Positions 1 to 35,338 of a stretch of 35,338 nucleotides of DNA are shown here, in pieces. Position 1 is the first letter of the stretch, and every line of letters starts with the position of its first letter. The stretch lies in the UHGV virus genome UHGV-0289455. One strand, given 5' to 3'. The position numbers and the translations under genes were made by a program. The notes under the pieces are model-generated. The model had not been told where the DNA came from. It ran no database searches and saw only the letters and a list, made by a program, of their open reading frames with translations. The stretch is from a virus.

Positions 1-231
1 TCCTTTATATTCAATGCATTAAGTTTGTTTTTGAGTGGTTTTGCCGTTTAAGGTAACGACGTTATAGATCCTATCAAAATCAATCAATTCCATTCTGGTT
101 TTGGAGAAAGATTTTTCGAGAGCTTCGGTCTTTAACTAAAACTGATTGCGTATAATCCCAATACCCCTCCCCGACTATCTGAATGGTCGGGGAGGCACTT
201 CAAGCACAAAATATCATCCCTGCGCCGTTGA

Positions 232-498
232 TTACTCTGCAGGTGAAGTCGGCCACTCAATATCAGGTGCAGTTGATGTATCAACACGATTCAACAATAC
301 CCGATATTTATTCCATGCCTCCAGCAACGATCTTTCTTCCTCCGTTGCGATTTCCAGATCTACAGCATCCTGCAGTGGCGCAATATACTCACTGAATTCC
401 TGGATGTAGAACTGTGTGGTGACGGTCTTCCAGCCATTCGGCTCCTGCTGTATCGAAGCATACCAGGCTATTTCAATATCGCTATGCTGCGGCAGCAT
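232..498 (-). pseudogene. tfa: tail fiber assembly protein (Tfa) C-terminal fragment; 5' half missing
   Basis: Translation ...[47 protein letters not shown] matches the C-terminus of lambda Tfa as I recall it. The ATG at 496-498 is immediately preceded by an in-frame TAA, so no N-terminal half exists. Confidence 0.6.
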
Positions 499-554
499 TT
501 AACCCCTTGTAATTCATCGCCATAATTGATTTAATTCATAAATAAAACTATAAC

Positions 555-1223
555 ATGGTGAAATTAATGAAAAAAAACACAGATGATGGGGCTAAAATTT
601 ACACACCACTTACCCTAAAGCTTTATGACTGGTGGGTTTTGGGAGTATCAAATCGGCTTGCATGGGGATGTCCTACAAAGGAACACCTTCTTCCACACTT
701 TCTGGAACATTTAGGTAACAACCATCTGGATATTGGTGTTGGAACTGGGTTTTACCTTACTCACGTACCTGAGAGTAGTCTGATATCTTTAATGGATTTG
801 AACGAAGCTAGCCTGAACGCGGCATCTACAAGGGCAGGGGAATCAAAAATTAAACATAAAATTAGCCATGATGTTTTTGAACCTTATCCCGCGGCGTTAC
901 ATGGTCAATTTGATTCCATTTCCATGTTTTACCTTCTTCACTGCCTGCCTGGAAATATATCTACAAAAAGCTGTGTAATACGCAATGCGGCGCAGGCCTT
1001 AACTGACGATGGAACTCTATACGGAGCCACAATTCTTGGCGATGGAGTTGTGCACAATAGCTTCGGTCAAAAACTGATGCGCATTTACAATCAGAAAGGC
1101 ATCTTTTCAAACACAAAAGATTCCGAAGAAGGCTTAACACATATACTCTCAGAGCATTTCGAGAATGTTAAAACCAAGGTTCAAGGTACTGTAGTAATGT
1201 TTTCCGCTTCAGGGAAAAAATAG
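555..1223 (+). CDS. class I SAM-dependent methyltransferase (orphan cargo gene)
   Basis: 222-aa ORF with a glycine-rich SAM-binding motif (HLDIGVGTGFYL); no DPPY/NPPY motif seen, so probably not an N6-adenine DNA methyltransferase. GC looks lower than the flanking phage genes. The arrangement (tfa remnant, methyltransferase, tfa remnant) resembles tfaD-ybcY-tfaX of K-12 DLP12 from memory. Confidence 0.55.
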   Translation: MVKLMKKNTDDGAKIYTPLTLKLYDWWVLGVSNRLAWGCPTKEHLLPHFLEHLGNNHLDIGVGTGFYLTHVPESSLISLMDLNEASLNAASTRAGESKIKHKISHDVFEPYPAALHGQFDSISMFYLLHCLPGNISTKSCVIRNAAQALTDDGTLYGATILGDGVVHNSFGQKLMRIYNQKGIFSNTKDSEEGLTHILSEHFENVKTKVQGTVVMFSASGKK

Positions 1224-1224
1224 C

Positions 1225-1262
1225 ATCCAACCGCAGCACGTTCTTGCTTAAGACGTGCTGCG
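1225..1262. terminator. perfect 11-bp inverted repeat hairpin just after the methyltransferase stop
   Basis: ccgcagcacgt / acgtgctgcgg with an 11-nt loop. There is no clean U-tract on the plus side and a delayed T-run on the minus side, so its role (terminator vs recombination/RNA element) is uncertain. Confidence 0.35.
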
Positions 1263-1277
1263 GCATAATCCCAATGA

Positions 1278-1406
1278 TTACTCCCTGACAGGGTTCGTAG
1301 GCCACTCAATATCAGGTGCAGTTGATGTATCAACACGGTTCAGCAACACCCTGCATGCCTTCCATGCCGCCAGCAATGATGTTTCCTCCTTCGTTGCATA
1401 TACTGC
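1278..1406 (-). pseudogene. tfa: second tail fiber assembly (Tfa) 3' remnant, about 42 codons, no start codon
   Basis: Minus-strand frame reads [42 protein letters not shown]-stop, bounded upstream by an in-frame TGA. About 40 nt (roughly 1303-1340) are near-identical at DNA level to 272-309. Confidence 0.45.
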
Positions 1407-1415
1407 TCACCTTTT

Positions 1416-1709
1416 TCACCCACGATTAACCAACAGCCAGACCAGCAGACACGCCACCACCGGCACAGCAAAATCCATCAGGCTTGCCACATCCCATGCA
1501 CGTGGATCAAAACCGCCCCACCACGGCATGTTAATCCGCTTGCCATGCCCGAACATTTCAATCCAGCGATATTCTGCCTGGGTGTGTTCACGCGCAATGA
1601 AGAACGTACAACCGGCTATCGCCCCGTAAGCCCAGTTTCCGGTAAAAAGACCAGCCAGTACCTGCACCGCCACGGCACAAAGCGCATGAAGTATCGACGT
1701 GATATCCAT
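1416..1709 (-). CDS. small hydrophobic membrane protein, function unknown
   Basis: 97-aa ORF with 2-3 predicted hydrophobic helices. Good Shine-Dalgarno (GGGGAG) 4-5 nt upstream of the ATG; sits 9 nt after the preceding ORF. Confidence 0.5.
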   Translation of the reverse strand: MDITSILHALCAVAVQVLAGLFTGNWAYGAIAGCTFFIAREHTQAEYRWIEMFGHGKRINMPWWGGFDPRAWDVASLMDFAVPVVACLLVWLLVNRG

Positions 1710-1718
1710 CTGCTCCCC

Positions 1719-1997
1719 TTAAAACCACTCCCTTAGCGGGCGCTCTGGTGTAACCACCCACTCACGGAACACGGATTCATCAAAGCCATCGTCAAGAAGA
1801 CGAATATTAACAAAGTACCCTTCGTCTCGCGTGTATTCAGGCTCCCCGTCAGCAGAAACACCTGACTCACTGAACGTAAAACCAATCTCATCAACCAGAA
1901 CGGCATTCTGCAGCTCTTCGTCCTCTTCCCAGTTAAGTTTCCTGAGAAATGCCCTGAAATCTGCTTTATCACTGAAACGCAACGTGAAATCTCTCAC
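1719..1997 (-). CDS. hypothetical protein translationally coupled to side tail fiber (possible fibre chaperone/accessory)
   Basis: 92-aa acidic ORF whose start overlaps the stf stop (ATGA-type overlap at 1994-1997). No recognisable Tfa motif. Confidence 0.4.
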   Translation of the reverse strand: MRDFTLRFSDKADFRAFLRKLNWEEDEELQNAVLVDEIGFTFSESGVSADGEPEYTRDEGYFVNIRLLDDGFDESVFREWVVTPERPLREWF

Positions 1998-4057
1998 TCC
2001 ACAACCTCCCCAAGCTGCGCATCTGTTAGCTCTTTATGCCAGAGACGAAAATTCCTCACATGCCCAAATAAATGGCGTAATCCTGCTGTAGTTTGTCCAC
2101 CAATGCGAATGGTTGCTGTACTCCGGATATATTCCCATTTGGTTTTAGTTTCGCTGCTTAACTTACCGTTACTGACTACACATGTGGACCGTTCGGACTT
2201 TACCCGCATACCAATAAGCATTTTTTCCAGCCCGGCATTTTCATTTATTCGTCGGTCTGAACCACCTATATCACAATACGGAAAACCGTCGTACCCACCT
2301 GATGAACCAAACCCCATTACGATCCCCGCATCTGCCTGATGCCGGTATGTGTCAAAAACACGCGGTGCTGCATTTGGCGTTTTATACCAGTTCTTATGTA
2401 CCTCACAAAGAACCGTAAAAGGAAGATTATAAAGGTTATTCTTGATTGGGACTGTCACCATATCGCTTGCCCGCGTTGCCGGTGCCGTCCCCGTAACAAT
2501 AAAAGATGATGCGCCTGTACCAGCCTCAATCTGTGGAGTGGTTACATCGAGATAATCCCCTGATGTAACCATCTGCCCTGTATCCGGAGAATACTGGACA
2601 AAACCACCAACCGTATTTTCTGTTGTATCTGCTTTTAATGTAGCCTCAAAAAATATCCAGCCAGTTGCATCATCCTTAACAGACCTTGCTGTAACACGGC
2701 TTGTCTGACCTGTCTTGCTAATTATGCGGGTGGTAAGGTTCAGGTTTGCTGCTCCTATTGATGTCCTTACCTCCCCATCATAATGTTCAAATAAAATACG
2801 AACGGCGATATTATCAACTTCACTTTTTACCCGACAGGATATAGTTACATGCTTTTCGTCCCCTGAAGTATCAACCCCTCCGGTACTCGAATACAGTCCG
2901 ATAATGGTATGCGCTTTACTTGTACCAACAATCGAATCCTGTACGACAAACCGACCATAATTAAACCCGAAACTATCTGTGCCTGTTTCTGTAACGTCCA
3001 GTGAAGTTGACTTATTCCACTTCGAAGGGTCTGTACTGTTCTGGAAGAAGTTCGTTCTTTGTCCCTCAATAAGCAGGCCATCACACTCAAATCGCGGCTC
3101 ATTAATTTCCGCCGTTTTCAGTTCGCCAGATTTGTTGATATATGTTGCCGTTGATGCGCGACTGAAATTAACCTGTTTATCACTGGCAACCTGAACCACA
3201 TTATCACCAATCTTCACTTTTTTATAACCCGGAGAATAGCCCGTAATCATATCCAGCGAATCATTAAAGGGTATCCACACATCCGGCAGCGGCTGTAAAA
3301 CATATCTGTACGGCTCTGCTGTCTGGTTTGCGTATTCTCTGGCAGCATCTTCACTTGCTTTTGCTGCCGTCTGGCTTGCTGCCGATGCTTTCGCCGAGTT
3401 CGCCGCCGCTGTTTCGCTCACCTTTGCGTTGGCTTCACTGTCTTTGGCATTCGTCTCACTGGTTTTCGCTGCCGTCTGGCTGGATTTTGCGTTTTTTTCG
3501 CTGGCCTTTGTGGCTGTCTCGCTATTTTTCGCGCTGGTTTCTGATTTTTTGGCTGCTGTCGCGGAGTTTGCCGATGCAGTCTGCGAGGCCGCTGCCGCCT
3601 GTGCGCTGTTAGCTGCATTCGTTTCTGAGGTTTTCGCCGCATTCTTCGATGAGGCTGCTGCCGTTTCGGATTTCTTTGCCGCCGCTGCACTCTGTGATGA
3701 CGCTCCGGCATGACGTGCCACTTCATTCACCATCAGCTCAAAACGGCGCAGTGCCTCCGGACGAACATCATCCTCCGTCATGGCGCCGAGAAAATCATTC
3801 AGCGTACCTGGTCTGGAACCTTCATAGACGGTAATGGTCCCGGCATGTGAAGGCGGAAAATCTTCAACCAGCAGGGTGACGCTGTACTGGCCATACTCAA
3901 CATCCATGCTGTAACGCCCGGCTTCATCCGGATTTTCAGAGGCCACCGTGTTCACCACCACCGTGCTGCTGGTCCGTCTGGCCTTCAGCACAATGGTGCA
4001 GTTCTGTACTGGTTTTCCTGTGCCATCTTTAAGCACGCCAGAAATTTTTACTGTCAT
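1994..4057 (-). CDS. stf: side tail fiber protein Stf, chimeric: lambda-like N-terminus, Ala/Ser/Thr-rich repeats, LamG/concanavalin-like C-terminal domain
   Basis: N-terminus MTVKISGVLKDGTGKPVQNCTI...SHAGTITVYEGSRPGTLNDFL matches lambda Stf as recalled. The C-terminal 350 aa diverge and end in an ...FRLWHKELTDAQL motif typical of laminin-G-like jelly-roll domains. Confidence 0.85.
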   Translation of the reverse strand: MTVKISGVLKDGTGKPVQNCTIVLKARRTSSTVVVNTVASENPDEAGRYSMDVEYGQYSVTLLVEDFPPSHAGTITVYEGSRPGTLNDFLGAMTEDDVRPEALRRFELMVNEVARHAGASSQSAAAAKKSETAAASSKNAAKTSETNAANSAQAAAASQTASANSATAAKKSETSAKNSETATKASEKNAKSSQTAAKTSETNAKDSEANAKVSETAAANSAKASAASQTAAKASEDAAREYANQTAEPYRYVLQPLPDVWIPFNDSLDMITGYSPGYKKVKIGDNVVQVASDKQVNFSRASTATYINKSGELKTAEINEPRFECDGLLIEGQRTNFFQNSTDPSKWNKSTSLDVTETGTDSFGFNYGRFVVQDSIVGTSKAHTIIGLYSSTGGVDTSGDEKHVTISCRVKSEVDNIAVRILFEHYDGEVRTSIGAANLNLTTRIISKTGQTSRVTARSVKDDATGWIFFEATLKADTTENTVGGFVQYSPDTGQMVTSGDYLDVTTPQIEAGTGASSFIVTGTAPATRASDMVTVPIKNNLYNLPFTVLCEVHKNWYKTPNAAPRVFDTYRHQADAGIVMGFGSSGGYDGFPYCDIGGSDRRINENAGLEKMLIGMRVKSERSTCVVSNGKLSSETKTKWEYIRSTATIRIGGQTTAGLRHLFGHVRNFRLWHKELTDAQLGEVVE
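3330..3720 (-). repeat. low-complexity coding repeats inside stf (KxSETxA-type)
   Basis: Translation shows reiterated AAKTSETNA / AKNSETATKASEKNAK units. The long ORFs in other frames here (3418-3726 minus, 3429-3713 plus) are frame shadows. Confidence 0.6.
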
Positions 4058-4071
4058 ACTTTTCCACCAAT

Positions 4072-4102
4072 AAAAAAAGCCCGCAGCAGTGACGCCACGG
4101 GC
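4072..4102 (-). terminator. rho-independent terminator between lom and stf
   Basis: On the minus strand a GCCCG/CGGGC stem is followed by TTTTTTT, then the stf Shine-Dalgarno (GGTGGA) and ATG. Confidence 0.5.
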
Positions 4103-4208
4103 TTCAGGACAGTGTAACTTTACGTTTCCTCAAACGCAGTTCACCCCATAAGGCGGATGAACCTGCGTATCATAACAATATTTACAGAAGATAAATCGGC
4201 GTCTGTTG

Positions 4209-4737
4209 TCAGAAACGGTATCCGATACCAACAATAAATGCATCCGTTCGCCAGTCGCCACTACCGGAACCTTCATAAGCAATATCAATGGTCACGGATT
4301 CGGTCGGGTTAAACTGCACGCCAGCTCCCCACGCCAGAGACGTGTTGCTGTGGCGATCGTCATCACTTCCGGTCAGCACATCGTGCGTTTTCCCCTTGTT
4401 GTCAGTTACGCGGAGATAATCCCCGGAGAACGTCGACACACGGCTGTAAGCCACACCTGCCATCGCATAAGCACTGAACCATTCATTCACGCGCACAGAC
4501 GGCCCCGCCATTACGCTGAACCAGCGGTTACGCACGGAATCTTCATGCCAGCGTGTCCGTAAACTCATAACGGTATTTCACGTTAATCCCGTTCAGATCA
4601 TCGCTGCCAGGCATATCAGTATGGGTCTGAAGATACCCGGCGCTTAGTGTGGACTGATGCTCTGCTGCGCTCGCTGGCGTACCAGCGGCAACCAGCCAGA
4701 CTACTGCGGACAGAATAACAGCACATAATTTACGCAT
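4209..4737 (-). pseudogene. lom: lom outer-membrane protein, disrupted (internal deletion/frameshift)
   Basis: Two overlapping ORFs in different frames: 4543-4737 (signal peptide plus ...GINVKYRYEFTDTLA-stop) and 4209-4568 (...VMAGP...AYAMAGVA...IDIAYEGSGSGDWRTD...GIGYRF). Together they cover lambda Lom with a stretch of roughly 15 aa missing at the junction near 4545-4580. Confidence 0.6.
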
Positions 4738-4761
4738 AATTACCTCTCGCTTTTCTGCAAT

Positions 4762-4785
4762 AAAAAAGGCGCCATTTCTGGCGCC
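4762..4785 (-). terminator. rho-independent terminator downstream of J
   Basis: GGCGCCA/TGGCGCC stem followed on the minus strand by TTTTTT, 20 nt after the J stop and before the lom Shine-Dalgarno. Confidence 0.5.
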
Positions 4786-4804
4786 CGTATTGGGGTTATA
4801 AAAT

Positions 4805-7800
4805 TCAGCTAATCGTGATGCCTGCAGTGGCTTTCTTCATCACAACAACCAGCAAATCGCTGATACTTGCTGTGGGATACCAGCCATTTACCCACCATGC
4901 TGATACAGAAAACTCCAGCGTCATGTGGCCGCGACCAGCAGGCATATCAATAACACCACTGTAAACCAGCGTATTATCCATCGCGGTACGGTTATAAATT
5001 TCAGCACCGTTTTTCTTCACTATCAGGCGGCATGACGAATAAGTATCGCTGTTCTCCCGCTCATGTCTGGCACCGCTGAAAGCCACCGCCGGAATAACAA
5101 TCTGCCGGTTAAACGGCTGATCGTCATAAACCCTGACGGTAATGGTTCCTGATGGCCAACGCTTCGGTGCACGGGAGTCACGAGGGAAAGCCTTACCCAC
5201 TGTTTTAACGAGATCGCCTTCAATCTGGTTTGCAGACAGTTTCCCTCTGATGACACAGTTCTCGTTAATGGTGACATTATTGAGCGTGCCGGTATTCGCC
5301 GTGATGGCTCCACTGATATCCGCATTGCGGGCTGTCAGCCTGCCATCCGGCGTCAGGGAAAACGTCGGAGGATTGCCGGATGACGTGATGCTCACCGCAA
5401 ACAGTCGCTTCAGGAACACGTCGTTCATGAACAGCTGATTCCCCTGCGCCACAAACAGCGGCGTGGTGTTGCCGTTCTCCGGGGTAATCATCGCAATGCG
5501 ATCGGCCTGCAGCAGAATGTTACTCAGGGTCTGACCATCAACATCCTCAATCCCCACGCCAATCCCGGCCACATAGGGAATACCGTTTTTTGTTTTCTGC
5601 ACCTTCAGCATATACATGGCATTCAGCTCATTGCGCGTGTCTGACTGAACCCGCTGGATTTGCTGTATGGTCACGGCCTGGTCACCCAGTTTTTTATCCG
5701 TGGTCGAGGTAATTTCACTCCCTTTTTTATCCACGTACTGGCGGACCTGTGCTATCTGTCGGGCGTTTTCTGACTGCCCCTGGCTGACAGTCTGTGAGAT
5801 TTCACTGCTAACCCGGTCCACTTTCTGGCTCATCTGCGCGATGGCCAGTGTCTGGTCCTCATTCTTTTTCGCAACCAGCTGCGTGAGGCTGTTTTCCGCC
5901 TCCCCGATTTTCCGGGTCACTTCTGCGATATCCGTGTCCATCCGCTGACGGATGTCTTCTTCCAGTTGCGTGACCTCCGTACGCAGCGCTGAAGCATCAA
6001 TGCGCTCTTTCAGTGCCTGACCCAGAAGCGTCTCATCTATCAGCCCCCGGAAAATTTCCAGATACCCTTCACCATCATTGCTGGGCTGCCCGCTGGCTTC
6101 CACAAAAGCAGATTTTCCCACCAGGTTGACGCTTCGCACGTAAAACCAGAAATCCGTCCCCGGCTTAATCCGGCTCCCCTGGACAGTCCACTGACTGCCG
6201 GACCCCAGATAACGGGCAGATTTTTCCACCTGTGCCGTGTTCGTGATGCGTTTTTCTGAGAACCAGAATTCAAACTGTATCGTCGGATCATACACCGCAA
6301 GACGCGGGACCGCCGTTATCTGAAAATACCCCGGCGTCAGCTCAATGGTGGCGGGTTTTGCAGGTGCGTTAATCCGGAAGGTGGTGGTGGCAGGTTCACC
6401 CTGCTGGCCATAACTGTTTATCGCCCGCACCGTCAGGGTGTATTCCCCCAGTGGCAGGCCACTGAAACGGTGCTCCGTGTCTGCGGTGATGGCGGTGGTC
6501 ACCAGTCTGGCATCCGTTCCCTTACCACTGGTCAGGCGCAGACTGAAGCGCACGCCCTTCACCACCCGCGGCGTGTCCCATTTAGCCTGCGCCAGATACT
6601 GGCCGTCAGCTGCGCTCACCTCCACCGTCAGGTGCTGTACTGCCGGTGGGATGACGCTGTTCAGGGAGCCTGACTGCGGCTCAAAGCGGGCACCGTTATC
6701 CACGATGGCTTCTTTTTCCGGTACGTGCTGCACCGCCGTGATGGCAAAGGTGCCGTCCGTGTTTTCCCGGATGGAGACACAGCGGAACAGGCGACGGCGC
6801 AGTGACGGCAGGGAGAGTCCCCACACACCGTATGTCTCCACACCATCCGGCAGGGTGCTGACCTGTATCCGGTCAGGCGCGGGGTGTGCGGTGATGGCCA
6901 CGCTCGCCGGCTTACCGCTGCCGTTAATCAGATTAACAGTGGCCGTGCCGGTCTCCGGCAGTGTCACCTCCCGGTCCAGCGTCAGGATACGGCTGGCGGC
7001 ATCGATGGACAGGACACGTCCGCCGGTCATGGTCCCGGCATAGTCGTTATCACAGATTTCAATGATGTCACCGGGTGTGTGCCGCAGCCCCTGAGACCCG
7101 AGCGTGAAATCCACCGTCTGCGTTTCCAGCAGTTCGGTCTTTATCACCCACAGCCCGGCACGGTGGGCCTGACCGCGGCTGGTACAGCCGAACGCGTCCA
7201 TCTTCAGCAGGTTGCGTCCGTAGCGCAGTATGGCTTCCGGGTCTTCCACCAGTTCCGTGGAGGTCTGCCAGCCGTTCTGCGGGTCGGTGTAATTCACCTC
7301 CACCGCCGTGTGCCGGTCCTTCAGGGCACTGAAGCTGTAGCGGAACCCCACGCCGTTATCATCCACCACCACATCGCTGTTGGTGTACGGCCACACCACA
7401 TCCGACGGGCGGTCCTGAACGAACGTCAGCGTCTGACCGTTCCATACCGGCATACAGCGCATCGCAGAGCAGAAATCACTGAGAACGTCCCACGCCTTAC
7501 GCTGTTGTGCCAGGTACGCATTAAAGGTCATCCGCGGCTCGGTCCCCCCGAAACCATCCGGGACCGTCTGGTCGCAGTACTGCCCGATGGCATACAGCGC
7601 CCACTTGTCCACATCCGCCGCCCCCAGACGTTTTCCCATGCCGTAGCGCGGGTGAGTCAGCATGTCCCACAGGCACCAGGCCGGGTTGTTGCTGTATGCC
7701 GGTTTCAGACTGCCGTCCCAGATACCACTGTACGTGCGTTTTTCCGGGTCATAGTTTGACGGCACCTGGATGATGCGACCGCGGATATGGTAGTTCACCG

Positions 7801-8497
7801 TCATCTGCTGGCCGCCGAACTGCTCCGCATCCACCTGCAGCCCCACAATGGCCGTGTTCGGGTAGCACTGTTTCACATCGATGATTTCGGTGTATGACGA
7901 CCACAGCGTCTTATTCTGCAGCTGGTCCGTGGTGCTGTCCGCCGTCTCCCTGACCATCCGGATGTTAAAGGGCCGGGGAGGCAGATTATCCAGAATCACC
8001 GAGGCCAGGAACTGTGAGGTGGTCTTGCCGTTAATGGTGACGTCCTTTTCCGTCACCCAGCGGCCATTACGCTGTAACTGAATCAGAATCCGGACAGAGG
8101 AAGGATTACGGTCGCCCCTTGACGTGGTCTGCACCAGTGACTGCACCCCGAAGGTAACCCGCAGGCGGTCAATGTTCGCGGACGTAATGGTGCGCGTCAC
8201 CGGTTTTGCCTTCGTCACTTCCACGCCCAGTCCGGTTTCAGCTCCGGAGGACTCAAAGCCTTCCGGTGGTGTCTGCTCCTGCTCCCCGGCACGCCAGACC
8301 GCGGTCACACCGTGTATCACGGGATTACCGTCCGTGTCCGTCAGCGGGGTTTTGTTCACCAGGATACTCTGCAGTCCCTTCACCGGACCTTCTATCGGTC
8401 CCTCACCAATCGCATCAATCACACTCATCATCTGCGTGGATTTGAGATTATCCTTCGCCTCACGAGGCGTGTGTGCCTTACCGCCACCTTTTCCCAT
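4805..8497 (-). CDS. J: central tail fiber / host specificity protein J
   Basis: 1230 aa. The C-terminus ...[25 protein letters not shown]...[77 protein letters not shown] is near-identical to the lambda J receptor-binding end as I recall it. Confidence 0.95.
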
Positions 8498-8587
8498 ACA
8501 GCCTTCCCCTGAATAAATTAACCGCCACTTGCCATTCCGTACAGAAGTCGGATATCCTTCGCCCGAAAAGCATGAAACACATTTCTG

Positions 8588-8636
8588 CCATGCTAAAGAG
8601 AAACCCCGGTATCAGCAGATACCGGGGTTTTCTTTC
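8588..8636. terminator. strong hairpin with T-rich flanks on both strands (bidirectional terminator) in the I-J intergenic island
   Basis: Perfect 10-bp stem ccccggtatc/gataccgggg with a 4-nt loop; TTTTCTTTC follows on plus, TTTCTCTTT on minus. Confidence 0.5.
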
Positions 8637-8702
8637 ATGCCCACCGATAATCCTGTTGGTTAAAACCGGTAATGGCATAAAAATTCTGAATATCTTCACA
8701 TT

Positions 8703-8730
8703 TTCACAAAATCCCTGTGGCACTTATAAT
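8703..8730 (+). promoter_or_regulatory. sigma70-like promoter (TTCACA, 16-bp spacer, TATAAT) reading away from J
   Basis: -35 at 8703-8708 (5/6 to TTGACA) and a perfect -10 TATAAT at 8725-8730. Confidence 0.4.
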
Positions 8731-8736
8731 TTCTCT

Positions 8737-8828
8737 GCGTTAATTTTTTTTGTCGTGACATAAGAATAATTATCTATAGTTGATCTTCGTAACGCTCCCG
8801 CAGCTCCGCAACTCTGCGGGATTTTTTT
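8737..8828 (+). ncRNA. candidate small RNA (about 90 nt) between tail genes J and I
   Basis: Predicted start just downstream of the promoter above; ends at the 8797-8828 terminator. No ATG-initiated ORF inside. Confidence 0.3.
8797..8828 (+). terminator. rho-independent terminator on the plus strand, convergent with the end of gene I
   Basis: Stem cccgcag/ctgcggg with a 10-nt loop followed by TTTTTTT; the T-tract abuts the gene I stop codon at 8836-8838. Confidence 0.5.
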
Positions 8829-8835
8829 ATTCTTT

Positions 8836-9516
8836 TTACCCCTGCCGCCCGATAACCACGACCTTTCCGCCCCCGCCTTCATCACGGGTGCTGATGTCCT
8901 GGGATATACGGCGGGAGCCAACCAGCATTTCCCCGTAAGGCACCGGCATCGGGTTCCCCTGGGCAATCATGTTATCCAGCGAGGAAAAGTACGTGTTCTG
9001 TCTGCCGTTATCCGTTACGCGGTAATCCGGTGTTTTTGCCTTCGGGGCCAGCATCTGTGCCACACCGCCCAGTATCATGCTGGCCCCCAGTGAAAACAGC
9101 ATCGTGGTGGCAGAAAAACCACCGGCTGCCAGGGCTGAACCCCATAACGCCATCGAGGCACCGGCCGTGAAGAAAGAGCCCACGATGGCTGCCGCCCCCA
9201 GCACAATCTGCAGTCCGCCCTTTCCGGCTCCGGCCAGTCGCGGCACAATGTGGATGACCGTTCCCTCACCCAGCTGTTCGTGAAGACGGGCGTACACCGC
9301 CTCCGGTGCCGTGTCATCACCGGCAATACGTATCTGGTACCAGCCTTCGTTCATCTGACGGCGAAAGCCCGGCACCTGTAACGACAGGGCACGGATGGCT
9401 TCCGCTGCCGTGTTCACATACAGGCTGAGGCGGCGGCCAAATCGTTGCAAATCCCCGTGAAGGCAGATGCGTGCCAGTGGCGGTGACGCCAGACAGAATG
9501 CGTTCGTCGTTGCCAT
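8836..9516 (-). CDS. I: tail tip assembly protein I
   Basis: 226 aa; ...ARICLHGDLQRFGRR...VIHIVPRLAGAGKGG...NTYFSSLDNMIAQGN resembles lambda gpI. Confidence 0.9.
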   Translation of the reverse strand: MATTNAFCLASPPLARICLHGDLQRFGRRLSLYVNTAAEAIRALSLQVPGFRRQMNEGWYQIRIAGDDTAPEAVYARLHEQLGEGTVIHIVPRLAGAGKGGLQIVLGAAAIVGSFFTAGASMALWGSALAAGGFSATTMLFSLGASMILGGVAQMLAPKAKTPDYRVTDNGRQNTYFSSLDNMIAQGNPMPVPYGEMLVGSRRISQDISTRDEGGGGKVVVIGRQG

Positions 9517-10157
9517 TTTTCGGAATACCTCTCCCGTTTACTCAGTTGTTCAGGCAGATGGTGAAGCAGCTCACCGTTGCCGCAGTAAATGGCGGCATGG
9601 TTCGGTACCGAAGCACCAAAGCAGCACAGCAGAATATCGCCCGCCTGTGCAGAGGACAGGGGCACCCGGTAAAAGCCGGTGACCGCCATATTGTCCAGGT
9701 AAAGGTTCTGACCGTTGCGCCACCAGTCATCCTCGCGATGAAAATCCGGCATTTCAGTCCCCGCCAGATGGTATGCATCCCGGAACAGGGTGTAACAGTC
9801 CGTCACCCCGTGCTCAAAGCGCCGTCCCGTCAGGTGCGGCACGCAGCGGAATTTGTGAATGTCACCCCGGCAGACCAGCCACCAGGGCAGTGCGCTCTTT
9901 ATCTGCAGCCGCCGGTCCGCCTCGCTCAGCCAGGGCAGACCACCGGGATGACTGTGGACCAGCGCCACAATCTCCCCCTGCATCTCTGCCCGCAGCCAGT
10001 CTTCCGGTGCGATACGAAAATACGCCTCCGGCTCTGCAGAAATATTCACACAAGGGATATACCACTCCCCCTCCGGCGTGCTTATCACGAAGCCGCACGC
10101 CTCCGCAGGCGCACACCGCCGGGCATGCGCCAGAATCGCTGATTCAGTCTGTGTCAT
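9414..10157 (-). CDS. K: tail tip assembly protein K (JAB/MPN plus NlpC/P60-like)
   Basis: The tracked ORF extends to 10418, but the lambda-like start MTQTESAILAHARRCAP... is the ATG at 10155-10157, just after the L stop. HSHPGG (JAB) motif present. Confidence 0.85.
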   Translation of the reverse strand: MTQTESAILAHARRCAPAEACGFVISTPEGEWYIPCVNISAEPEAYFRIAPEDWLRAEMQGEIVALVHSHPGGLPWLSEADRRLQIKSALPWWLVCRGDIHKFRCVPHLTGRRFEHGVTDCYTLFRDAYHLAGTEMPDFHREDDWWRNGQNLYLDNMAVTGFYRVPLSSAQAGDILLCCFGASVPNHAAIYCGNGELLHHLPEQLSKRERYSEKWQRRTHSVWRHRHWHASAFTGICNDLAAASACM

Positions 10158-10167
10158 AAACCGGGAT

Positions 10168-10866
10168 TTACTGCGAAAGTTTATTAATGGAAAGGAAACC
10201 GCCAAAATTGCCGACATTCCTGCGCAGTTCACACCCGCGCATGCACTTGCTGCATCTGTCCTTACGGATATCCGTGGTGGGTTTATCGAACTCATCCGCC
10301 ACAGCCTCGCCCGTGTAACCACACTCATCAGAGCGGTAGGTCCACATACAGGTGTTCGCCAGCATGATACGACCGGGAAACAGCGCCCCGTCCGTCTCGG
10401 TCGGTGTGGCCAGCACAAACGAGGCCGTCATGGCTGTCAGCTGCGACATCTGCTCCACCACCCAGCGGTCACTCAACTCCTGCTCCGGGTCCGCCGCCGG
10501 ATTGCCCGCAACGAAATTCACCGCATCCAGAAAACGGGCATACACCCGGCGGCGGACCACCGTGGCCCCCACCAGACTCTGCAGGTCCTCCGCCACCCCG
10601 GTGACAAGGCCAAACAGATTGGACACCGTCAGCGACGGGCGGGCACTGCTGCCCCGGCCGTTCATCTCAAAGCCGCTGCCGTCAATCGGGTATGCCTCAT
10701 ACTTACGCCCCTGCCAGGTGACCGGCTCCCCTTTTTCATTCAGCTCATTACAGAAAAAATACCGCTCACCGCCCTGTACCGTCAGGTCGATTTCCCAGAG
10801 TACCACCCGCGGTGACTGCTCTGATTTAACCGACTCGTTCAGACTTTCTTCGTGAATATCCTGCAT
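10168..10866 (-). CDS. L: minor tail protein L
   Basis: 232 aa, near-identical in pattern to lambda gpL (VVLWEIDLT...GGERYFFCNE...GRIMLANTC...FGGFLSINKLSQ). Confidence 0.92.
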   Translation of the reverse strand: MQDIHEESLNESVKSEQSPRVVLWEIDLTVQGGERYFFCNELNEKGEPVTWQGRKYEAYPIDGSGFEMNGRGSSARPSLTVSNLFGLVTGVAEDLQSLVGATVVRRRVYARFLDAVNFVAGNPAADPEQELSDRWVVEQMSQLTAMTASFVLATPTETDGALFPGRIMLANTCMWTYRSDECGYTGEAVADEFDKPTTDIRKDRCSKCMRGCELRRNVGNFGGFLSINKLSQ

Positions 10867-11195
10867 CAGTTCACCACCTGCTTAAACTCCGCGCTGAACT
10901 CAACGCGCAACATCCCGACCCGCGCAGACCACCCGGCACAGGTCACCTTTATCTGCCGGTATGCATAGGGTGGCTTCCACAAAAATGCCTTCCAGCCCCC
11001 GTGCTCTGCCAGGAACGCTTCCAGATGCCGGGCCTCCTCCCGGGTCACGGAAAGCGTCACCCTGTATGTTTTCAGGTCAGCATTCAGCCCTGCCGCCATA
11101 CGCTGTGAGTACCCGTCACCAAAACGCACTTCACGCACCGATGGCTGCGAGTTCACCTCCATATCCGGCTTCACTTTCCAGCGAAAGGTTTTCAT
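10866..11195 (-). CDS. M: minor tail protein M
   Basis: 109 aa, MKTFRWKVKP...VTCAGWSARVGMLRVEFSAEFKQVVN as in lambda gpM; overlaps L by ATGA. Confidence 0.92.
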   Translation of the reverse strand: MKTFRWKVKPDMEVNSQPSVREVRFGDGYSQRMAAGLNADLKTYRVTLSVTREEARHLEAFLAEHGGWKAFLWKPPYAYRQIKVTCAGWSARVGMLRVEFSAEFKQVVN

Positions 11196-13771
11196 CGACC
11201 GCTCCCTGATAACAGACCGCCATCACGCAACTGCAGCCGGAGTTCATCCTGTGCCCCCTTGCGGGCCATGTCATACACCGCCTTCATCAGCTGCGACCCC
11301 GCCTGTCCGTTGATACCGTCGTTCTGAATCACCACGTGATTGTTCTGATTAAAATTAATGCCTTCGGCCCGCCGCATCTGCGCCGGACTTCCGGCAGCAC
11401 CCACATACCCCCCTTCCGCATAGCCCCGCATCAGGCGGTACAGGTTCCCGACACCAATCCGGCTGGTTGCCTCCTTCGTGAAGACAAACTCCCCGCGGTG
11501 GACAATCCCCGCTGGCTCATATTTGCCACCGGTTCCCGTAAATCCCCCGGTCGCGAAATGGAAGTTCGCCGCCGCAGCCTGAATGGCTGTACCGCCTGAC
11601 GCTGATGCGCCGCCACCGGTAGCCCCGCCAATGGCGCTGCCGATACTCCCGACAATCCCCACCATTGCCTGCTTAAGCAGAATTTCTGTCATCATGGACA
11701 GCACGGAGCGGGTGAAGCTGCGCCAGTTCTGCTCACTGCCGGTCAGCATCGCCGCCATATTCTGCGCAATACCATCAAAGGTCTGCGTGGCAGCACTTTT
11801 AACCTGCGACATACTGTCCGTGGCACTCTCTTTCCACTCGCTCCAGCCGGACCTGAGGCCTGCCATCCAGTTCCCGCGAAGCAGGTCTTCAGCCGCCCAG
11901 GTCTTTTTCTGCTCTGACATGACGTTATTCAGCGCCAGAGGATTATCGCCATACTGTTCCTTCAGGCGCTGTTCTGTGGCTTCCCGTTCTGCCTGCCGGT
12001 CAGTCAGCCCCCGGCTTTTCGCATCAATGGCGGCCCGTTTTGCCCGTTGCTGCTGTGCGAATTTATCCGCCTGCTGCGCCAGCGCGTTCAGGCGCTCCTG
12101 ATACGTAACCTTGTCGCCAAGTGCAGCCAGCTGGCGTTTGTACTCCAGCGTCTCATCTTTATGCGCCAGCAGGGATTTCTCCTGTGCAGACAGCTGGCGA
12201 CGTTGCGCCGCCTCCTCCAGTACCGCGAACTGACTCTCCGCCTTCCACAAATCCCGGCGCTGCTGGCTGATTTTCTCATTTGCTCCGGCATGCTTCTCCA
12301 GCGTCCGGAGTTCAGCCTGAAGCGTCAGCAGGGCAGCATGAGCACTGTCTTCCTGACGATCGCCCGCAGACACCTTCACGCCGGACTGTTTCGGCTTTTT
12401 CAGCGTCGCTTCATAGTCCTTTTTCGCCGCCGCCATCAGCGTGTTGTAATCCGCCTGCAGGATTTTCCCGTCTTTCAGGGCCTTATTCAGCTCTTCCTGC
12501 CGGTCAGTATATTTCTCCAGTGGCGTCAGCAGACGCTCATACGCCTTCTGCGCCTCTCCGGTATACTTCAGCTGTGACGCCTCACGCTCAGCCCGGTCCC
12601 TTGCCGCCAGTTCACCGGCTTTTTCCATATCCGACTGCAGCGTGGCCGCTGCCAGACCCAGACGGGCATTTTCCCGGTCATCCCATGCCCCCTGAAGGTT
12701 CGCACGAAAAGAGGAGGTCTTTCCCCGGCGCTGGCTCCGGCTCTGGTACCACTGCCATTTTTTATCCGCCTCATCAAATGCCTTCTGCGCACTGGCGAGC
12801 ATATCCGCTGAGGATTCCGGACGACCGATATCCAGAATGGCATCCCACATCGATTTGAATGCCTTCCCTGTTTTATCCGCCCAGGTCTCCAGTGTTCCCA
12901 TGTTTTCTTTCAGGCGACGGGTCTGCTCATCAAAGCCTTTCGTGGCGATATCGTTCGCCGCCTGTAAGGCTCCGGCCTCGTCTCCGGAACGCTGCAGTTG
13001 TGCAACATACGCAATCTGCTCTGCCGTCACGTTACGAAACTGGCGCGCCATCGCCATCAGTCCCGACGTCGGGTCAGTGGTCAGCTTCCCGAAGGCTTCA
13101 GCGACTTTATCCACCTCCACACCGGATGCAGACGCAAAACGCGCGACACTCTGGTTGATGGCATCAAACTGTTCACCACCACGCACACCGGCATTCACCA
13201 GGGCTGCCAGTGACTCTCTCGCCTGGTTAAACGTCAGCCCTGCTGCCTGCCCGGCTCTTGAGAGAGTCAGCATACGATCGGCAGTCAGTCCGGACTGATT
13301 ACCGGAAAGAACCAGGGTTTTATTAAACGCTGAAAGCGTGGAATCTCCCTGGTACCAGGCGTACACCAGCGCACCTGTCGCCACCGCCAGCGAGGTGACC
13401 CCGACCATCGGCAGGGTGATCGCACCGGCAAGCCCCCTGAACATGGGGATCATCCCGCCGAAGGAGTCCTTCACCTGACCGCCCTGTTGCAGCAGGATCA
13501 GCCAGGGATTCTGACCACCGGCAAGCTGCGTGGCGATATCCGTAAACTGTGCGGGCAGGGTTCGCATGGCCGCTTTATACTGCCCGACGGAAATCCCGGC
13601 TTTTTGTGCAGCCAGCGCCTGGCGGCTCAGGCCCTGTTCAACAGCACTGGCGGTTTTTCTGGCGTCGGTATCCAGACCTGAAAAATGACGCCTTACCCGG
13701 CTCATCTGCTCATCGAAACGGACAGCATCCAGACTAAGGTCAATAACAAGATCACCAACCGGCTGGGACAT
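11192..13771 (-). CDS. H: tail tape measure protein H
   Basis: 859 aa (lambda gpH is about 853); Gly/Ala-rich C-terminus; position between T and M. Confidence 0.9.
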   Translation of the reverse strand: MSQPVGDLVIDLSLDAVRFDEQMSRVRRHFSGLDTDARKTASAVEQGLSRQALAAQKAGISVGQYKAAMRTLPAQFTDIATQLAGGQNPWLILLQQGGQVKDSFGGMIPMFRGLAGAITLPMVGVTSLAVATGALVYAWYQGDSTLSAFNKTLVLSGNQSGLTADRMLTLSRAGQAAGLTFNQARESLAALVNAGVRGGEQFDAINQSVARFASASGVEVDKVAEAFGKLTTDPTSGLMAMARQFRNVTAEQIAYVAQLQRSGDEAGALQAANDIATKGFDEQTRRLKENMGTLETWADKTGKAFKSMWDAILDIGRPESSADMLASAQKAFDEADKKWQWYQSRSQRRGKTSSFRANLQGAWDDRENARLGLAAATLQSDMEKAGELAARDRAEREASQLKYTGEAQKAYERLLTPLEKYTDRQEELNKALKDGKILQADYNTLMAAAKKDYEATLKKPKQSGVKVSAGDRQEDSAHAALLTLQAELRTLEKHAGANEKISQQRRDLWKAESQFAVLEEAAQRRQLSAQEKSLLAHKDETLEYKRQLAALGDKVTYQERLNALAQQADKFAQQQRAKRAAIDAKSRGLTDRQAEREATEQRLKEQYGDNPLALNNVMSEQKKTWAAEDLLRGNWMAGLRSGWSEWKESATDSMSQVKSAATQTFDGIAQNMAAMLTGSEQNWRSFTRSVLSMMTEILLKQAMVGIVGSIGSAIGGATGGGASASGGTAIQAAAANFHFATGGFTGTGGKYEPAGIVHRGEFVFTKEATSRIGVGNLYRLMRGYAEGGYVGAAGSPAQMRRAEGINFNQNNHVVIQNDGINGQAGSQLMKAVYDMARKGAQDELRLQLRDGGLLSGSGR

Positions 13772-14216
13772 ATCTCACACCTCCCGGAATCCCCGCTGAA
13801 GCCATCATTAATGCGGCATCATCCACCATGACATCCGCCACATCCGCAGACGATAAAATATCGCGCCCTCCGTCCCCACCGAACCGGACGCCTCCGGCAA
13901 GTCCTGCCGCTTTCTGCATCAGCATTTTGTCCTCATCCGGCCTCTCCACCTGCTCTTCCTCATGCCGGGGGACAAGCAGACTGAAATCAGAGGGATGCAT
14001 ATCCGGATCGCAAAAAAACAGGCTGAGTACAGCGTACGTCAGCCCGGAAAAATGCATATCCAGCTGGGTATCCTGAAAATAATGCGTGCGGTAAAAACGG
14101 TGCCAGTCGGCATATTCGGTGGATGTCATCCCGGCAAGCATGGCGCGCCAGTCGGGTCTCCCCATCTCACGCGCCAGTCTGAGGGCAAAGTTCAGCTCGC
14201 CGTCGAAGACTTTCCC
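13752..14216 (-). CDS. T: tail assembly chaperone T frame (expressed only as G-T fusion by -1 frameshift)
   Basis: The T reading frame is open from the slippery site at 14210-14216 to the stop at 13752, and overlaps the H start. Confidence 0.8.
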   Translation of the reverse strand, partial: GKVFDGELNFALRLAREMGRPDWRAMLAGMTSTEYADWHRFYRTHYFQDTQLDMHFSGLTYAVLSLFFCDPDMHPSDFSLLVPRHEEEQVERPDEDKMLMQKAAGLAGGVRFGGDGGRDILSSADVADVMVDDAALMMASAGIPGGVRYVPAGW

Positions 14217-14623
14217 GCAGAAAAATCATCATCAGTCAGCGTGTTATTTTTCGCCACTTCAGTAATATCAGTATCCGGACGAACAGCTTCGATCATCCCG
14301 GACAGGCACAACACCACGTCTTCCGCCCGGGCAATGGCATCGGCAGGCCAGGTAGTGAGCACTTCCTGCTCTATCTTCATCACGGCCTCATTCATTGACG
14401 GTGACTGCGTTTTCTGTGGATGGTTATGCCACAGGGACATCGCCACCAGAAACGCGCCGGTTCTGACGAGATCTTCCACACTTACCTGCAGGTTGCCGCT
14501 GGATTCTGCCTGTTCTGCACGCCGTTTCAGGAGGGCAAGATGCTCGATACGCTGCAGCGCAGACAATTCGGAAAGCGTGACAGACACACCGTTATATTCA
14601 AATTGTTCTGTTTTCAGAAACAT
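14192..14623 (-). CDS. G: tail assembly chaperone G
   Basis: 143 aa, MFLKTEQFEYNGVSVTLSELSALQRIEHLALLKRRAEQAE... as in lambda gpG. Confidence 0.9.
   Translation of the reverse strand: MFLKTEQFEYNGVSVTLSELSALQRIEHLALLKRRAEQAESSGNLQVSVEDLVRTGAFLVAMSLWHNHPQKTQSPSMNEAVMKIEQEVLTTWPADAIARAEDVVLCLSGMIEAVRPDTDITEVAKNNTLTDDDFSAGKSSTAS
14210..14216 (-). promoter_or_regulatory. programmed -1 ribosomal frameshift slippery heptamer G GGA AAG (G to G-T)
   Basis: Plus-strand ctttccc is GGGAAAG on the minus strand, in the G frame as G-GGA-AAG, 6 codons before the G stop; the -1 frame continues into T. Confidence 0.8.
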
Positions 14624-14636
14624 GTATTACCTCCGT

Positions 14637-15389
14637 TTACCCTGCAGCGCCCGCTTCAGTAACGGTGACTTCAGCCACTGCGGCGAACTGACCATTTCCG
14701 CTCACCACAGGGATCTGCACCTTACCTGTCGCCACGCCGTTTACCGTAATTGTCATATCTTTCACACTAATGGTGGCTTTCGACGGATCGGCGGAAACCG
14801 CTCTGAACGTCTTGTCGGTTGCACTTTCCGGCTCAAAAGAAACCGTCAGGGTGGTTGTTTTCCCTTTTGCCACCGTACCGGATGTCGGCGTCACCTTAAT
14901 CGCACTGACCGGCGTAATTTTGCTGCGTTCTTCCGCTACAGAAGGTTTACCCACGTTAGTGACTTTCACCGTGCGGGTGATCACTTCTTTCGCCGTCACG
15001 GCCTTACCGATACTGCTGACCCAGCCACGAAACACATCCACCGTGCCATTCGGAAAACGGATTTTATAGGCCCGGACATCGCCGCTTTCAAACCAGCCTA
15101 TAAGCCCTTTCTGGCCTTCCTCTCCCGGTTTCCAGGCCAGCGTAAAACTGGTATCACCTGCAGATTTCTGTCCCTGCCCGGTCGCGGTCCAGTCCGCGTC
15201 TTCATCATCCAGGTAGTTATCATCGTAGGATTCTGCCGTCATCTCGCCCGGCGTCAGATCCTTCACCTTAGCCAGTCGCTGCCAGTCATCGTCTGACAAC
15301 GGGTTTGCATAAGCATCACCCTTGCCGTTGTAAACCCACAGAGTGGTACCGGCACCTTTTACCGGCTCAAGGGGATTTGGTGTTGCCAT
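14637..15389 (-). CDS. V: major tail protein V (with C-terminal Ig-like domain)
   Basis: 250 aa, ...GAGTTLWVY...[32 protein letters not shown]...[38 protein letters not shown] matches lambda gpV. Confidence 0.93.
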
Positions 15390-15396
15390 ATCGTCC

Positions 15397-15792
15397 TCAC
15401 ATCTCGTATGTAATGGAATAAGTCAGATCTGCAGAACTCCATAACGCCATATCGTCATCACGACGATACTCATAGCCCTGCGTAACCATCGTGGTAATCA
15501 GTCCTGCCAGTGCCGGGATCGCGGTCATCGCCGGGTAAATCCGGCTTTCCATCCACTGATCAAGCTCTGAATCCGGTACCTGTGCCGGTAAAAACACCTC
15601 AATATGCAGCGTGGCCCGCCAGGTATCTGCATCCAGCTCTTCACCGGTATACTCTGCATCCGTCAGATAAACCGCGATCGCAGGAAAATCCTCTTCGTCA
15701 AAAACAACGGGGCGACCATCAAACAGCGTCGCCCCGTGTTCATGCTGCTCGAGTGCATCCAGCACTGCGGCACGAATGTCAGTGTGTTTCAT
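15397..15792 (-). CDS. U: tail terminator protein U
   Basis: 131 aa, [33 protein letters not shown]... as in lambda gpU. Confidence 0.92.
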
Positions 15793-16322
15793 CGTTTTAT
15801 TGCAATCCTCAGTTGTTGTTTCAGCGCGGATGCCAGTTCTTTAGGCAGGCGTTCACGCCGGATACGGTCAACATTCTCATCAAATGCCTGTTTCAGTGGG
15901 GCCGCCATCGGGATTTTCACCACATCAATGGGGTAACGGTTTTTCCCGGCCACACGCTGCATGACATGCCAGCGACCATTTTTTAATCGCTGAATAAATG
16001 CCCGCTGATACCGATGCTGACCGGCTTTAAGTATGCTGTTCGGGCGACGCCCCAGCATCCTGATCCCCAGCTTAATCACAGGGAGATCACCGCGGTTAAC
16101 GATAATTCTGGCATTCGGATTTCTGACCGTGGCCAGTTTCAGTCTGGACCGTTCCTTAACCAGTTTCCGGCGTACCTTTGTCTCCCGGGCAACCTGTGAT
16201 GAAGACTGATTAATCGCCGTTGTGGCCACGCGGTTAATCGTCATTGCTGAAGCCGCCGGAATGGCGTTTTTACGAACCCGGCTCAGATTGTCAATCGCCT
16301 GATCAAGCCCTTTTATCGCCAT
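15789..16322 (-). CDS. Z: tail completion protein Z
   Basis: 177 aa in the gpZ position, overlapping U by ATGA. Confidence 0.85.
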   Translation of the reverse strand: MAIKGLDQAIDNLSRVRKNAIPAASAMTINRVATTAINQSSSQVARETKVRRKLVKERSRLKLATVRNPNARIIVNRGDLPVIKLGIRMLGRRPNSILKAGQHRYQRAFIQRLKNGRWHVMQRVAGKNRYPIDVVKIPMAAPLKQAFDENVDRIRRERLPKELASALKQQLRIAIKR

Positions 16323-16337
16323 AATTTCACCCTGCGT

Positions 16338-16691
16338 TTATCGTCGCCGGTTAACTGCGGGTGGTTGACCACGGTTGAGCCAGAGATAACAGCTGCCCCC
16401 GTCATCCGGAGAAACACGATCCACCCAGAACATCTCGCCGTTAATGGTCAGCGTGTCACCACGCCGCACGGCACGCACCGTATCCGTCCGCACAAATAAT
16501 GACGGGCTGCTTCCTTCAATACGGACCCCGCCACCGGCAAAACCCAGCGACTCCGGATCGTCAAAAACCCCCTGAACTTCGCCGCCACGTTGTGCTCCGG
16601 AGGTGAACTGCGCACAGAGCCCCATCACTTCAACGATCGTACTGTCCACCCCGGCGAGGGCAGCATCAAAGGCATTCTGAAAATCACGCAT
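16338..16691 (-). CDS. FII: head-tail connector protein FII
   Basis: 117 aa, ...GVFDDPESLGFAGGGVRIEGSSPSLFVRTD...WVDRVSPDDGGSCYLWLNRGQPPAVNRRR matches lambda gpFII. Confidence 0.92.
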   Translation of the reverse strand: MRDFQNAFDAALAGVDSTIVEVMGLCAQFTSGAQRGGEVQGVFDDPESLGFAGGGVRIEGSSPSLFVRTDTVRAVRRGDTLTINGEMFWVDRVSPDDGGSCYLWLNRGQPPAVNRRR

Positions 16692-17067
16692 ATTCAGCCG
16701 TTCCGTGCTGTATCATGGCCGTTGCCAGTGATGATGGCACCAGAACACGCATACCCCGTAACGCCAGCTCAACGGGACGACCTGTCTCCGGGCAATACCC
16801 CATTACTTGCAGGCACTTCCGTCCCCGGACGGCTTTAACATCATCCGGAGCATCCGTGTTGTTCAACTGCTCACCATCGTCTGTGTGATTTTGATCAGCC
16901 CCGCTCTCATCAGAGTGCATAATGCCCTCCGGGGAAACAGCAAGCTCCTCTTCCCACTCAGACACACGTTGAGCAATATCCGCAGCACTCCCCGACATAT
17001 CCGCCTCGCGCCCCAGCAGGCCAGCCAGTTGACGAAGACGATTCAGATTTTCTTCTTTTGTTGCCAT
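16684..17067 (-). CDS. FI: DNA packaging protein FI
   Basis: Start placed at the ATG with an AGGAGG Shine-Dalgarno (MATKEENLNRLRQLAG...); the tracked ORF begins 11 codons earlier. Size and position match lambda FI. Confidence 0.8.
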   Translation of the reverse strand: MATKEENLNRLRQLAGLLGREADMSGSAADIAQRVSEWEEELAVSPEGIMHSDESGADQNHTDDGEQLNNTDAPDDVKAVRGRKCLQVMGYCPETGRPVELALRGMRVLVPSSLATAMIQHGTAEYA

Positions 17068-17081
17068 CTCAGCCTCCTGTG

Positions 17082-17109
17082 AAAAAAGACACGGGGGCAT
17101 TTCGCCCCC
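17082..17109 (-). terminator. rho-independent terminator immediately after major capsid gene E
   Basis: GGGGGC/GCCCCC stem followed on the minus strand by TCTTTTTT, 10 nt after the E stop. Confidence 0.5.
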
Positions 17110-17118
17110 ACTCCCGGA

Positions 17119-18147
17119 TTATTTCACCTGTACCACCACAAACTCATCCGGATCCGGCAGCACCATCAGCGGTGCGGACTGCGTCATGGTGAATTCACGG
17201 GCCGGATCGCCCACAGTCAGCCAGTGTTTCGGATAACGGGAAGAGGCCACCACACCTTCGGACAACGCCTGCGCATCCTGAATGGCACCATAGCAACGAA
17301 TGCCCTCTGCTGCCGTATTCCCCAGGACCAGTGTGCCCTCCGGCAGATAACGTTTTTCGGTACCGTCCTCTGCCACATAAGACGTTTTCGCCACCACAAT
17401 GGCCAGATCGCCGTAATACCCCTTGAAGGACACCACTGCGCCCAGATCTTTCACTGCCGTTTCGAGTTGTGAATTTGAGCCGCGACGGGTATCCAGTTTT
17501 TCGCGGAACAGCTTAAAGCCATTCAGCAGACGCCAGACCGTACCGTCCATAATGGCGATATTCACAAGGCCGCTGGCCTGATCGCAGTAGAGGTCAATAT
17601 CATGCGTCGGATCAAACGTATCACGGTCCTGCTCAGACCATTTTTTACCGTCAGCCTGCTCAATGTTATTTCCTTCAGAGCGCCCGAAATCCACCTCGAC
17701 AGTATCAAACTGATCCCCTTCCATGGTGTATTTGCCATACAGCACGGCATTCACCGCCTGCATTTCTTCCACCTGGACAATGGCGTGCTCTTCCTGTTTG
17801 AGGTTATCGGTAATGATACGCAGACGACGGTAGGCTGGGTCGTTCAGCTGAGCCGGATCTTCACCAGGAAGGCGCTCAACCGCCTGCTGGTAATTAAATT
17901 CGTGTTTGGGCTTGACGTAGCCCGGACGTAACACGCGGGTTTCACCACCGCGATGGCGAAGCACTTTTCCTTCAACGATCGGGGAGACATAGGCCGCCAC
18001 CGGCGTTTTTCCGGTAATTTTGTCCAGCATCACCTCTTCGGTGTGGAAATTCACCGTACGGCGGAAAAACAGCTCCAGAAACAGCGCACGGAATTTAACT
18101 TTTTGTTCGGTATAACCGAGTAACTGGCGGGTCGTAAACAATCCCAT
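17119..18147 (-). CDS. E: major capsid protein E
   Basis: 342 aa, ...YVSPIVEGKVLRHRGG...PGYVKPKHE...RRLRIITDNLKQEEHAIVQVEEMQAVNAVLYGKYTM...TRRGSNSQLETAVKDLG...DPDEFVVVQVK is lambda gpE-like over its full length. Confidence 0.95.
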   Translation of the reverse strand: MGLFTTRQLLGYTEQKVKFRALFLELFFRRTVNFHTEEVMLDKITGKTPVAAYVSPIVEGKVLRHRGGETRVLRPGYVKPKHEFNYQQAVERLPGEDPAQLNDPAYRRLRIITDNLKQEEHAIVQVEEMQAVNAVLYGKYTMEGDQFDTVEVDFGRSEGNNIEQADGKKWSEQDRDTFDPTHDIDLYCDQASGLVNIAIMDGTVWRLLNGFKLFREKLDTRRGSNSQLETAVKDLGAVVSFKGYYGDLAIVVAKTSYVAEDGTEKRYLPEGTLVLGNTAAEGIRCYGAIQDAQALSEGVVASSRYPKHWLTVGDPAREFTMTQSAPLMVLPDPDEFVVVQVK

Positions 18148-18175
18148 AAATCAGTTCCTTTCATTCAGAAATCAG

Positions 18176-18197
18176 TCAGGCCACCATGGTGGCCTGA
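18176..18197. promoter_or_regulatory. perfect 22-bp palindrome (hairpin) between D and E
   Basis: tcaggccaccatggtggcctga is its own reverse complement; it lies between the D stop and the E start. Confidence 0.4.
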
Positions 18198-18204
18198 TAA
18201 CGTG

Positions 18205-18552
18205 TTACGGCAGAGCCGCGTGACTCAGGGCTGTACCGGCAAAGGCATTTGCCTTTTTGTGTTCATCCACACTGTCAGGCCAGCGGATTGCCTCCGTCGC
18301 AAAGGTCCCCGACTTGTAATAGGTCAGCACCGTCTCTGTGCCTTCAAGCGGCAGTACCAGTATGCCAACCGCACTACCGGCTTTCTGTCCATCCCAGACA
18401 ACCAGTTTCCCGCTGGCTTCATCCAGCATCAGGGGCGTCAGTGCCGGTGTTGCCTGAGAAATCCCGCTGCTGCCTGTGGCGGTATGAGCCGGATCATTAC
18501 CGGCAAAAATACGTACTTCTGCACGTTGTTCAGTGATGGTTTTCGTTACCAT
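18205..18552 (-). CDS. D: head decoration protein D
   Basis: 115 aa, ...GNDPAHTATGSSG...TPLMLDEASGKLVVWDG...VGILVLPLEG...YKSGTF matches lambda gpD. Confidence 0.93.
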   Translation of the reverse strand: MVTKTITEQRAEVRIFAGNDPAHTATGSSGISQATPALTPLMLDEASGKLVVWDGQKAGSAVGILVLPLEGTETVLTYYKSGTFATEAIRWPDSVDEHKKANAFAGTALSHAALP

Positions 18553-18588
18553 ATTGTAAAAACCTCATATTGATGGTCAGCACTGACT

Positions 18589-20094
18589 TCATGGCATGGC
18601 CATGAGCATTTTCACGTCCGCATCACCGTCTGCTGACGTCTGTGACACGCCACCCCGCACCGCTGCCGGTGAATGATTCGCCATGAAATGTTCAAACAGG
18701 GCGGTTGTGGATGCAGAGACCGGTTCTGCTTTATCCGGCGATGAGGACAGAATGTCGCGGGCAGCCTCCACCGTCATTCCGGGAAACGCCGCCAGTTTTT
18801 CAGCCTGCGCCTCAGCCCCTTTTGCCTCATCCAGAGCCATGATCTGATCACGGAGTGAGGGTCCGGCATCCGCCAGTGGTGCAGCCGCCAGGATCGGGCG
18901 GGCTTTTTCCACCGTCATCTCCGGCATCGCCGCCAGCGTTGCCGCCAGTTGTTCACGACCTTTAGCCTCTTCACACGCCATAATGCGATCGGCTTCACTC
19001 TGCGTGGATGCCACCGGCTGCTGTGGTGCTGCCGCGGTCAGAATCGCCCGGGCCTGTTCAACGCTCATGCCCTGTTGTCCTGCCAGCATCGTGGCAAGGT
19101 GTTCACGTCCTTTCGCTTCCTGACACGTCAGGATCCCCATCACTCGCTGGTTCTCCTGCGCGGCAGCTTCCGTTGCAGTTAATTGCGGCATAGTGCCTCC
19201 TGTATCATGTGTGTTCAGCGCCGCAGCCATCACGCTGATGGCATCCGACGCATTGATTAATTCATCCGCCAGCCCGGCCTCAATGCCGGACTGACCTTCA
19301 AAAACGGCGGCCTCTGTTCCCGTGACTGCATCAACAGACAGACCGGTATACATCGCCACTTTTTCGGCAAACATCCGGCGCGCCGCATCAATCCGCTGCT
19401 GCATGTCCTGGCGAACCTCTTCCGGCAACGCTTCAAACTGATTGCCATCCACCTTGTGCGCCCCTGAGTAAATCAGCGTGATATCCACACCGGCCTGCGC
19501 CAGATGACCGGCATAGCTGACATGGCTCATCATCACGCCAATGGAGCCGATACGGGATGTCTGGGTAACCAGCCGTCGGGAGCAGGCCGACGCCAGCAGC
19601 ATGGCTGCAGAACAGGCCGTGTCATTGCACAGTGCCCAGACCGGCTTCTGCTGACGGAGTCGGTAAATCATGTCAGCACAGTCAAACGCACCGGCGGCCT
19701 GCCCGCCCGGACTGTCAATGTCCAGCAGTACACCCCGCACCTGGCTATCCGCCATTGCCTGCTGAAGACAGGCGACAATGCCGTCATAGCCTGTCATTCC
19801 GGAAAATGGCCGCATACCCCCCAGCCGGTGCACCAGCGTGCCTGTCACCGGCAGTACAGCAATACCGTTCACCACCCGGTAAACACGGGCCGGTCGTTTA
19901 CCTCCGGCCATGTACTCGTCCGTTTCAGCCAGCATTCCGGGAGCATCAAGCTGTACCTGCTGTTGTGGTACCGAAAGACTTGCTGCCCCCATCTCGCGCC
20001 CGAGCGCGCAAAAGAAAACCCGCGCATAGGCGGGCTCCAGAAGCAGCGGTTCATTGAATGCTGCTGCAATAATGTGTGAAAGATTACGTCTCAC
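18589..20094 (-). CDS. C: head maturation protease C (S49/ClpP-like), containing the in-frame scaffold (Nu3) region, with a triplicated C-terminal module
   Basis: 501 aa against about 439 in lambda gpC as I recall. The N-terminal two-thirds are lambda-C-like (NEPLLLEPAYARVFF..., TGSIGVMM...). The C-terminal third has three tandem 40-45-aa repeats of the motif EAKGRE..L...P.MTVE.AR.IL...P, which I remember as single-copy in lambda. Confidence 0.88.
   Translation of the reverse strand: MRRNLSHIIAAAFNEPLLLEPAYARVFFCALGREMGAASLSVPQQQVQLDAPGMLAETDEYMAGGKRPARVYRVVNGIAVLPVTGTLVHRLGGMRPFSGMTGYDGIVACLQQAMADSQVRGVLLDIDSPGGQAAGAFDCADMIYRLRQQKPVWALCNDTACSAAMLLASACSRRLVTQTSRIGSIGVMMSHVSYAGHLAQAGVDITLIYSGAHKVDGNQFEALPEEVRQDMQQRIDAARRMFAEKVAMYTGLSVDAVTGTEAAVFEGQSGIEAGLADELINASDAISVMAAALNTHDTGGTMPQLTATEAAAQENQRVMGILTCQEAKGREHLATMLAGQQGMSVEQARAILTAAAPQQPVASTQSEADRIMACEEAKGREQLAATLAAMPEMTVEKARPILAAAPLADAGPSLRDQIMALDEAKGAEAQAEKLAAFPGMTVEAARDILSSSPDKAEPVSASTTALFEHFMANHSPAAVRGGVSQTSADGDADVKMLMAMP
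18700..19150 (-). repeat. three imperfect tandem repeats (about 120-135 bp each) inside gene C
   Basis: Visible at protein level (CQEAKGREHLATMLAGQQGMSVEQARAILTAAAP / CEEAKGREQLAATLAAMPEMTVEKARPILAAAP / LDEAKGAEAQAEKLAAFPGMTVEAARDILSSSP) and as reiterated DNA segments. Confidence 0.7.
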
Positions 20095-21676
20095 GTGGTG
20101 TTGTCTCCTCTTCCGGCCTGCGACTCTCCGCTATCTGCTGCTGATACGCCTGCGCTATCCACACCGGACGTGAGAGTCCGGCTTTTTCCCGCTCTGCAGA
20201 TTCCCTGACCTGCTGGCGGAAAATGTCCTGATAATCCTCGCCCATCAGCGCCAGCTCTTTCTCATACGTGCTCAGTCCGGAATCAATACGCATCACCGAT
20301 TCCTGAACCTCCTTGAGCCCGTCAATGGCCATTCTTCCGGCACCAATCCACTCAGCCCGTGACCAGGCTGAACGCGCCTGATAAAAATCAAAACGTGCCC
20401 GTGGCGGACGAATAATCCCCCGAAGAAGTGCCTCTTCCAGCCAGCAGGAAAACATCTGCGTGGCCAGCCGGGACGCAATAAATTTTCGTCGTCCCATAAA
20501 ATAGCGCCACGACTCATTGGCGGAGGCGCGGGCACTTGAATAACTGACCTTCGAGTAATCACGGGACAACTGTTCGTAGGAAACACCAAGACCGGCGGCG
20601 ATATACCGCAGCAGCGCCTGTTCAAGCGCCGAAAATCCATTGTCTGAATCCTGCGCGGTCTGCAGTTTCAGATCATCACCAGGGAAAAGGTGCGGAATTT
20701 TGACACCGCCCAGCGTCACGTTATTCGTGTCATACCAGCTGGAGAACTTCTCCAGAATATTAATAAGCGGATTATCCTTCTGCCCCTGCGGCGCACCGGC
20801 GATATATTCAAAGGCCTTTTCGGTATCCAGTTCACTTTCAATTGTCGCTGCATACATCGCCTTGACAATGGCCGACTGAAGCTGTGTTGCCTGCAGGGAA
20901 TCGAGCATCTTCAGCCGTTCCATGACGCTGTAAAACTGGTTGGCCCCACGGGTCTGCCCGTCCTCCACCGGCTCGAAAATATGCAGCATGGCCGGACGCC
21001 CGGTGAGAAGTTCACGCGGGATCCGTTCCCATCGTCCACTCCCGGAGCGAGGAAAATCATCCTCACAGATATGGTACGCAACGGCACGACCATATCGATC
21101 GACCTCCACCCCGGCCCGCAGAAAACGGTTCCCGATACCATGTCCTGGCGTGTCCACCCGTTTCGGACTCACGGCTTTAAAACGCGTACGAAACAGTTGC
21201 GTGCTCTCCGTATCCCAGACCGGCTGCACAAAGATTTCGCCGTTAAACGCATGAACGCCCACACCTTCACGGATAAATTCCGTAAACGTGCGTTTCCCTT
21301 CCACGTCGATCTCACCAAACATCCCTTCTGCGTATTCTGACCAGGCCGCCTCCACCTCATCGACAAAACTTTTTGTCGCGGTCTCCCGCATCCCCAGCCA
21401 GCGCCAGTTCGGGCGGTAGCTGATAAGAAACATATGCCCGACAATGTGATCCTTATGCAGGGCCACCGCATTGGCCGCTATCCCGTTATTGCGCACCAGA
21501 TCATCTGCCCGGGCATTCCCCAGACGCAACGCGGGCAGCAGGGCCGCATCGGCACTCTGCGCCGGTGGCAACCACTCCGCCATTTGCCCGCCAAATCCTG
21601 CGCCGCCCCCGTTGTAGCTGAGGCTCTCCCGAAGCGGAACGCCGTTCACATCAATCAGGACAGGCGTTCGTTTCAT
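20084..21676 (-). CDS. B: portal protein B
   Basis: 530 aa, MKRTPVLIDVNGVPLRESLSYNGGGAGFGGQMAEWLPPAQSADAALLPALRLGNARADDLVRNNGIAANAV... essentially lambda gpB. Confidence 0.95.
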   Translation of the reverse strand: MKRTPVLIDVNGVPLRESLSYNGGGAGFGGQMAEWLPPAQSADAALLPALRLGNARADDLVRNNGIAANAVALHKDHIVGHMFLISYRPNWRWLGMRETATKSFVDEVEAAWSEYAEGMFGEIDVEGKRTFTEFIREGVGVHAFNGEIFVQPVWDTESTQLFRTRFKAVSPKRVDTPGHGIGNRFLRAGVEVDRYGRAVAYHICEDDFPRSGSGRWERIPRELLTGRPAMLHIFEPVEDGQTRGANQFYSVMERLKMLDSLQATQLQSAIVKAMYAATIESELDTEKAFEYIAGAPQGQKDNPLINILEKFSSWYDTNNVTLGGVKIPHLFPGDDLKLQTAQDSDNGFSALEQALLRYIAAGLGVSYEQLSRDYSKVSYSSARASANESWRYFMGRRKFIASRLATQMFSCWLEEALLRGIIRPPRARFDFYQARSAWSRAEWIGAGRMAIDGLKEVQESVMRIDSGLSTYEKELALMGEDYQDIFRQQVRESAEREKAGLSRPVWIAQAYQQQIAESRRPEEETTPRET

Positions 21677-21879
21677 AACCTCACTCCCAGCGGACGACGG
21701 CGACGGCGGGTTGTCCCCAGTACCGACTCAGCATCATTGATCGCACGGTTAAGCTCATCCAGAGAGGCCGCCGTATATTCAATTCTTCGTCCATCTTTCT
21801 GGACAGACACCACCCGTTTACCGGTTAATAAATCAAGGCGCGCCTGACGCAGCGCCTGCAGTTCAGCGACTGTAACCAT
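21673..21879 (-). CDS. W: head-tail joining protein W
   Basis: 68 aa, ...LLTGKRVVSVQKDGRRIEYTAASLDEL... matches lambda gpW. Confidence 0.9.
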   Translation of the reverse strand: MVTVAELQALRQARLDLLTGKRVVSVQKDGRRIEYTAASLDELNRAINDAESVLGTTRRRRRPLGVRL

Positions 21880-23791
21880 TCACTCCTCCGGACAGCTTCG
21901 CTGCCAGTTCTTTAAGGGTTGGCCGGGTCGTCTCTTCTTCCCGGGATTTTGCCAGTACAGCCAGATCAAGCTGCCAGCGTTGCACGGACACACGTAATGC
22001 CGCGTAGGCATACACCAGGCAGTCCAGCGCTTCGTTACGCCGCTTTTTGTTATCCCACAGCAGACGCATCTTTCCTTTTTCCCACTTCTCCACAAGCTCT
22101 TCCGCGACCAGTTGCTGCGCCTCTGTCTGCGAAAAAATCTCCGGATCATCAGGAAAACGGATGGCATACGACGTGGCTTCATCCGCAGGCGTGGGCTCGG
22201 CTTTCATACGGGCATAGAGAATTTCTTTTGCGGTGTCCGTCCCCACTTCACACAGATAAACGCCCCGCTGATTGCGGGTTTTCGGCATGGTGATCACCGG
22301 CTTGCCATAGACAGACGCGCCTTTTACCGGCAGCACACGGAAAACACCGTGTTTTTTTGACCTCTGGTAGACGATTTCACCATCGATCCCCCCGGTGTCC
22401 CAGCAGACACGGGAAATGGTCATTTCGGTGCCATCCGCATGGCGGTATTTTTTGTTGATCGCCGCATCCACACGTAACAGCGTCTCTTCCTCATCGGGAC
22501 GTCCCATAATGATGATTTTATCCACCAGAAAGGCTTCCTCTCCCGGAGCCCATCCCCAGACATACATCTCAAAACGGTTTCGCTGCGAGTCAATGCCCGC
22601 CGTCAGATAAACCACCCGGGCTGGCACCGCCGCCGTGTAATGCACGACCTTATCCATCAGTACCTGGTGATCGAGTTTTTCGCCCACGGCCTCTTCCCAG
22701 GTCTCGCCCAGCGTGGTGTTCACAAAGGTTTTCAGGCCGTTGGGATCTTTCAGTGCATCCAGCCAGTCATAGACTATCTGTACCCAGGTGGTGAACGGAC
22801 TGTACGCCGTCCAGATATGGAACGTGATGGAGCGCGGCGGCGGAATTTCATTATCCGCGGCGCTGAAAAACGTCAGACCGTCACGGGTCCACATCCACGT
22901 GTTTTCACAGATCCACCGCCCGTTGCTCTGGTCAAGCTCAGACTGATGGATCACGCAGCCATGATGTTCACAGAGGTAGAAAACGCTTTCGGGGCTGTCC
23001 TTCTCCCATTTAAGGCCAAAAGGCGTGGATTCATCGCCAAATTTCAGATACTGCTCCTCCCCACAGTGTGGGCAGGGCACATAAAAACGCATGAAATGCG
23101 CCGACTCGTTGGCCGCTTTTTCGATCTGGCAGGTGCCTTTGATTTTAGGCGTCGAGCCGCGAATGGATTTGGGCCATACAGAGCCCTCAATACGTTTATC
23201 CCCAAGCAGGGTTGGCGAACCCTCTTTTTCGACATCCGGTTCGAACGAGGAAAGTTCGTCATAGCAGACCACGTCCACGGATTTTTCACGGTAGTTTTTG
23301 GCGGCAGCGCCGCCCAGGCACCAGAAGCCCACACCCGATGAAAAGCGTTTCAGCGTGAGAGTATTGTCACGATGTTTACGCCCCAGCCATGGAGAAAGGT
23401 CTTTCAGACATGGCACATCCCGAATCGTCGCCTCCACGTGAGACTTCATAAAATCTTCAGCGGCAGAATCCGTGGGCTGAAAAAGCAGACTGTTTCGGGA
23501 TTTATGCTCAATAAAATACCCGACCACCCCCAGCAACATCTTTGTATAGCCAACACGGGCAGATTTAATCAGATTAACAGTCCGGATCTGATCATTCCCC
23601 ATGCTGTTCATGATGGCGATCTGGAACGGCAGCGTTTTCCATTCTCCCTCACCATATGAAGATTCTTTAGGCAGATAATAATTTTGATCAGCCCATTCAA
23701 CTGGCGTCACCGGCAATGCCCTTATCAGGGGCTGTAATGCTGTTGTGACAGCACTCATCATATTATTCAGTTGTTGCTCTGATATATTCAT
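21863..23791 (-). CDS. A: terminase large subunit A
   Basis: Start placed at MNISEQQL (ATG 23789-23791), the lambda-like N-terminus; ...VEWADQNYYLPKESSYGEGEWKTLPFQIAIMNSMG... and the rest are lambda gpA-like. The tracked ORF is 19 codons longer. Confidence 0.93.
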   Translation of the reverse strand: MNISEQQLNNMMSAVTTALQPLIRALPVTPVEWADQNYYLPKESSYGEGEWKTLPFQIAIMNSMGNDQIRTVNLIKSARVGYTKMLLGVVGYFIEHKSRNSLLFQPTDSAAEDFMKSHVEATIRDVPCLKDLSPWLGRKHRDNTLTLKRFSSGVGFWCLGGAAAKNYREKSVDVVCYDELSSFEPDVEKEGSPTLLGDKRIEGSVWPKSIRGSTPKIKGTCQIEKAANESAHFMRFYVPCPHCGEEQYLKFGDESTPFGLKWEKDSPESVFYLCEHHGCVIHQSELDQSNGRWICENTWMWTRDGLTFFSAADNEIPPPRSITFHIWTAYSPFTTWVQIVYDWLDALKDPNGLKTFVNTTLGETWEEAVGEKLDHQVLMDKVVHYTAAVPARVVYLTAGIDSQRNRFEMYVWGWAPGEEAFLVDKIIIMGRPDEEETLLRVDAAINKKYRHADGTEMTISRVCWDTGGIDGEIVYQRSKKHGVFRVLPVKGASVYGKPVITMPKTRNQRGVYLCEVGTDTAKEILYARMKAEPTPADEATSYAIRFPDDPEIFSQTEAQQLVAEELVEKWEKGKMRLLWDNKKRRNEALDCLVYAYAALRVSVQRWQLDLAVLAKSREEETTRPTLKELAAKLSGGVNGYSR

Positions 23792-24272
23792 CGAGTAAAT
23801 CCGGTAATTTATCCCCCGCCCGCGCACACTGATTTGCCCCCTTCGCAATAAGGGTTTTCAGATGGTCAAGATGGCGCGGTGTTAAATCAGGAAACTGTCG
23901 CTGCATGGATAAAGGGATGGAATCAAGCGTACTGGATAACGCCATTGCCAGCTTGCTGAGGGCAAAAATACAGAACCCGGTATCAATAAGTTTTCCTTTT
24001 GACACCTCATTTTTTAACTGCTGTGTAACAGCCTGTTCTGCTGTCAGTTCCCATCTGGCAATAAGCAATTTCTCCTCATAGTCGTCTTCGCTATCGCCAT
24101 CAGGCACATCGTTTTTACTTCTTCTCAGATACGATATGTAAAAATCGCGCCAGGCATCCAGATCCAGTTGCCCTCGCTTATTCGATATCGGGGCACCCGG
24201 CAATTTCTGCAATCTGCGAAGCTGGCGATCGGTCAGACTTAAATGCCTGGCAACTTCAGTCTGCGTAGCCAC
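23763..24272 (-). CDS. nu1: terminase small subunit (Nu1-like) with divergent N-terminal HTH domain
   Basis: The C-terminal half (FCIFALSKLAMALSSTLDSIPLSMQRQFPDLTPRHLDHLK...LPDLLDEYI) matches lambda Nu1; the N-terminal DNA-binding part (TQTEVARHLSLTDRQLRRL) does not. Overlaps the A start as in lambda. Confidence 0.85.
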   Translation of the reverse strand: MATQTEVARHLSLTDRQLRRLQKLPGAPISNKRGQLDLDAWRDFYISYLRRSKNDVPDGDSEDDYEEKLLIARWELTAEQAVTQQLKNEVSKGKLIDTGFCIFALSKLAMALSSTLDSIPLSMQRQFPDLTPRHLDHLKTLIAKGANQCARAGDKLPDLLDEYIRATTE

Positions 24273-24467
24273 TCCTCACCTCGCAAAAACTCTCACCTCA
24301 CAATCACAACAAAACCGGTCATGTCCGGCTTACATGTCTATTTTTTGCGCATGTCCGGTTCATGGAAAGCATGTTTTTATATTTTTCATATGGTTAACTT
24401 GCAGAGAAACCGGACATGGATCCCGGAAAATTTTCATAAATAGTGAAAATCCGCGAGGTCGCCGCCC
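24273..24467 (-). other. cos: cos region: cosN (12-nt cohesive end GGGCGGCGACCT on the minus strand at 24456-24467) and cosB with three CATGTCCGG repeats
   Basis: The reverse complement of 24421-24467 reads GGGCGGCGACCTCGCGGATTTTCACTATTTATGAAAATTTTCCGG, nearly the lambda left end. Repeats catgtccgg occur near 24323 and 24352, with the inverse ccggacatg near 24410. Confidence 0.85.
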
Positions 24468-24615
24468 CGTAACCTGTTGGATCGACGGAAAGGACCCGAA
24501 AACGAGAATAATTATCACTTACAGCAAGAATCGAATCTGATCTATTATGGTGCTTGCTATTATGTGCCGGCACAAGTGCGTCGTTTACCGTCATTTCACA
24601 CAGAGGCATCATCAA

Positions 24616-24867
24616 ATGAAAATCAGAAATATTCTCGCTATCTCCCTTGCAACATCATCCTTCAGTTGCCTGGCATTTAAATCCTCGCCCAATGTGCTAC
24701 CAGGACCAACGAATCAACTAACTGCGGTAGAAAGTAAAATTATCGGACATTTTTATGCCCCACACAGTGCATTACCCGGAACAACCATCACAGGGACATG
24801 TGACGCCTCCCCCGTCCCGGGATGCACCTGTCCGTTTTGTACTATGCTGCGTAGCCAAAACCGATAA
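24616..24867 (+). CDS. small secreted cysteine-rich protein (moron next to cos)
   Basis: 83-aa ORF with an N-terminal signal-peptide-like segment (MKIRNILAISLATSSFSCLA) and a C-x7-C-x-C-x2-C cluster; opposite strand to the late operon (the orientation bor takes in lambda). No similarity to Bor noticed. Confidence 0.4.
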   Translation: MKIRNILAISLATSSFSCLAFKSSPNVLPGPTNQLTAVESKIIGHFYAPHSALPGTTITGTCDASPVPGCTCPFCTMLRSQNR

Positions 24868-24928
24868 CATCCGCATTTACCTGGTATTACATGATGAGTT
24901 CACGCAGCGACTGATAGAGGAAGGAAAG

Positions 24929-25108
24929 ATGGTTAGTAAAAGCAAGGCGCATTGCCGCCGCATGCTGCAGGCATTGCAACAGACGAGAGCAGGTATTTTT
25001 GACCAGTTGGAAAACTGCCAGCATACTTTGCCCGAGTATATCGCCATCTCATCGGAAACCAGTGCAACTCTTATTCATCGGGTTCCACCAGAGAAAAAGA
25101 AGAAATGA
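24929..25108 (+). CDS. small hypothetical protein (59 aa)
   Basis: ATG preceded by an AGGAAGGA Shine-Dalgarno; followed by a hairpin terminator at 25112-25145. Confidence 0.35.
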   Translation: MVSKSKAHCRRMLQALQQTRAGIFDQLENCQHTLPEYIAISSETSATLIHRVPPEKKKK

Positions 25109-25111
25109 ACA

Positions 25112-25145
25112 GTGAGGCGTTGTGTGGCATACAACGCCTTCTTCC
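25112..25145. terminator. bidirectional rho-independent terminator between convergent genes
   Basis: Stem aggcgttgt/acaacgcct with T-rich runs on both sides. Confidence 0.45.
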
Positions 25146-25230
25146 ATCATTCCTCGTCAGCCATGACAAAAATATAACCGCTGGCTCTTTCATTTTTCTC
25201 CTGCGTCCAGCCCCTCTCTACCTGGAAGCA

Positions 25231-25557
25231 TCAAGGACGTGACGGCGTAAAGATAAATTGTCTCTTCACTCCCTGACAGGGGCGATTCTTTTCAAATCGC
25301 CATTTCGCCATGGCCTTCACCACTTCATCACGAAACAAATTATGAGGCTCTGAGCGGAGAAAAACGATCCGTGTCACAGTCCCATCAGCACCAATATCGA
25401 ACTTAACCTCAACCAGCCCCTTGATATAATTTGCTGCAGCATATTCCGGATATCGTGGATACACCGTCACTAATTGCCGGGGCTCATCAGCTTTTTGCTG
25501 CGAGCATCCCACTGCCAGGACAGATAACAGAAAAAGTAGTAAAAGGCGTCTTTTCAT
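25231..25557 (-). CDS. small lipoprotein consisting of a TonB C-terminal-like domain
   Basis: Start taken at MKRRLLLLFLLSVLAVGCSQQ (lipobox-like AVG-C). The rest (YPRYPEYAAANYIKGLVEVKFDIGADGTVTRIVFLRSEPHNLFRDEVVKAMAKWRFE) aligns by eye with the C-terminal domain of E. coli TonB. Confidence 0.6.
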   Translation of the reverse strand: MKRRLLLLFLLSVLAVGCSQQKADEPRQLVTVYPRYPEYAAANYIKGLVEVKFDIGADGTVTRIVFLRSEPHNLFRDEVVKAMAKWRFEKNRPCQGVKRQFIFTPSRP

Positions 25558-25867
25558 TTTTATTCCTACGGGTCTTATTCTGACAATATATCCTGTGTTC
25601 CAGACTGCCACATCACCACATCCTGTGCCATTATCTGACTCACATTACATACATCGCATCGGGATACAGTAGTAGCACTTTCTGTAATACAGCTTCCTGT
25701 TTCTTCCACCATCGCACCGGGATAAACCCGCGAATCATTAACGCGGTAAAAACCCGGTGTGCATCGTTTTTAATTATCCCCGCACACTCGCGCAGAGGAG
25801 TCTCCCTGTCGGGCTGCGGTCTCTGTTAATGAGGGAATATAGCGACGATACGGCGCATCAACAAAAC

Positions 25868-26341
25868 TTATTTCAGGCACTGAGTGCGGATATAGTCCTG
25901 TGCCCCTTCCAGTTGCTTGTGCATCGTCATCAGCCGCTCTCTGAGGGTGAAATAATCCCGTGTAACGGTGTCTGCCAGTTGGGGGCCGGTTGCATTATCC
26001 ACGCCGGAGGTGGTGGGGGCTTCACGCACGGAGCCTGGACAGGTGGCGTTGATCCGCAGGCGCTTACGACCAGCGGCAACGTCAGCGCGAAGAGTTTCAT
26101 TTTCAGCTCTCGCATCGGCTAATTCCCTCGAGTATTTTGCATCGAGCGCAGCAACATCGCGCTGGCGCACCTGCATATCAGTAATGGTTGCGTTCGCCAG
26201 CTTCAGTTCACTGGCTTTGTTATCGCGCTGCGCTTTGTAGGTAATCGCGTTATCACGGTAATGGTCTGTTGCCATCCACAGCGCACCACAGGCCACCAGC
26301 AGAATAACGATAAACGCGGAAAGCATTCGGTTTATGTTCAC
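25868..26341 (-). CDS. Rz: i-spanin Rz
   Basis: 157 aa, N-terminal TM then ...[59 protein letters not shown]...[24 protein letters not shown] matches lambda Rz. Confidence 0.92.
25930..26115 (-). CDS. Rz1: o-spanin Rz1 (lipoprotein, embedded in Rz in the +1 frame)
   Basis: [22 protein letters not shown]...[30 protein letters not shown] matches lambda Rz1. Confidence 0.9.
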
Positions 26342-26469
26342 CCCAGCAACCCCGACGAAGACAACATCATCCAGGCCATGGAAAGAAAAAGAGCAACCAG
26401 CATTAGTGAAAATGAAATGCCGACAATTACACAGAGGATCTTCGCCAGCGTTATGAGTTTGTCTGACAT
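26338..26469 (-). CDS. 43-aa single-pass membrane protein between R and Rz
   Basis: ATG preceded by a strong Shine-Dalgarno (AGGGAGGA, 6-nt spacer); stop overlaps the Rz start. One hydrophobic helix ([26 protein letters not shown]). Confidence 0.45.
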
Positions 26470-26483
26470 GCTTAATCCTCCCT

Positions 26484-26666
26484 TCACGATTTCAACGCAA
26501 TGACCAGTTTTGCCAGCCCATACAGCATCGGGGACACAGCAACACCGACCGCCACCCACTTAATGGCAAAAGCCAGTGCTCTGCTGATGTCATCAGTTAC
26601 AGGCGCTTTCAGTTCAAGGCCATTTTTCATAGTCAACCTCAACAGAATTCGTTTACACTTCGCCAT
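26484..26666 (-). CDS. 60-aa protein with C-terminal hydrophobic helix between R and Rz
   Basis: ATG at 26664-26666 preceded by GGGAG; [60 protein letters not shown]. Confidence 0.4.
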
Positions 26667-26822
26667 GTTCTCCCTTGCCTTACTCAAGGTCAGAAACACA
26701 AAACCTCGCTTGGTGCCAACAAACGGGTTTTTTACTTTTATTCACTTACGTTTCGCCAGTTCGCAGGATTTCGTGTTATCCGCCCGCGTGGCCATTCCTC
26801 ATTTTTCAGCAAAATATTCTGC

Positions 26823-27356
26823 TTATCTGTCGATACCCCAGCACGCCAGCGCGCTCTCCTGGTCACGACGGGATACCTGACCGTAACAGTTGTTTGAACG
26901 AATACGGCAGTCTCTGCCACCGTCCTTAATCCACCAGCGAATCGCTTCGCAGGCACCTTTTCGATCACCAGCATTAATTCGTCTGTAAAACGTCGACGGG
27001 AAACACTTACCGGGACCAATGTTGTACGGACAGAATGACGCGATCCCCGCTTTCTGGGGTTCGGTCAGCGGCACTCTGATGTTTTTCTCCACCCACGCCA
27101 GCGCTTTATCACGCTCAATGGCGTTAACCTGGTCGCATTTTTCCTTCGACAACTTCATGCCCGGAACGACAGGTTTGCCATCCACCATGATGGCACCACG
27201 GCAGATGGTCCAGATACCTGCACCATCACGGTATGCCGTGGTGTGGTTGCCTTCCTTTTCATCCAGAAACTGGTCGAGAATGTCAGGCGCAGGCGCACCA
27301 GCGGCAATCAGCGCCAGAACGGCAGCCGACAGGCCGTATTTGATTTTGGTGTTCAT
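26823..27356 (-). CDS. R: SAR endolysin (phage-21 R-like lysozyme with N-terminal signal-arrest-release segment)
   Basis: 177 aa; N-terminal weakly hydrophobic Ala/Gly-rich segment (YGLSAAVLALIAAGAPAP), then a lysozyme-like E...D...GIWT.C.G pattern. Confidence 0.8.
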   Translation of the reverse strand: MNTKIKYGLSAAVLALIAAGAPAPDILDQFLDEKEGNHTTAYRDGAGIWTICRGAIMVDGKPVVPGMKLSKEKCDQVNAIERDKALAWVEKNIRVPLTEPQKAGIASFCPYNIGPGKCFPSTFYRRINAGDRKGACEAIRWWIKDGGRDCRIRSNNCYGQVSRRDQESALACWGIDR

Positions 27357-27392
27357 GGATATATTAAATATTCAGCCGCTGTCCCTGGCCCA

Positions 27393-28283
27393 CTAAATAC
27401 GCACTTTAAGATAAGTCAGCCCCGGATGAAGCCAGTAAGCCGGCACTTTTTTAAAGGGTGGAGTATTAAAATCACGAAGAAGAGCCTCCCGCACAATTGC
27501 ATCCTTATCAGCACCACTGGCCAGCGCTTCAATCTCAGCGGCTACCTGAAGATATCCCATGCAACGGCCAACGCGCTTCATCAGCCCCTGCTTTTTATTG
27601 TTCTTCAGGTAATCAATGGCAAATTCAATGAGCTCCTCACTGTGCTGGTGCGATGGAGGTGTTACTTTCCCATTTTCTGAGATGGTTATTTTCCCAGCAT
27701 CACCGGATACAACAAAGGATGGCCGGTTACACTCCCATTCCGGGTCACTGAAATTATCATTATGAATACTGAAACACTCTGCGAGATTTCTGCTCATCAC
27801 TTTCCGACAATAATCGTCAAACGCAGCAAACTGCTTTTCATCGCCAGAAGGCACCAATATCGACCATTTCTTATTCAGCTCAACGACGTAGCTCTCCAGT
27901 TTTTCAATACGTGATTCAACATCATCTTTTTCTGACCGCAGTGTTGACGGCGGCATCTTCAGAGAACAAGTAATTCTTCCCGGTAGCTTTCCTTTGTAGG
28001 TTATCAACACATCCTGCGCCTCTAAAATTACGGGGCGCTTTTCCGGCAACGGTTCGTTCCATTCACATAACCCGGCAGCAACATCCATGAAAAACTGCTT
28101 CGCCTGCTTTTTCGCCTCAGCTTCGTAAAACTCCAGCGTGGCACCTTCAGTACGGTCAAGACTAATCGCCACATCTGGCAACAACAGCGACGCTTGCCCG
28201 TCACCTTCCGACTTCACAGTAACAGTAACCTTATCCCCGTAATTATTTATCCCCTTAACAACCAGTTCATATTTTTTATTCAT
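27393..28283 (-). CDS. 296-aa soluble protein of unknown function inserted between holin and endolysin
   Basis: ATG at 28281-28283, 4 nt after the holin stop, with a GGGGAGAG Shine-Dalgarno inside the holin 3' end. No signal peptide, TM segment or motif I recognise; GC appears lower than in neighbouring genes. Confidence 0.6.
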   Translation of the reverse strand: MNKKYELVVKGINNYGDKVTVTVKSEGDGQASLLLPDVAISLDRTEGATLEFYEAEAKKQAKQFFMDVAAGLCEWNEPLPEKRPVILEAQDVLITYKGKLPGRITCSLKMPPSTLRSEKDDVESRIEKLESYVVELNKKWSILVPSGDEKQFAAFDDYCRKVMSRNLAECFSIHNDNFSDPEWECNRPSFVVSGDAGKITISENGKVTPPSHQHSEELIEFAIDYLKNNKKQGLMKRVGRCMGYLQVAAEIEALASGADKDAIVREALLRDFNTPPFKKVPAYWLHPGLTYLKVRI

Positions 28284-28287
28284 CACT

Positions 28288-28503
28288 TTACTCTCCCCGC
28301 GCCGCCTTACGCCGGTCCTCTTTGATTTTGAAATACAGGTTAGTCAGGTACGTCAGCAGCCCAAACAGCAGACTCCCCAGCACGCCTATTGCCGCCCACT
28401 GAGACGGGGAAACCCTGTCCAGCAACTGCAGGAACCAGTAGCCCGTTCCCACCGCTGACGTGGTGTATGACACACCTGTTGTGATTTTTTCCATCTGGTA
28501 CAT
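28288..28503 (-). CDS. S: pinholin S (phage-21 S-like, dual-start motif M-Y-Q-M)
   Basis: [71 protein letters not shown] matches S21 as recalled (71 aa). GGGAGA Shine-Dalgarno upstream. Confidence 0.85.
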
Positions 28504-28579
28504 ACCCCGTCTCCCGTTATCCGGAAGCTCACAACAATATAAAGACCACCGGCACACACCGATGGTCCCTTGCGCAGGC

Positions 28580-28825
28580 TTACATCATCATGTCGCTGTC
28601 AGGTGTGGGTTCACCGCCATCTGAAGCACTCCCGTCACCCGCGATACCTTCCGGCTCCGGAACCGCTGGTACGCCCAGCAGCTCATCCAGAATGGCATCC
28701 ACTTCTGCATCAAGACGCGACTCAAGGTTCTGGCGGAGTTTCTGTTTCAGTGCGCTCAGGACTTCTTCAGAGCGCAGGACTTCCTTCACTGCCTCAGCAG
28801 TGACCAGGGATGTGATTTCTGACAT
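28580..28825 (-). CDS. 81-aa acidic hypothetical protein upstream of the holin
   Basis: Internal ATG of the tracked 139-aa ORF chosen (MSEITSLV...); very acidic C-terminus; weak ribosome-binding site. Confidence 0.35.
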
Positions 28826-28862
28826 GGGATTTTCTCGTTGAAAGGTGTTGTCAAGAAAGTGA

Positions 28863-29045
28863 CTACGGAATGAGCGGATCTTCGGGTTTGCTTCCGGCTG
28901 ACTGACTGGCGCTGATTCTCTCAGCGGCCCTTTTATCAATCTGCCTGCGCCAGAAATCGCGCACTGCCCTGTACCCACCCGAAAGAAGATACATAACACA
29001 GACTGCCATACAGAAGTACAGCATTACCTGATGAATAAATGTCAT
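28863..29045 (-). CDS. 60-aa small membrane protein
   Basis: ATG start, one hydrophobic helix (VMLYFCMAVCVMYLLSGG) then a basic tail; weak ribosome-binding site. Confidence 0.3.
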   Translation of the reverse strand: MTFIHQVMLYFCMAVCVMYLLSGGYRAVRDFWRRQIDKRAAERISASQSAGSKPEDPLIP

Positions 29046-29063
29046 AATTTCTTACCGTTATGG

Positions 29064-29180
29064 TTGACAATGAGAACTGTTTTCATTTAGAAATGATTGA
29101 TGTCGAAAACATCTTTTCTTTACATTCTCCATTGGGATTACCTCCGCCAGCTTCCATTCCTGCCGCTGGCGGCTTTTTTT
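29064..29180 (+). ncRNA. candidate opposite-strand transcription unit (TTGACA -35, weak -10, terminator) in the nanS-p 3' intergenic region
   Basis: Perfect TTGACA at 29064-29069; a 7-bp stem (cgccagc/gctggcg) plus TTTTTTT at 29145-29180 on the plus strand. No convincing ORF. Confidence 0.2.
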
Positions 29181-29181
29181 A

Positions 29182-31158
29182 TCATGCCGCGATGTCCGCG
29201 TTGTTCACTTCCACCTTCACACTGTCAATCAGCAGCGTATATGTCGCCGCCTTTGATATGCCTGTCAGTTGCAGTTTGTCCGCCGCCCCTGATGCCGGAG
29301 ATTTCACCAGTGTGAACGGCGTCCCCCGTTTCTCATCCAGTACCGGCGTCACCTGAATGCTGTTGTTTCCGGCAAACTCAAAAGCCAGTGTGTGCCATCC
29401 GTTATCAAAGACCCCGAACGTTTCCAGCTTCGCATTCGGCTTCTTGTGGTGCATCGCGTTCAGGTTCGTCGCATCCGTCTGCAGAAAGAAGGACATCAGC
29501 ATGTCGTTGCCTTCCTCTGCCAGCGTCACTCCCTCCGGCAGGGACGACAACTGCCAGTAAATGCCCAGGGCAAACTGATTCGGCACCAGTGAACCCGGCA
29601 ACTTAAACCGTACGCTCACACGTCCCCCCTTCTTCAGTAACTCCACTCCCTGTCCGGCTGCATCATGCTCCAGAAACCAGATGTGGTTTTCCGGTTTATT
29701 CAGTTGCAGGGCCTTACCTCCCGTAGCCCCCGCATCACTGACCACCGCTTCAGCAATGTTTTTGTTAACATTGTCTCCGCTCGCCGGTTTGTGATAATAG
29801 CGCCAGCCCTGTGATGCCAGGTCTTCGCCGGACGCCAGCAGACTCATCAGGGTTCGGTTACTGACCGGGGCTTCCGGCTCTCTCTCCGTACCTTCACCGG
29901 AAGGTCCGGTGGGCTTCACCGTATCAGGCTGTTTTCCGGTAATGAATTCAGCGTTTCTCCCGGCATGCACAAGAATCGCCGTTGCCAGACGGTCGGAAAT
30001 AATCCCACGACGTGCCCATGATCCAAAATGCGTTTTACGGTCAGCCGTCGTCCAGGTTTTGGCGTCCGTTCGACCACCGGCTCCGTAATACCCAATATCC
30101 GCAACATCCGGATCTTCTGACGGCTCGTTGGTACCCACATTTCGCCCGTTTTCATCCGTCATAAACGGCACAAAGAAGATTTTTTTTGCGGATTTCGTCT
30201 TGTATGCACCATACACCGCATCGTATTGCGAAGAATAAGTCTGCTTCCAGTAGTAGGTCGTGTCGCCACAAATCCAGGGAACCGATGACGGAGAGCCCCC
30301 GAGACACTGACCTCCGAATTCCGACAGGTCAGAACGATATTTTTCCACCATGGAATCAAACAGCCCCGGCTGGGTGGCGTATGCACCCTGTTTCAAATCA
30401 AACTCGCCCTGCATCCAGACCACTGCAAGCAGAATATTTTTAGGGTTGGCCTTCAGTGCGGCCTGAGTACGGGTAAGCAGGTCCTTGTACAGTGGCTTAT
30501 CTACACCCCAGCGTGCCGAGGTCTCGCTTGCGCCGGTGGATTCGCTGAAGGTACCTTCATCGCCCGCCAAAAATGCAGAACCACCACGGCAGCACGGAAC
30601 CAGAAGAATACCGGCATTCGCCGGAATAAACGGCAACAATTTCTTCGCGATATGTAATCCCTGCCCCACGCATCCATACTGAGCTGCACTGGCTTTCGGG
30701 TGTGAAAACTTACTCAAATCCTGAACATCATGCAGGCAGTGGTCCGCAGGAATAATGTCATTGTAGTTACAGAACGCACCACCCGGCGTGACAGTGCTGC
30801 GACGCGCCAGCTGTTTAATACGCGGGTCCGGACGGTCATATGTCTCCGGCAGCGGAAGCCCTTCACCATACGCCATACCGTTTGACTGCCCGGCCAGGGC
30901 AACAACAAAGTAATACTCCGGGTTGCTGGTGGTGCTGATAACTGCGCCTTCTCCATCCGACGGCTTCACCACCACAGGTGTGGTGACATCACCTTCCGCC
31001 GCAATGGCCTGCATCAGGGTATAAGGCGTGATGGCCACCGGACTGCCAAATGGCTGCCACCCCTCCTTCAGTTTTTGTGTCAGTCGTTTCGCAAGGTCTG
31101 ACGGCGATGCCGCCCTGACAACATCATAGTGTTTAAATGCCATGGTTCTTTCCACCAT
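29182..31158 (-). CDS. nanS-p: prophage-encoded sialate O-acetylesterase NanS-p (DUF1737 N-domain, SGNH/SASA esterase domain, C-terminal carbohydrate-binding region)
   Basis: 658 aa. N-terminus MAFKHYDVVRAASPSDLAKRLTQKLKEGWQPFGSPVA is the DUF1737 signature, followed by VVALAGQSNGMAYGEG (SGNH GQSN motif). Sits between the Q/tRNA region and the holin, as in Stx-phage-like prophages. Confidence 0.85.
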   Translation of the reverse strand: MVERTMAFKHYDVVRAASPSDLAKRLTQKLKEGWQPFGSPVAITPYTLMQAIAAEGDVTTPVVVKPSDGEGAVISTTSNPEYYFVVALAGQSNGMAYGEGLPLPETYDRPDPRIKQLARRSTVTPGGAFCNYNDIIPADHCLHDVQDLSKFSHPKASAAQYGCVGQGLHIAKKLLPFIPANAGILLVPCCRGGSAFLAGDEGTFSESTGASETSARWGVDKPLYKDLLTRTQAALKANPKNILLAVVWMQGEFDLKQGAYATQPGLFDSMVEKYRSDLSEFGGQCLGGSPSSVPWICGDTTYYWKQTYSSQYDAVYGAYKTKSAKKIFFVPFMTDENGRNVGTNEPSEDPDVADIGYYGAGGRTDAKTWTTADRKTHFGSWARRGIISDRLATAILVHAGRNAEFITGKQPDTVKPTGPSGEGTEREPEAPVSNRTLMSLLASGEDLASQGWRYYHKPASGDNVNKNIAEAVVSDAGATGGKALQLNKPENHIWFLEHDAAGQGVELLKKGGRVSVRFKLPGSLVPNQFALGIYWQLSSLPEGVTLAEEGNDMLMSFFLQTDATNLNAMHHKKPNAKLETFGVFDNGWHTLAFEFAGNNSIQVTPVLDEKRGTPFTLVKSPASGAADKLQLTGISKAATYTLLIDSVKVEVNNADIAA

Positions 31159-31403
31159 CTGAAAAATAATTCTTTAAAATACCTGACATGTAATACAGAA
31201 AAAACACAAAACCATACCTTAAATAAAAACCTCATCATCAAGCAGATATGCATGGATAAACTACAAGACGAGATATAAACCACCCTGCATTTAAATAAAC
31301 AATAAACAACATCAGAAAAATAATTCTGCTCTATGGTTTACATTCAAAAATATCATTTATACTTTTCAGAACATCACCAGCAAGACATAAACAAGGAGAC
31401 TAA

Positions 31404-31739
31404 ATGAAGTGGATTGTGATTGATACAGTTATCCAACCATCATGCGGAATATCTTTTTCAGTCATATGGAGTAAAATAAAATTAATAATCTGGTATCAAT
31501 CGGATGCTTTCTTACCTCCTGAAAGTATATTTACACTGACTCACACAGGTATCATGCTCAATAACAAAGTGCTACCTGTAACCATTTACAACGTAGCACC
31601 ATTCAATAAAACATTCTGGAATTTAATCAAAAACAGCCAGGAATGTCCTACAAATACAGATAACGTATTGAATGAATGCTTTAATAACCGTTGCACTCTG
31701 CAAATATGTCCTTATGGACTAAAACAACAAAGTCCATAA
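31404..31739 (+). CDS. hypothetical protein encoded on an AT-rich moron, opposite to the late operon
   Basis: 111-aa ORF with a canonical AAGGAG Shine-Dalgarno 7 nt upstream; the surrounding segment (about 31160-31760) is conspicuously AT-rich; GC-rich hairpin at 31781-31803 downstream. Cysteine-rich C-terminal part. Confidence 0.5.
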
Positions 31740-32186
31740 GGAGTTTACTCACATCTGACAAAATCAATATAAACAGCCCCTCCGGAGAGGGGCTGGAGAG
31801 TGGCGCTATGTGCCATTGCATGGTGCCGGGTGCCTCCCGGTGAATTCAGTACCAGCACCTGAATCCGCGATTATCCCATATACCTACTCGCTGATTGCCC
31901 CTCCGCACAGGGGGATTCACCATGCCAGTTTCTTTTAACAAACTCCCCGCAAACCAGACAACAGTCAACCGCCTGAATTGTGAAGTATTTAAAAATTTCT
32001 CCCGCTAACTGATACCCGGCTAACAGTCTGGCGTTTTCTTTTTCAGCAACGGGAAAGCAACAACCACCACACCCGCCACCAGCACACCGTCAGCCAGCAC
32101 TGACATTATCCGGCTGCTGCAATGCCACTCACAAAAACAGTAAGCAATCACTTTTTACCGTAACAAGTGATAATCCAGATATGTAT

Positions 32187-32540
32187 CTACCCCAGATGAG
32201 TAATCCGAAGTTCATCCATACCACAGGTACTGGCTATTCTGTTGTACTCCTGAACAAGAGCAAATAATTCTGAATTAGCAACCATGAACTCATCGCAAAC
32301 CCTCTGTATAGCATCACTATTCAGAATAATAACGTCTCTTCCCGAAAGACGATCAGGAGTACAGAACAAAACTGTCAAACGGCTGAAGGCCTTTGCTCGT
32401 CCTGCATTGACTATATCAATACGCTGCCTAAGGATGAAACACCCCGACGCCTCATCAATATTCACTCTACCCACACCATATGAATGATAAATATTTAATG
32501 CTGAAAAAACCATTAGACCGTATAACAAACACTCAATCAA
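32187..32540 (-). CDS. hypothetical protein in the stx-equivalent slot (weak call)
   Basis: 117-aa ORF starting with TTG (first ATG at codon 10), no convincing Shine-Dalgarno; low GC. Confidence 0.25.
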   Translation of the reverse strand: MIECLLYGLMVFSALNIYHSYGVGRVNIDEASGCFILRQRIDIVNAGRAKAFSRLTVLFCTPDRLSGRDVIILNSDAIQRVCDEFMVANSELFALVQEYNRIASTCGMDELRITHLG

Positions 32541-32653
32541 TACTTAACAGAACTTTTATTTTTGACAAACATAAAATATTTTCAACAATATCCTGAGCCA
32601 GGTATATTTCAGTATAAGGCTCTGCCGGAAGGAATCTGGAAGAATGAATATAG

Positions 32654-32727
32654 CGCGCTGTACTGGATTCGAACCAGTGACCGATTGCTTAGAAGGCAAT
32701 TGCTCTGTCCGGCTGAGCTAACAACGC
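32654..32727 (-). tRNA. tRNA-Arg (anticodon UCU)
   Basis: Minus strand GCGTTGTTAGCTCAGCCGGACAGAGCAATTGCCTTCTAAGCAATCGGTCACTGGTTCGAATCCAGTACAGCGCG: cloverleaf with a GTTCGAATC T-loop and a TCT anticodon loop; CCA not encoded. Confidence 0.85.
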
Positions 32728-32827
32728 TGAATACCGATAATGGACCGCCATCGGGGACCCGCCCCCGCACCAACAACCCTGTTATCGTGTCGTCTGCTCT
32801 TCCTGATAAGCTAATGGCGGTTTGTGA

Positions 32828-32903
32828 TGGTGGCCCTTGCTGGATTTGAACCAGCGACCTGGCGATTATGAGTCGCTCGCTCTCACCACTGAGCTAAAGG
32901 GCC
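32828..32903 (-). tRNA. tRNA with CAU anticodon (tRNA-Ile2/Met type, ileZ-like of Stx-phage tRNA clusters)
   Basis: Minus strand GGCCCTTTAGCTCAGTGGTGAGAGCGAGCGACTCATAATCGCCAGGTCGCTGGTTCAAATCCAGCAAGGGCCACCA, with encoded CCA; resembles E. coli ileX as recalled. Confidence 0.85.
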
Positions 32904-32942
32904 GGGAGCAGAATAATAACGGTCCGTAATTAATTCCGCAAT

Positions 32943-32964
32943 AAAAAACCCGCTCGGCGGCGGG
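32943..32964 (-). terminator. tR'-like rho-independent terminator downstream of pR'
   Basis: Minus strand: stem cccgc/gcggg followed by TTTTTTATT. Confidence 0.6.
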
Positions 32965-33013
32965 TTGTAGAAACTCTTCTAACGTCAGGCATAAAAAGCC
33001 CATTGTTATGACG

Positions 33014-33041
33014 AATTTACCACAGATTCCGGAAAAATCAA
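33014..33041 (-). promoter_or_regulatory. late promoter pR' (TTGATT, 16-bp spacer, TAAATT) immediately after Q
   Basis: Minus strand ...TTGATTtttccggaatctgtggTAAATT...; lambda pR' has TTGACT/TAAATT as I recall. Lies 0-30 nt downstream of the Q stop. Confidence 0.6.
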
Positions 33042-33046
33042 CCTTG

Positions 33047-33868
33047 TTACCTAGTTACCTTTTTTAACTGCCGCTCAGCCCATGCTTCTTCAATATCAAA
33101 CCGGGTCACCAGCGCATCATAGAATTTCTTAACTGTTTTTTCCCATGACGCGCGTGTTATCTGGTTTGTCACCTCGCATATAGCATTAAATGCCTCCGTT
33201 GATGGTAGTCTTTCATAGCCACGACCACCACAACGCTGGCAGTCTCTGATAACAGGCATACCACGTTTTACCGACTCTTCACGATGAATGGCGACACCAC
33301 GCCCACGGCAATCCTTACAGGCGGTGGAAACCTCACCCTTTCCGCCACACTCCGGACAGGCAACTTTTACCACCTCCCTGACTTTTTTCCATTCTTCCCA
33401 GTAAGACGAATACACACCTTTCGTACACTTTGCCCATACCGGCGGCTTACCATCCGGATACTGGACCTTGTTTGTAAAAACTACGCTTTCAATAAATTTT
33501 TCCCCATAGCAACAAGGGCACTGCTTTTTACTCGCTGCGCTGCGGGCATAATCCTCAAAAGCGTACGAAGCCATAATGCGCATCACTACCGGTTTTATTT
33601 CTGCCGGAAGTTTTCTCAACGCCGCCACACGATCGCACCGACTGAGTGCATAATCTGCCAGTAATTCTGTTGCCCGCGCCCTGTCATTCATACTGATGCC
33701 CATTTTCCCCAGGAACGCAGAAAAACCCATCTCAGCCCGATTCTGTGTCATGCCCTGCGCGGCCATCACATCAGTGATACTCAGCGCATCTTTTGACGTT
33801 GAGGCCGATGCATCGGTCAGGCCAGGGGATTTTGGGGAGTAGTATTTCGGTAAATCTTCCAGTTTCAT
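33047..33868 (-). CDS. Q: late antiterminator Q (zinc-finger Q family, QuuQ-like)
   Basis: 273 aa with four CxxC pairs (CPCC, CPEC...CKDC, CQRC); located immediately upstream of pR' and the tRNAs. Confidence 0.7.
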   Translation of the reverse strand: MKLEDLPKYYSPKSPGLTDASASTSKDALSITDVMAAQGMTQNRAEMGFSAFLGKMGISMNDRARATELLADYALSRCDRVAALRKLPAEIKPVVMRIMASYAFEDYARSAASKKQCPCCYGEKFIESVVFTNKVQYPDGKPPVWAKCTKGVYSSYWEEWKKVREVVKVACPECGGKGEVSTACKDCRGRGVAIHREESVKRGMPVIRDCQRCGGRGYERLPSTEAFNAICEVTNQITRASWEKTVKKFYDALVTRFDIEEAWAERQLKKVTR

Positions 33869-33882
33869 TTTTTGACCTGCTC

Positions 33883-34245
33883 TTAATGCATTATGGGGTA
33901 AATCTTCACCCCCAGACGTCCACCAGATACTGGCTGACCACGAACGATATTGATTTCATCAAACTGCTCATCGTCCATTAACACTCCCGCATGCGTCAGC
34001 GCATCCAGCGGTGCTTTCAGGATATTGTCCAGGTCGCGACGACGCTTATCCGGTGGCTCTGCAATCACCTTTATCGCCAGCCTTCCGGACAGGTTTAATT
34101 TCAGCCGCTGCTGGCGAACAATTAGCGCCACATCACGGCGATAACGCTTTCCGGCCTCCGAGATGAAATACGTATTGCCATGACGTCGCCAGTAGGTATT
34201 CACCGTCGGCGGGTAAGGCAAAACAAATTCTATGCGTTCAGTCAT
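33883..34245 (-). CDS. rusA: Holliday junction resolvase RusA
   Basis: 120 aa, VLPYPPTVNTYWRR...DKRRRDLDNILKAPLDAL motif typical of RusA. Confidence 0.85.
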   Translation of the reverse strand: MTERIEFVLPYPPTVNTYWRRHGNTYFISEAGKRYRRDVALIVRQQRLKLNLSGRLAIKVIAEPPDKRRRDLDNILKAPLDALTHAGVLMDDEQFDEINIVRGQPVSGGRLGVKIYPIMH

Positions 34246-35304
34246 TCATGCTTTCCACTTCAGGACACCCGAATTTCTCGCGTGCATTAAAAAACGAATC
34301 AGCAACAACAGCTGGCTGCCGTGTTTTTCTTCAAAATCTTTTACCCCGGCGTGCAGTTCGTTATGACATTTACGGCACAGCGGAATAACAAACAAATCAT
34401 CAGCCTTTGTTCCCATACCTCCCAGGCCATGATCAATGATGTGATGCGGATCATCTGCCTGATTACCGCACGTCATGCATTTCTGCGTTTTTACCCAGCG
34501 CGTGTATACAGGCATCTCTTCCCGTTGTGGTTTCTGGCGCTGGAGATACTGAGCCGGAGACTCCGGATCAACGGCGATGCTTACTAACGTCTTTTCCTGG
34601 AGTGGGGGCTGTTGCTGGTGGACGTGAAGTGGCAGCGCAATATTTTTTGTGCGCTGCTTCAGTATGCTGGTGGCAGTCTGTTCTCCCGGTACGATGTCAC
34701 TCTCACGGTATACGGAGCGGATTTTTTCCACCGGTAATCCCAGTGAACGACACAATACAGACTCCGGAAGCGCATCAGCCACCTGATTGCAGACCGCCCA
34801 CCAGGATAATTCGGCCAGCGATAACTCCCTCTCCTGCGTACCGCTGATTGCGTGACGGATGACGTCAATCATCCATGCTGACAAGTTTTGGTGAGCAAGT
34901 TGCTCAAGTGATTCTGAGGTCTGGTCACACAACTGGTTGTCGCAGTGCCAGCACAACACCATTGCGCCGGTACCATAACGGTGAATGACGGTTTCACTGT
35001 GGTGATAATCACCGTGTGGCCACTGGCAGGATTTAATATGGCGCAACAGCCAGTCAGACAGTGCACCAGCGCCGCCAGCAGCACGAATCACACGCTCATT
35101 GCTGAAAAATGGCAGTAATGATTTATCCTCCGCCAGCGGCTGGCGAACGGCAGGGACGACTCCGGATGGCAGGCCGCACATGCTTTTCGGTTCCGGCTCC
35201 ACCAGCACTCGAGGATTATGAAATATCTGTATGGATTCACGGCCCGGCTTAAGGACCACCAGCCCAAGCTCAGGCACCAGAACAGGTCTAAGTAATACCC
35301 GCAC
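34246..35304 (-). CDS. nin-region protein with C-terminal HNH-like Cys/His motif (DUF968/YdfU-like); start uncertain
   Basis: 352-aa ORF beginning at a GTG near the window edge. The C-terminus has CMTCGNQADDPHHIIDH...LCRKCHNELH. Stop abuts the rusA start. Confidence 0.5.
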   Translation of the reverse strand: MRVLLRPVLVPELGLVVLKPGRESIQIFHNPRVLVEPEPKSMCGLPSGVVPAVRQPLAEDKSLLPFFSNERVIRAAGGAGALSDWLLRHIKSCQWPHGDYHHSETVIHRYGTGAMVLCWHCDNQLCDQTSESLEQLAHQNLSAWMIDVIRHAISGTQERELSLAELSWWAVCNQVADALPESVLCRSLGLPVEKIRSVYRESDIVPGEQTATSILKQRTKNIALPLHVHQQQPPLQEKTLVSIAVDPESPAQYLQRQKPQREEMPVYTRWVKTQKCMTCGNQADDPHHIIDHGLGGMGTKADDLFVIPLCRKCHNELHAGVKDFEEKHGSQLLLLIRFLMHARNSGVLKWKA

Positions 35305-35338
35305 GTTACCTCCAGATCCGTTGCTGGAAAGTGCGGGA

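Follow-up and report, generated by a model that had tools for sequence, protein, structure and literature searches.

A long-form YdfR/DUF1327 family gene in an optional slot of a lambdoid lysis cassette

The lysis cassette and the gene between holin and endolysin

The window analyzed here is the whole of a 35,338-nucleotide stretch of the virus genome UHGV-0289455. Its lysis genes are located on the minus strand in the order S-X-R-Rz, in which X is an ORF of 296 aa that separates the holin gene S from the lysozyme gene R (Table 1). An earlier reading based on the letters of the DNA (hereafter the sequence-only reading) had placed a 296-aa ORF between a holin and a SAR endolysin gene, and the Pfam matches of S (PF04971) and R (PF00959) bear this out. 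The N-terminus of R (YGLSAAVLALIAAGAPAP) is rich in Gly and Ala and weakly hydrophobic, as in SAR endolysins, which suggests that R is a lysozyme of the SAR type. The same reading took holin and endolysin genes to be adjacent in cassettes of this type. This is not the case in E. coli prophages, where the slot between them usually contains a YdfR-type gene, as in the Qin prophage of K-12 and in many Stx phages.

Table 1. Features of the lysis region and of the 296-aa protein (coordinates of the window).
Feature	Position	Strand	Basis
YdfR-family gene, long form (X)	27393..28283	(-)	296 aa plus stop; ORF list and translation, PHROG 1085, RefSeq name
Shine-Dalgarno sequence GGGGAGAG, within the 3' end of the holin gene	28291..28298	(-)	read from the sequence
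S21-type class II holin (S), 71 aa, starts MYQMEK	28288..28503	(-)	PF04971 'phage P21 holin S', E 7e-33
Putative SAR-type lysozyme R, 177 aa	26823..27356	(-)	PF00959, E 2.4e-24
Rz spanin	25868..26341	(-)	PF03245, E 2e-47
Rz1-like ORF, embedded in Rz	25930..26115	(-)	ORF list
N-module, DUF1327 core, aa 1-75	28059..28283	(-)	PF07041; AF2 three strands plus long helix, pLDDT 61-87
Linker, aa 76-119, low-confidence hairpin	27927..28058	(-)	alignments A1 and A2; pLDDT <50; slot survey
Short coiled-coil-like helix, aa ~120-146	27846..27926	(-)	AF2 helix 122-146
Variable middle, aa 147-185, indels among alleles	27729..27845	(-)	alignments A1 and A2
Conserved C-terminal domain, aa 186-296	27396..27728	(-)	alignments A2 and A4; small sheet plus helices, AF2 core pLDDT 70-84

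The ORF starts with an ATG at 28283 and ends with the stop codon at 27393-27395. The junction with the holin gene has the order GGGGAGAG, TAA (the holin stop codon), AGTG and ATG; the distance between the holin stop and the ATG is 4 nt, and that between the 3' end of the Shine-Dalgarno sequence and the ATG at 28283 is 7 nt. At the other end, 36 nt separate the stop codon of the ORF from the start of R. The start 4 nt past the holin stop, the Shine-Dalgarno sequence inside the holin gene and the 36-nt gap had all been read correctly from the sequence. An alternative in-frame start codon, GTG, is located one codon upstream of the ATG and gives a product of 297 aa.

The ORF has a GC content of 46.1% (GC3 46.8%), versus 54.5-55.7% (GC3 55-71%) for five neighboring genes (S, R, Rz, a DUF826 gene and nanS-p); the value for the whole window is 52.8%. 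The impression that its GC content is below that of the flanks was therefore right. The GRAVY of the encoded protein is -0.41, and its maximum Kyte-Doolittle value in a 19-residue window is 0.75, from which we conclude, in agreement with the sequence-only reading, that it contains neither a TM segment nor a signal peptide. A consensus scan of the coding strand predicted no sigma-70-like promoter between 26700 and 29200, and it found a single, weak terminator-like hairpin within the 3' end of the ORF. The absence of a predicted promoter in this region fits read-through of the late transcript, and the earlier view that the ORF is expressed together with the lysis genes on that transcript can be considered a sound inference. 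The ORF is a genuine gene rather than a reading frame that arose by chance, as shown by its matches to Pfam (E 1e-40) and PHROG (E 3e-190), and by dN/dS ratios of about 0.2-0.4 versus diverged alleles. Two ORFs on the plus strand, of 84 and 145 aa, which overlap the region encoding the C-module, were judged to be shadow ORFs.

Family identity, architecture and distribution

In the sequence-only reading the gene was called unrecognised, without a motif that could be assigned. This view had to be abandoned. The gene almost certainly encodes a YdfR/DUF1327 family protein of enterobacterial lambdoid prophages, in its full-length form with two modules. Residues 1-100 match PF07041 (DUF1327) with an E value of 1.3e-40 and 137.9 bits, for a gathering cutoff of 25, and the complete protein matches the 296-position profile of PHROG 1085 from end to end (1-296/296; E 3.1e-190). 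The RefSeq product name is 'YdfR family protein', and the cluster of 296-aa proteins defined by PHROG 1085 and this RefSeq name shows no sequence difference from the window protein. A confident match to a well-characterised family with a known phage role had been named as a result that would speak against the earlier interpretation; the match obtained is confident (DUF1327, PHROG 1085), but it is to a catalogued family to which no role has been assigned. An NCBIfam scan of the 296-aa protein returned only noise. DUF1327 proteins usually consist of a single domain of about 100-115 aa, whereas the protein studied here has 296 aa and contains an additional coiled coil and a C-module. This large size reflects a long-form architecture and is no ground for excluding the protein from the YdfR family.

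The prototype of the family, YdfR of K-12 (P76160; Qin prophage), carries the same family name in RefSeq and has a homologous N-terminal domain, with 47% identity over aa 1-74 (78 columns; E 6e-21). Its gene occupies the identical slot between a class II holin and a lysozyme gene (essD-ydfR-rrrQ in RefSeq), and it also starts 4 nt past the holin stop. However, K-12 YdfR has only 103 aa; beyond residue 74 it contains a short unrelated tail, and it has no counterpart of the linker, the coiled coil or the conserved C-terminal domain. It looks like one short form of a family with a two-module full-length state.

The arrangement in which a DUF1327 module is followed by a short coiled coil and then by a conserved C-terminal domain is newly described here. 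N-module-only alleles end in the linker, and C-module-only alleles begin just past it. The helix that follows the linker shows a 3-4-3-4 pattern of hydrophobic residues (I126/L129/V133/L136/W140), of which L136 is invariant in alignment A1, and the weak PDB profile matches of this region (aa ~120-146) are to coiled coils only. The C-terminal domain is basic (pI 9.3). Fifteen of its residues are invariant in alignments A2 and A4, namely H214, I223, L226, G239, L245, Q246, A248, A249, P276, K278, W284, P287, G288, Y291 and L292, and a further one, R240, never varies in A2 and reaches at least 90% conservation in A4. For this domain neither a Pfam family nor a relative among PDB sequences was found. 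Profile searches of PDB sequences with the whole protein, the C-module or the N-module gave coiled-coil or helical noise; the best match, PhoU (E 0.01, 19 bits), was judged not meaningful. The AF2 runs had a mean pLDDT of 51 (with 24 sequences) and 59 (with 46 sequences), and give moderate confidence in the domain cores only. Thus, of the profile and structure searches that had been recommended, the former identified the family of the N-terminal module, but Foldseek searches with the whole model yielded no match at E ≤0.001 in BFVD (best 0.03) or PDB (best 0.2). The possibility that the N- and C-modules arose by internal duplication was ruled out (hhalign probability 0.07%).

The family is common within a narrow group of hosts. 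The identical 296-aa sequence is present on at least 1000 contigs. Megablast searches of 5426 complete E. coli genomes detected part of the ORF in 2703, about half, at least 80% of it in 496, and its C-terminal third in 777. A tblastn search of a phage collection of 50,697 records identified a relative in 106, all of which are lambdoid or Stx phages of E. coli; a query cover of at least 80% was reached in only three, one of them Stx2_95, which contains a 329-aa version in the S-R slot. With the Salmonella-type relatives as queries, matches over the C-module were obtained in phage 86, where the product is named 'YdfR family protein', and in Stx2_12E129. The order S-X-R-Rz recurs in K-12 Qin, in Stx phages and in contigs of IMG/VR. 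Only 74 relatives were retrieved when 1.84 billion cluster representatives were searched exhaustively, and those with an organism name come exclusively from Escherichia, Shigella and Salmonella. A scan of genome contigs with a single narrow peptide pattern detected three loci only.

Existing annotations frequently cover only part of the gene. PGAP often annotates just the first 112 codons of the long gene, and in many of the sampled genomes RefSeq leaves the DNA encoding the C-module unannotated. An identical gene in MCJCHV-1 is called a pseudogene by PGAP; its ORF is intact, and we consider this call an annotation artefact of the ~112-aa reference.

Variation of the S-R slot, selection and Salmonella relatives

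A comparison of S-R junctions in related prophages, as had been suggested, showed that the presence of the insert is polymorphic. The survey included 80 viral contigs of IMG/VR with holins that share at least 97% identity with the holin of the window; in 71 contigs the positions of S and R could both be identified. Twelve of these 71 contigs have an empty slot, S and R being only 1-4 nt apart. The full two-module gene (268-328 aa) is present in 13, and the most frequent occupant, found in 29, is a gene encoding only the N-module (86-116 aa). A 176-aa form occurs in four contigs, the C-module alone (185-214 aa) in seven, and a C-module with a disrupted start in three; the remaining few slots contain other or disrupted forms. 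Among annotated genomes, a C-module gene either directly follows the holin gene (L015), or does so and is itself followed by a DUF1327 fragment, i.e., in reversed order (L013); the stand-alone C-module was found in L015, L013 and L014. The spacing of 4 nt past the holin stop is kept whichever module leads. Since the modules occur alone, fused or in reversed order, they are two separable units, and the empty slots show that the gene is dispensable for the cassette.

These results bear on two of the categories in which the gene could be placed. The sequence-only reading had suggested a moron. Two features of morons are indeed present, i.e., a deviating base composition and presence or absence in close relatives (the gene being optional cargo, its slot empty in 12 of 71 contigs), but the consensus scans predicted no promoter of its own and, as a terminator, only the weak hairpin. 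It is therefore not a classical self-transcribed moron. Neither is the 296-aa protein a core lysis protein (holin, antiholin, SAR endolysin, spanin or releasin). It does not have the TM segment, SAR domain or lipoprotein signal that mark such proteins, and, with 12 of the 71 cassettes empty, the gene is not present whenever the cassette is. Being optional, it is not a component of the lysis machinery.

Evidence that the gene is maintained by selection was obtained from Nei-Gojobori estimates of dN/dS. For the C-module the ratio versus diverged alleles is 0.16-0.41, with a median of 0.30 in one set. For the N-module it is 0.31-0.35 between the two main allele classes, which share 52-55% identity, and 0.6-1.06 within the closest allele class. 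The linker has a ratio of about 0.6 and the variable middle one of 0.28-0.48. Thus, the N- and C-domains are both under purifying selection, with dN/dS ratios of about 0.3. The identity between alleles is mosaic, for example 87% in the N-module together with 100% in the C-module, which indicates recombination inside the gene. Frame disruption in close relatives had been named as an observation that would count against the gene. Frameshifted copies do exist (L006/L007 and a few IMG/VR loci), but they are what is expected in decaying prophages and are not the rule: intact copies dominate, and they are under purifying selection.

The relatives in Salmonella have 225-338 aa, share 28-33% overall identity with the window protein, are annotated as 'hypothetical protein' and have no Pfam match at gathering level. 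The coiled coil and the C-module are nevertheless present in them, as is a DUF1327-like N-module, although a divergent one, and about 16 invariant residues of the C-module are retained at this identity of about 30%. Because the architecture is kept in Salmonella, we take a protein with two modules to be the conserved condition at full length, and consider the short forms, of about 103-116 aa, to be the N-module alone. The gene order in Salmonella is Q, hicAB (on the opposite strand), X, holin and lysozyme, so that X is located upstream of the holin gene, as it is in one further lineage. Moreover, the gene is found beside holins of two Pfam families, PF04971 and PF16080. What is conserved is therefore the association with the head of the lysis cassette, and not the exact position or the type of holin. 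Two holin families and two positions relative to the holin gene argue against a specific holin partner.

Possible roles of the long-form protein

A lead to the function of the family comes from a study of K-12 YdfR (PMC13232886; RNA Biol 2026). A two-hybrid screen yielded a fragment with residues 1-72 of YdfR, the complete protein interacted with Rne 1-597, and Strep-YdfR co-purified Rne 1-598-FLAG, its eluate containing DNase-resistant nucleic acid. Overproduction of YdfR changed few transcripts and left growth unaffected. [quoted passage not shown] The N-module of the window protein aligns (aa 1-74, 47% identity) with the mapped interaction region, YdfR 1-72. It should be noted that the binding of RNase E, known for overproduced K-12 YdfR only, could be bridged by RNA, because YdfR co-purifies RNA.

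In view of its location, the protein might instead be a cytoplasmic regulator of lysis timing. It would bind either the pinholin, at its cytoplasmic tail, or the SAR endolysin, at the short N-terminus that lies in the cytoplasm, and thereby advance or delay triggering. The gene is always at most two genes away from the holin gene (after S in E. coli, before S in Salmonella and the one further lineage), the 4-nt spacing is kept irrespective of the module that comes first, and such persistent holin linkage across genera could mean that the role is related to lysis. In addition, the longer dual-start product of the window holin (MYQM) does not contain the Lys that defines the antiholin form of phage 21. 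However, the idea that the gene is a substitute for the absent antiholin of MYQM-type holins is unsupported. MYQM cassettes can have an empty slot, and the presence of a gene in the slot does not go along with a particular holin N-terminus, since MKSM-type holins are also accompanied by YdfR-type genes. Non-essential or regulatory proteins encoded together with lysis genes do have precedents, to which the window gene may be likened: T4 RIII is a soluble antiholin cofactor, and phage 21 has the antiholin S21-71. Phage Mu has a non-holin regulator of SAR endolysin release, the releasin gp25 (DUF2730), which acts on SAR endolysins via its cytoplasmic domain (PMC9239132). The window protein has no sequence similarity to any of the three; gp25 and S21-71 are membrane proteins, whereas the window protein has no TM segment or other membrane anchor; and its slot contains no gene in 17% of cassettes that are near-identical in other respects, i.e., in 12 of the 71 with the same holin. 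Together with the association with both PF04971 and PF16080 holins and the lack of a growth effect upon overproduction of K-12 YdfR (PMC13232886), these differences lead us to regard a role in lysis timing as unlikely.

The low GC content, the presence or absence and module shuffling in a recombination-prone slot, the narrow range of hosts (Escherichia, Shigella and Salmonella) and the proximity of other variable cargo (nanS-p and iraM, and hicAB in Salmonella) would all be compatible with cargo for defence, superinfection exclusion or anti-defence that uses the late operon for its expression. Yet a scan of PADLOC-DB 2.0 gave no meaningful match to a defence model (best PbeC, E 0.018, 11.3 bits), the protein has no recognisable enzymatic or sensor domain, and it is not a known defence protein. 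Furthermore, because the gene has no predicted promoter of its own and is embedded 4 nt past the holin gene, it should be silent in the lysogen, the state in which prophage defence genes act, and its expression would come too late for anti-defence; we therefore give this explanation a rather small chance. It is very improbable that the gene is decaying or functionless filler, i.e., a fusion of prophage remnants kept by hitch-hiking. The many truncated or split versions (86-116, 176 and 185-214 aa), the frameshifted copies in L006/L007, the PGAP pseudogene flag on the identical gene in MCJCHV-1 and the N-module ratios of 0.6-1.06 within the closest allele class could be taken in that sense, but the pseudogene flag is an artefact of the short reference, and against the others stand the intact ORF on at least 1000 contigs, the low dN/dS of the C-module and, between allele classes, of the N-module, the preservation of the two-module architecture and of the invariant C-module residues in Salmonella, and the presence of the gene in records of Stx2-converting phages (phage 86, Stx2_95 and Stx2_12E129). 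Finally, as a soluble protein without a signal peptide, encoded in a late-operon cargo region that is shared with nanS-p and, in related phages, with stx, it might be an extracellular effector that is freed from the cytoplasm by lysis, like Stx toxins or NanS-p esterases. This is hardly credible, as the protein is not similar to any toxin, enzyme or adhesin, and the sole experimental datum, obtained with K-12 YdfR, is an intracellular partner, RNase E (PMC13232886).

An accessory role in RNA metabolism is favoured over a role in lysis timing or defence. As a whole, the best explanation, which we put forward tentatively, is that the gene encodes a long-form YdfR that is produced late and acts as an accessory protein on RNA metabolism. 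This model combines the RNase E lead with the solubility of the protein, its late-only expression, its dispensability and the lack of specificity for a single holin. The mechanism that we envisage, in which the protein acts late in infection in the cytoplasm, outside the lysis machinery, on the RNA metabolism of the host or the phage, is possible but doubtful. Against it stand the small number of transcripts that changed upon overproduction of K-12 YdfR, together with the absence of a growth effect, the identity of only 47% between the N-module of the window and the protein tested, a C-module without any fold or family match, and an AF2 model that is poor overall. The more general statement is almost as firm as the family identity: the 296-aa protein is a soluble, cytoplasmic and dispensable accessory protein, its gene being transcribed solely with the Q-dependent late operon and its translation probably being coupled to that of the holin. 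By analogy with the K-12 homologue, the DUF1327 N-module of the window allele would dock on the catalytic N-terminal half of RNase E, and the short coiled coil may oligomerise the protein. The basic C-module would be a second, independently functional module, which might bind RNA or a partner or act as an effector. Since this slot may also contain the C-module as a gene of its own, the module presumably can function by itself as well. As a result, RNase E-dependent decay would be changed for late phage or host transcripts, the protein being an adaptor or modulator in the manner of RapZ or T4 Srd. [quoted passage not shown] A more specific version of the RNA-metabolism model is that, late in infection, a previously undescribed effector, the C-module, is tethered by the DUF1327 module to the catalytic core of RNase E, the two forming a modular, recombining two-part system that reprograms the decay of host mRNA or of the long late transcript, on which stx is located in Stx phages. 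In this specific form the proposal is speculative and decidedly unlikely. If it were true, it would be the first modulator of RNase E encoded by a late gene of a temperate phage, present in about half of the E. coli genomes. Both burst size and Shiga-toxin yield could then be affected. The RNase E hypothesis in general, should it hold, would connect the expression of late genes, and possibly the production of Stx, with control over the RNA decay machinery of the host.

Members of the family described here are part of the kind of phage lysis cassette that has been studied most, and they occur in about half of the complete genomes of E. coli as well as in many Shiga-toxin phages. What is usually annotated as a short YdfR is one module of a longer, conserved two-module protein, whose second module is an as yet unnamed domain under purifying selection. 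The interaction between K-12 YdfR and RNase E provides a concrete hypothesis for its role, which can be tested on inducible prophages.

Annotation and decay of the C-terminal module

In the MCJCHV-1 record, which carries a gene 100% identical to the long YdfR-family gene of the window, the PGAP annotation covers only codons 1-112, as a pseudogene "missing C-terminus". In addition, the DNA encoding the C-terminal module (98-100% identity) has no annotated feature at all in the majority of those sampled complete E. coli genomes in which it is present. Thus, a conserved domain is widely left unannotated. In one Shigella flexneri and one E. coli strain (comparison loci L006 and L007), the gene consists of the C-terminal module only (43% identity), and it is frameshifted near the equivalent of residues 272-279. 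This frameshift illustrates that the YdfR family is decaying in some lineages.

Coordinates of the features discussed
Feature	Sequence	Position	Strand
DNA with missing C-module annotation	window	27393-27947	
DNA with missing C-module annotation	L002	17597-18148	
C-module-only gene	L006 and L007	4001-4641	
S21-type holin gene	window	28288-28503	(-)
Terminator-like hairpin	window	28541-28570	(-)
TonB_C-like lipoprotein gene, after Rz	window	25231-25611	(-)
NanS-p-like esterase ORF, 658 aa, intact	window	29182-31158	(-)
IraM-like anti-adaptor ORF	window	31404-31739	(+)
tRNA gene	window	32653-32727	(-)
tRNA gene	window	32828-32903	(-)
Small opposite-strand ORF	L001	3163-3435	
Small opposite-strand ORF	L003	3584-3844	
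Small opposite-strand ORF	L013	2108-2395	
Small opposite-strand ORF	L014	1845-2165	
Small opposite-strand ORF	L008	4849-5145	
Small opposite-strand ORF	L012	4881-5141	
Small opposite-strand ORF	L098	6098-6388	
Small opposite-strand ORFs	many of L017-L096		

The holin and its upstream region

The window holin, whose N-terminus reads M-Y-Q-M-E-K, is organised like phage 21 S (MKSMDK), with a dual start; its three-residue extension, however, lacks the Lys that defines the S21-71 antiholin form. YdfR-type genes also fill the interval between holin and lysozyme behind MKSM-type holins (K-12 Qin, L006/L007), and occupancy of this slot therefore does not follow the MYQM/MKSM difference. The coding strand of the region that separates the holin gene from the DUF826 gene contains a terminator-like hairpin (13-bp stem, then a T-rich tail). 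Read-through of this hairpin is what one would expect of Q-modified polymerase.

Accessory cargo around the cassette, and small ORFs within variant cassettes

Accessory cargo is present on both flanks of the lysis cassette: the IraM-like ORF, on the strand opposite the cassette, and the TonB_C-like lipoprotein gene, which takes the position occupied in lambda by bor. RefSeq names relatives of the esterase "DUF6645 domain-containing" or "SASA family carbohydrate esterase", and its counterpart in the MCJCHV-1 prophage (99.9% identical) is annotated as frameshifted. The two tRNA genes are Arg(tct) and one with a CAT anticodon (Met according to ARAGORN, Ile according to RefSeq). Their location, with the Q antiterminator gene on one side and the late cargo region on the other, is typical of Stx-like lambdoid prophages.

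In variant cassettes, unlike in that of the window, the interval that separates the YdfR-type gene from the lysis gene after it contains small ORFs (86-106 aa) on the opposite strand. These are of several sequence types, including the 90-aa "MDNNTISLQELL..." type (11 of the 80 IMG/VR loci whose holin is at least 97% identical to that of the window) and a Salmonella-type ORF with a Pfam DUF1883 match; one variant slot contains a 210-aa ORF. The opposite-strand slot ORFs may be morons that are expressed in the lysogen.

Follow-up and report, generated by a model that had tools for sequence, protein, structure and literature searches.

The question raised by this locus is what a markedly AT-rich segment, carrying a single open reading frame directed against the late operon, contributes to a lambda-like prophage and to its host. 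The window, that is the whole stretch of 35,338 nt that was analysed, is identical (0 mismatches) to positions 252288-287625, reverse strand, of the chromosome of Escherichia coli strain E1 (NZ_CM145183.1), and spans the Q-to-tail-fibre portion of the prophage. An earlier note made from the sequence alone had proposed an AT-rich segment of roughly 600 bp upstream of nanS-p, and computation of windowed GC upheld this: the 601-bp segment 31160-31760 has a GC content of 32.1% as compared to a mean of 52.8% for the 35-kb DNA (sd 5.5% over 601-bp windows; z = -3.8), and the 601-bp stretch of lowest GC in the entire window starts at position 31162. The edges of this island are sharp, with GC falling from 0.50 to 0.28 at approximately 31150 and returning to 0.50 at approximately 31750. 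Codon composition follows the same trend, GC at third codon positions being 0.31 in the 31404-31739 reading frame against 0.59 in nanS-p. The AT-rich DNA upstream of the reading frame (31159-31403) would be a target for silencing or thermoregulation, probably by H-NS. The features of the island and its surroundings are as follows.

33868-33047, minus strand: Q antiterminator
32966-32947, minus strand: tR'-like terminator hairpin with T-run, approximately 80 nt downstream of Q and upstream of the tRNA genes
32903-32828, minus strand: tRNA gene, called tRNA-Met (anticodon CAT) by ARAGORN and tRNA-Ile in RefSeq
32727-32653, minus strand: second tRNA gene
32151-32020, minus strand: reading frame of 43 residues encoding a DUF3927 protein (phrog_1470, E = 8e-13)
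31765..31954, minus strand: STnc100 prophage sRNA gene (Rfam RF02076, full-length match, 132.4 bits against a gathering threshold of 47, E = 4e-29)
31774..31795, minus strand: GC-rich hairpin with a 9-bp stem and 4-nt loop, the intrinsic terminator of STnc100 (terminator scan, Rfam alignment and fold)
31404..31739, plus strand: iraL coding sequence, ATG start, 111 codons plus stop, encoding an RssB anti-adaptor of the IraM/IraL/RssC family
31393-31398, plus strand: Shine-Dalgarno sequence AAGGAG, 5 nt before the ATG
31371..31403, plus strand: iraL 5'UTR, its start inferred at 31371 by alignment of the CFT073 5'RACE sequence ACATCACCAGCAAGGCATAAACAAGGAAACCA
31358..31363, plus strand: candidate -10 element TATACT, ending 7 nt before the inferred start (sequence reading; identical in CFT073)
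31337..31342, plus strand: candidate -35 element TTTACA, 5/6 matches to TTGACA (sequence reading; identical in CFT073)
31159..31403, no strand: AT-rich divergent intergenic region between nanS-p (minus) and iraL (plus), GC 0.287, which houses the iraL promoter and 5'UTR
29182..31158, minus strand: nanS-p-type SASA sialate O-acetylesterase gene, divergent from iraL (Pfam DUF1737, SASA and DUF6645)

The plus-strand reading frame was recovered with an ATG start, 111 residues and a translation exactly as first quoted, yet the view that its product lacks any recognisable motif did not survive the homology and structure search that had been suggested for it, which identified the protein as IraL, a member of the curated IraM family. 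NCBIfam NF007393 ('anti-adapter protein IraM') was matched with 162.4 bits, the curated cut-off being 121, with residues 1-110 aligning to model positions 1-113/114 and hence over the full length, while residues 1-78 matched the crystallised IraM fragment of PDB 8twd with E = 2e-32. A local Pfam scan of the product returned no match and PF11183 is the precomputed label on all homologues, so that family membership is settled by the NF007393 match together with PF11183 on the homologues. RefSeq likewise labels the gene 'anti-adapter protein IraM', PHROGs assigns the product to phrog_4407, listed as 'unknown function', and PADLOC gave no significant match to the product (best E = 0.05, to an unrelated restriction-enzyme model).

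The likeness to IraL of the uropathogenic E. coli strain CFT073 (formerly ycgW, c1429; Hryckowian et al. 2014, mBio 5:e01043-14) extends over protein, coding sequence, promoter and 3' flank: 110 of the 111 residues are identical, the sole difference being A65 here for V65, as are 332 of 336 nt of the coding sequence (98.8%), 129 of 133 nt of the region from -100 to +33 (97.0%) and all of the 161 nt 3' of the gene. The product shares the NF007393 family, the beta-barrel core and the four tail cysteines plus CPYG motif with IraM of E. coli K-12 (b1160; solved with RssB as PDB 8TWD), albeit at just 63% amino acid identity, ungapped over 107 residues, and 69.6% nucleotide identity. As iraL was defined by at least 95% coding sequence and at least 96% promoter identity, limits that do not overlap with iraM (Hryckowian et al. 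2014, PMC4045071), values of 98.8% and 97.0% upstream to CFT073 versus 69.6% and 43% to K-12 iraM make the gene iraL and not iraM. Nothing was found to contradict this identification, and the gene, product, target, promoter and prophage-island location have been known since their publication in 2014. Of 5426 complete E. coli genomes, 1446 contain the segment, nearly always at 95% identity or more, as do four phage records; far from being absent or disrupted in all relatives, the reading frame is carried undisrupted, at no less than 95% identity, by more than 1400 complete genomes.

The upstream region of iraL (31159-31403), 97% identical to that of CFT073 iraL, is unrelated to that of K-12 iraM, with identity at the background level of only 41-43%. 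Homology to K-12 iraM starts at the start codon and stops near the stop codon, which indicates that iraL and iraM represent a common coding module placed under unrelated control regions and that their regulation differs. This agrees with the roles ascribed to them, IraM responding to Mg2+ starvation and IraL being active in log phase and growth (literature including PMC4045071). A PhoP box, which would point to control of the kind acting on IraM, is present only in part: the half-site GGTTTA is perfect at 31335-31340 and the second half-site, AAAAAT, is mismatched. The two genes also differ in location: K-12 iraM lies beside e14 and not in the slot between Q and nanS-p, and no STnc100 follows it. 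In strain MG1655 the RefSeq end of e14 is 1211412, just before icdC, and iraM occupies 1211680-1212003, thus placing iraM just outside the annotated e14 prophage; the IraL paper places it 'on the e14 prophage' (PMC4045071). The product of ycgX, the neighbour of iraM in K-12, is a DUF1398 protein, and the potB prophage of CFT073 likewise encodes a member of that family.

The 5' end of CFT073 iraL mRNA was mapped by 5'RACE in log-phase cells to ACATCACCAGCAAGGCATAAACAAGGAAACCA, and this start is preceded by sigma-70-like -10 and -35 elements (Hryckowian et al. 2014, PMC4045071). Alignment of that sequence to the window sets the start 7 nt after TATACT, and the tttaca...tatact stretch first proposed as a promoter thereby occupies, just upstream of 31371, the position required of the characterised iraL promoter. 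At 15 nt the spacer between the two elements is suboptimal, and the candidate promoter was missing from the output of a generic scan because that scan requires a spacer of 16-18 nt. Mismatches to CFT073 fall at 31385, 31398 and 31401 within the 32-nt 5'RACE stretch and at 31370 just upstream of it. The substitution at 31398 converts AAGGAA of CFT073 to AAGGAG, the Shine-Dalgarno sequence noted earlier, which is present as described, 5 nt ahead of the ATG. Owing to this single substitution the Shine-Dalgarno sequence is stronger than that of CFT073, translation might be higher than that of the characterised allele, and the expression level is possibly different from that in CFT073. The 5'UTR does not fold into structure beyond chance (z = +0.35), which leaves a leader-based switch without support. 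The mRNA of CFT073 iraL rises by 1.6 log2 at 37 °C as compared to 23 °C, and IraL is increased in a fur mutant of CFT073. Deletion of iraL and its single-copy complementation in CFT073 altered the level and stability of RpoS (PMC4045071). The expectation that the gene would be expressed in the lysogen is supported through these 5'RACE and deletion/complementation results, and would carry over to this prophage by virtue of a promoter that is 97% and a protein that is 99% identical.

The GC-rich hairpin proposed downstream of the reading frame is real, but its assignment had to be revised, as it is the minus-strand terminator of STnc100 and not a typical terminator for iraL. On the minus strand the hairpin is followed by the T-tract TTTATATTGATTTT, whereas on the plus strand the stem runs into GAGAGTGG with no U-tract, and a terminator scan of 30900-33100 found no plus-strand terminator. 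STnc100 is convergent with iraL, the 3' end of the sRNA lying 25 nt from the iraL stop codon, and in the plus-strand direction the hairpin starts 35 nt past the stop codon. The hairpin may cause pausing or stabilisation of iraL transcripts, in which case these would be antisense to the 3' end of STnc100. Any read-through from iraL would give an antisense overlap with the sRNA. STnc100 is a known prophage sRNA related to PasD; in Stx2 phages it is found just downstream of stx2.

The reading of the AT-rich segment as a discrete cargo module (moron) in the late region of a lambdoid prophage, acquired horizontally, was in turn supported by sequence comparison. Phage PhiR5_1 retains nanS-p and the STnc100 region and is missing the AT-rich module, so that the module represents an indel between the start of nanS-p and the STnc100 terminator. 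It thus exhibits a discrete insertion, a deviant composition (GC 32% versus 53%) and a promoter of its own; a terminator of its own is present only in part, as the only hairpin belongs to the convergent sRNA. The orientation opposite to the late operon also proved correct, Q, the tRNA genes, nanS-p, holin and lysozyme all being on the minus strand. Past the cargo slot, nanS-p (RefSeq label 'SASA family carbohydrate esterase') comes first among the large genes of the late operon, followed by holin and lysozyme. The hairpin at 32947-32966 lies in the expected place of tR' and of the short pR' leader RNA; a sub-threshold match to the Trp leader at 32940-33046 (25.5 bits against 41) was taken as chance. 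The tRNA at 32828-32903 presumably is of the ileZ type with a lysidine-modified CAT anticodon, as in the tRNA clusters of Stx phages. A reading frame of 117 residues at 32187-32540 on the minus strand is probably non-coding, having no Pfam or NCBIfam match and being absent from the RefSeq annotation. The DUF3927 protein (WP_000562553.1) is the same protein in the same place in CFT073, and its family, phrog_1470, is TciB-like (cell-division inhibition or colicin resistance) and is placed in the moron category.

The potB prophage of CFT073 presents the same order of Q, tRNA genes, DUF3927 gene, iraL on the opposite strand, an esterase remnant and holin. The two prophages differ in that the esterase gene of CFT073 is truncated while nanS-p is intact here, and in that CFT073 carries an IS200 beside Q, unlike the prophage in the window. 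Stx2a and Stx2c phages carry a gene of the family in the same slot ahead of nanS-p/yjhS and in the same opposite orientation, for example in LC567829.1, where it is annotated 'iraM', and it is followed by the same STnc100-type hairpin as here. The representative feature is:

LC567829.1 (Stx2_EH2201, Stx2a), 4794-5117, plus strand: Stx2-phage paralogue, between stx2B and nanS-p/yjhS

This gene encodes a protein of 107 residues with 76% identity to IraL and 65% to K-12 IraM, values which make it a third IraM paralogue, and it lies directly downstream of stx2AB with a diverged AT-rich upstream region. No functional study of the Stx2-phage paralogue was found in the literature. Among the Stx2c records listed, most have no annotated feature beneath the match to the paralogue.

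The fold of the protein is consistent with its assignment. An AF2 model has a confident core at residues 1-78 (pLDDT 80-96) that forms a beta-barrel, and the top Foldseek match of the model is 8twd_A (E = 6.5e-9, TM 0.90 on target, rmsd 1.3 Å over 78 columns), with PmrD next. Of the residues through which IraM contacts RssB in 8TWD, 10 of 14 are identical in IraL of this prophage, the changes being T13S, L75I, H63N and I64V, and the cluster I contacts, which are directed at the 4-5-5 face of the receiver, are identical to IraM at all five positions. IraL of CFT073 binds RssB, as determined by two-hybrid and pulldown analysis, and raises the log-phase level and stability of RpoS; by two-hybrid it binds the N-terminal receiver domain of RssB only, in contrast to IraM, which binds both domains (PMC4045071). 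The modelled beta-barrel core would thus dock on RssB roughly as IraM does in 8TWD, although, given the N-terminal-only versus two-domain binding, that docking mode may not carry over exactly. IraL of this lysogen would be expected to act like its CFT073 counterpart. In the proposed sequence of events its own sigma-70-type promoter would drive iraL in the lysogen from a start at about 31371, the 111-residue product would bind the response-regulator-like adaptor RssB, and RssB so bound would be unable to deliver the stress sigma factor RpoS to the ClpXP protease, such that RpoS would build up during growth and the general stress regulon would be raised. During lytic growth, Q-antiterminated late transcription running antisense through iraL would turn the gene off. 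We consider it very probable that iraL is a prophage moron with its own sigma-70-type promoter, the product of which would block RssB and thereby allow RpoS to accumulate in the lysogen.

Other explanations for the locus were weighed against this reading. PmrD (PDB 4HN7, 2JSO and 2RQX), the connector between PhoPQ and PmrAB, has the same unusual small beta-barrel (TM 0.70-0.73) and, like the IraL family, is a small protein that binds the receiver domain of a response regulator; it differs in its length of 81-88 residues in the solved structures, in being without the four-cysteine tail, and in its target, which is PmrA and not RssB. It could accordingly be argued that the 111-residue protein is a diverged connector of the IraM/PmrD fold which serves another response regulator, much as PmrD protects phospho-PmrA, stabilisation of RpoS not being its real role, and the match to 4hn7 (TM 0.73), the difference already existing between IraL and IraM in the RssB domains bound, and the four of 14 RssB contacts that differ from IraM would all fit such a role. 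The protein is, however, one conservative change (A65V) away from the CFT073 protein that binds RssB and stabilises RpoS, and its cluster I contacts are as in IraM at five of five positions, while identity to PmrD is only 14-20% (Foldseek) and no PmrD match was obtained in NCBIfam or Pfam, so that IraL is not a member of the PmrD family; a connector function of this kind is highly improbable. Even less credence is given to an anti-phage or superinfection-exclusion moron, or a toxin, whose similarity to IraM would be incidental. Such cargo would be at home in a typical moron slot, next to a small DUF3927/TciB-like reading frame of the PHROG 'moron' category and with phrog_4407 listed as of unknown function, but it is opposed by the lack of any significant PADLOC match (best E 0.05), by the full-length match above cut-off to the curated IraM family, and by the direct experimental function of the near-identical CFT073 protein.

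Somewhat more room, albeit still little, is allowed for a silent or decaying remnant, for instance through complete silencing of the AT-rich DNA by H-NS in the lysogen. An upstream region of 29% GC and the suboptimal 15-nt spacing of the -35 and -10 elements are in keeping with silencing, and K-12 iraM is reported to be repressed by H-NS. These points are countered by a reading frame that has stayed intact at 95% identity or more in over 1400 complete genomes, by a promoter that is 97% identical to one active in log-phase CFT073, and by a Shine-Dalgarno sequence stronger than that of CFT073.

The C-terminal part of IraL had been described as cysteine-rich, which is correct, and its four cysteines are conserved nearly throughout the family. 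The tail comprises residues 79-111 and displays the pattern C81-P-x9-C92-x4-C97-x4-C102-P-Y-G, residues 81-105 being encoded by 31644-31718. An exhaustive profile search yielded approximately 45 representatives of the family that are full-length and share no more than 50% identity; long repetitive proteins that matched only profile positions ~2-46, in several stretches, were set aside as repeat-driven noise. In the alignment of 44 representatives, with identities down to 20-40%, the four tail cysteines are kept in 42-43, and C81, C92, C97, C102 and P103 are all within the seven most conserved positions, thereby outranking several of the RssB-contact residues. The pattern is carried by Escherichia, Salmonella, Citrobacter, Enterobacter, Klebsiella and Raoultella, and ten representatives that were looked up came from Salmonella, Citrobacter, Enterobacter, Klebsiella, Raoultella, Intestinirhabdus and Dryocola or were without a source name. 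The tail of IraM was left out of the construct crystallised for 8TWD, and the structural paper terms it less conserved and flexible; no mention of the tail cysteines or of zinc binding by IraM was found in the RssB/IraM literature searched. The pLDDT of the tail in the AF2 model, built from a 33-sequence alignment, is ~50-56, and AF2 models no metals. It is conceivable, although on balance doubtful, that the cysteine tail represents a functional module, either a Zn(Cys)4 knuckle or a switch responsive to redox state or metals, which would govern the stability or activity of the anti-adaptor.

Carried by roughly one in four complete E. coli genomes, iraL illustrates in textbook fashion how a prophage moron rewires a core regulator of its host, here through the proteolysis of RpoS. 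Genes of the IraM family have a fixed place among the cargo of lambdoid phages, just upstream of nanS-p, and in Stx2 phages this place is directly downstream of stx2AB; this constancy and the convergence of iraL and STnc100, which almost abut, may be of interest to those who study RpoS control or Stx phages. Across this family of the Enterobacteriaceae the four tail cysteines hardly vary, and they lie in the only part of the protein without an assigned role; if they do form a switch, the tail would constitute a post-translational input into RpoS control.

Follow-up and report, generated by a model that had tools for sequence, protein, structure and literature searches.

Results

The window analyzed here is the whole 35,338-nucleotide stretch of virus genome UHGV-0289455, in which the late genes are encoded on the minus strand. 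The late region opens with a gene for a 273-aa Q-type late antiterminator carrying a DnaJ-like zinc-finger segment (33047-33868, minus), assigned by Pfam (PF03589 Antiterm, E 6e-55) and phrog_127. In a genome 100% identical over window positions 25159-35338, PGAP names its product "antitermination protein". A candidate pR' and tR' region follows (32940-33046, minus). The putative pR', picked by eye, would comprise a -35 element TTGATT (33041-33036), a 16-nt spacer, and a -10 element TAAATT (33019-33014), a combination with 8 of 12 matches that falls under the promoter-scan threshold. Just 3' of Q, a pattern scan located a strong intrinsic-terminator-like hairpin (stem 32966 to 32947, minus) followed by a T-run. 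An Rfam Trp_leader match over 32940-33046 reached 25.5 bits, short of the gathering score of 41, and was read as a terminator look-alike, not a leader.

Two tRNA genes were called downstream of Q by ARAGORN and Rfam, tRNA(CAU) at 32828-32903 (minus; Rfam tRNA 72.5 bits; tRNA-Ile in PGAP, i.e., the Ile2/lysidine type) and tRNA-Arg(UCU) at 32653-32727 (minus; Rfam 68 bits). Between them, 32728-32827 (minus) holds a decayed phage tRNA-Arg(UCG), where ARAGORN called no tRNA. A three-way alignment matched both ends of this remnant to the Stx2a-phage counterpart; its interior, anticodon arm included, is scrambled. In Stx2a phages, the intact tRNA-Arg(UCG) is located between tRNA(CAU) and tRNA-Arg(UCU). 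Farther along the late strand lies a nanS-p type sialate O-acetylesterase gene (29182-31158, minus; Pfam DUF1737, SASA, and DUF6645), and the PGAP annotation of the identical genome places a holin, a lysozyme, and a "lysis protein" further 3'. Q, tRNAs, cargo, nanS-p, holin, endolysin, and spanin are arranged as in Stx-converting phages. Pfam, ARAGORN, and PGAP together bear out the order given in an earlier note made from the sequence alone: Q, a tR'-like terminator, tRNA(CAU), tRNA-Arg(UCU), the slot, nanS-p, and the lysis genes.

The slot between the tRNAs and nanS-p contains four parts: ORF92, a tciA remnant with an eroded tciB, an STnc100 sRNA gene, and iraM on the plus strand. A BLAST comparison with a Stx2a phage gave matches at 32643-32943 (tRNAs) and 31775-31983 (sRNA) and nothing between, so the segment replacing stxAB is 31984-32642 only, 659 bp rather than the roughly 1.5 kb proposed earlier, and the iraM insertion fills a separate second gap between STnc100 and nanS-p. 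Slot DNA had no similarity to the stx segment of the Stx2a phage (L003), and tblastn of that phage's StxA and StxB against the whole window returned nothing below E = 1, confirming a Stx-phage layout without stx. The related statement that no StxA- or StxB-sized ORF is present is literally wrong, as the 92-117-aa ORF has the size of StxB, although this ORF is unrelated to StxB and all-helical. All ORF coordinates reported earlier exist; the description of the slot as holding "only weak ORFs and hairpins" had to be abandoned, given a full-length STnc100, a Pfam DUF3927 gene, and a conserved ORF92. Terminator-like hairpins are enriched (5 found versus 1.7 +/- 1.2 in shuffles), with the GC hairpins turning out to be STnc100 stems. 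Among 5426 complete E. coli genomes, 863 carry the whole slot with a coverage of ≥80%, one of them 100% identical to the window.

iraM (31404-31739, plus) is an AT-rich moron (34% GC) opposite to the late operon, annotated by PGAP as "anti-adapter protein IraM" and matching NCBIfam PRK09919; it scored 162.4 bits against the IraM model (NF007393) with a cut-off of 121. In E. coli K-12, IraM is an anti-adaptor that protects RpoS from RssB. The window gene scores above the IraM cut-off but differs in being a prophage moron. The adjoining AT-rich spacer (31159-31403; 29% GC), which presumably holds the promoter of iraM and the 5' region of nanS-p, had no homology to the Stx2a phage by BLAST.

The first late gene after the tRNAs, ORF92 (32187-32465, minus), encodes a conserved 92-aa protein (phrog_2873, E 7e-70). 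It lies within a 117-aa ORF (32187-32540) that had been described as poorly initiated, and it starts at an internal GTG at 32465. The family ranges from 91 to 99 aa, its members begin at the position equivalent to this GTG, and homologues have a clear Shine-Dalgarno there, whereas that of the present allele is weak. The 25 extra codons of the longer ORF belong to an AT-rich leader (32466-32652, minus; 31% GC); dN/dS over the first 30 codons of the 117-aa ORF was 0.73, and AlphaFold pLDDT was below 50 for its residues 1-25. Sequence comparison indicates that ORF92 itself is under purifying selection. Against a 56%-identical homologue, dN/dS was 0.27-0.35, differences fell at third codon positions 54 times versus 35 and 33 times at the others, and the ORF92 frame was the sole open one in both diverged copies. 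Among 1.84 billion representatives, 21 matches were recovered, including 91-95-aa proteins starting at the internal GTG position, and homologues with identity as low as 21-39% retain both the length and the motifs FSxLxV..PD and ANxEL..V.EYN. By alignment and AlphaFold2, ORF92 has the length, the two long helices, the FSxLxV..PD loop, and the ANxEL..V.EYN motif of the family; the predicted structure is a two-helix hairpin (AlphaFold2 pLDDT 88.5), and family pI is acidic to neutral (4.8-7.0).

ORF92 is carried by 1187 complete E. coli genomes, about a fifth, and in all 30 records sampled from these, PGAP annotated nothing over 32160-32652. Relatives in Citrobacter, Morganella, and Serratia prophages follow Q and/or phage tRNAs and precede the holin, and the order Q/tRNAs, ORF92, holin holds in the window and in loci L011, L015, L016, and L017. 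A plasmid-like contig (L013) departs from this order, although a tRNA-Thr still lies 580 nt upstream of its ORF91. Here a pair of tRNA and ORF91 is present even outside a phage late region. ORF92 had no matches in Pfam, NCBIfam, or PADLOC, the family having no Pfam entry, and its region had no match in Rfam. A tblastn search of 50,697 phage records matched mEp460 only, and a search for related loci with a narrow ORF92 alignment led to a single locus. Two candidate relatives were rejected: GapR/UPF0335, with a best match of only E 0.06 in a profile search of PDB sequences and the family pI of 4.8-7.0 set against it, and TciC of phage P1, which is only 35 aa long.

Downstream of ORF92, 28 nt at 32152-32179 (minus) are what is left of the 3' end of tciA, a TerB-like gene, with 23 of 28 positions identical to the tciA end in phage JLK-2012 and the alignment contiguous with that of tciB. 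tciB itself is represented by a 43-aa short form of the DUF3927/TciB-like small membrane protein with a GTG start (32020-32151, minus; Pfam PF13064, E 1.7e-27, 95.6 bits versus a gathering threshold of 25; phrog_1470 "TciB-like"; PGAP WP_000562553.1). Indels in the 5' part have removed the first of two hydrophobic segments, and the C-terminal one alone remains. The protein accordingly lacks the pair of hydrophobic helices seen in TciB of P1 and JLK-2012, and in place of a TerB-like tciA directly preceding and overlapping the gene there is only the 28-nt remnant. Intact tciA-tciB pairs occur in L004, L007, L011, and P1, and intact ORF92-TerB-DUF3927 cassettes exist elsewhere, for example in the Citrobacter prophage L011. 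The short form outscores the long forms in Pfam (95.6 versus 71.7 and 51.3 bits) and therefore may be a maintained variant, not a decaying gene. A 28-codon hydrophobic ORF (ATG at 32107), previously likened to a type I toxin, proved to be the C-terminal half of this DUF3927 gene. It matched none of the type I toxin families searched (Hok, Ldr, Ibs, TisB, ShoB, and others), Pfam and NCBIfam returning DUF3927 only, and no Rfam antitoxin family overlapped 32020-32151 at E ≤ 1. A literature search for "tciB" and "DUF3927" found nothing functional. The remaining plus-strand ORFs, antisense to ORF92 or its leader (32181-32267, 32284-32487, and 32480-32596), had no significant family matches.

Next after the cargo comes an sRNA gene of the STnc100 family that carries its own intrinsic terminator (31765-31954, minus; Rfam RF02076). 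At 132.4 bits (E 2e-30) it exceeds the gathering score of 47, and it covers model positions 1-206 of 206. Its terminator consists of a 9-bp GC-rich stem (31795-31774, minus) followed by TTTATATT. Immediately 5', a conserved block (31955-32019, minus) with the pattern TCACAATTC ... TTGAC ... TGTTAAAA is shared by all eight aligned STnc100 copies from five loci; its promoter-like makeup suggests that it is the sRNA promoter. PGAP annotates a pseudo-CDS antisense to the sRNA. STnc100 accounts for the hairpins 3' of DUF3927 and for a supposed GGGGG ribosome-binding site of a plus-strand ORF (31922-32008), the G-run being an STnc100 stem on the opposite strand; that ORF is interrupted by stop codons or a frameshift in three of eight homologous copies. 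The sRNA is found at the same position in four loci used for comparison (a Stx2a phage, mEp460, JLK-2012, and STEC1585), the last with three tandem copies. Its start is about 65-75 nt beyond the last cargo gene in the present prophage, mEp460, JLK-2012, and the Stx2a phage, where it lies 75 nt after stxB (stx2B). STnc100 is also named EcOnc27, or sRNA103 of E. coli O157:H7, and its location directly 3' of stx2B has been described (PMC12370729, PMC12711010). As cited in PMC12711010, EcOnc27 was reported to bind Hfq. STnc100 copies in EHEC were detected by RNA-seq and Northern blot, the latter for STnc100_4 (PMC5331693), and the family is related to PasD of EPEC, which sits upstream of an esterase gene (bioRxiv 10.64898/2026.05.13.724894). 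In keeping with this family, the copy in the window aligns to the full-length model, ends in an intrinsic terminator, directly follows the cargo, and lies upstream of a sialate esterase gene.

Comparison with known phages placed these parts in context. Stx2a phages of the 933W/Sp5 type, such as Stx2_EC3283 (LC645409), have the same order of Q, tRNA(CAU), tRNA-Arg(UCU), cargo, STnc100, nanS-p, and lysis genes, with DNA identity between Stx2_EC3283 and the window of 87% in the tRNA block, 76% in STnc100, and 70-91% in nanS-p. Within STnc100, the two copies diverge in the centre, between the conserved stems, but share 96% identity over the last ~80 nt. The Stx2a cargo is stxA-stxB, whereas that of the window is ORF92, the tciA remnant, and short tciB; the window further differs in its decayed middle tRNA-Arg(UCG) and in the iraM insertion between the sRNA and nanS-p. 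JLK-2012 carries tciA-tciB at the corresponding site, with the phage tRNAs before and nanS-p after it, and its tciB is 93% identical to that of the window at the DNA level from about codon 11 on. In P1, tciA-tciB-tciC, with a TerB-like protein and a DUF3927 membrane protein, is likewise flanked by tRNA genes. Relative to both, the window has lost tciA save 28 nt, and indels have put IAYCFCEWHC in place of the first hydrophobic helix of TciB; the window also has an extra gene, ORF92, before the tci cassette, as does the Citrobacter prophage. The non-Stx lambdoid phage mEp460_ev081 (LR597641) shares 31817-35338 at 93% identity (98.8% in the slot part), a stretch that includes ORF92, DUF3927, most of STnc100, both tRNAs, and Q. 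In this phage the STnc100 3' end differs, and a TolA-like gene stands 3' of the sRNA in place of iraM and nanS-p. Across the loci compared, four different cargoes (stx2AB; tciA-tciB; ORF92 with eroded tciB; and a TolA-like gene with an AraC-family gene and ORF116) occupy the same position, each followed by at least one STnc100 copy, so that the slot is a cargo-exchange site, in agreement with the earlier view of a recombination hotspot.

Discussion

Probably, the slot is the usual accessory-gene slot of a lambdoid late operon, filled with non-toxin cargo of three independent modules. The first, on the late strand, is the leftover of an ORF92-tciA-tciB cassette in which ORF92 stayed intact, tciA was deleted to its last 28 nt, and tciB lost its first membrane helix via small indels. 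Judging by position, Q-modified RNA polymerase starting at pR' would transcribe it on induction, as it does stxAB in Stx phages. The second is an sRNA gene of the STnc100/EcOnc27 family that is complete in itself, with the conserved block upstream, a structured body, and an intrinsic terminator, and that makes up the constant downstream border of exchangeable cargo. Swapping would likely proceed by recombination between the conserved flanks, the tRNAs on one side and STnc100 on the other; for STnc100, the idea is based on five loci only. AT-rich iraM, on the opposite strand in the second gap between the sRNA and nanS-p, forms the third.

Two other readings of the slot appear highly improbable. 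That it is essentially empty, with chance ORFs and hairpins and perhaps a type-I-toxin-like peptide and a plus-strand peptide with a GGGGG ribosome-binding site, would suit the weak or noncanonical ORF starts, the lack of a PGAP gene over 32160-32652, and the single hydrophobic helix with a KKK tail in the C-terminal half of DUF3927. This reading is largely refuted: the hairpins and the GGGGG run both lie within a full-length Rfam sRNA, the plus-strand ORF is broken in three of eight homologous copies, and the hydrophobic peptide belongs to a Pfam family whose intact members have two helices and are coupled to a TerB-like gene, with no type I toxin family or antitoxin RNA matched. The purifying selection on ORF92 and its distant homologues point the same way. 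Hardly any more credible is a former Stx phage that lost stxAB by deletion. The tRNA and STnc100 flanks are homologous to those of Stx2a phages (87% and 76% identity), and Zhu et al. (bioRxiv 10.64898/2026.05.13.724894) discuss repeated stx loss beside esterase-linked sRNAs, but no stxA or stxB similarity remains at the protein or DNA level. The slot instead holds unrelated genes whose own homologues are placed alike in non-Stx phages from other genera, Q belongs to the PF03589 type, and the phages compared that have this cargo, such as mEp460, are themselves non-Stx. A deletion remnant devoid of conserved ORFs, which the earlier note said would speak against its reading, describes only the tciA/tciB part of the slot and fails for ORF92 and the sRNA.

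A further alternative concerns ORF92 alone, namely that it is no protein gene and owes its conservation to a structured RNA or a regulatory region 3' of the tRNAs. PGAP leaves it uncalled in all sampled genomes, the region is rich in AT, its start is weak, and it lies consistently near tRNA genes. We nevertheless regard this as very unlikely, since the third-position excess (54 versus 35 and 33), the dN/dS of 0.27-0.35, and the unique open frame in both diverged copies are properties of a coding sequence, protein homologues down to 21-39% identity keep length and motifs, the AlphaFold model is confident, and Rfam gave zero matches.

Under the preferred reading of an accessory-gene slot with non-toxin cargo, the locus is a known architecture built from known elements, and the new points, ORF92 and the tciA deletion, are modest. 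nanS-p and this late-region layout were already known in non-Stx prophages (PMC10462455), and for Stx-phage biology our analysis changes little. STnc100 copies may serve as homologous "linkers" for exchange of late-operon cargo, stx included, with tandem arrays like that of STEC1585 as a by-product. The wider proposition, that lambdoid prophages of enterobacteria widely share ORF92 as a "first late gene" physically linked to clusters of phage tRNAs and that STnc100 copies are the linkers, is speculative, and we think it rather unlikely to hold as a whole. ORF92 could have a phage-specific role, candidates being lysis timing, handling of late transcripts or tRNAs, and countering host defence that targets tRNAs.

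For annotation, RefSeq lacks this conserved 92-aa gene in every sampled record, and an Rfam search should come first for any small ORF or "RBS-like" G-run in the slot. The exact coordinates of the exchangeable cargo are set by the tRNA block and STnc100, which aids comparison of stx-positive with stx-negative relatives. Its fixed place by the phage tRNAs and the lysis cassette makes ORF92 a cheap knockout target.

Stx-Phage-Like Layout and the Segment Equivalent to stxAB

The late operon runs on the minus strand, where a Q-type antiterminator (33047-33868; Pfam PF03589, E 6e-55), tRNA(CAU) (32828-32903), tRNA-Arg(UCU) (32653-32727), and a nanS-p type esterase (29182-31158; DUF1737, SASA, DUF6645) were recovered in this order. 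Escherichia coli strain E1 is 100% identical to window 25159-35338, and its downstream genes were annotated by PGAP (RefSeq) as DUF1378, DUF826, class II holin, lysozyme, and 'lysis protein'. Given this gene order and the E1 annotation, the Stx-phage-like architecture of Q, tRNAs, nanS-p, and lysis genes proposed in an earlier note is real, and every ORF coordinate listed there was present in the sequence. Directly after the Q stop codon, a promoter-like TTGATT-N16-TAAATT was read by eye, followed by a strong terminator-like hairpin (32966->32947(-)). This candidate pR' and tR'-like terminator (32940-33046(-)) would yield a short transcript of ~55-65 nt, presumably a counterpart of lambda 6S RNA or of StxS, an sRNA of Stx phages. 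The 100-nt spacer between the tRNA genes (32728-32827(-)) is a decayed tRNA-Arg(UCG) gene, intact at the same place in Stx2a phages; both ends can still be aligned, whereas the central part with the anticodon arm is scrambled, and an identical kind of remnant occurs in the non-Stx lambdoid phage mEp460. The 3' end of tRNA-Arg(UCU) (32653-32655) reads CTA where mEp460 and the Stx2a phage encode CCA, hence the 75-nt gene called by ARAGORN versus 77 nt in mEp460.

The slot between tRNA-Arg(UCU) and nanS-p, where Stx phages carry stxAB, lacks stx as claimed; tblastn of StxA and StxB from the Stx2a phage Stx2_EC3283 (LC645409) against the whole window gave no match below E = 1. BLAST of the window against this phage returned four aligned segments, covering nanS-p and the lysis region, the sRNA STnc100 (31775-31983), and the tRNA block (32643-32943). 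No alignment was found between STnc100 and the tRNA block, and the stxAB counterpart is therefore 31984-32642 (659 bp, versus 1368 bp in the Stx2a phage). In the window, this segment holds ORF92 (the 92-aa core of a 117-aa ORF), a tciA remnant, and an eroded tciB (tciB'). A second, distinct gap lies between STnc100 and nanS-p and measures ~630 bp, compared with ~231 bp for the Stx2a phage; it is filled by iraM, which scored above the NCBIfam model cut-off, and by the AT-rich DNA around this gene (29-34% GC). A perfect 11-bp inverted repeat (CCTTATGGACT ... AGTCCATAAGG; 31710-31741) lies over the last codons and stop of iraM, with no T-run after it on either strand.

Of 5426 complete E. coli genomes, 863 carried the 1494-bp interval 31159-32652 at ≥80% coverage, in most cases with >99% identity; its PGAP labels are 'IraM | DUF3927 family protein | hypothetical protein'. 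The prophage segment is very common, previously sequenced, and annotated in part.

Contents of the Slot

According to the earlier note, the slot was essentially empty, with only weak ORFs and hairpins; instead, ORF92, tciB', and STnc100 were identified there. The 117-aa ORF matches phrog_2873 (E 7e-70), and its frame is the sole one open in both the window copy and a 56%-identical homologue (P0014). Most changes between the two fall at third codon positions, with a dN/dS of 0.35 overall, 0.27 over the last 86 codons, and 0.73 over the first 30. When 1.84 billion representatives were searched by profile, 21 relatives were found, including 91-95-aa proteins that begin opposite residue 26 of the ORF. 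The codon there is GTG (32465), which the homologue shares. At the equivalent start, a Shine-Dalgarno sequence is present in comparator locus L007 (AGGAG) and in the Morganella and Serratia copies (AAAGGA). AlphaFold2 placed residues 1-25 of the long form at pLDDT <50, and predicted two long helices with a conserved joining loop for the 92-aa form (pLDDT 88.5, pTM 0.75). Sequence comparison and modeling together indicate a conserved 92-aa coding gene (32187-32465(-)) inside the 117-aa ORF. The ORF called 'poorly initiated' earlier is a gene that starts at the internal GTG; its homologues have a Shine-Dalgarno there, and this allele has only a weak GGGT. ORF92 had no family match in Pfam, NCBIfam, or PADLOC, and fold searches returned generic helical hairpins only.

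The genomic context of ORF92 was consistent. Gene orders were ORF95, TerB, DUF3927, holin in Citrobacter; Q, methyltransferase, (tRNA-Asn), ORF96, holin, lysozyme in Morganella; and Q (same type as the window's), three tRNAs, ORF99, lysis genes in Serratia. In a second E. coli prophage, a relative lies downstream of an AraC-family gene, with STnc100 and nanS-p after it. Outside any phage late region, two E. coli plasmid-like contigs (L013/L014, 4001-4276) encode a 91-aa, 35%-identical family member with tRNA-Thr 580 nt upstream; its neighbors are a PapB/K88-type fimbrial operon, a phage-type integrase, and a Rep3 replication gene. A tblastn search of 50,697 phage records found ORF92 in mEp460 only, and none of 30 records sampled from the 1187 complete E. 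coli genomes carrying ORF92 had a PGAP annotation over it.

The ORF at 32020-32151(-), which contains the hydrophobic 28-codon candidate described previously as 'type-I-toxin-like', matches Pfam DUF3927 (E 1.7e-27) and a PHROG 'TciB-like' family. Phage JLK-2012 carries tciA (TerB-like) and tciB at exactly the same place, between tRNAs and nanS-p, and phage P1 carries tciA-tciB-tciC with flanking tRNA genes, annotated 'tellurite or colicin resistance or inhibition of cell division (by homology)'. Aligned to JLK-2012, tciB' is 98.8% identical from SSRIMSVLADG... to almost the gene end; its 5' part is tciB-related with many small indels that remove the ATG and first hydrophobic helix, and 23 of the 28 nt at 32152-32179 match the end of tciA, in its last codons. 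In hydropathy profiles, one hydrophobic segment was seen versus two in intact TciB. From this alignment and hydropathy, the 28-codon candidate is the C-terminal half of a known-family protein in truncated form, and no toxin family or antitoxin RNA was matched in Pfam, NCBIfam, or Rfam. The short form is clearly abundant and scored higher against Pfam DUF3927 (95.6 bits) than long forms (71.7 and 51.3 bits); it may still be functional. In contrast, hokD with its sok antitoxin RNA (Rfam, 106.7 bits), just past the right end of the window and upstream of a DUF968 gene in the same prophage (10588-10912 of locus L001, in which 6652-6777 corresponds to window 31810-31935), forms a true type I toxin-antitoxin system.

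The hairpins, taken earlier for mere GC hairpins, belong to a full-length STnc100 (Rfam RF02076; 31765-31954(-); 132.4 bits versus a gathering score of 47), whose terminator is the hairpin at 31795-31774. The supposed GGGGG ribosome-binding site is the opposite-strand view of the STnc100 CCCCCUGUGCGGAGGGG stem, and the plus-strand 28-codon candidate (31922-32008), antisense to the STnc100 unit, has stops or a frameshift in three of eight copies and is therefore not a gene. Likewise antisense to STnc100, a partial 'hypothetical protein' pseudogene annotated by PGAP at 31810-31935(+) (L001 6652-6777) most likely arose as an artefact of annotation transfer by protein homology.

STnc100 Flanks Exchangeable Cargo

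In four comparator loci the STnc100 family immediately follows the cargo: 75 nt past stxB in LC645409, after DUF3927 in mEp460, after tciB in JLK-2012, and, in the prophage of E. coli STEC1585 (NZ_CP129252), as four copies in one late region. There, one copy follows a TolA-like gene (5575-5787) and three diverged tandem copies (7547-7742, 7806-8005, 8067-8256; ~260-nt spacing) lie just upstream of nanS-p. This position agrees with the literature, in which STnc100 is located 75 nt past the end of the stx2 operon (PMC12370729), the Hfq-binding sRNA EcOnc27/sRNA103 overlaps STnc100 (PMC12711010), RNA-seq reads exist for all 11 copies listed in EDL933, with a Northern blot confirming one of them (PMC5331693), and PasD, upstream of a sialate esterase gene, is related to STnc100 (Zhu, Shabalina and Storz, bioRxiv 10.64898/2026.05.13.724894). 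Across the eight aligned copies, a conserved block of ~60 nt upstream of STnc100, beginning immediately past the preceding gene's stop codon, is probably its own promoter region. We infer a transcription pattern in which ORF92 and tciB', judged by position, would be part of the Q-dependent late transcript, as is stxAB, with STnc100 and iraM using their own signals.

The earlier observation was thus confirmed in part, and its interpretation holds for the Stx-like layout and the swap site, whereas its central claim, a slot with essentially nothing in it, is wrong. Nearly everything in the slot is an already known element. What is new is modest and comprises the precise limits of the exchangeable segment, the reconstructed tciA deletion, and a conserved, usually unannotated ORF92 family whose position between phage tRNAs and lysis genes is fixed. 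The tRNA block on one side and STnc100 on the other are conserved and bound the cargo; four different cargoes were observed between them, a pattern that fits exchange through homologous recombination at the two borders.
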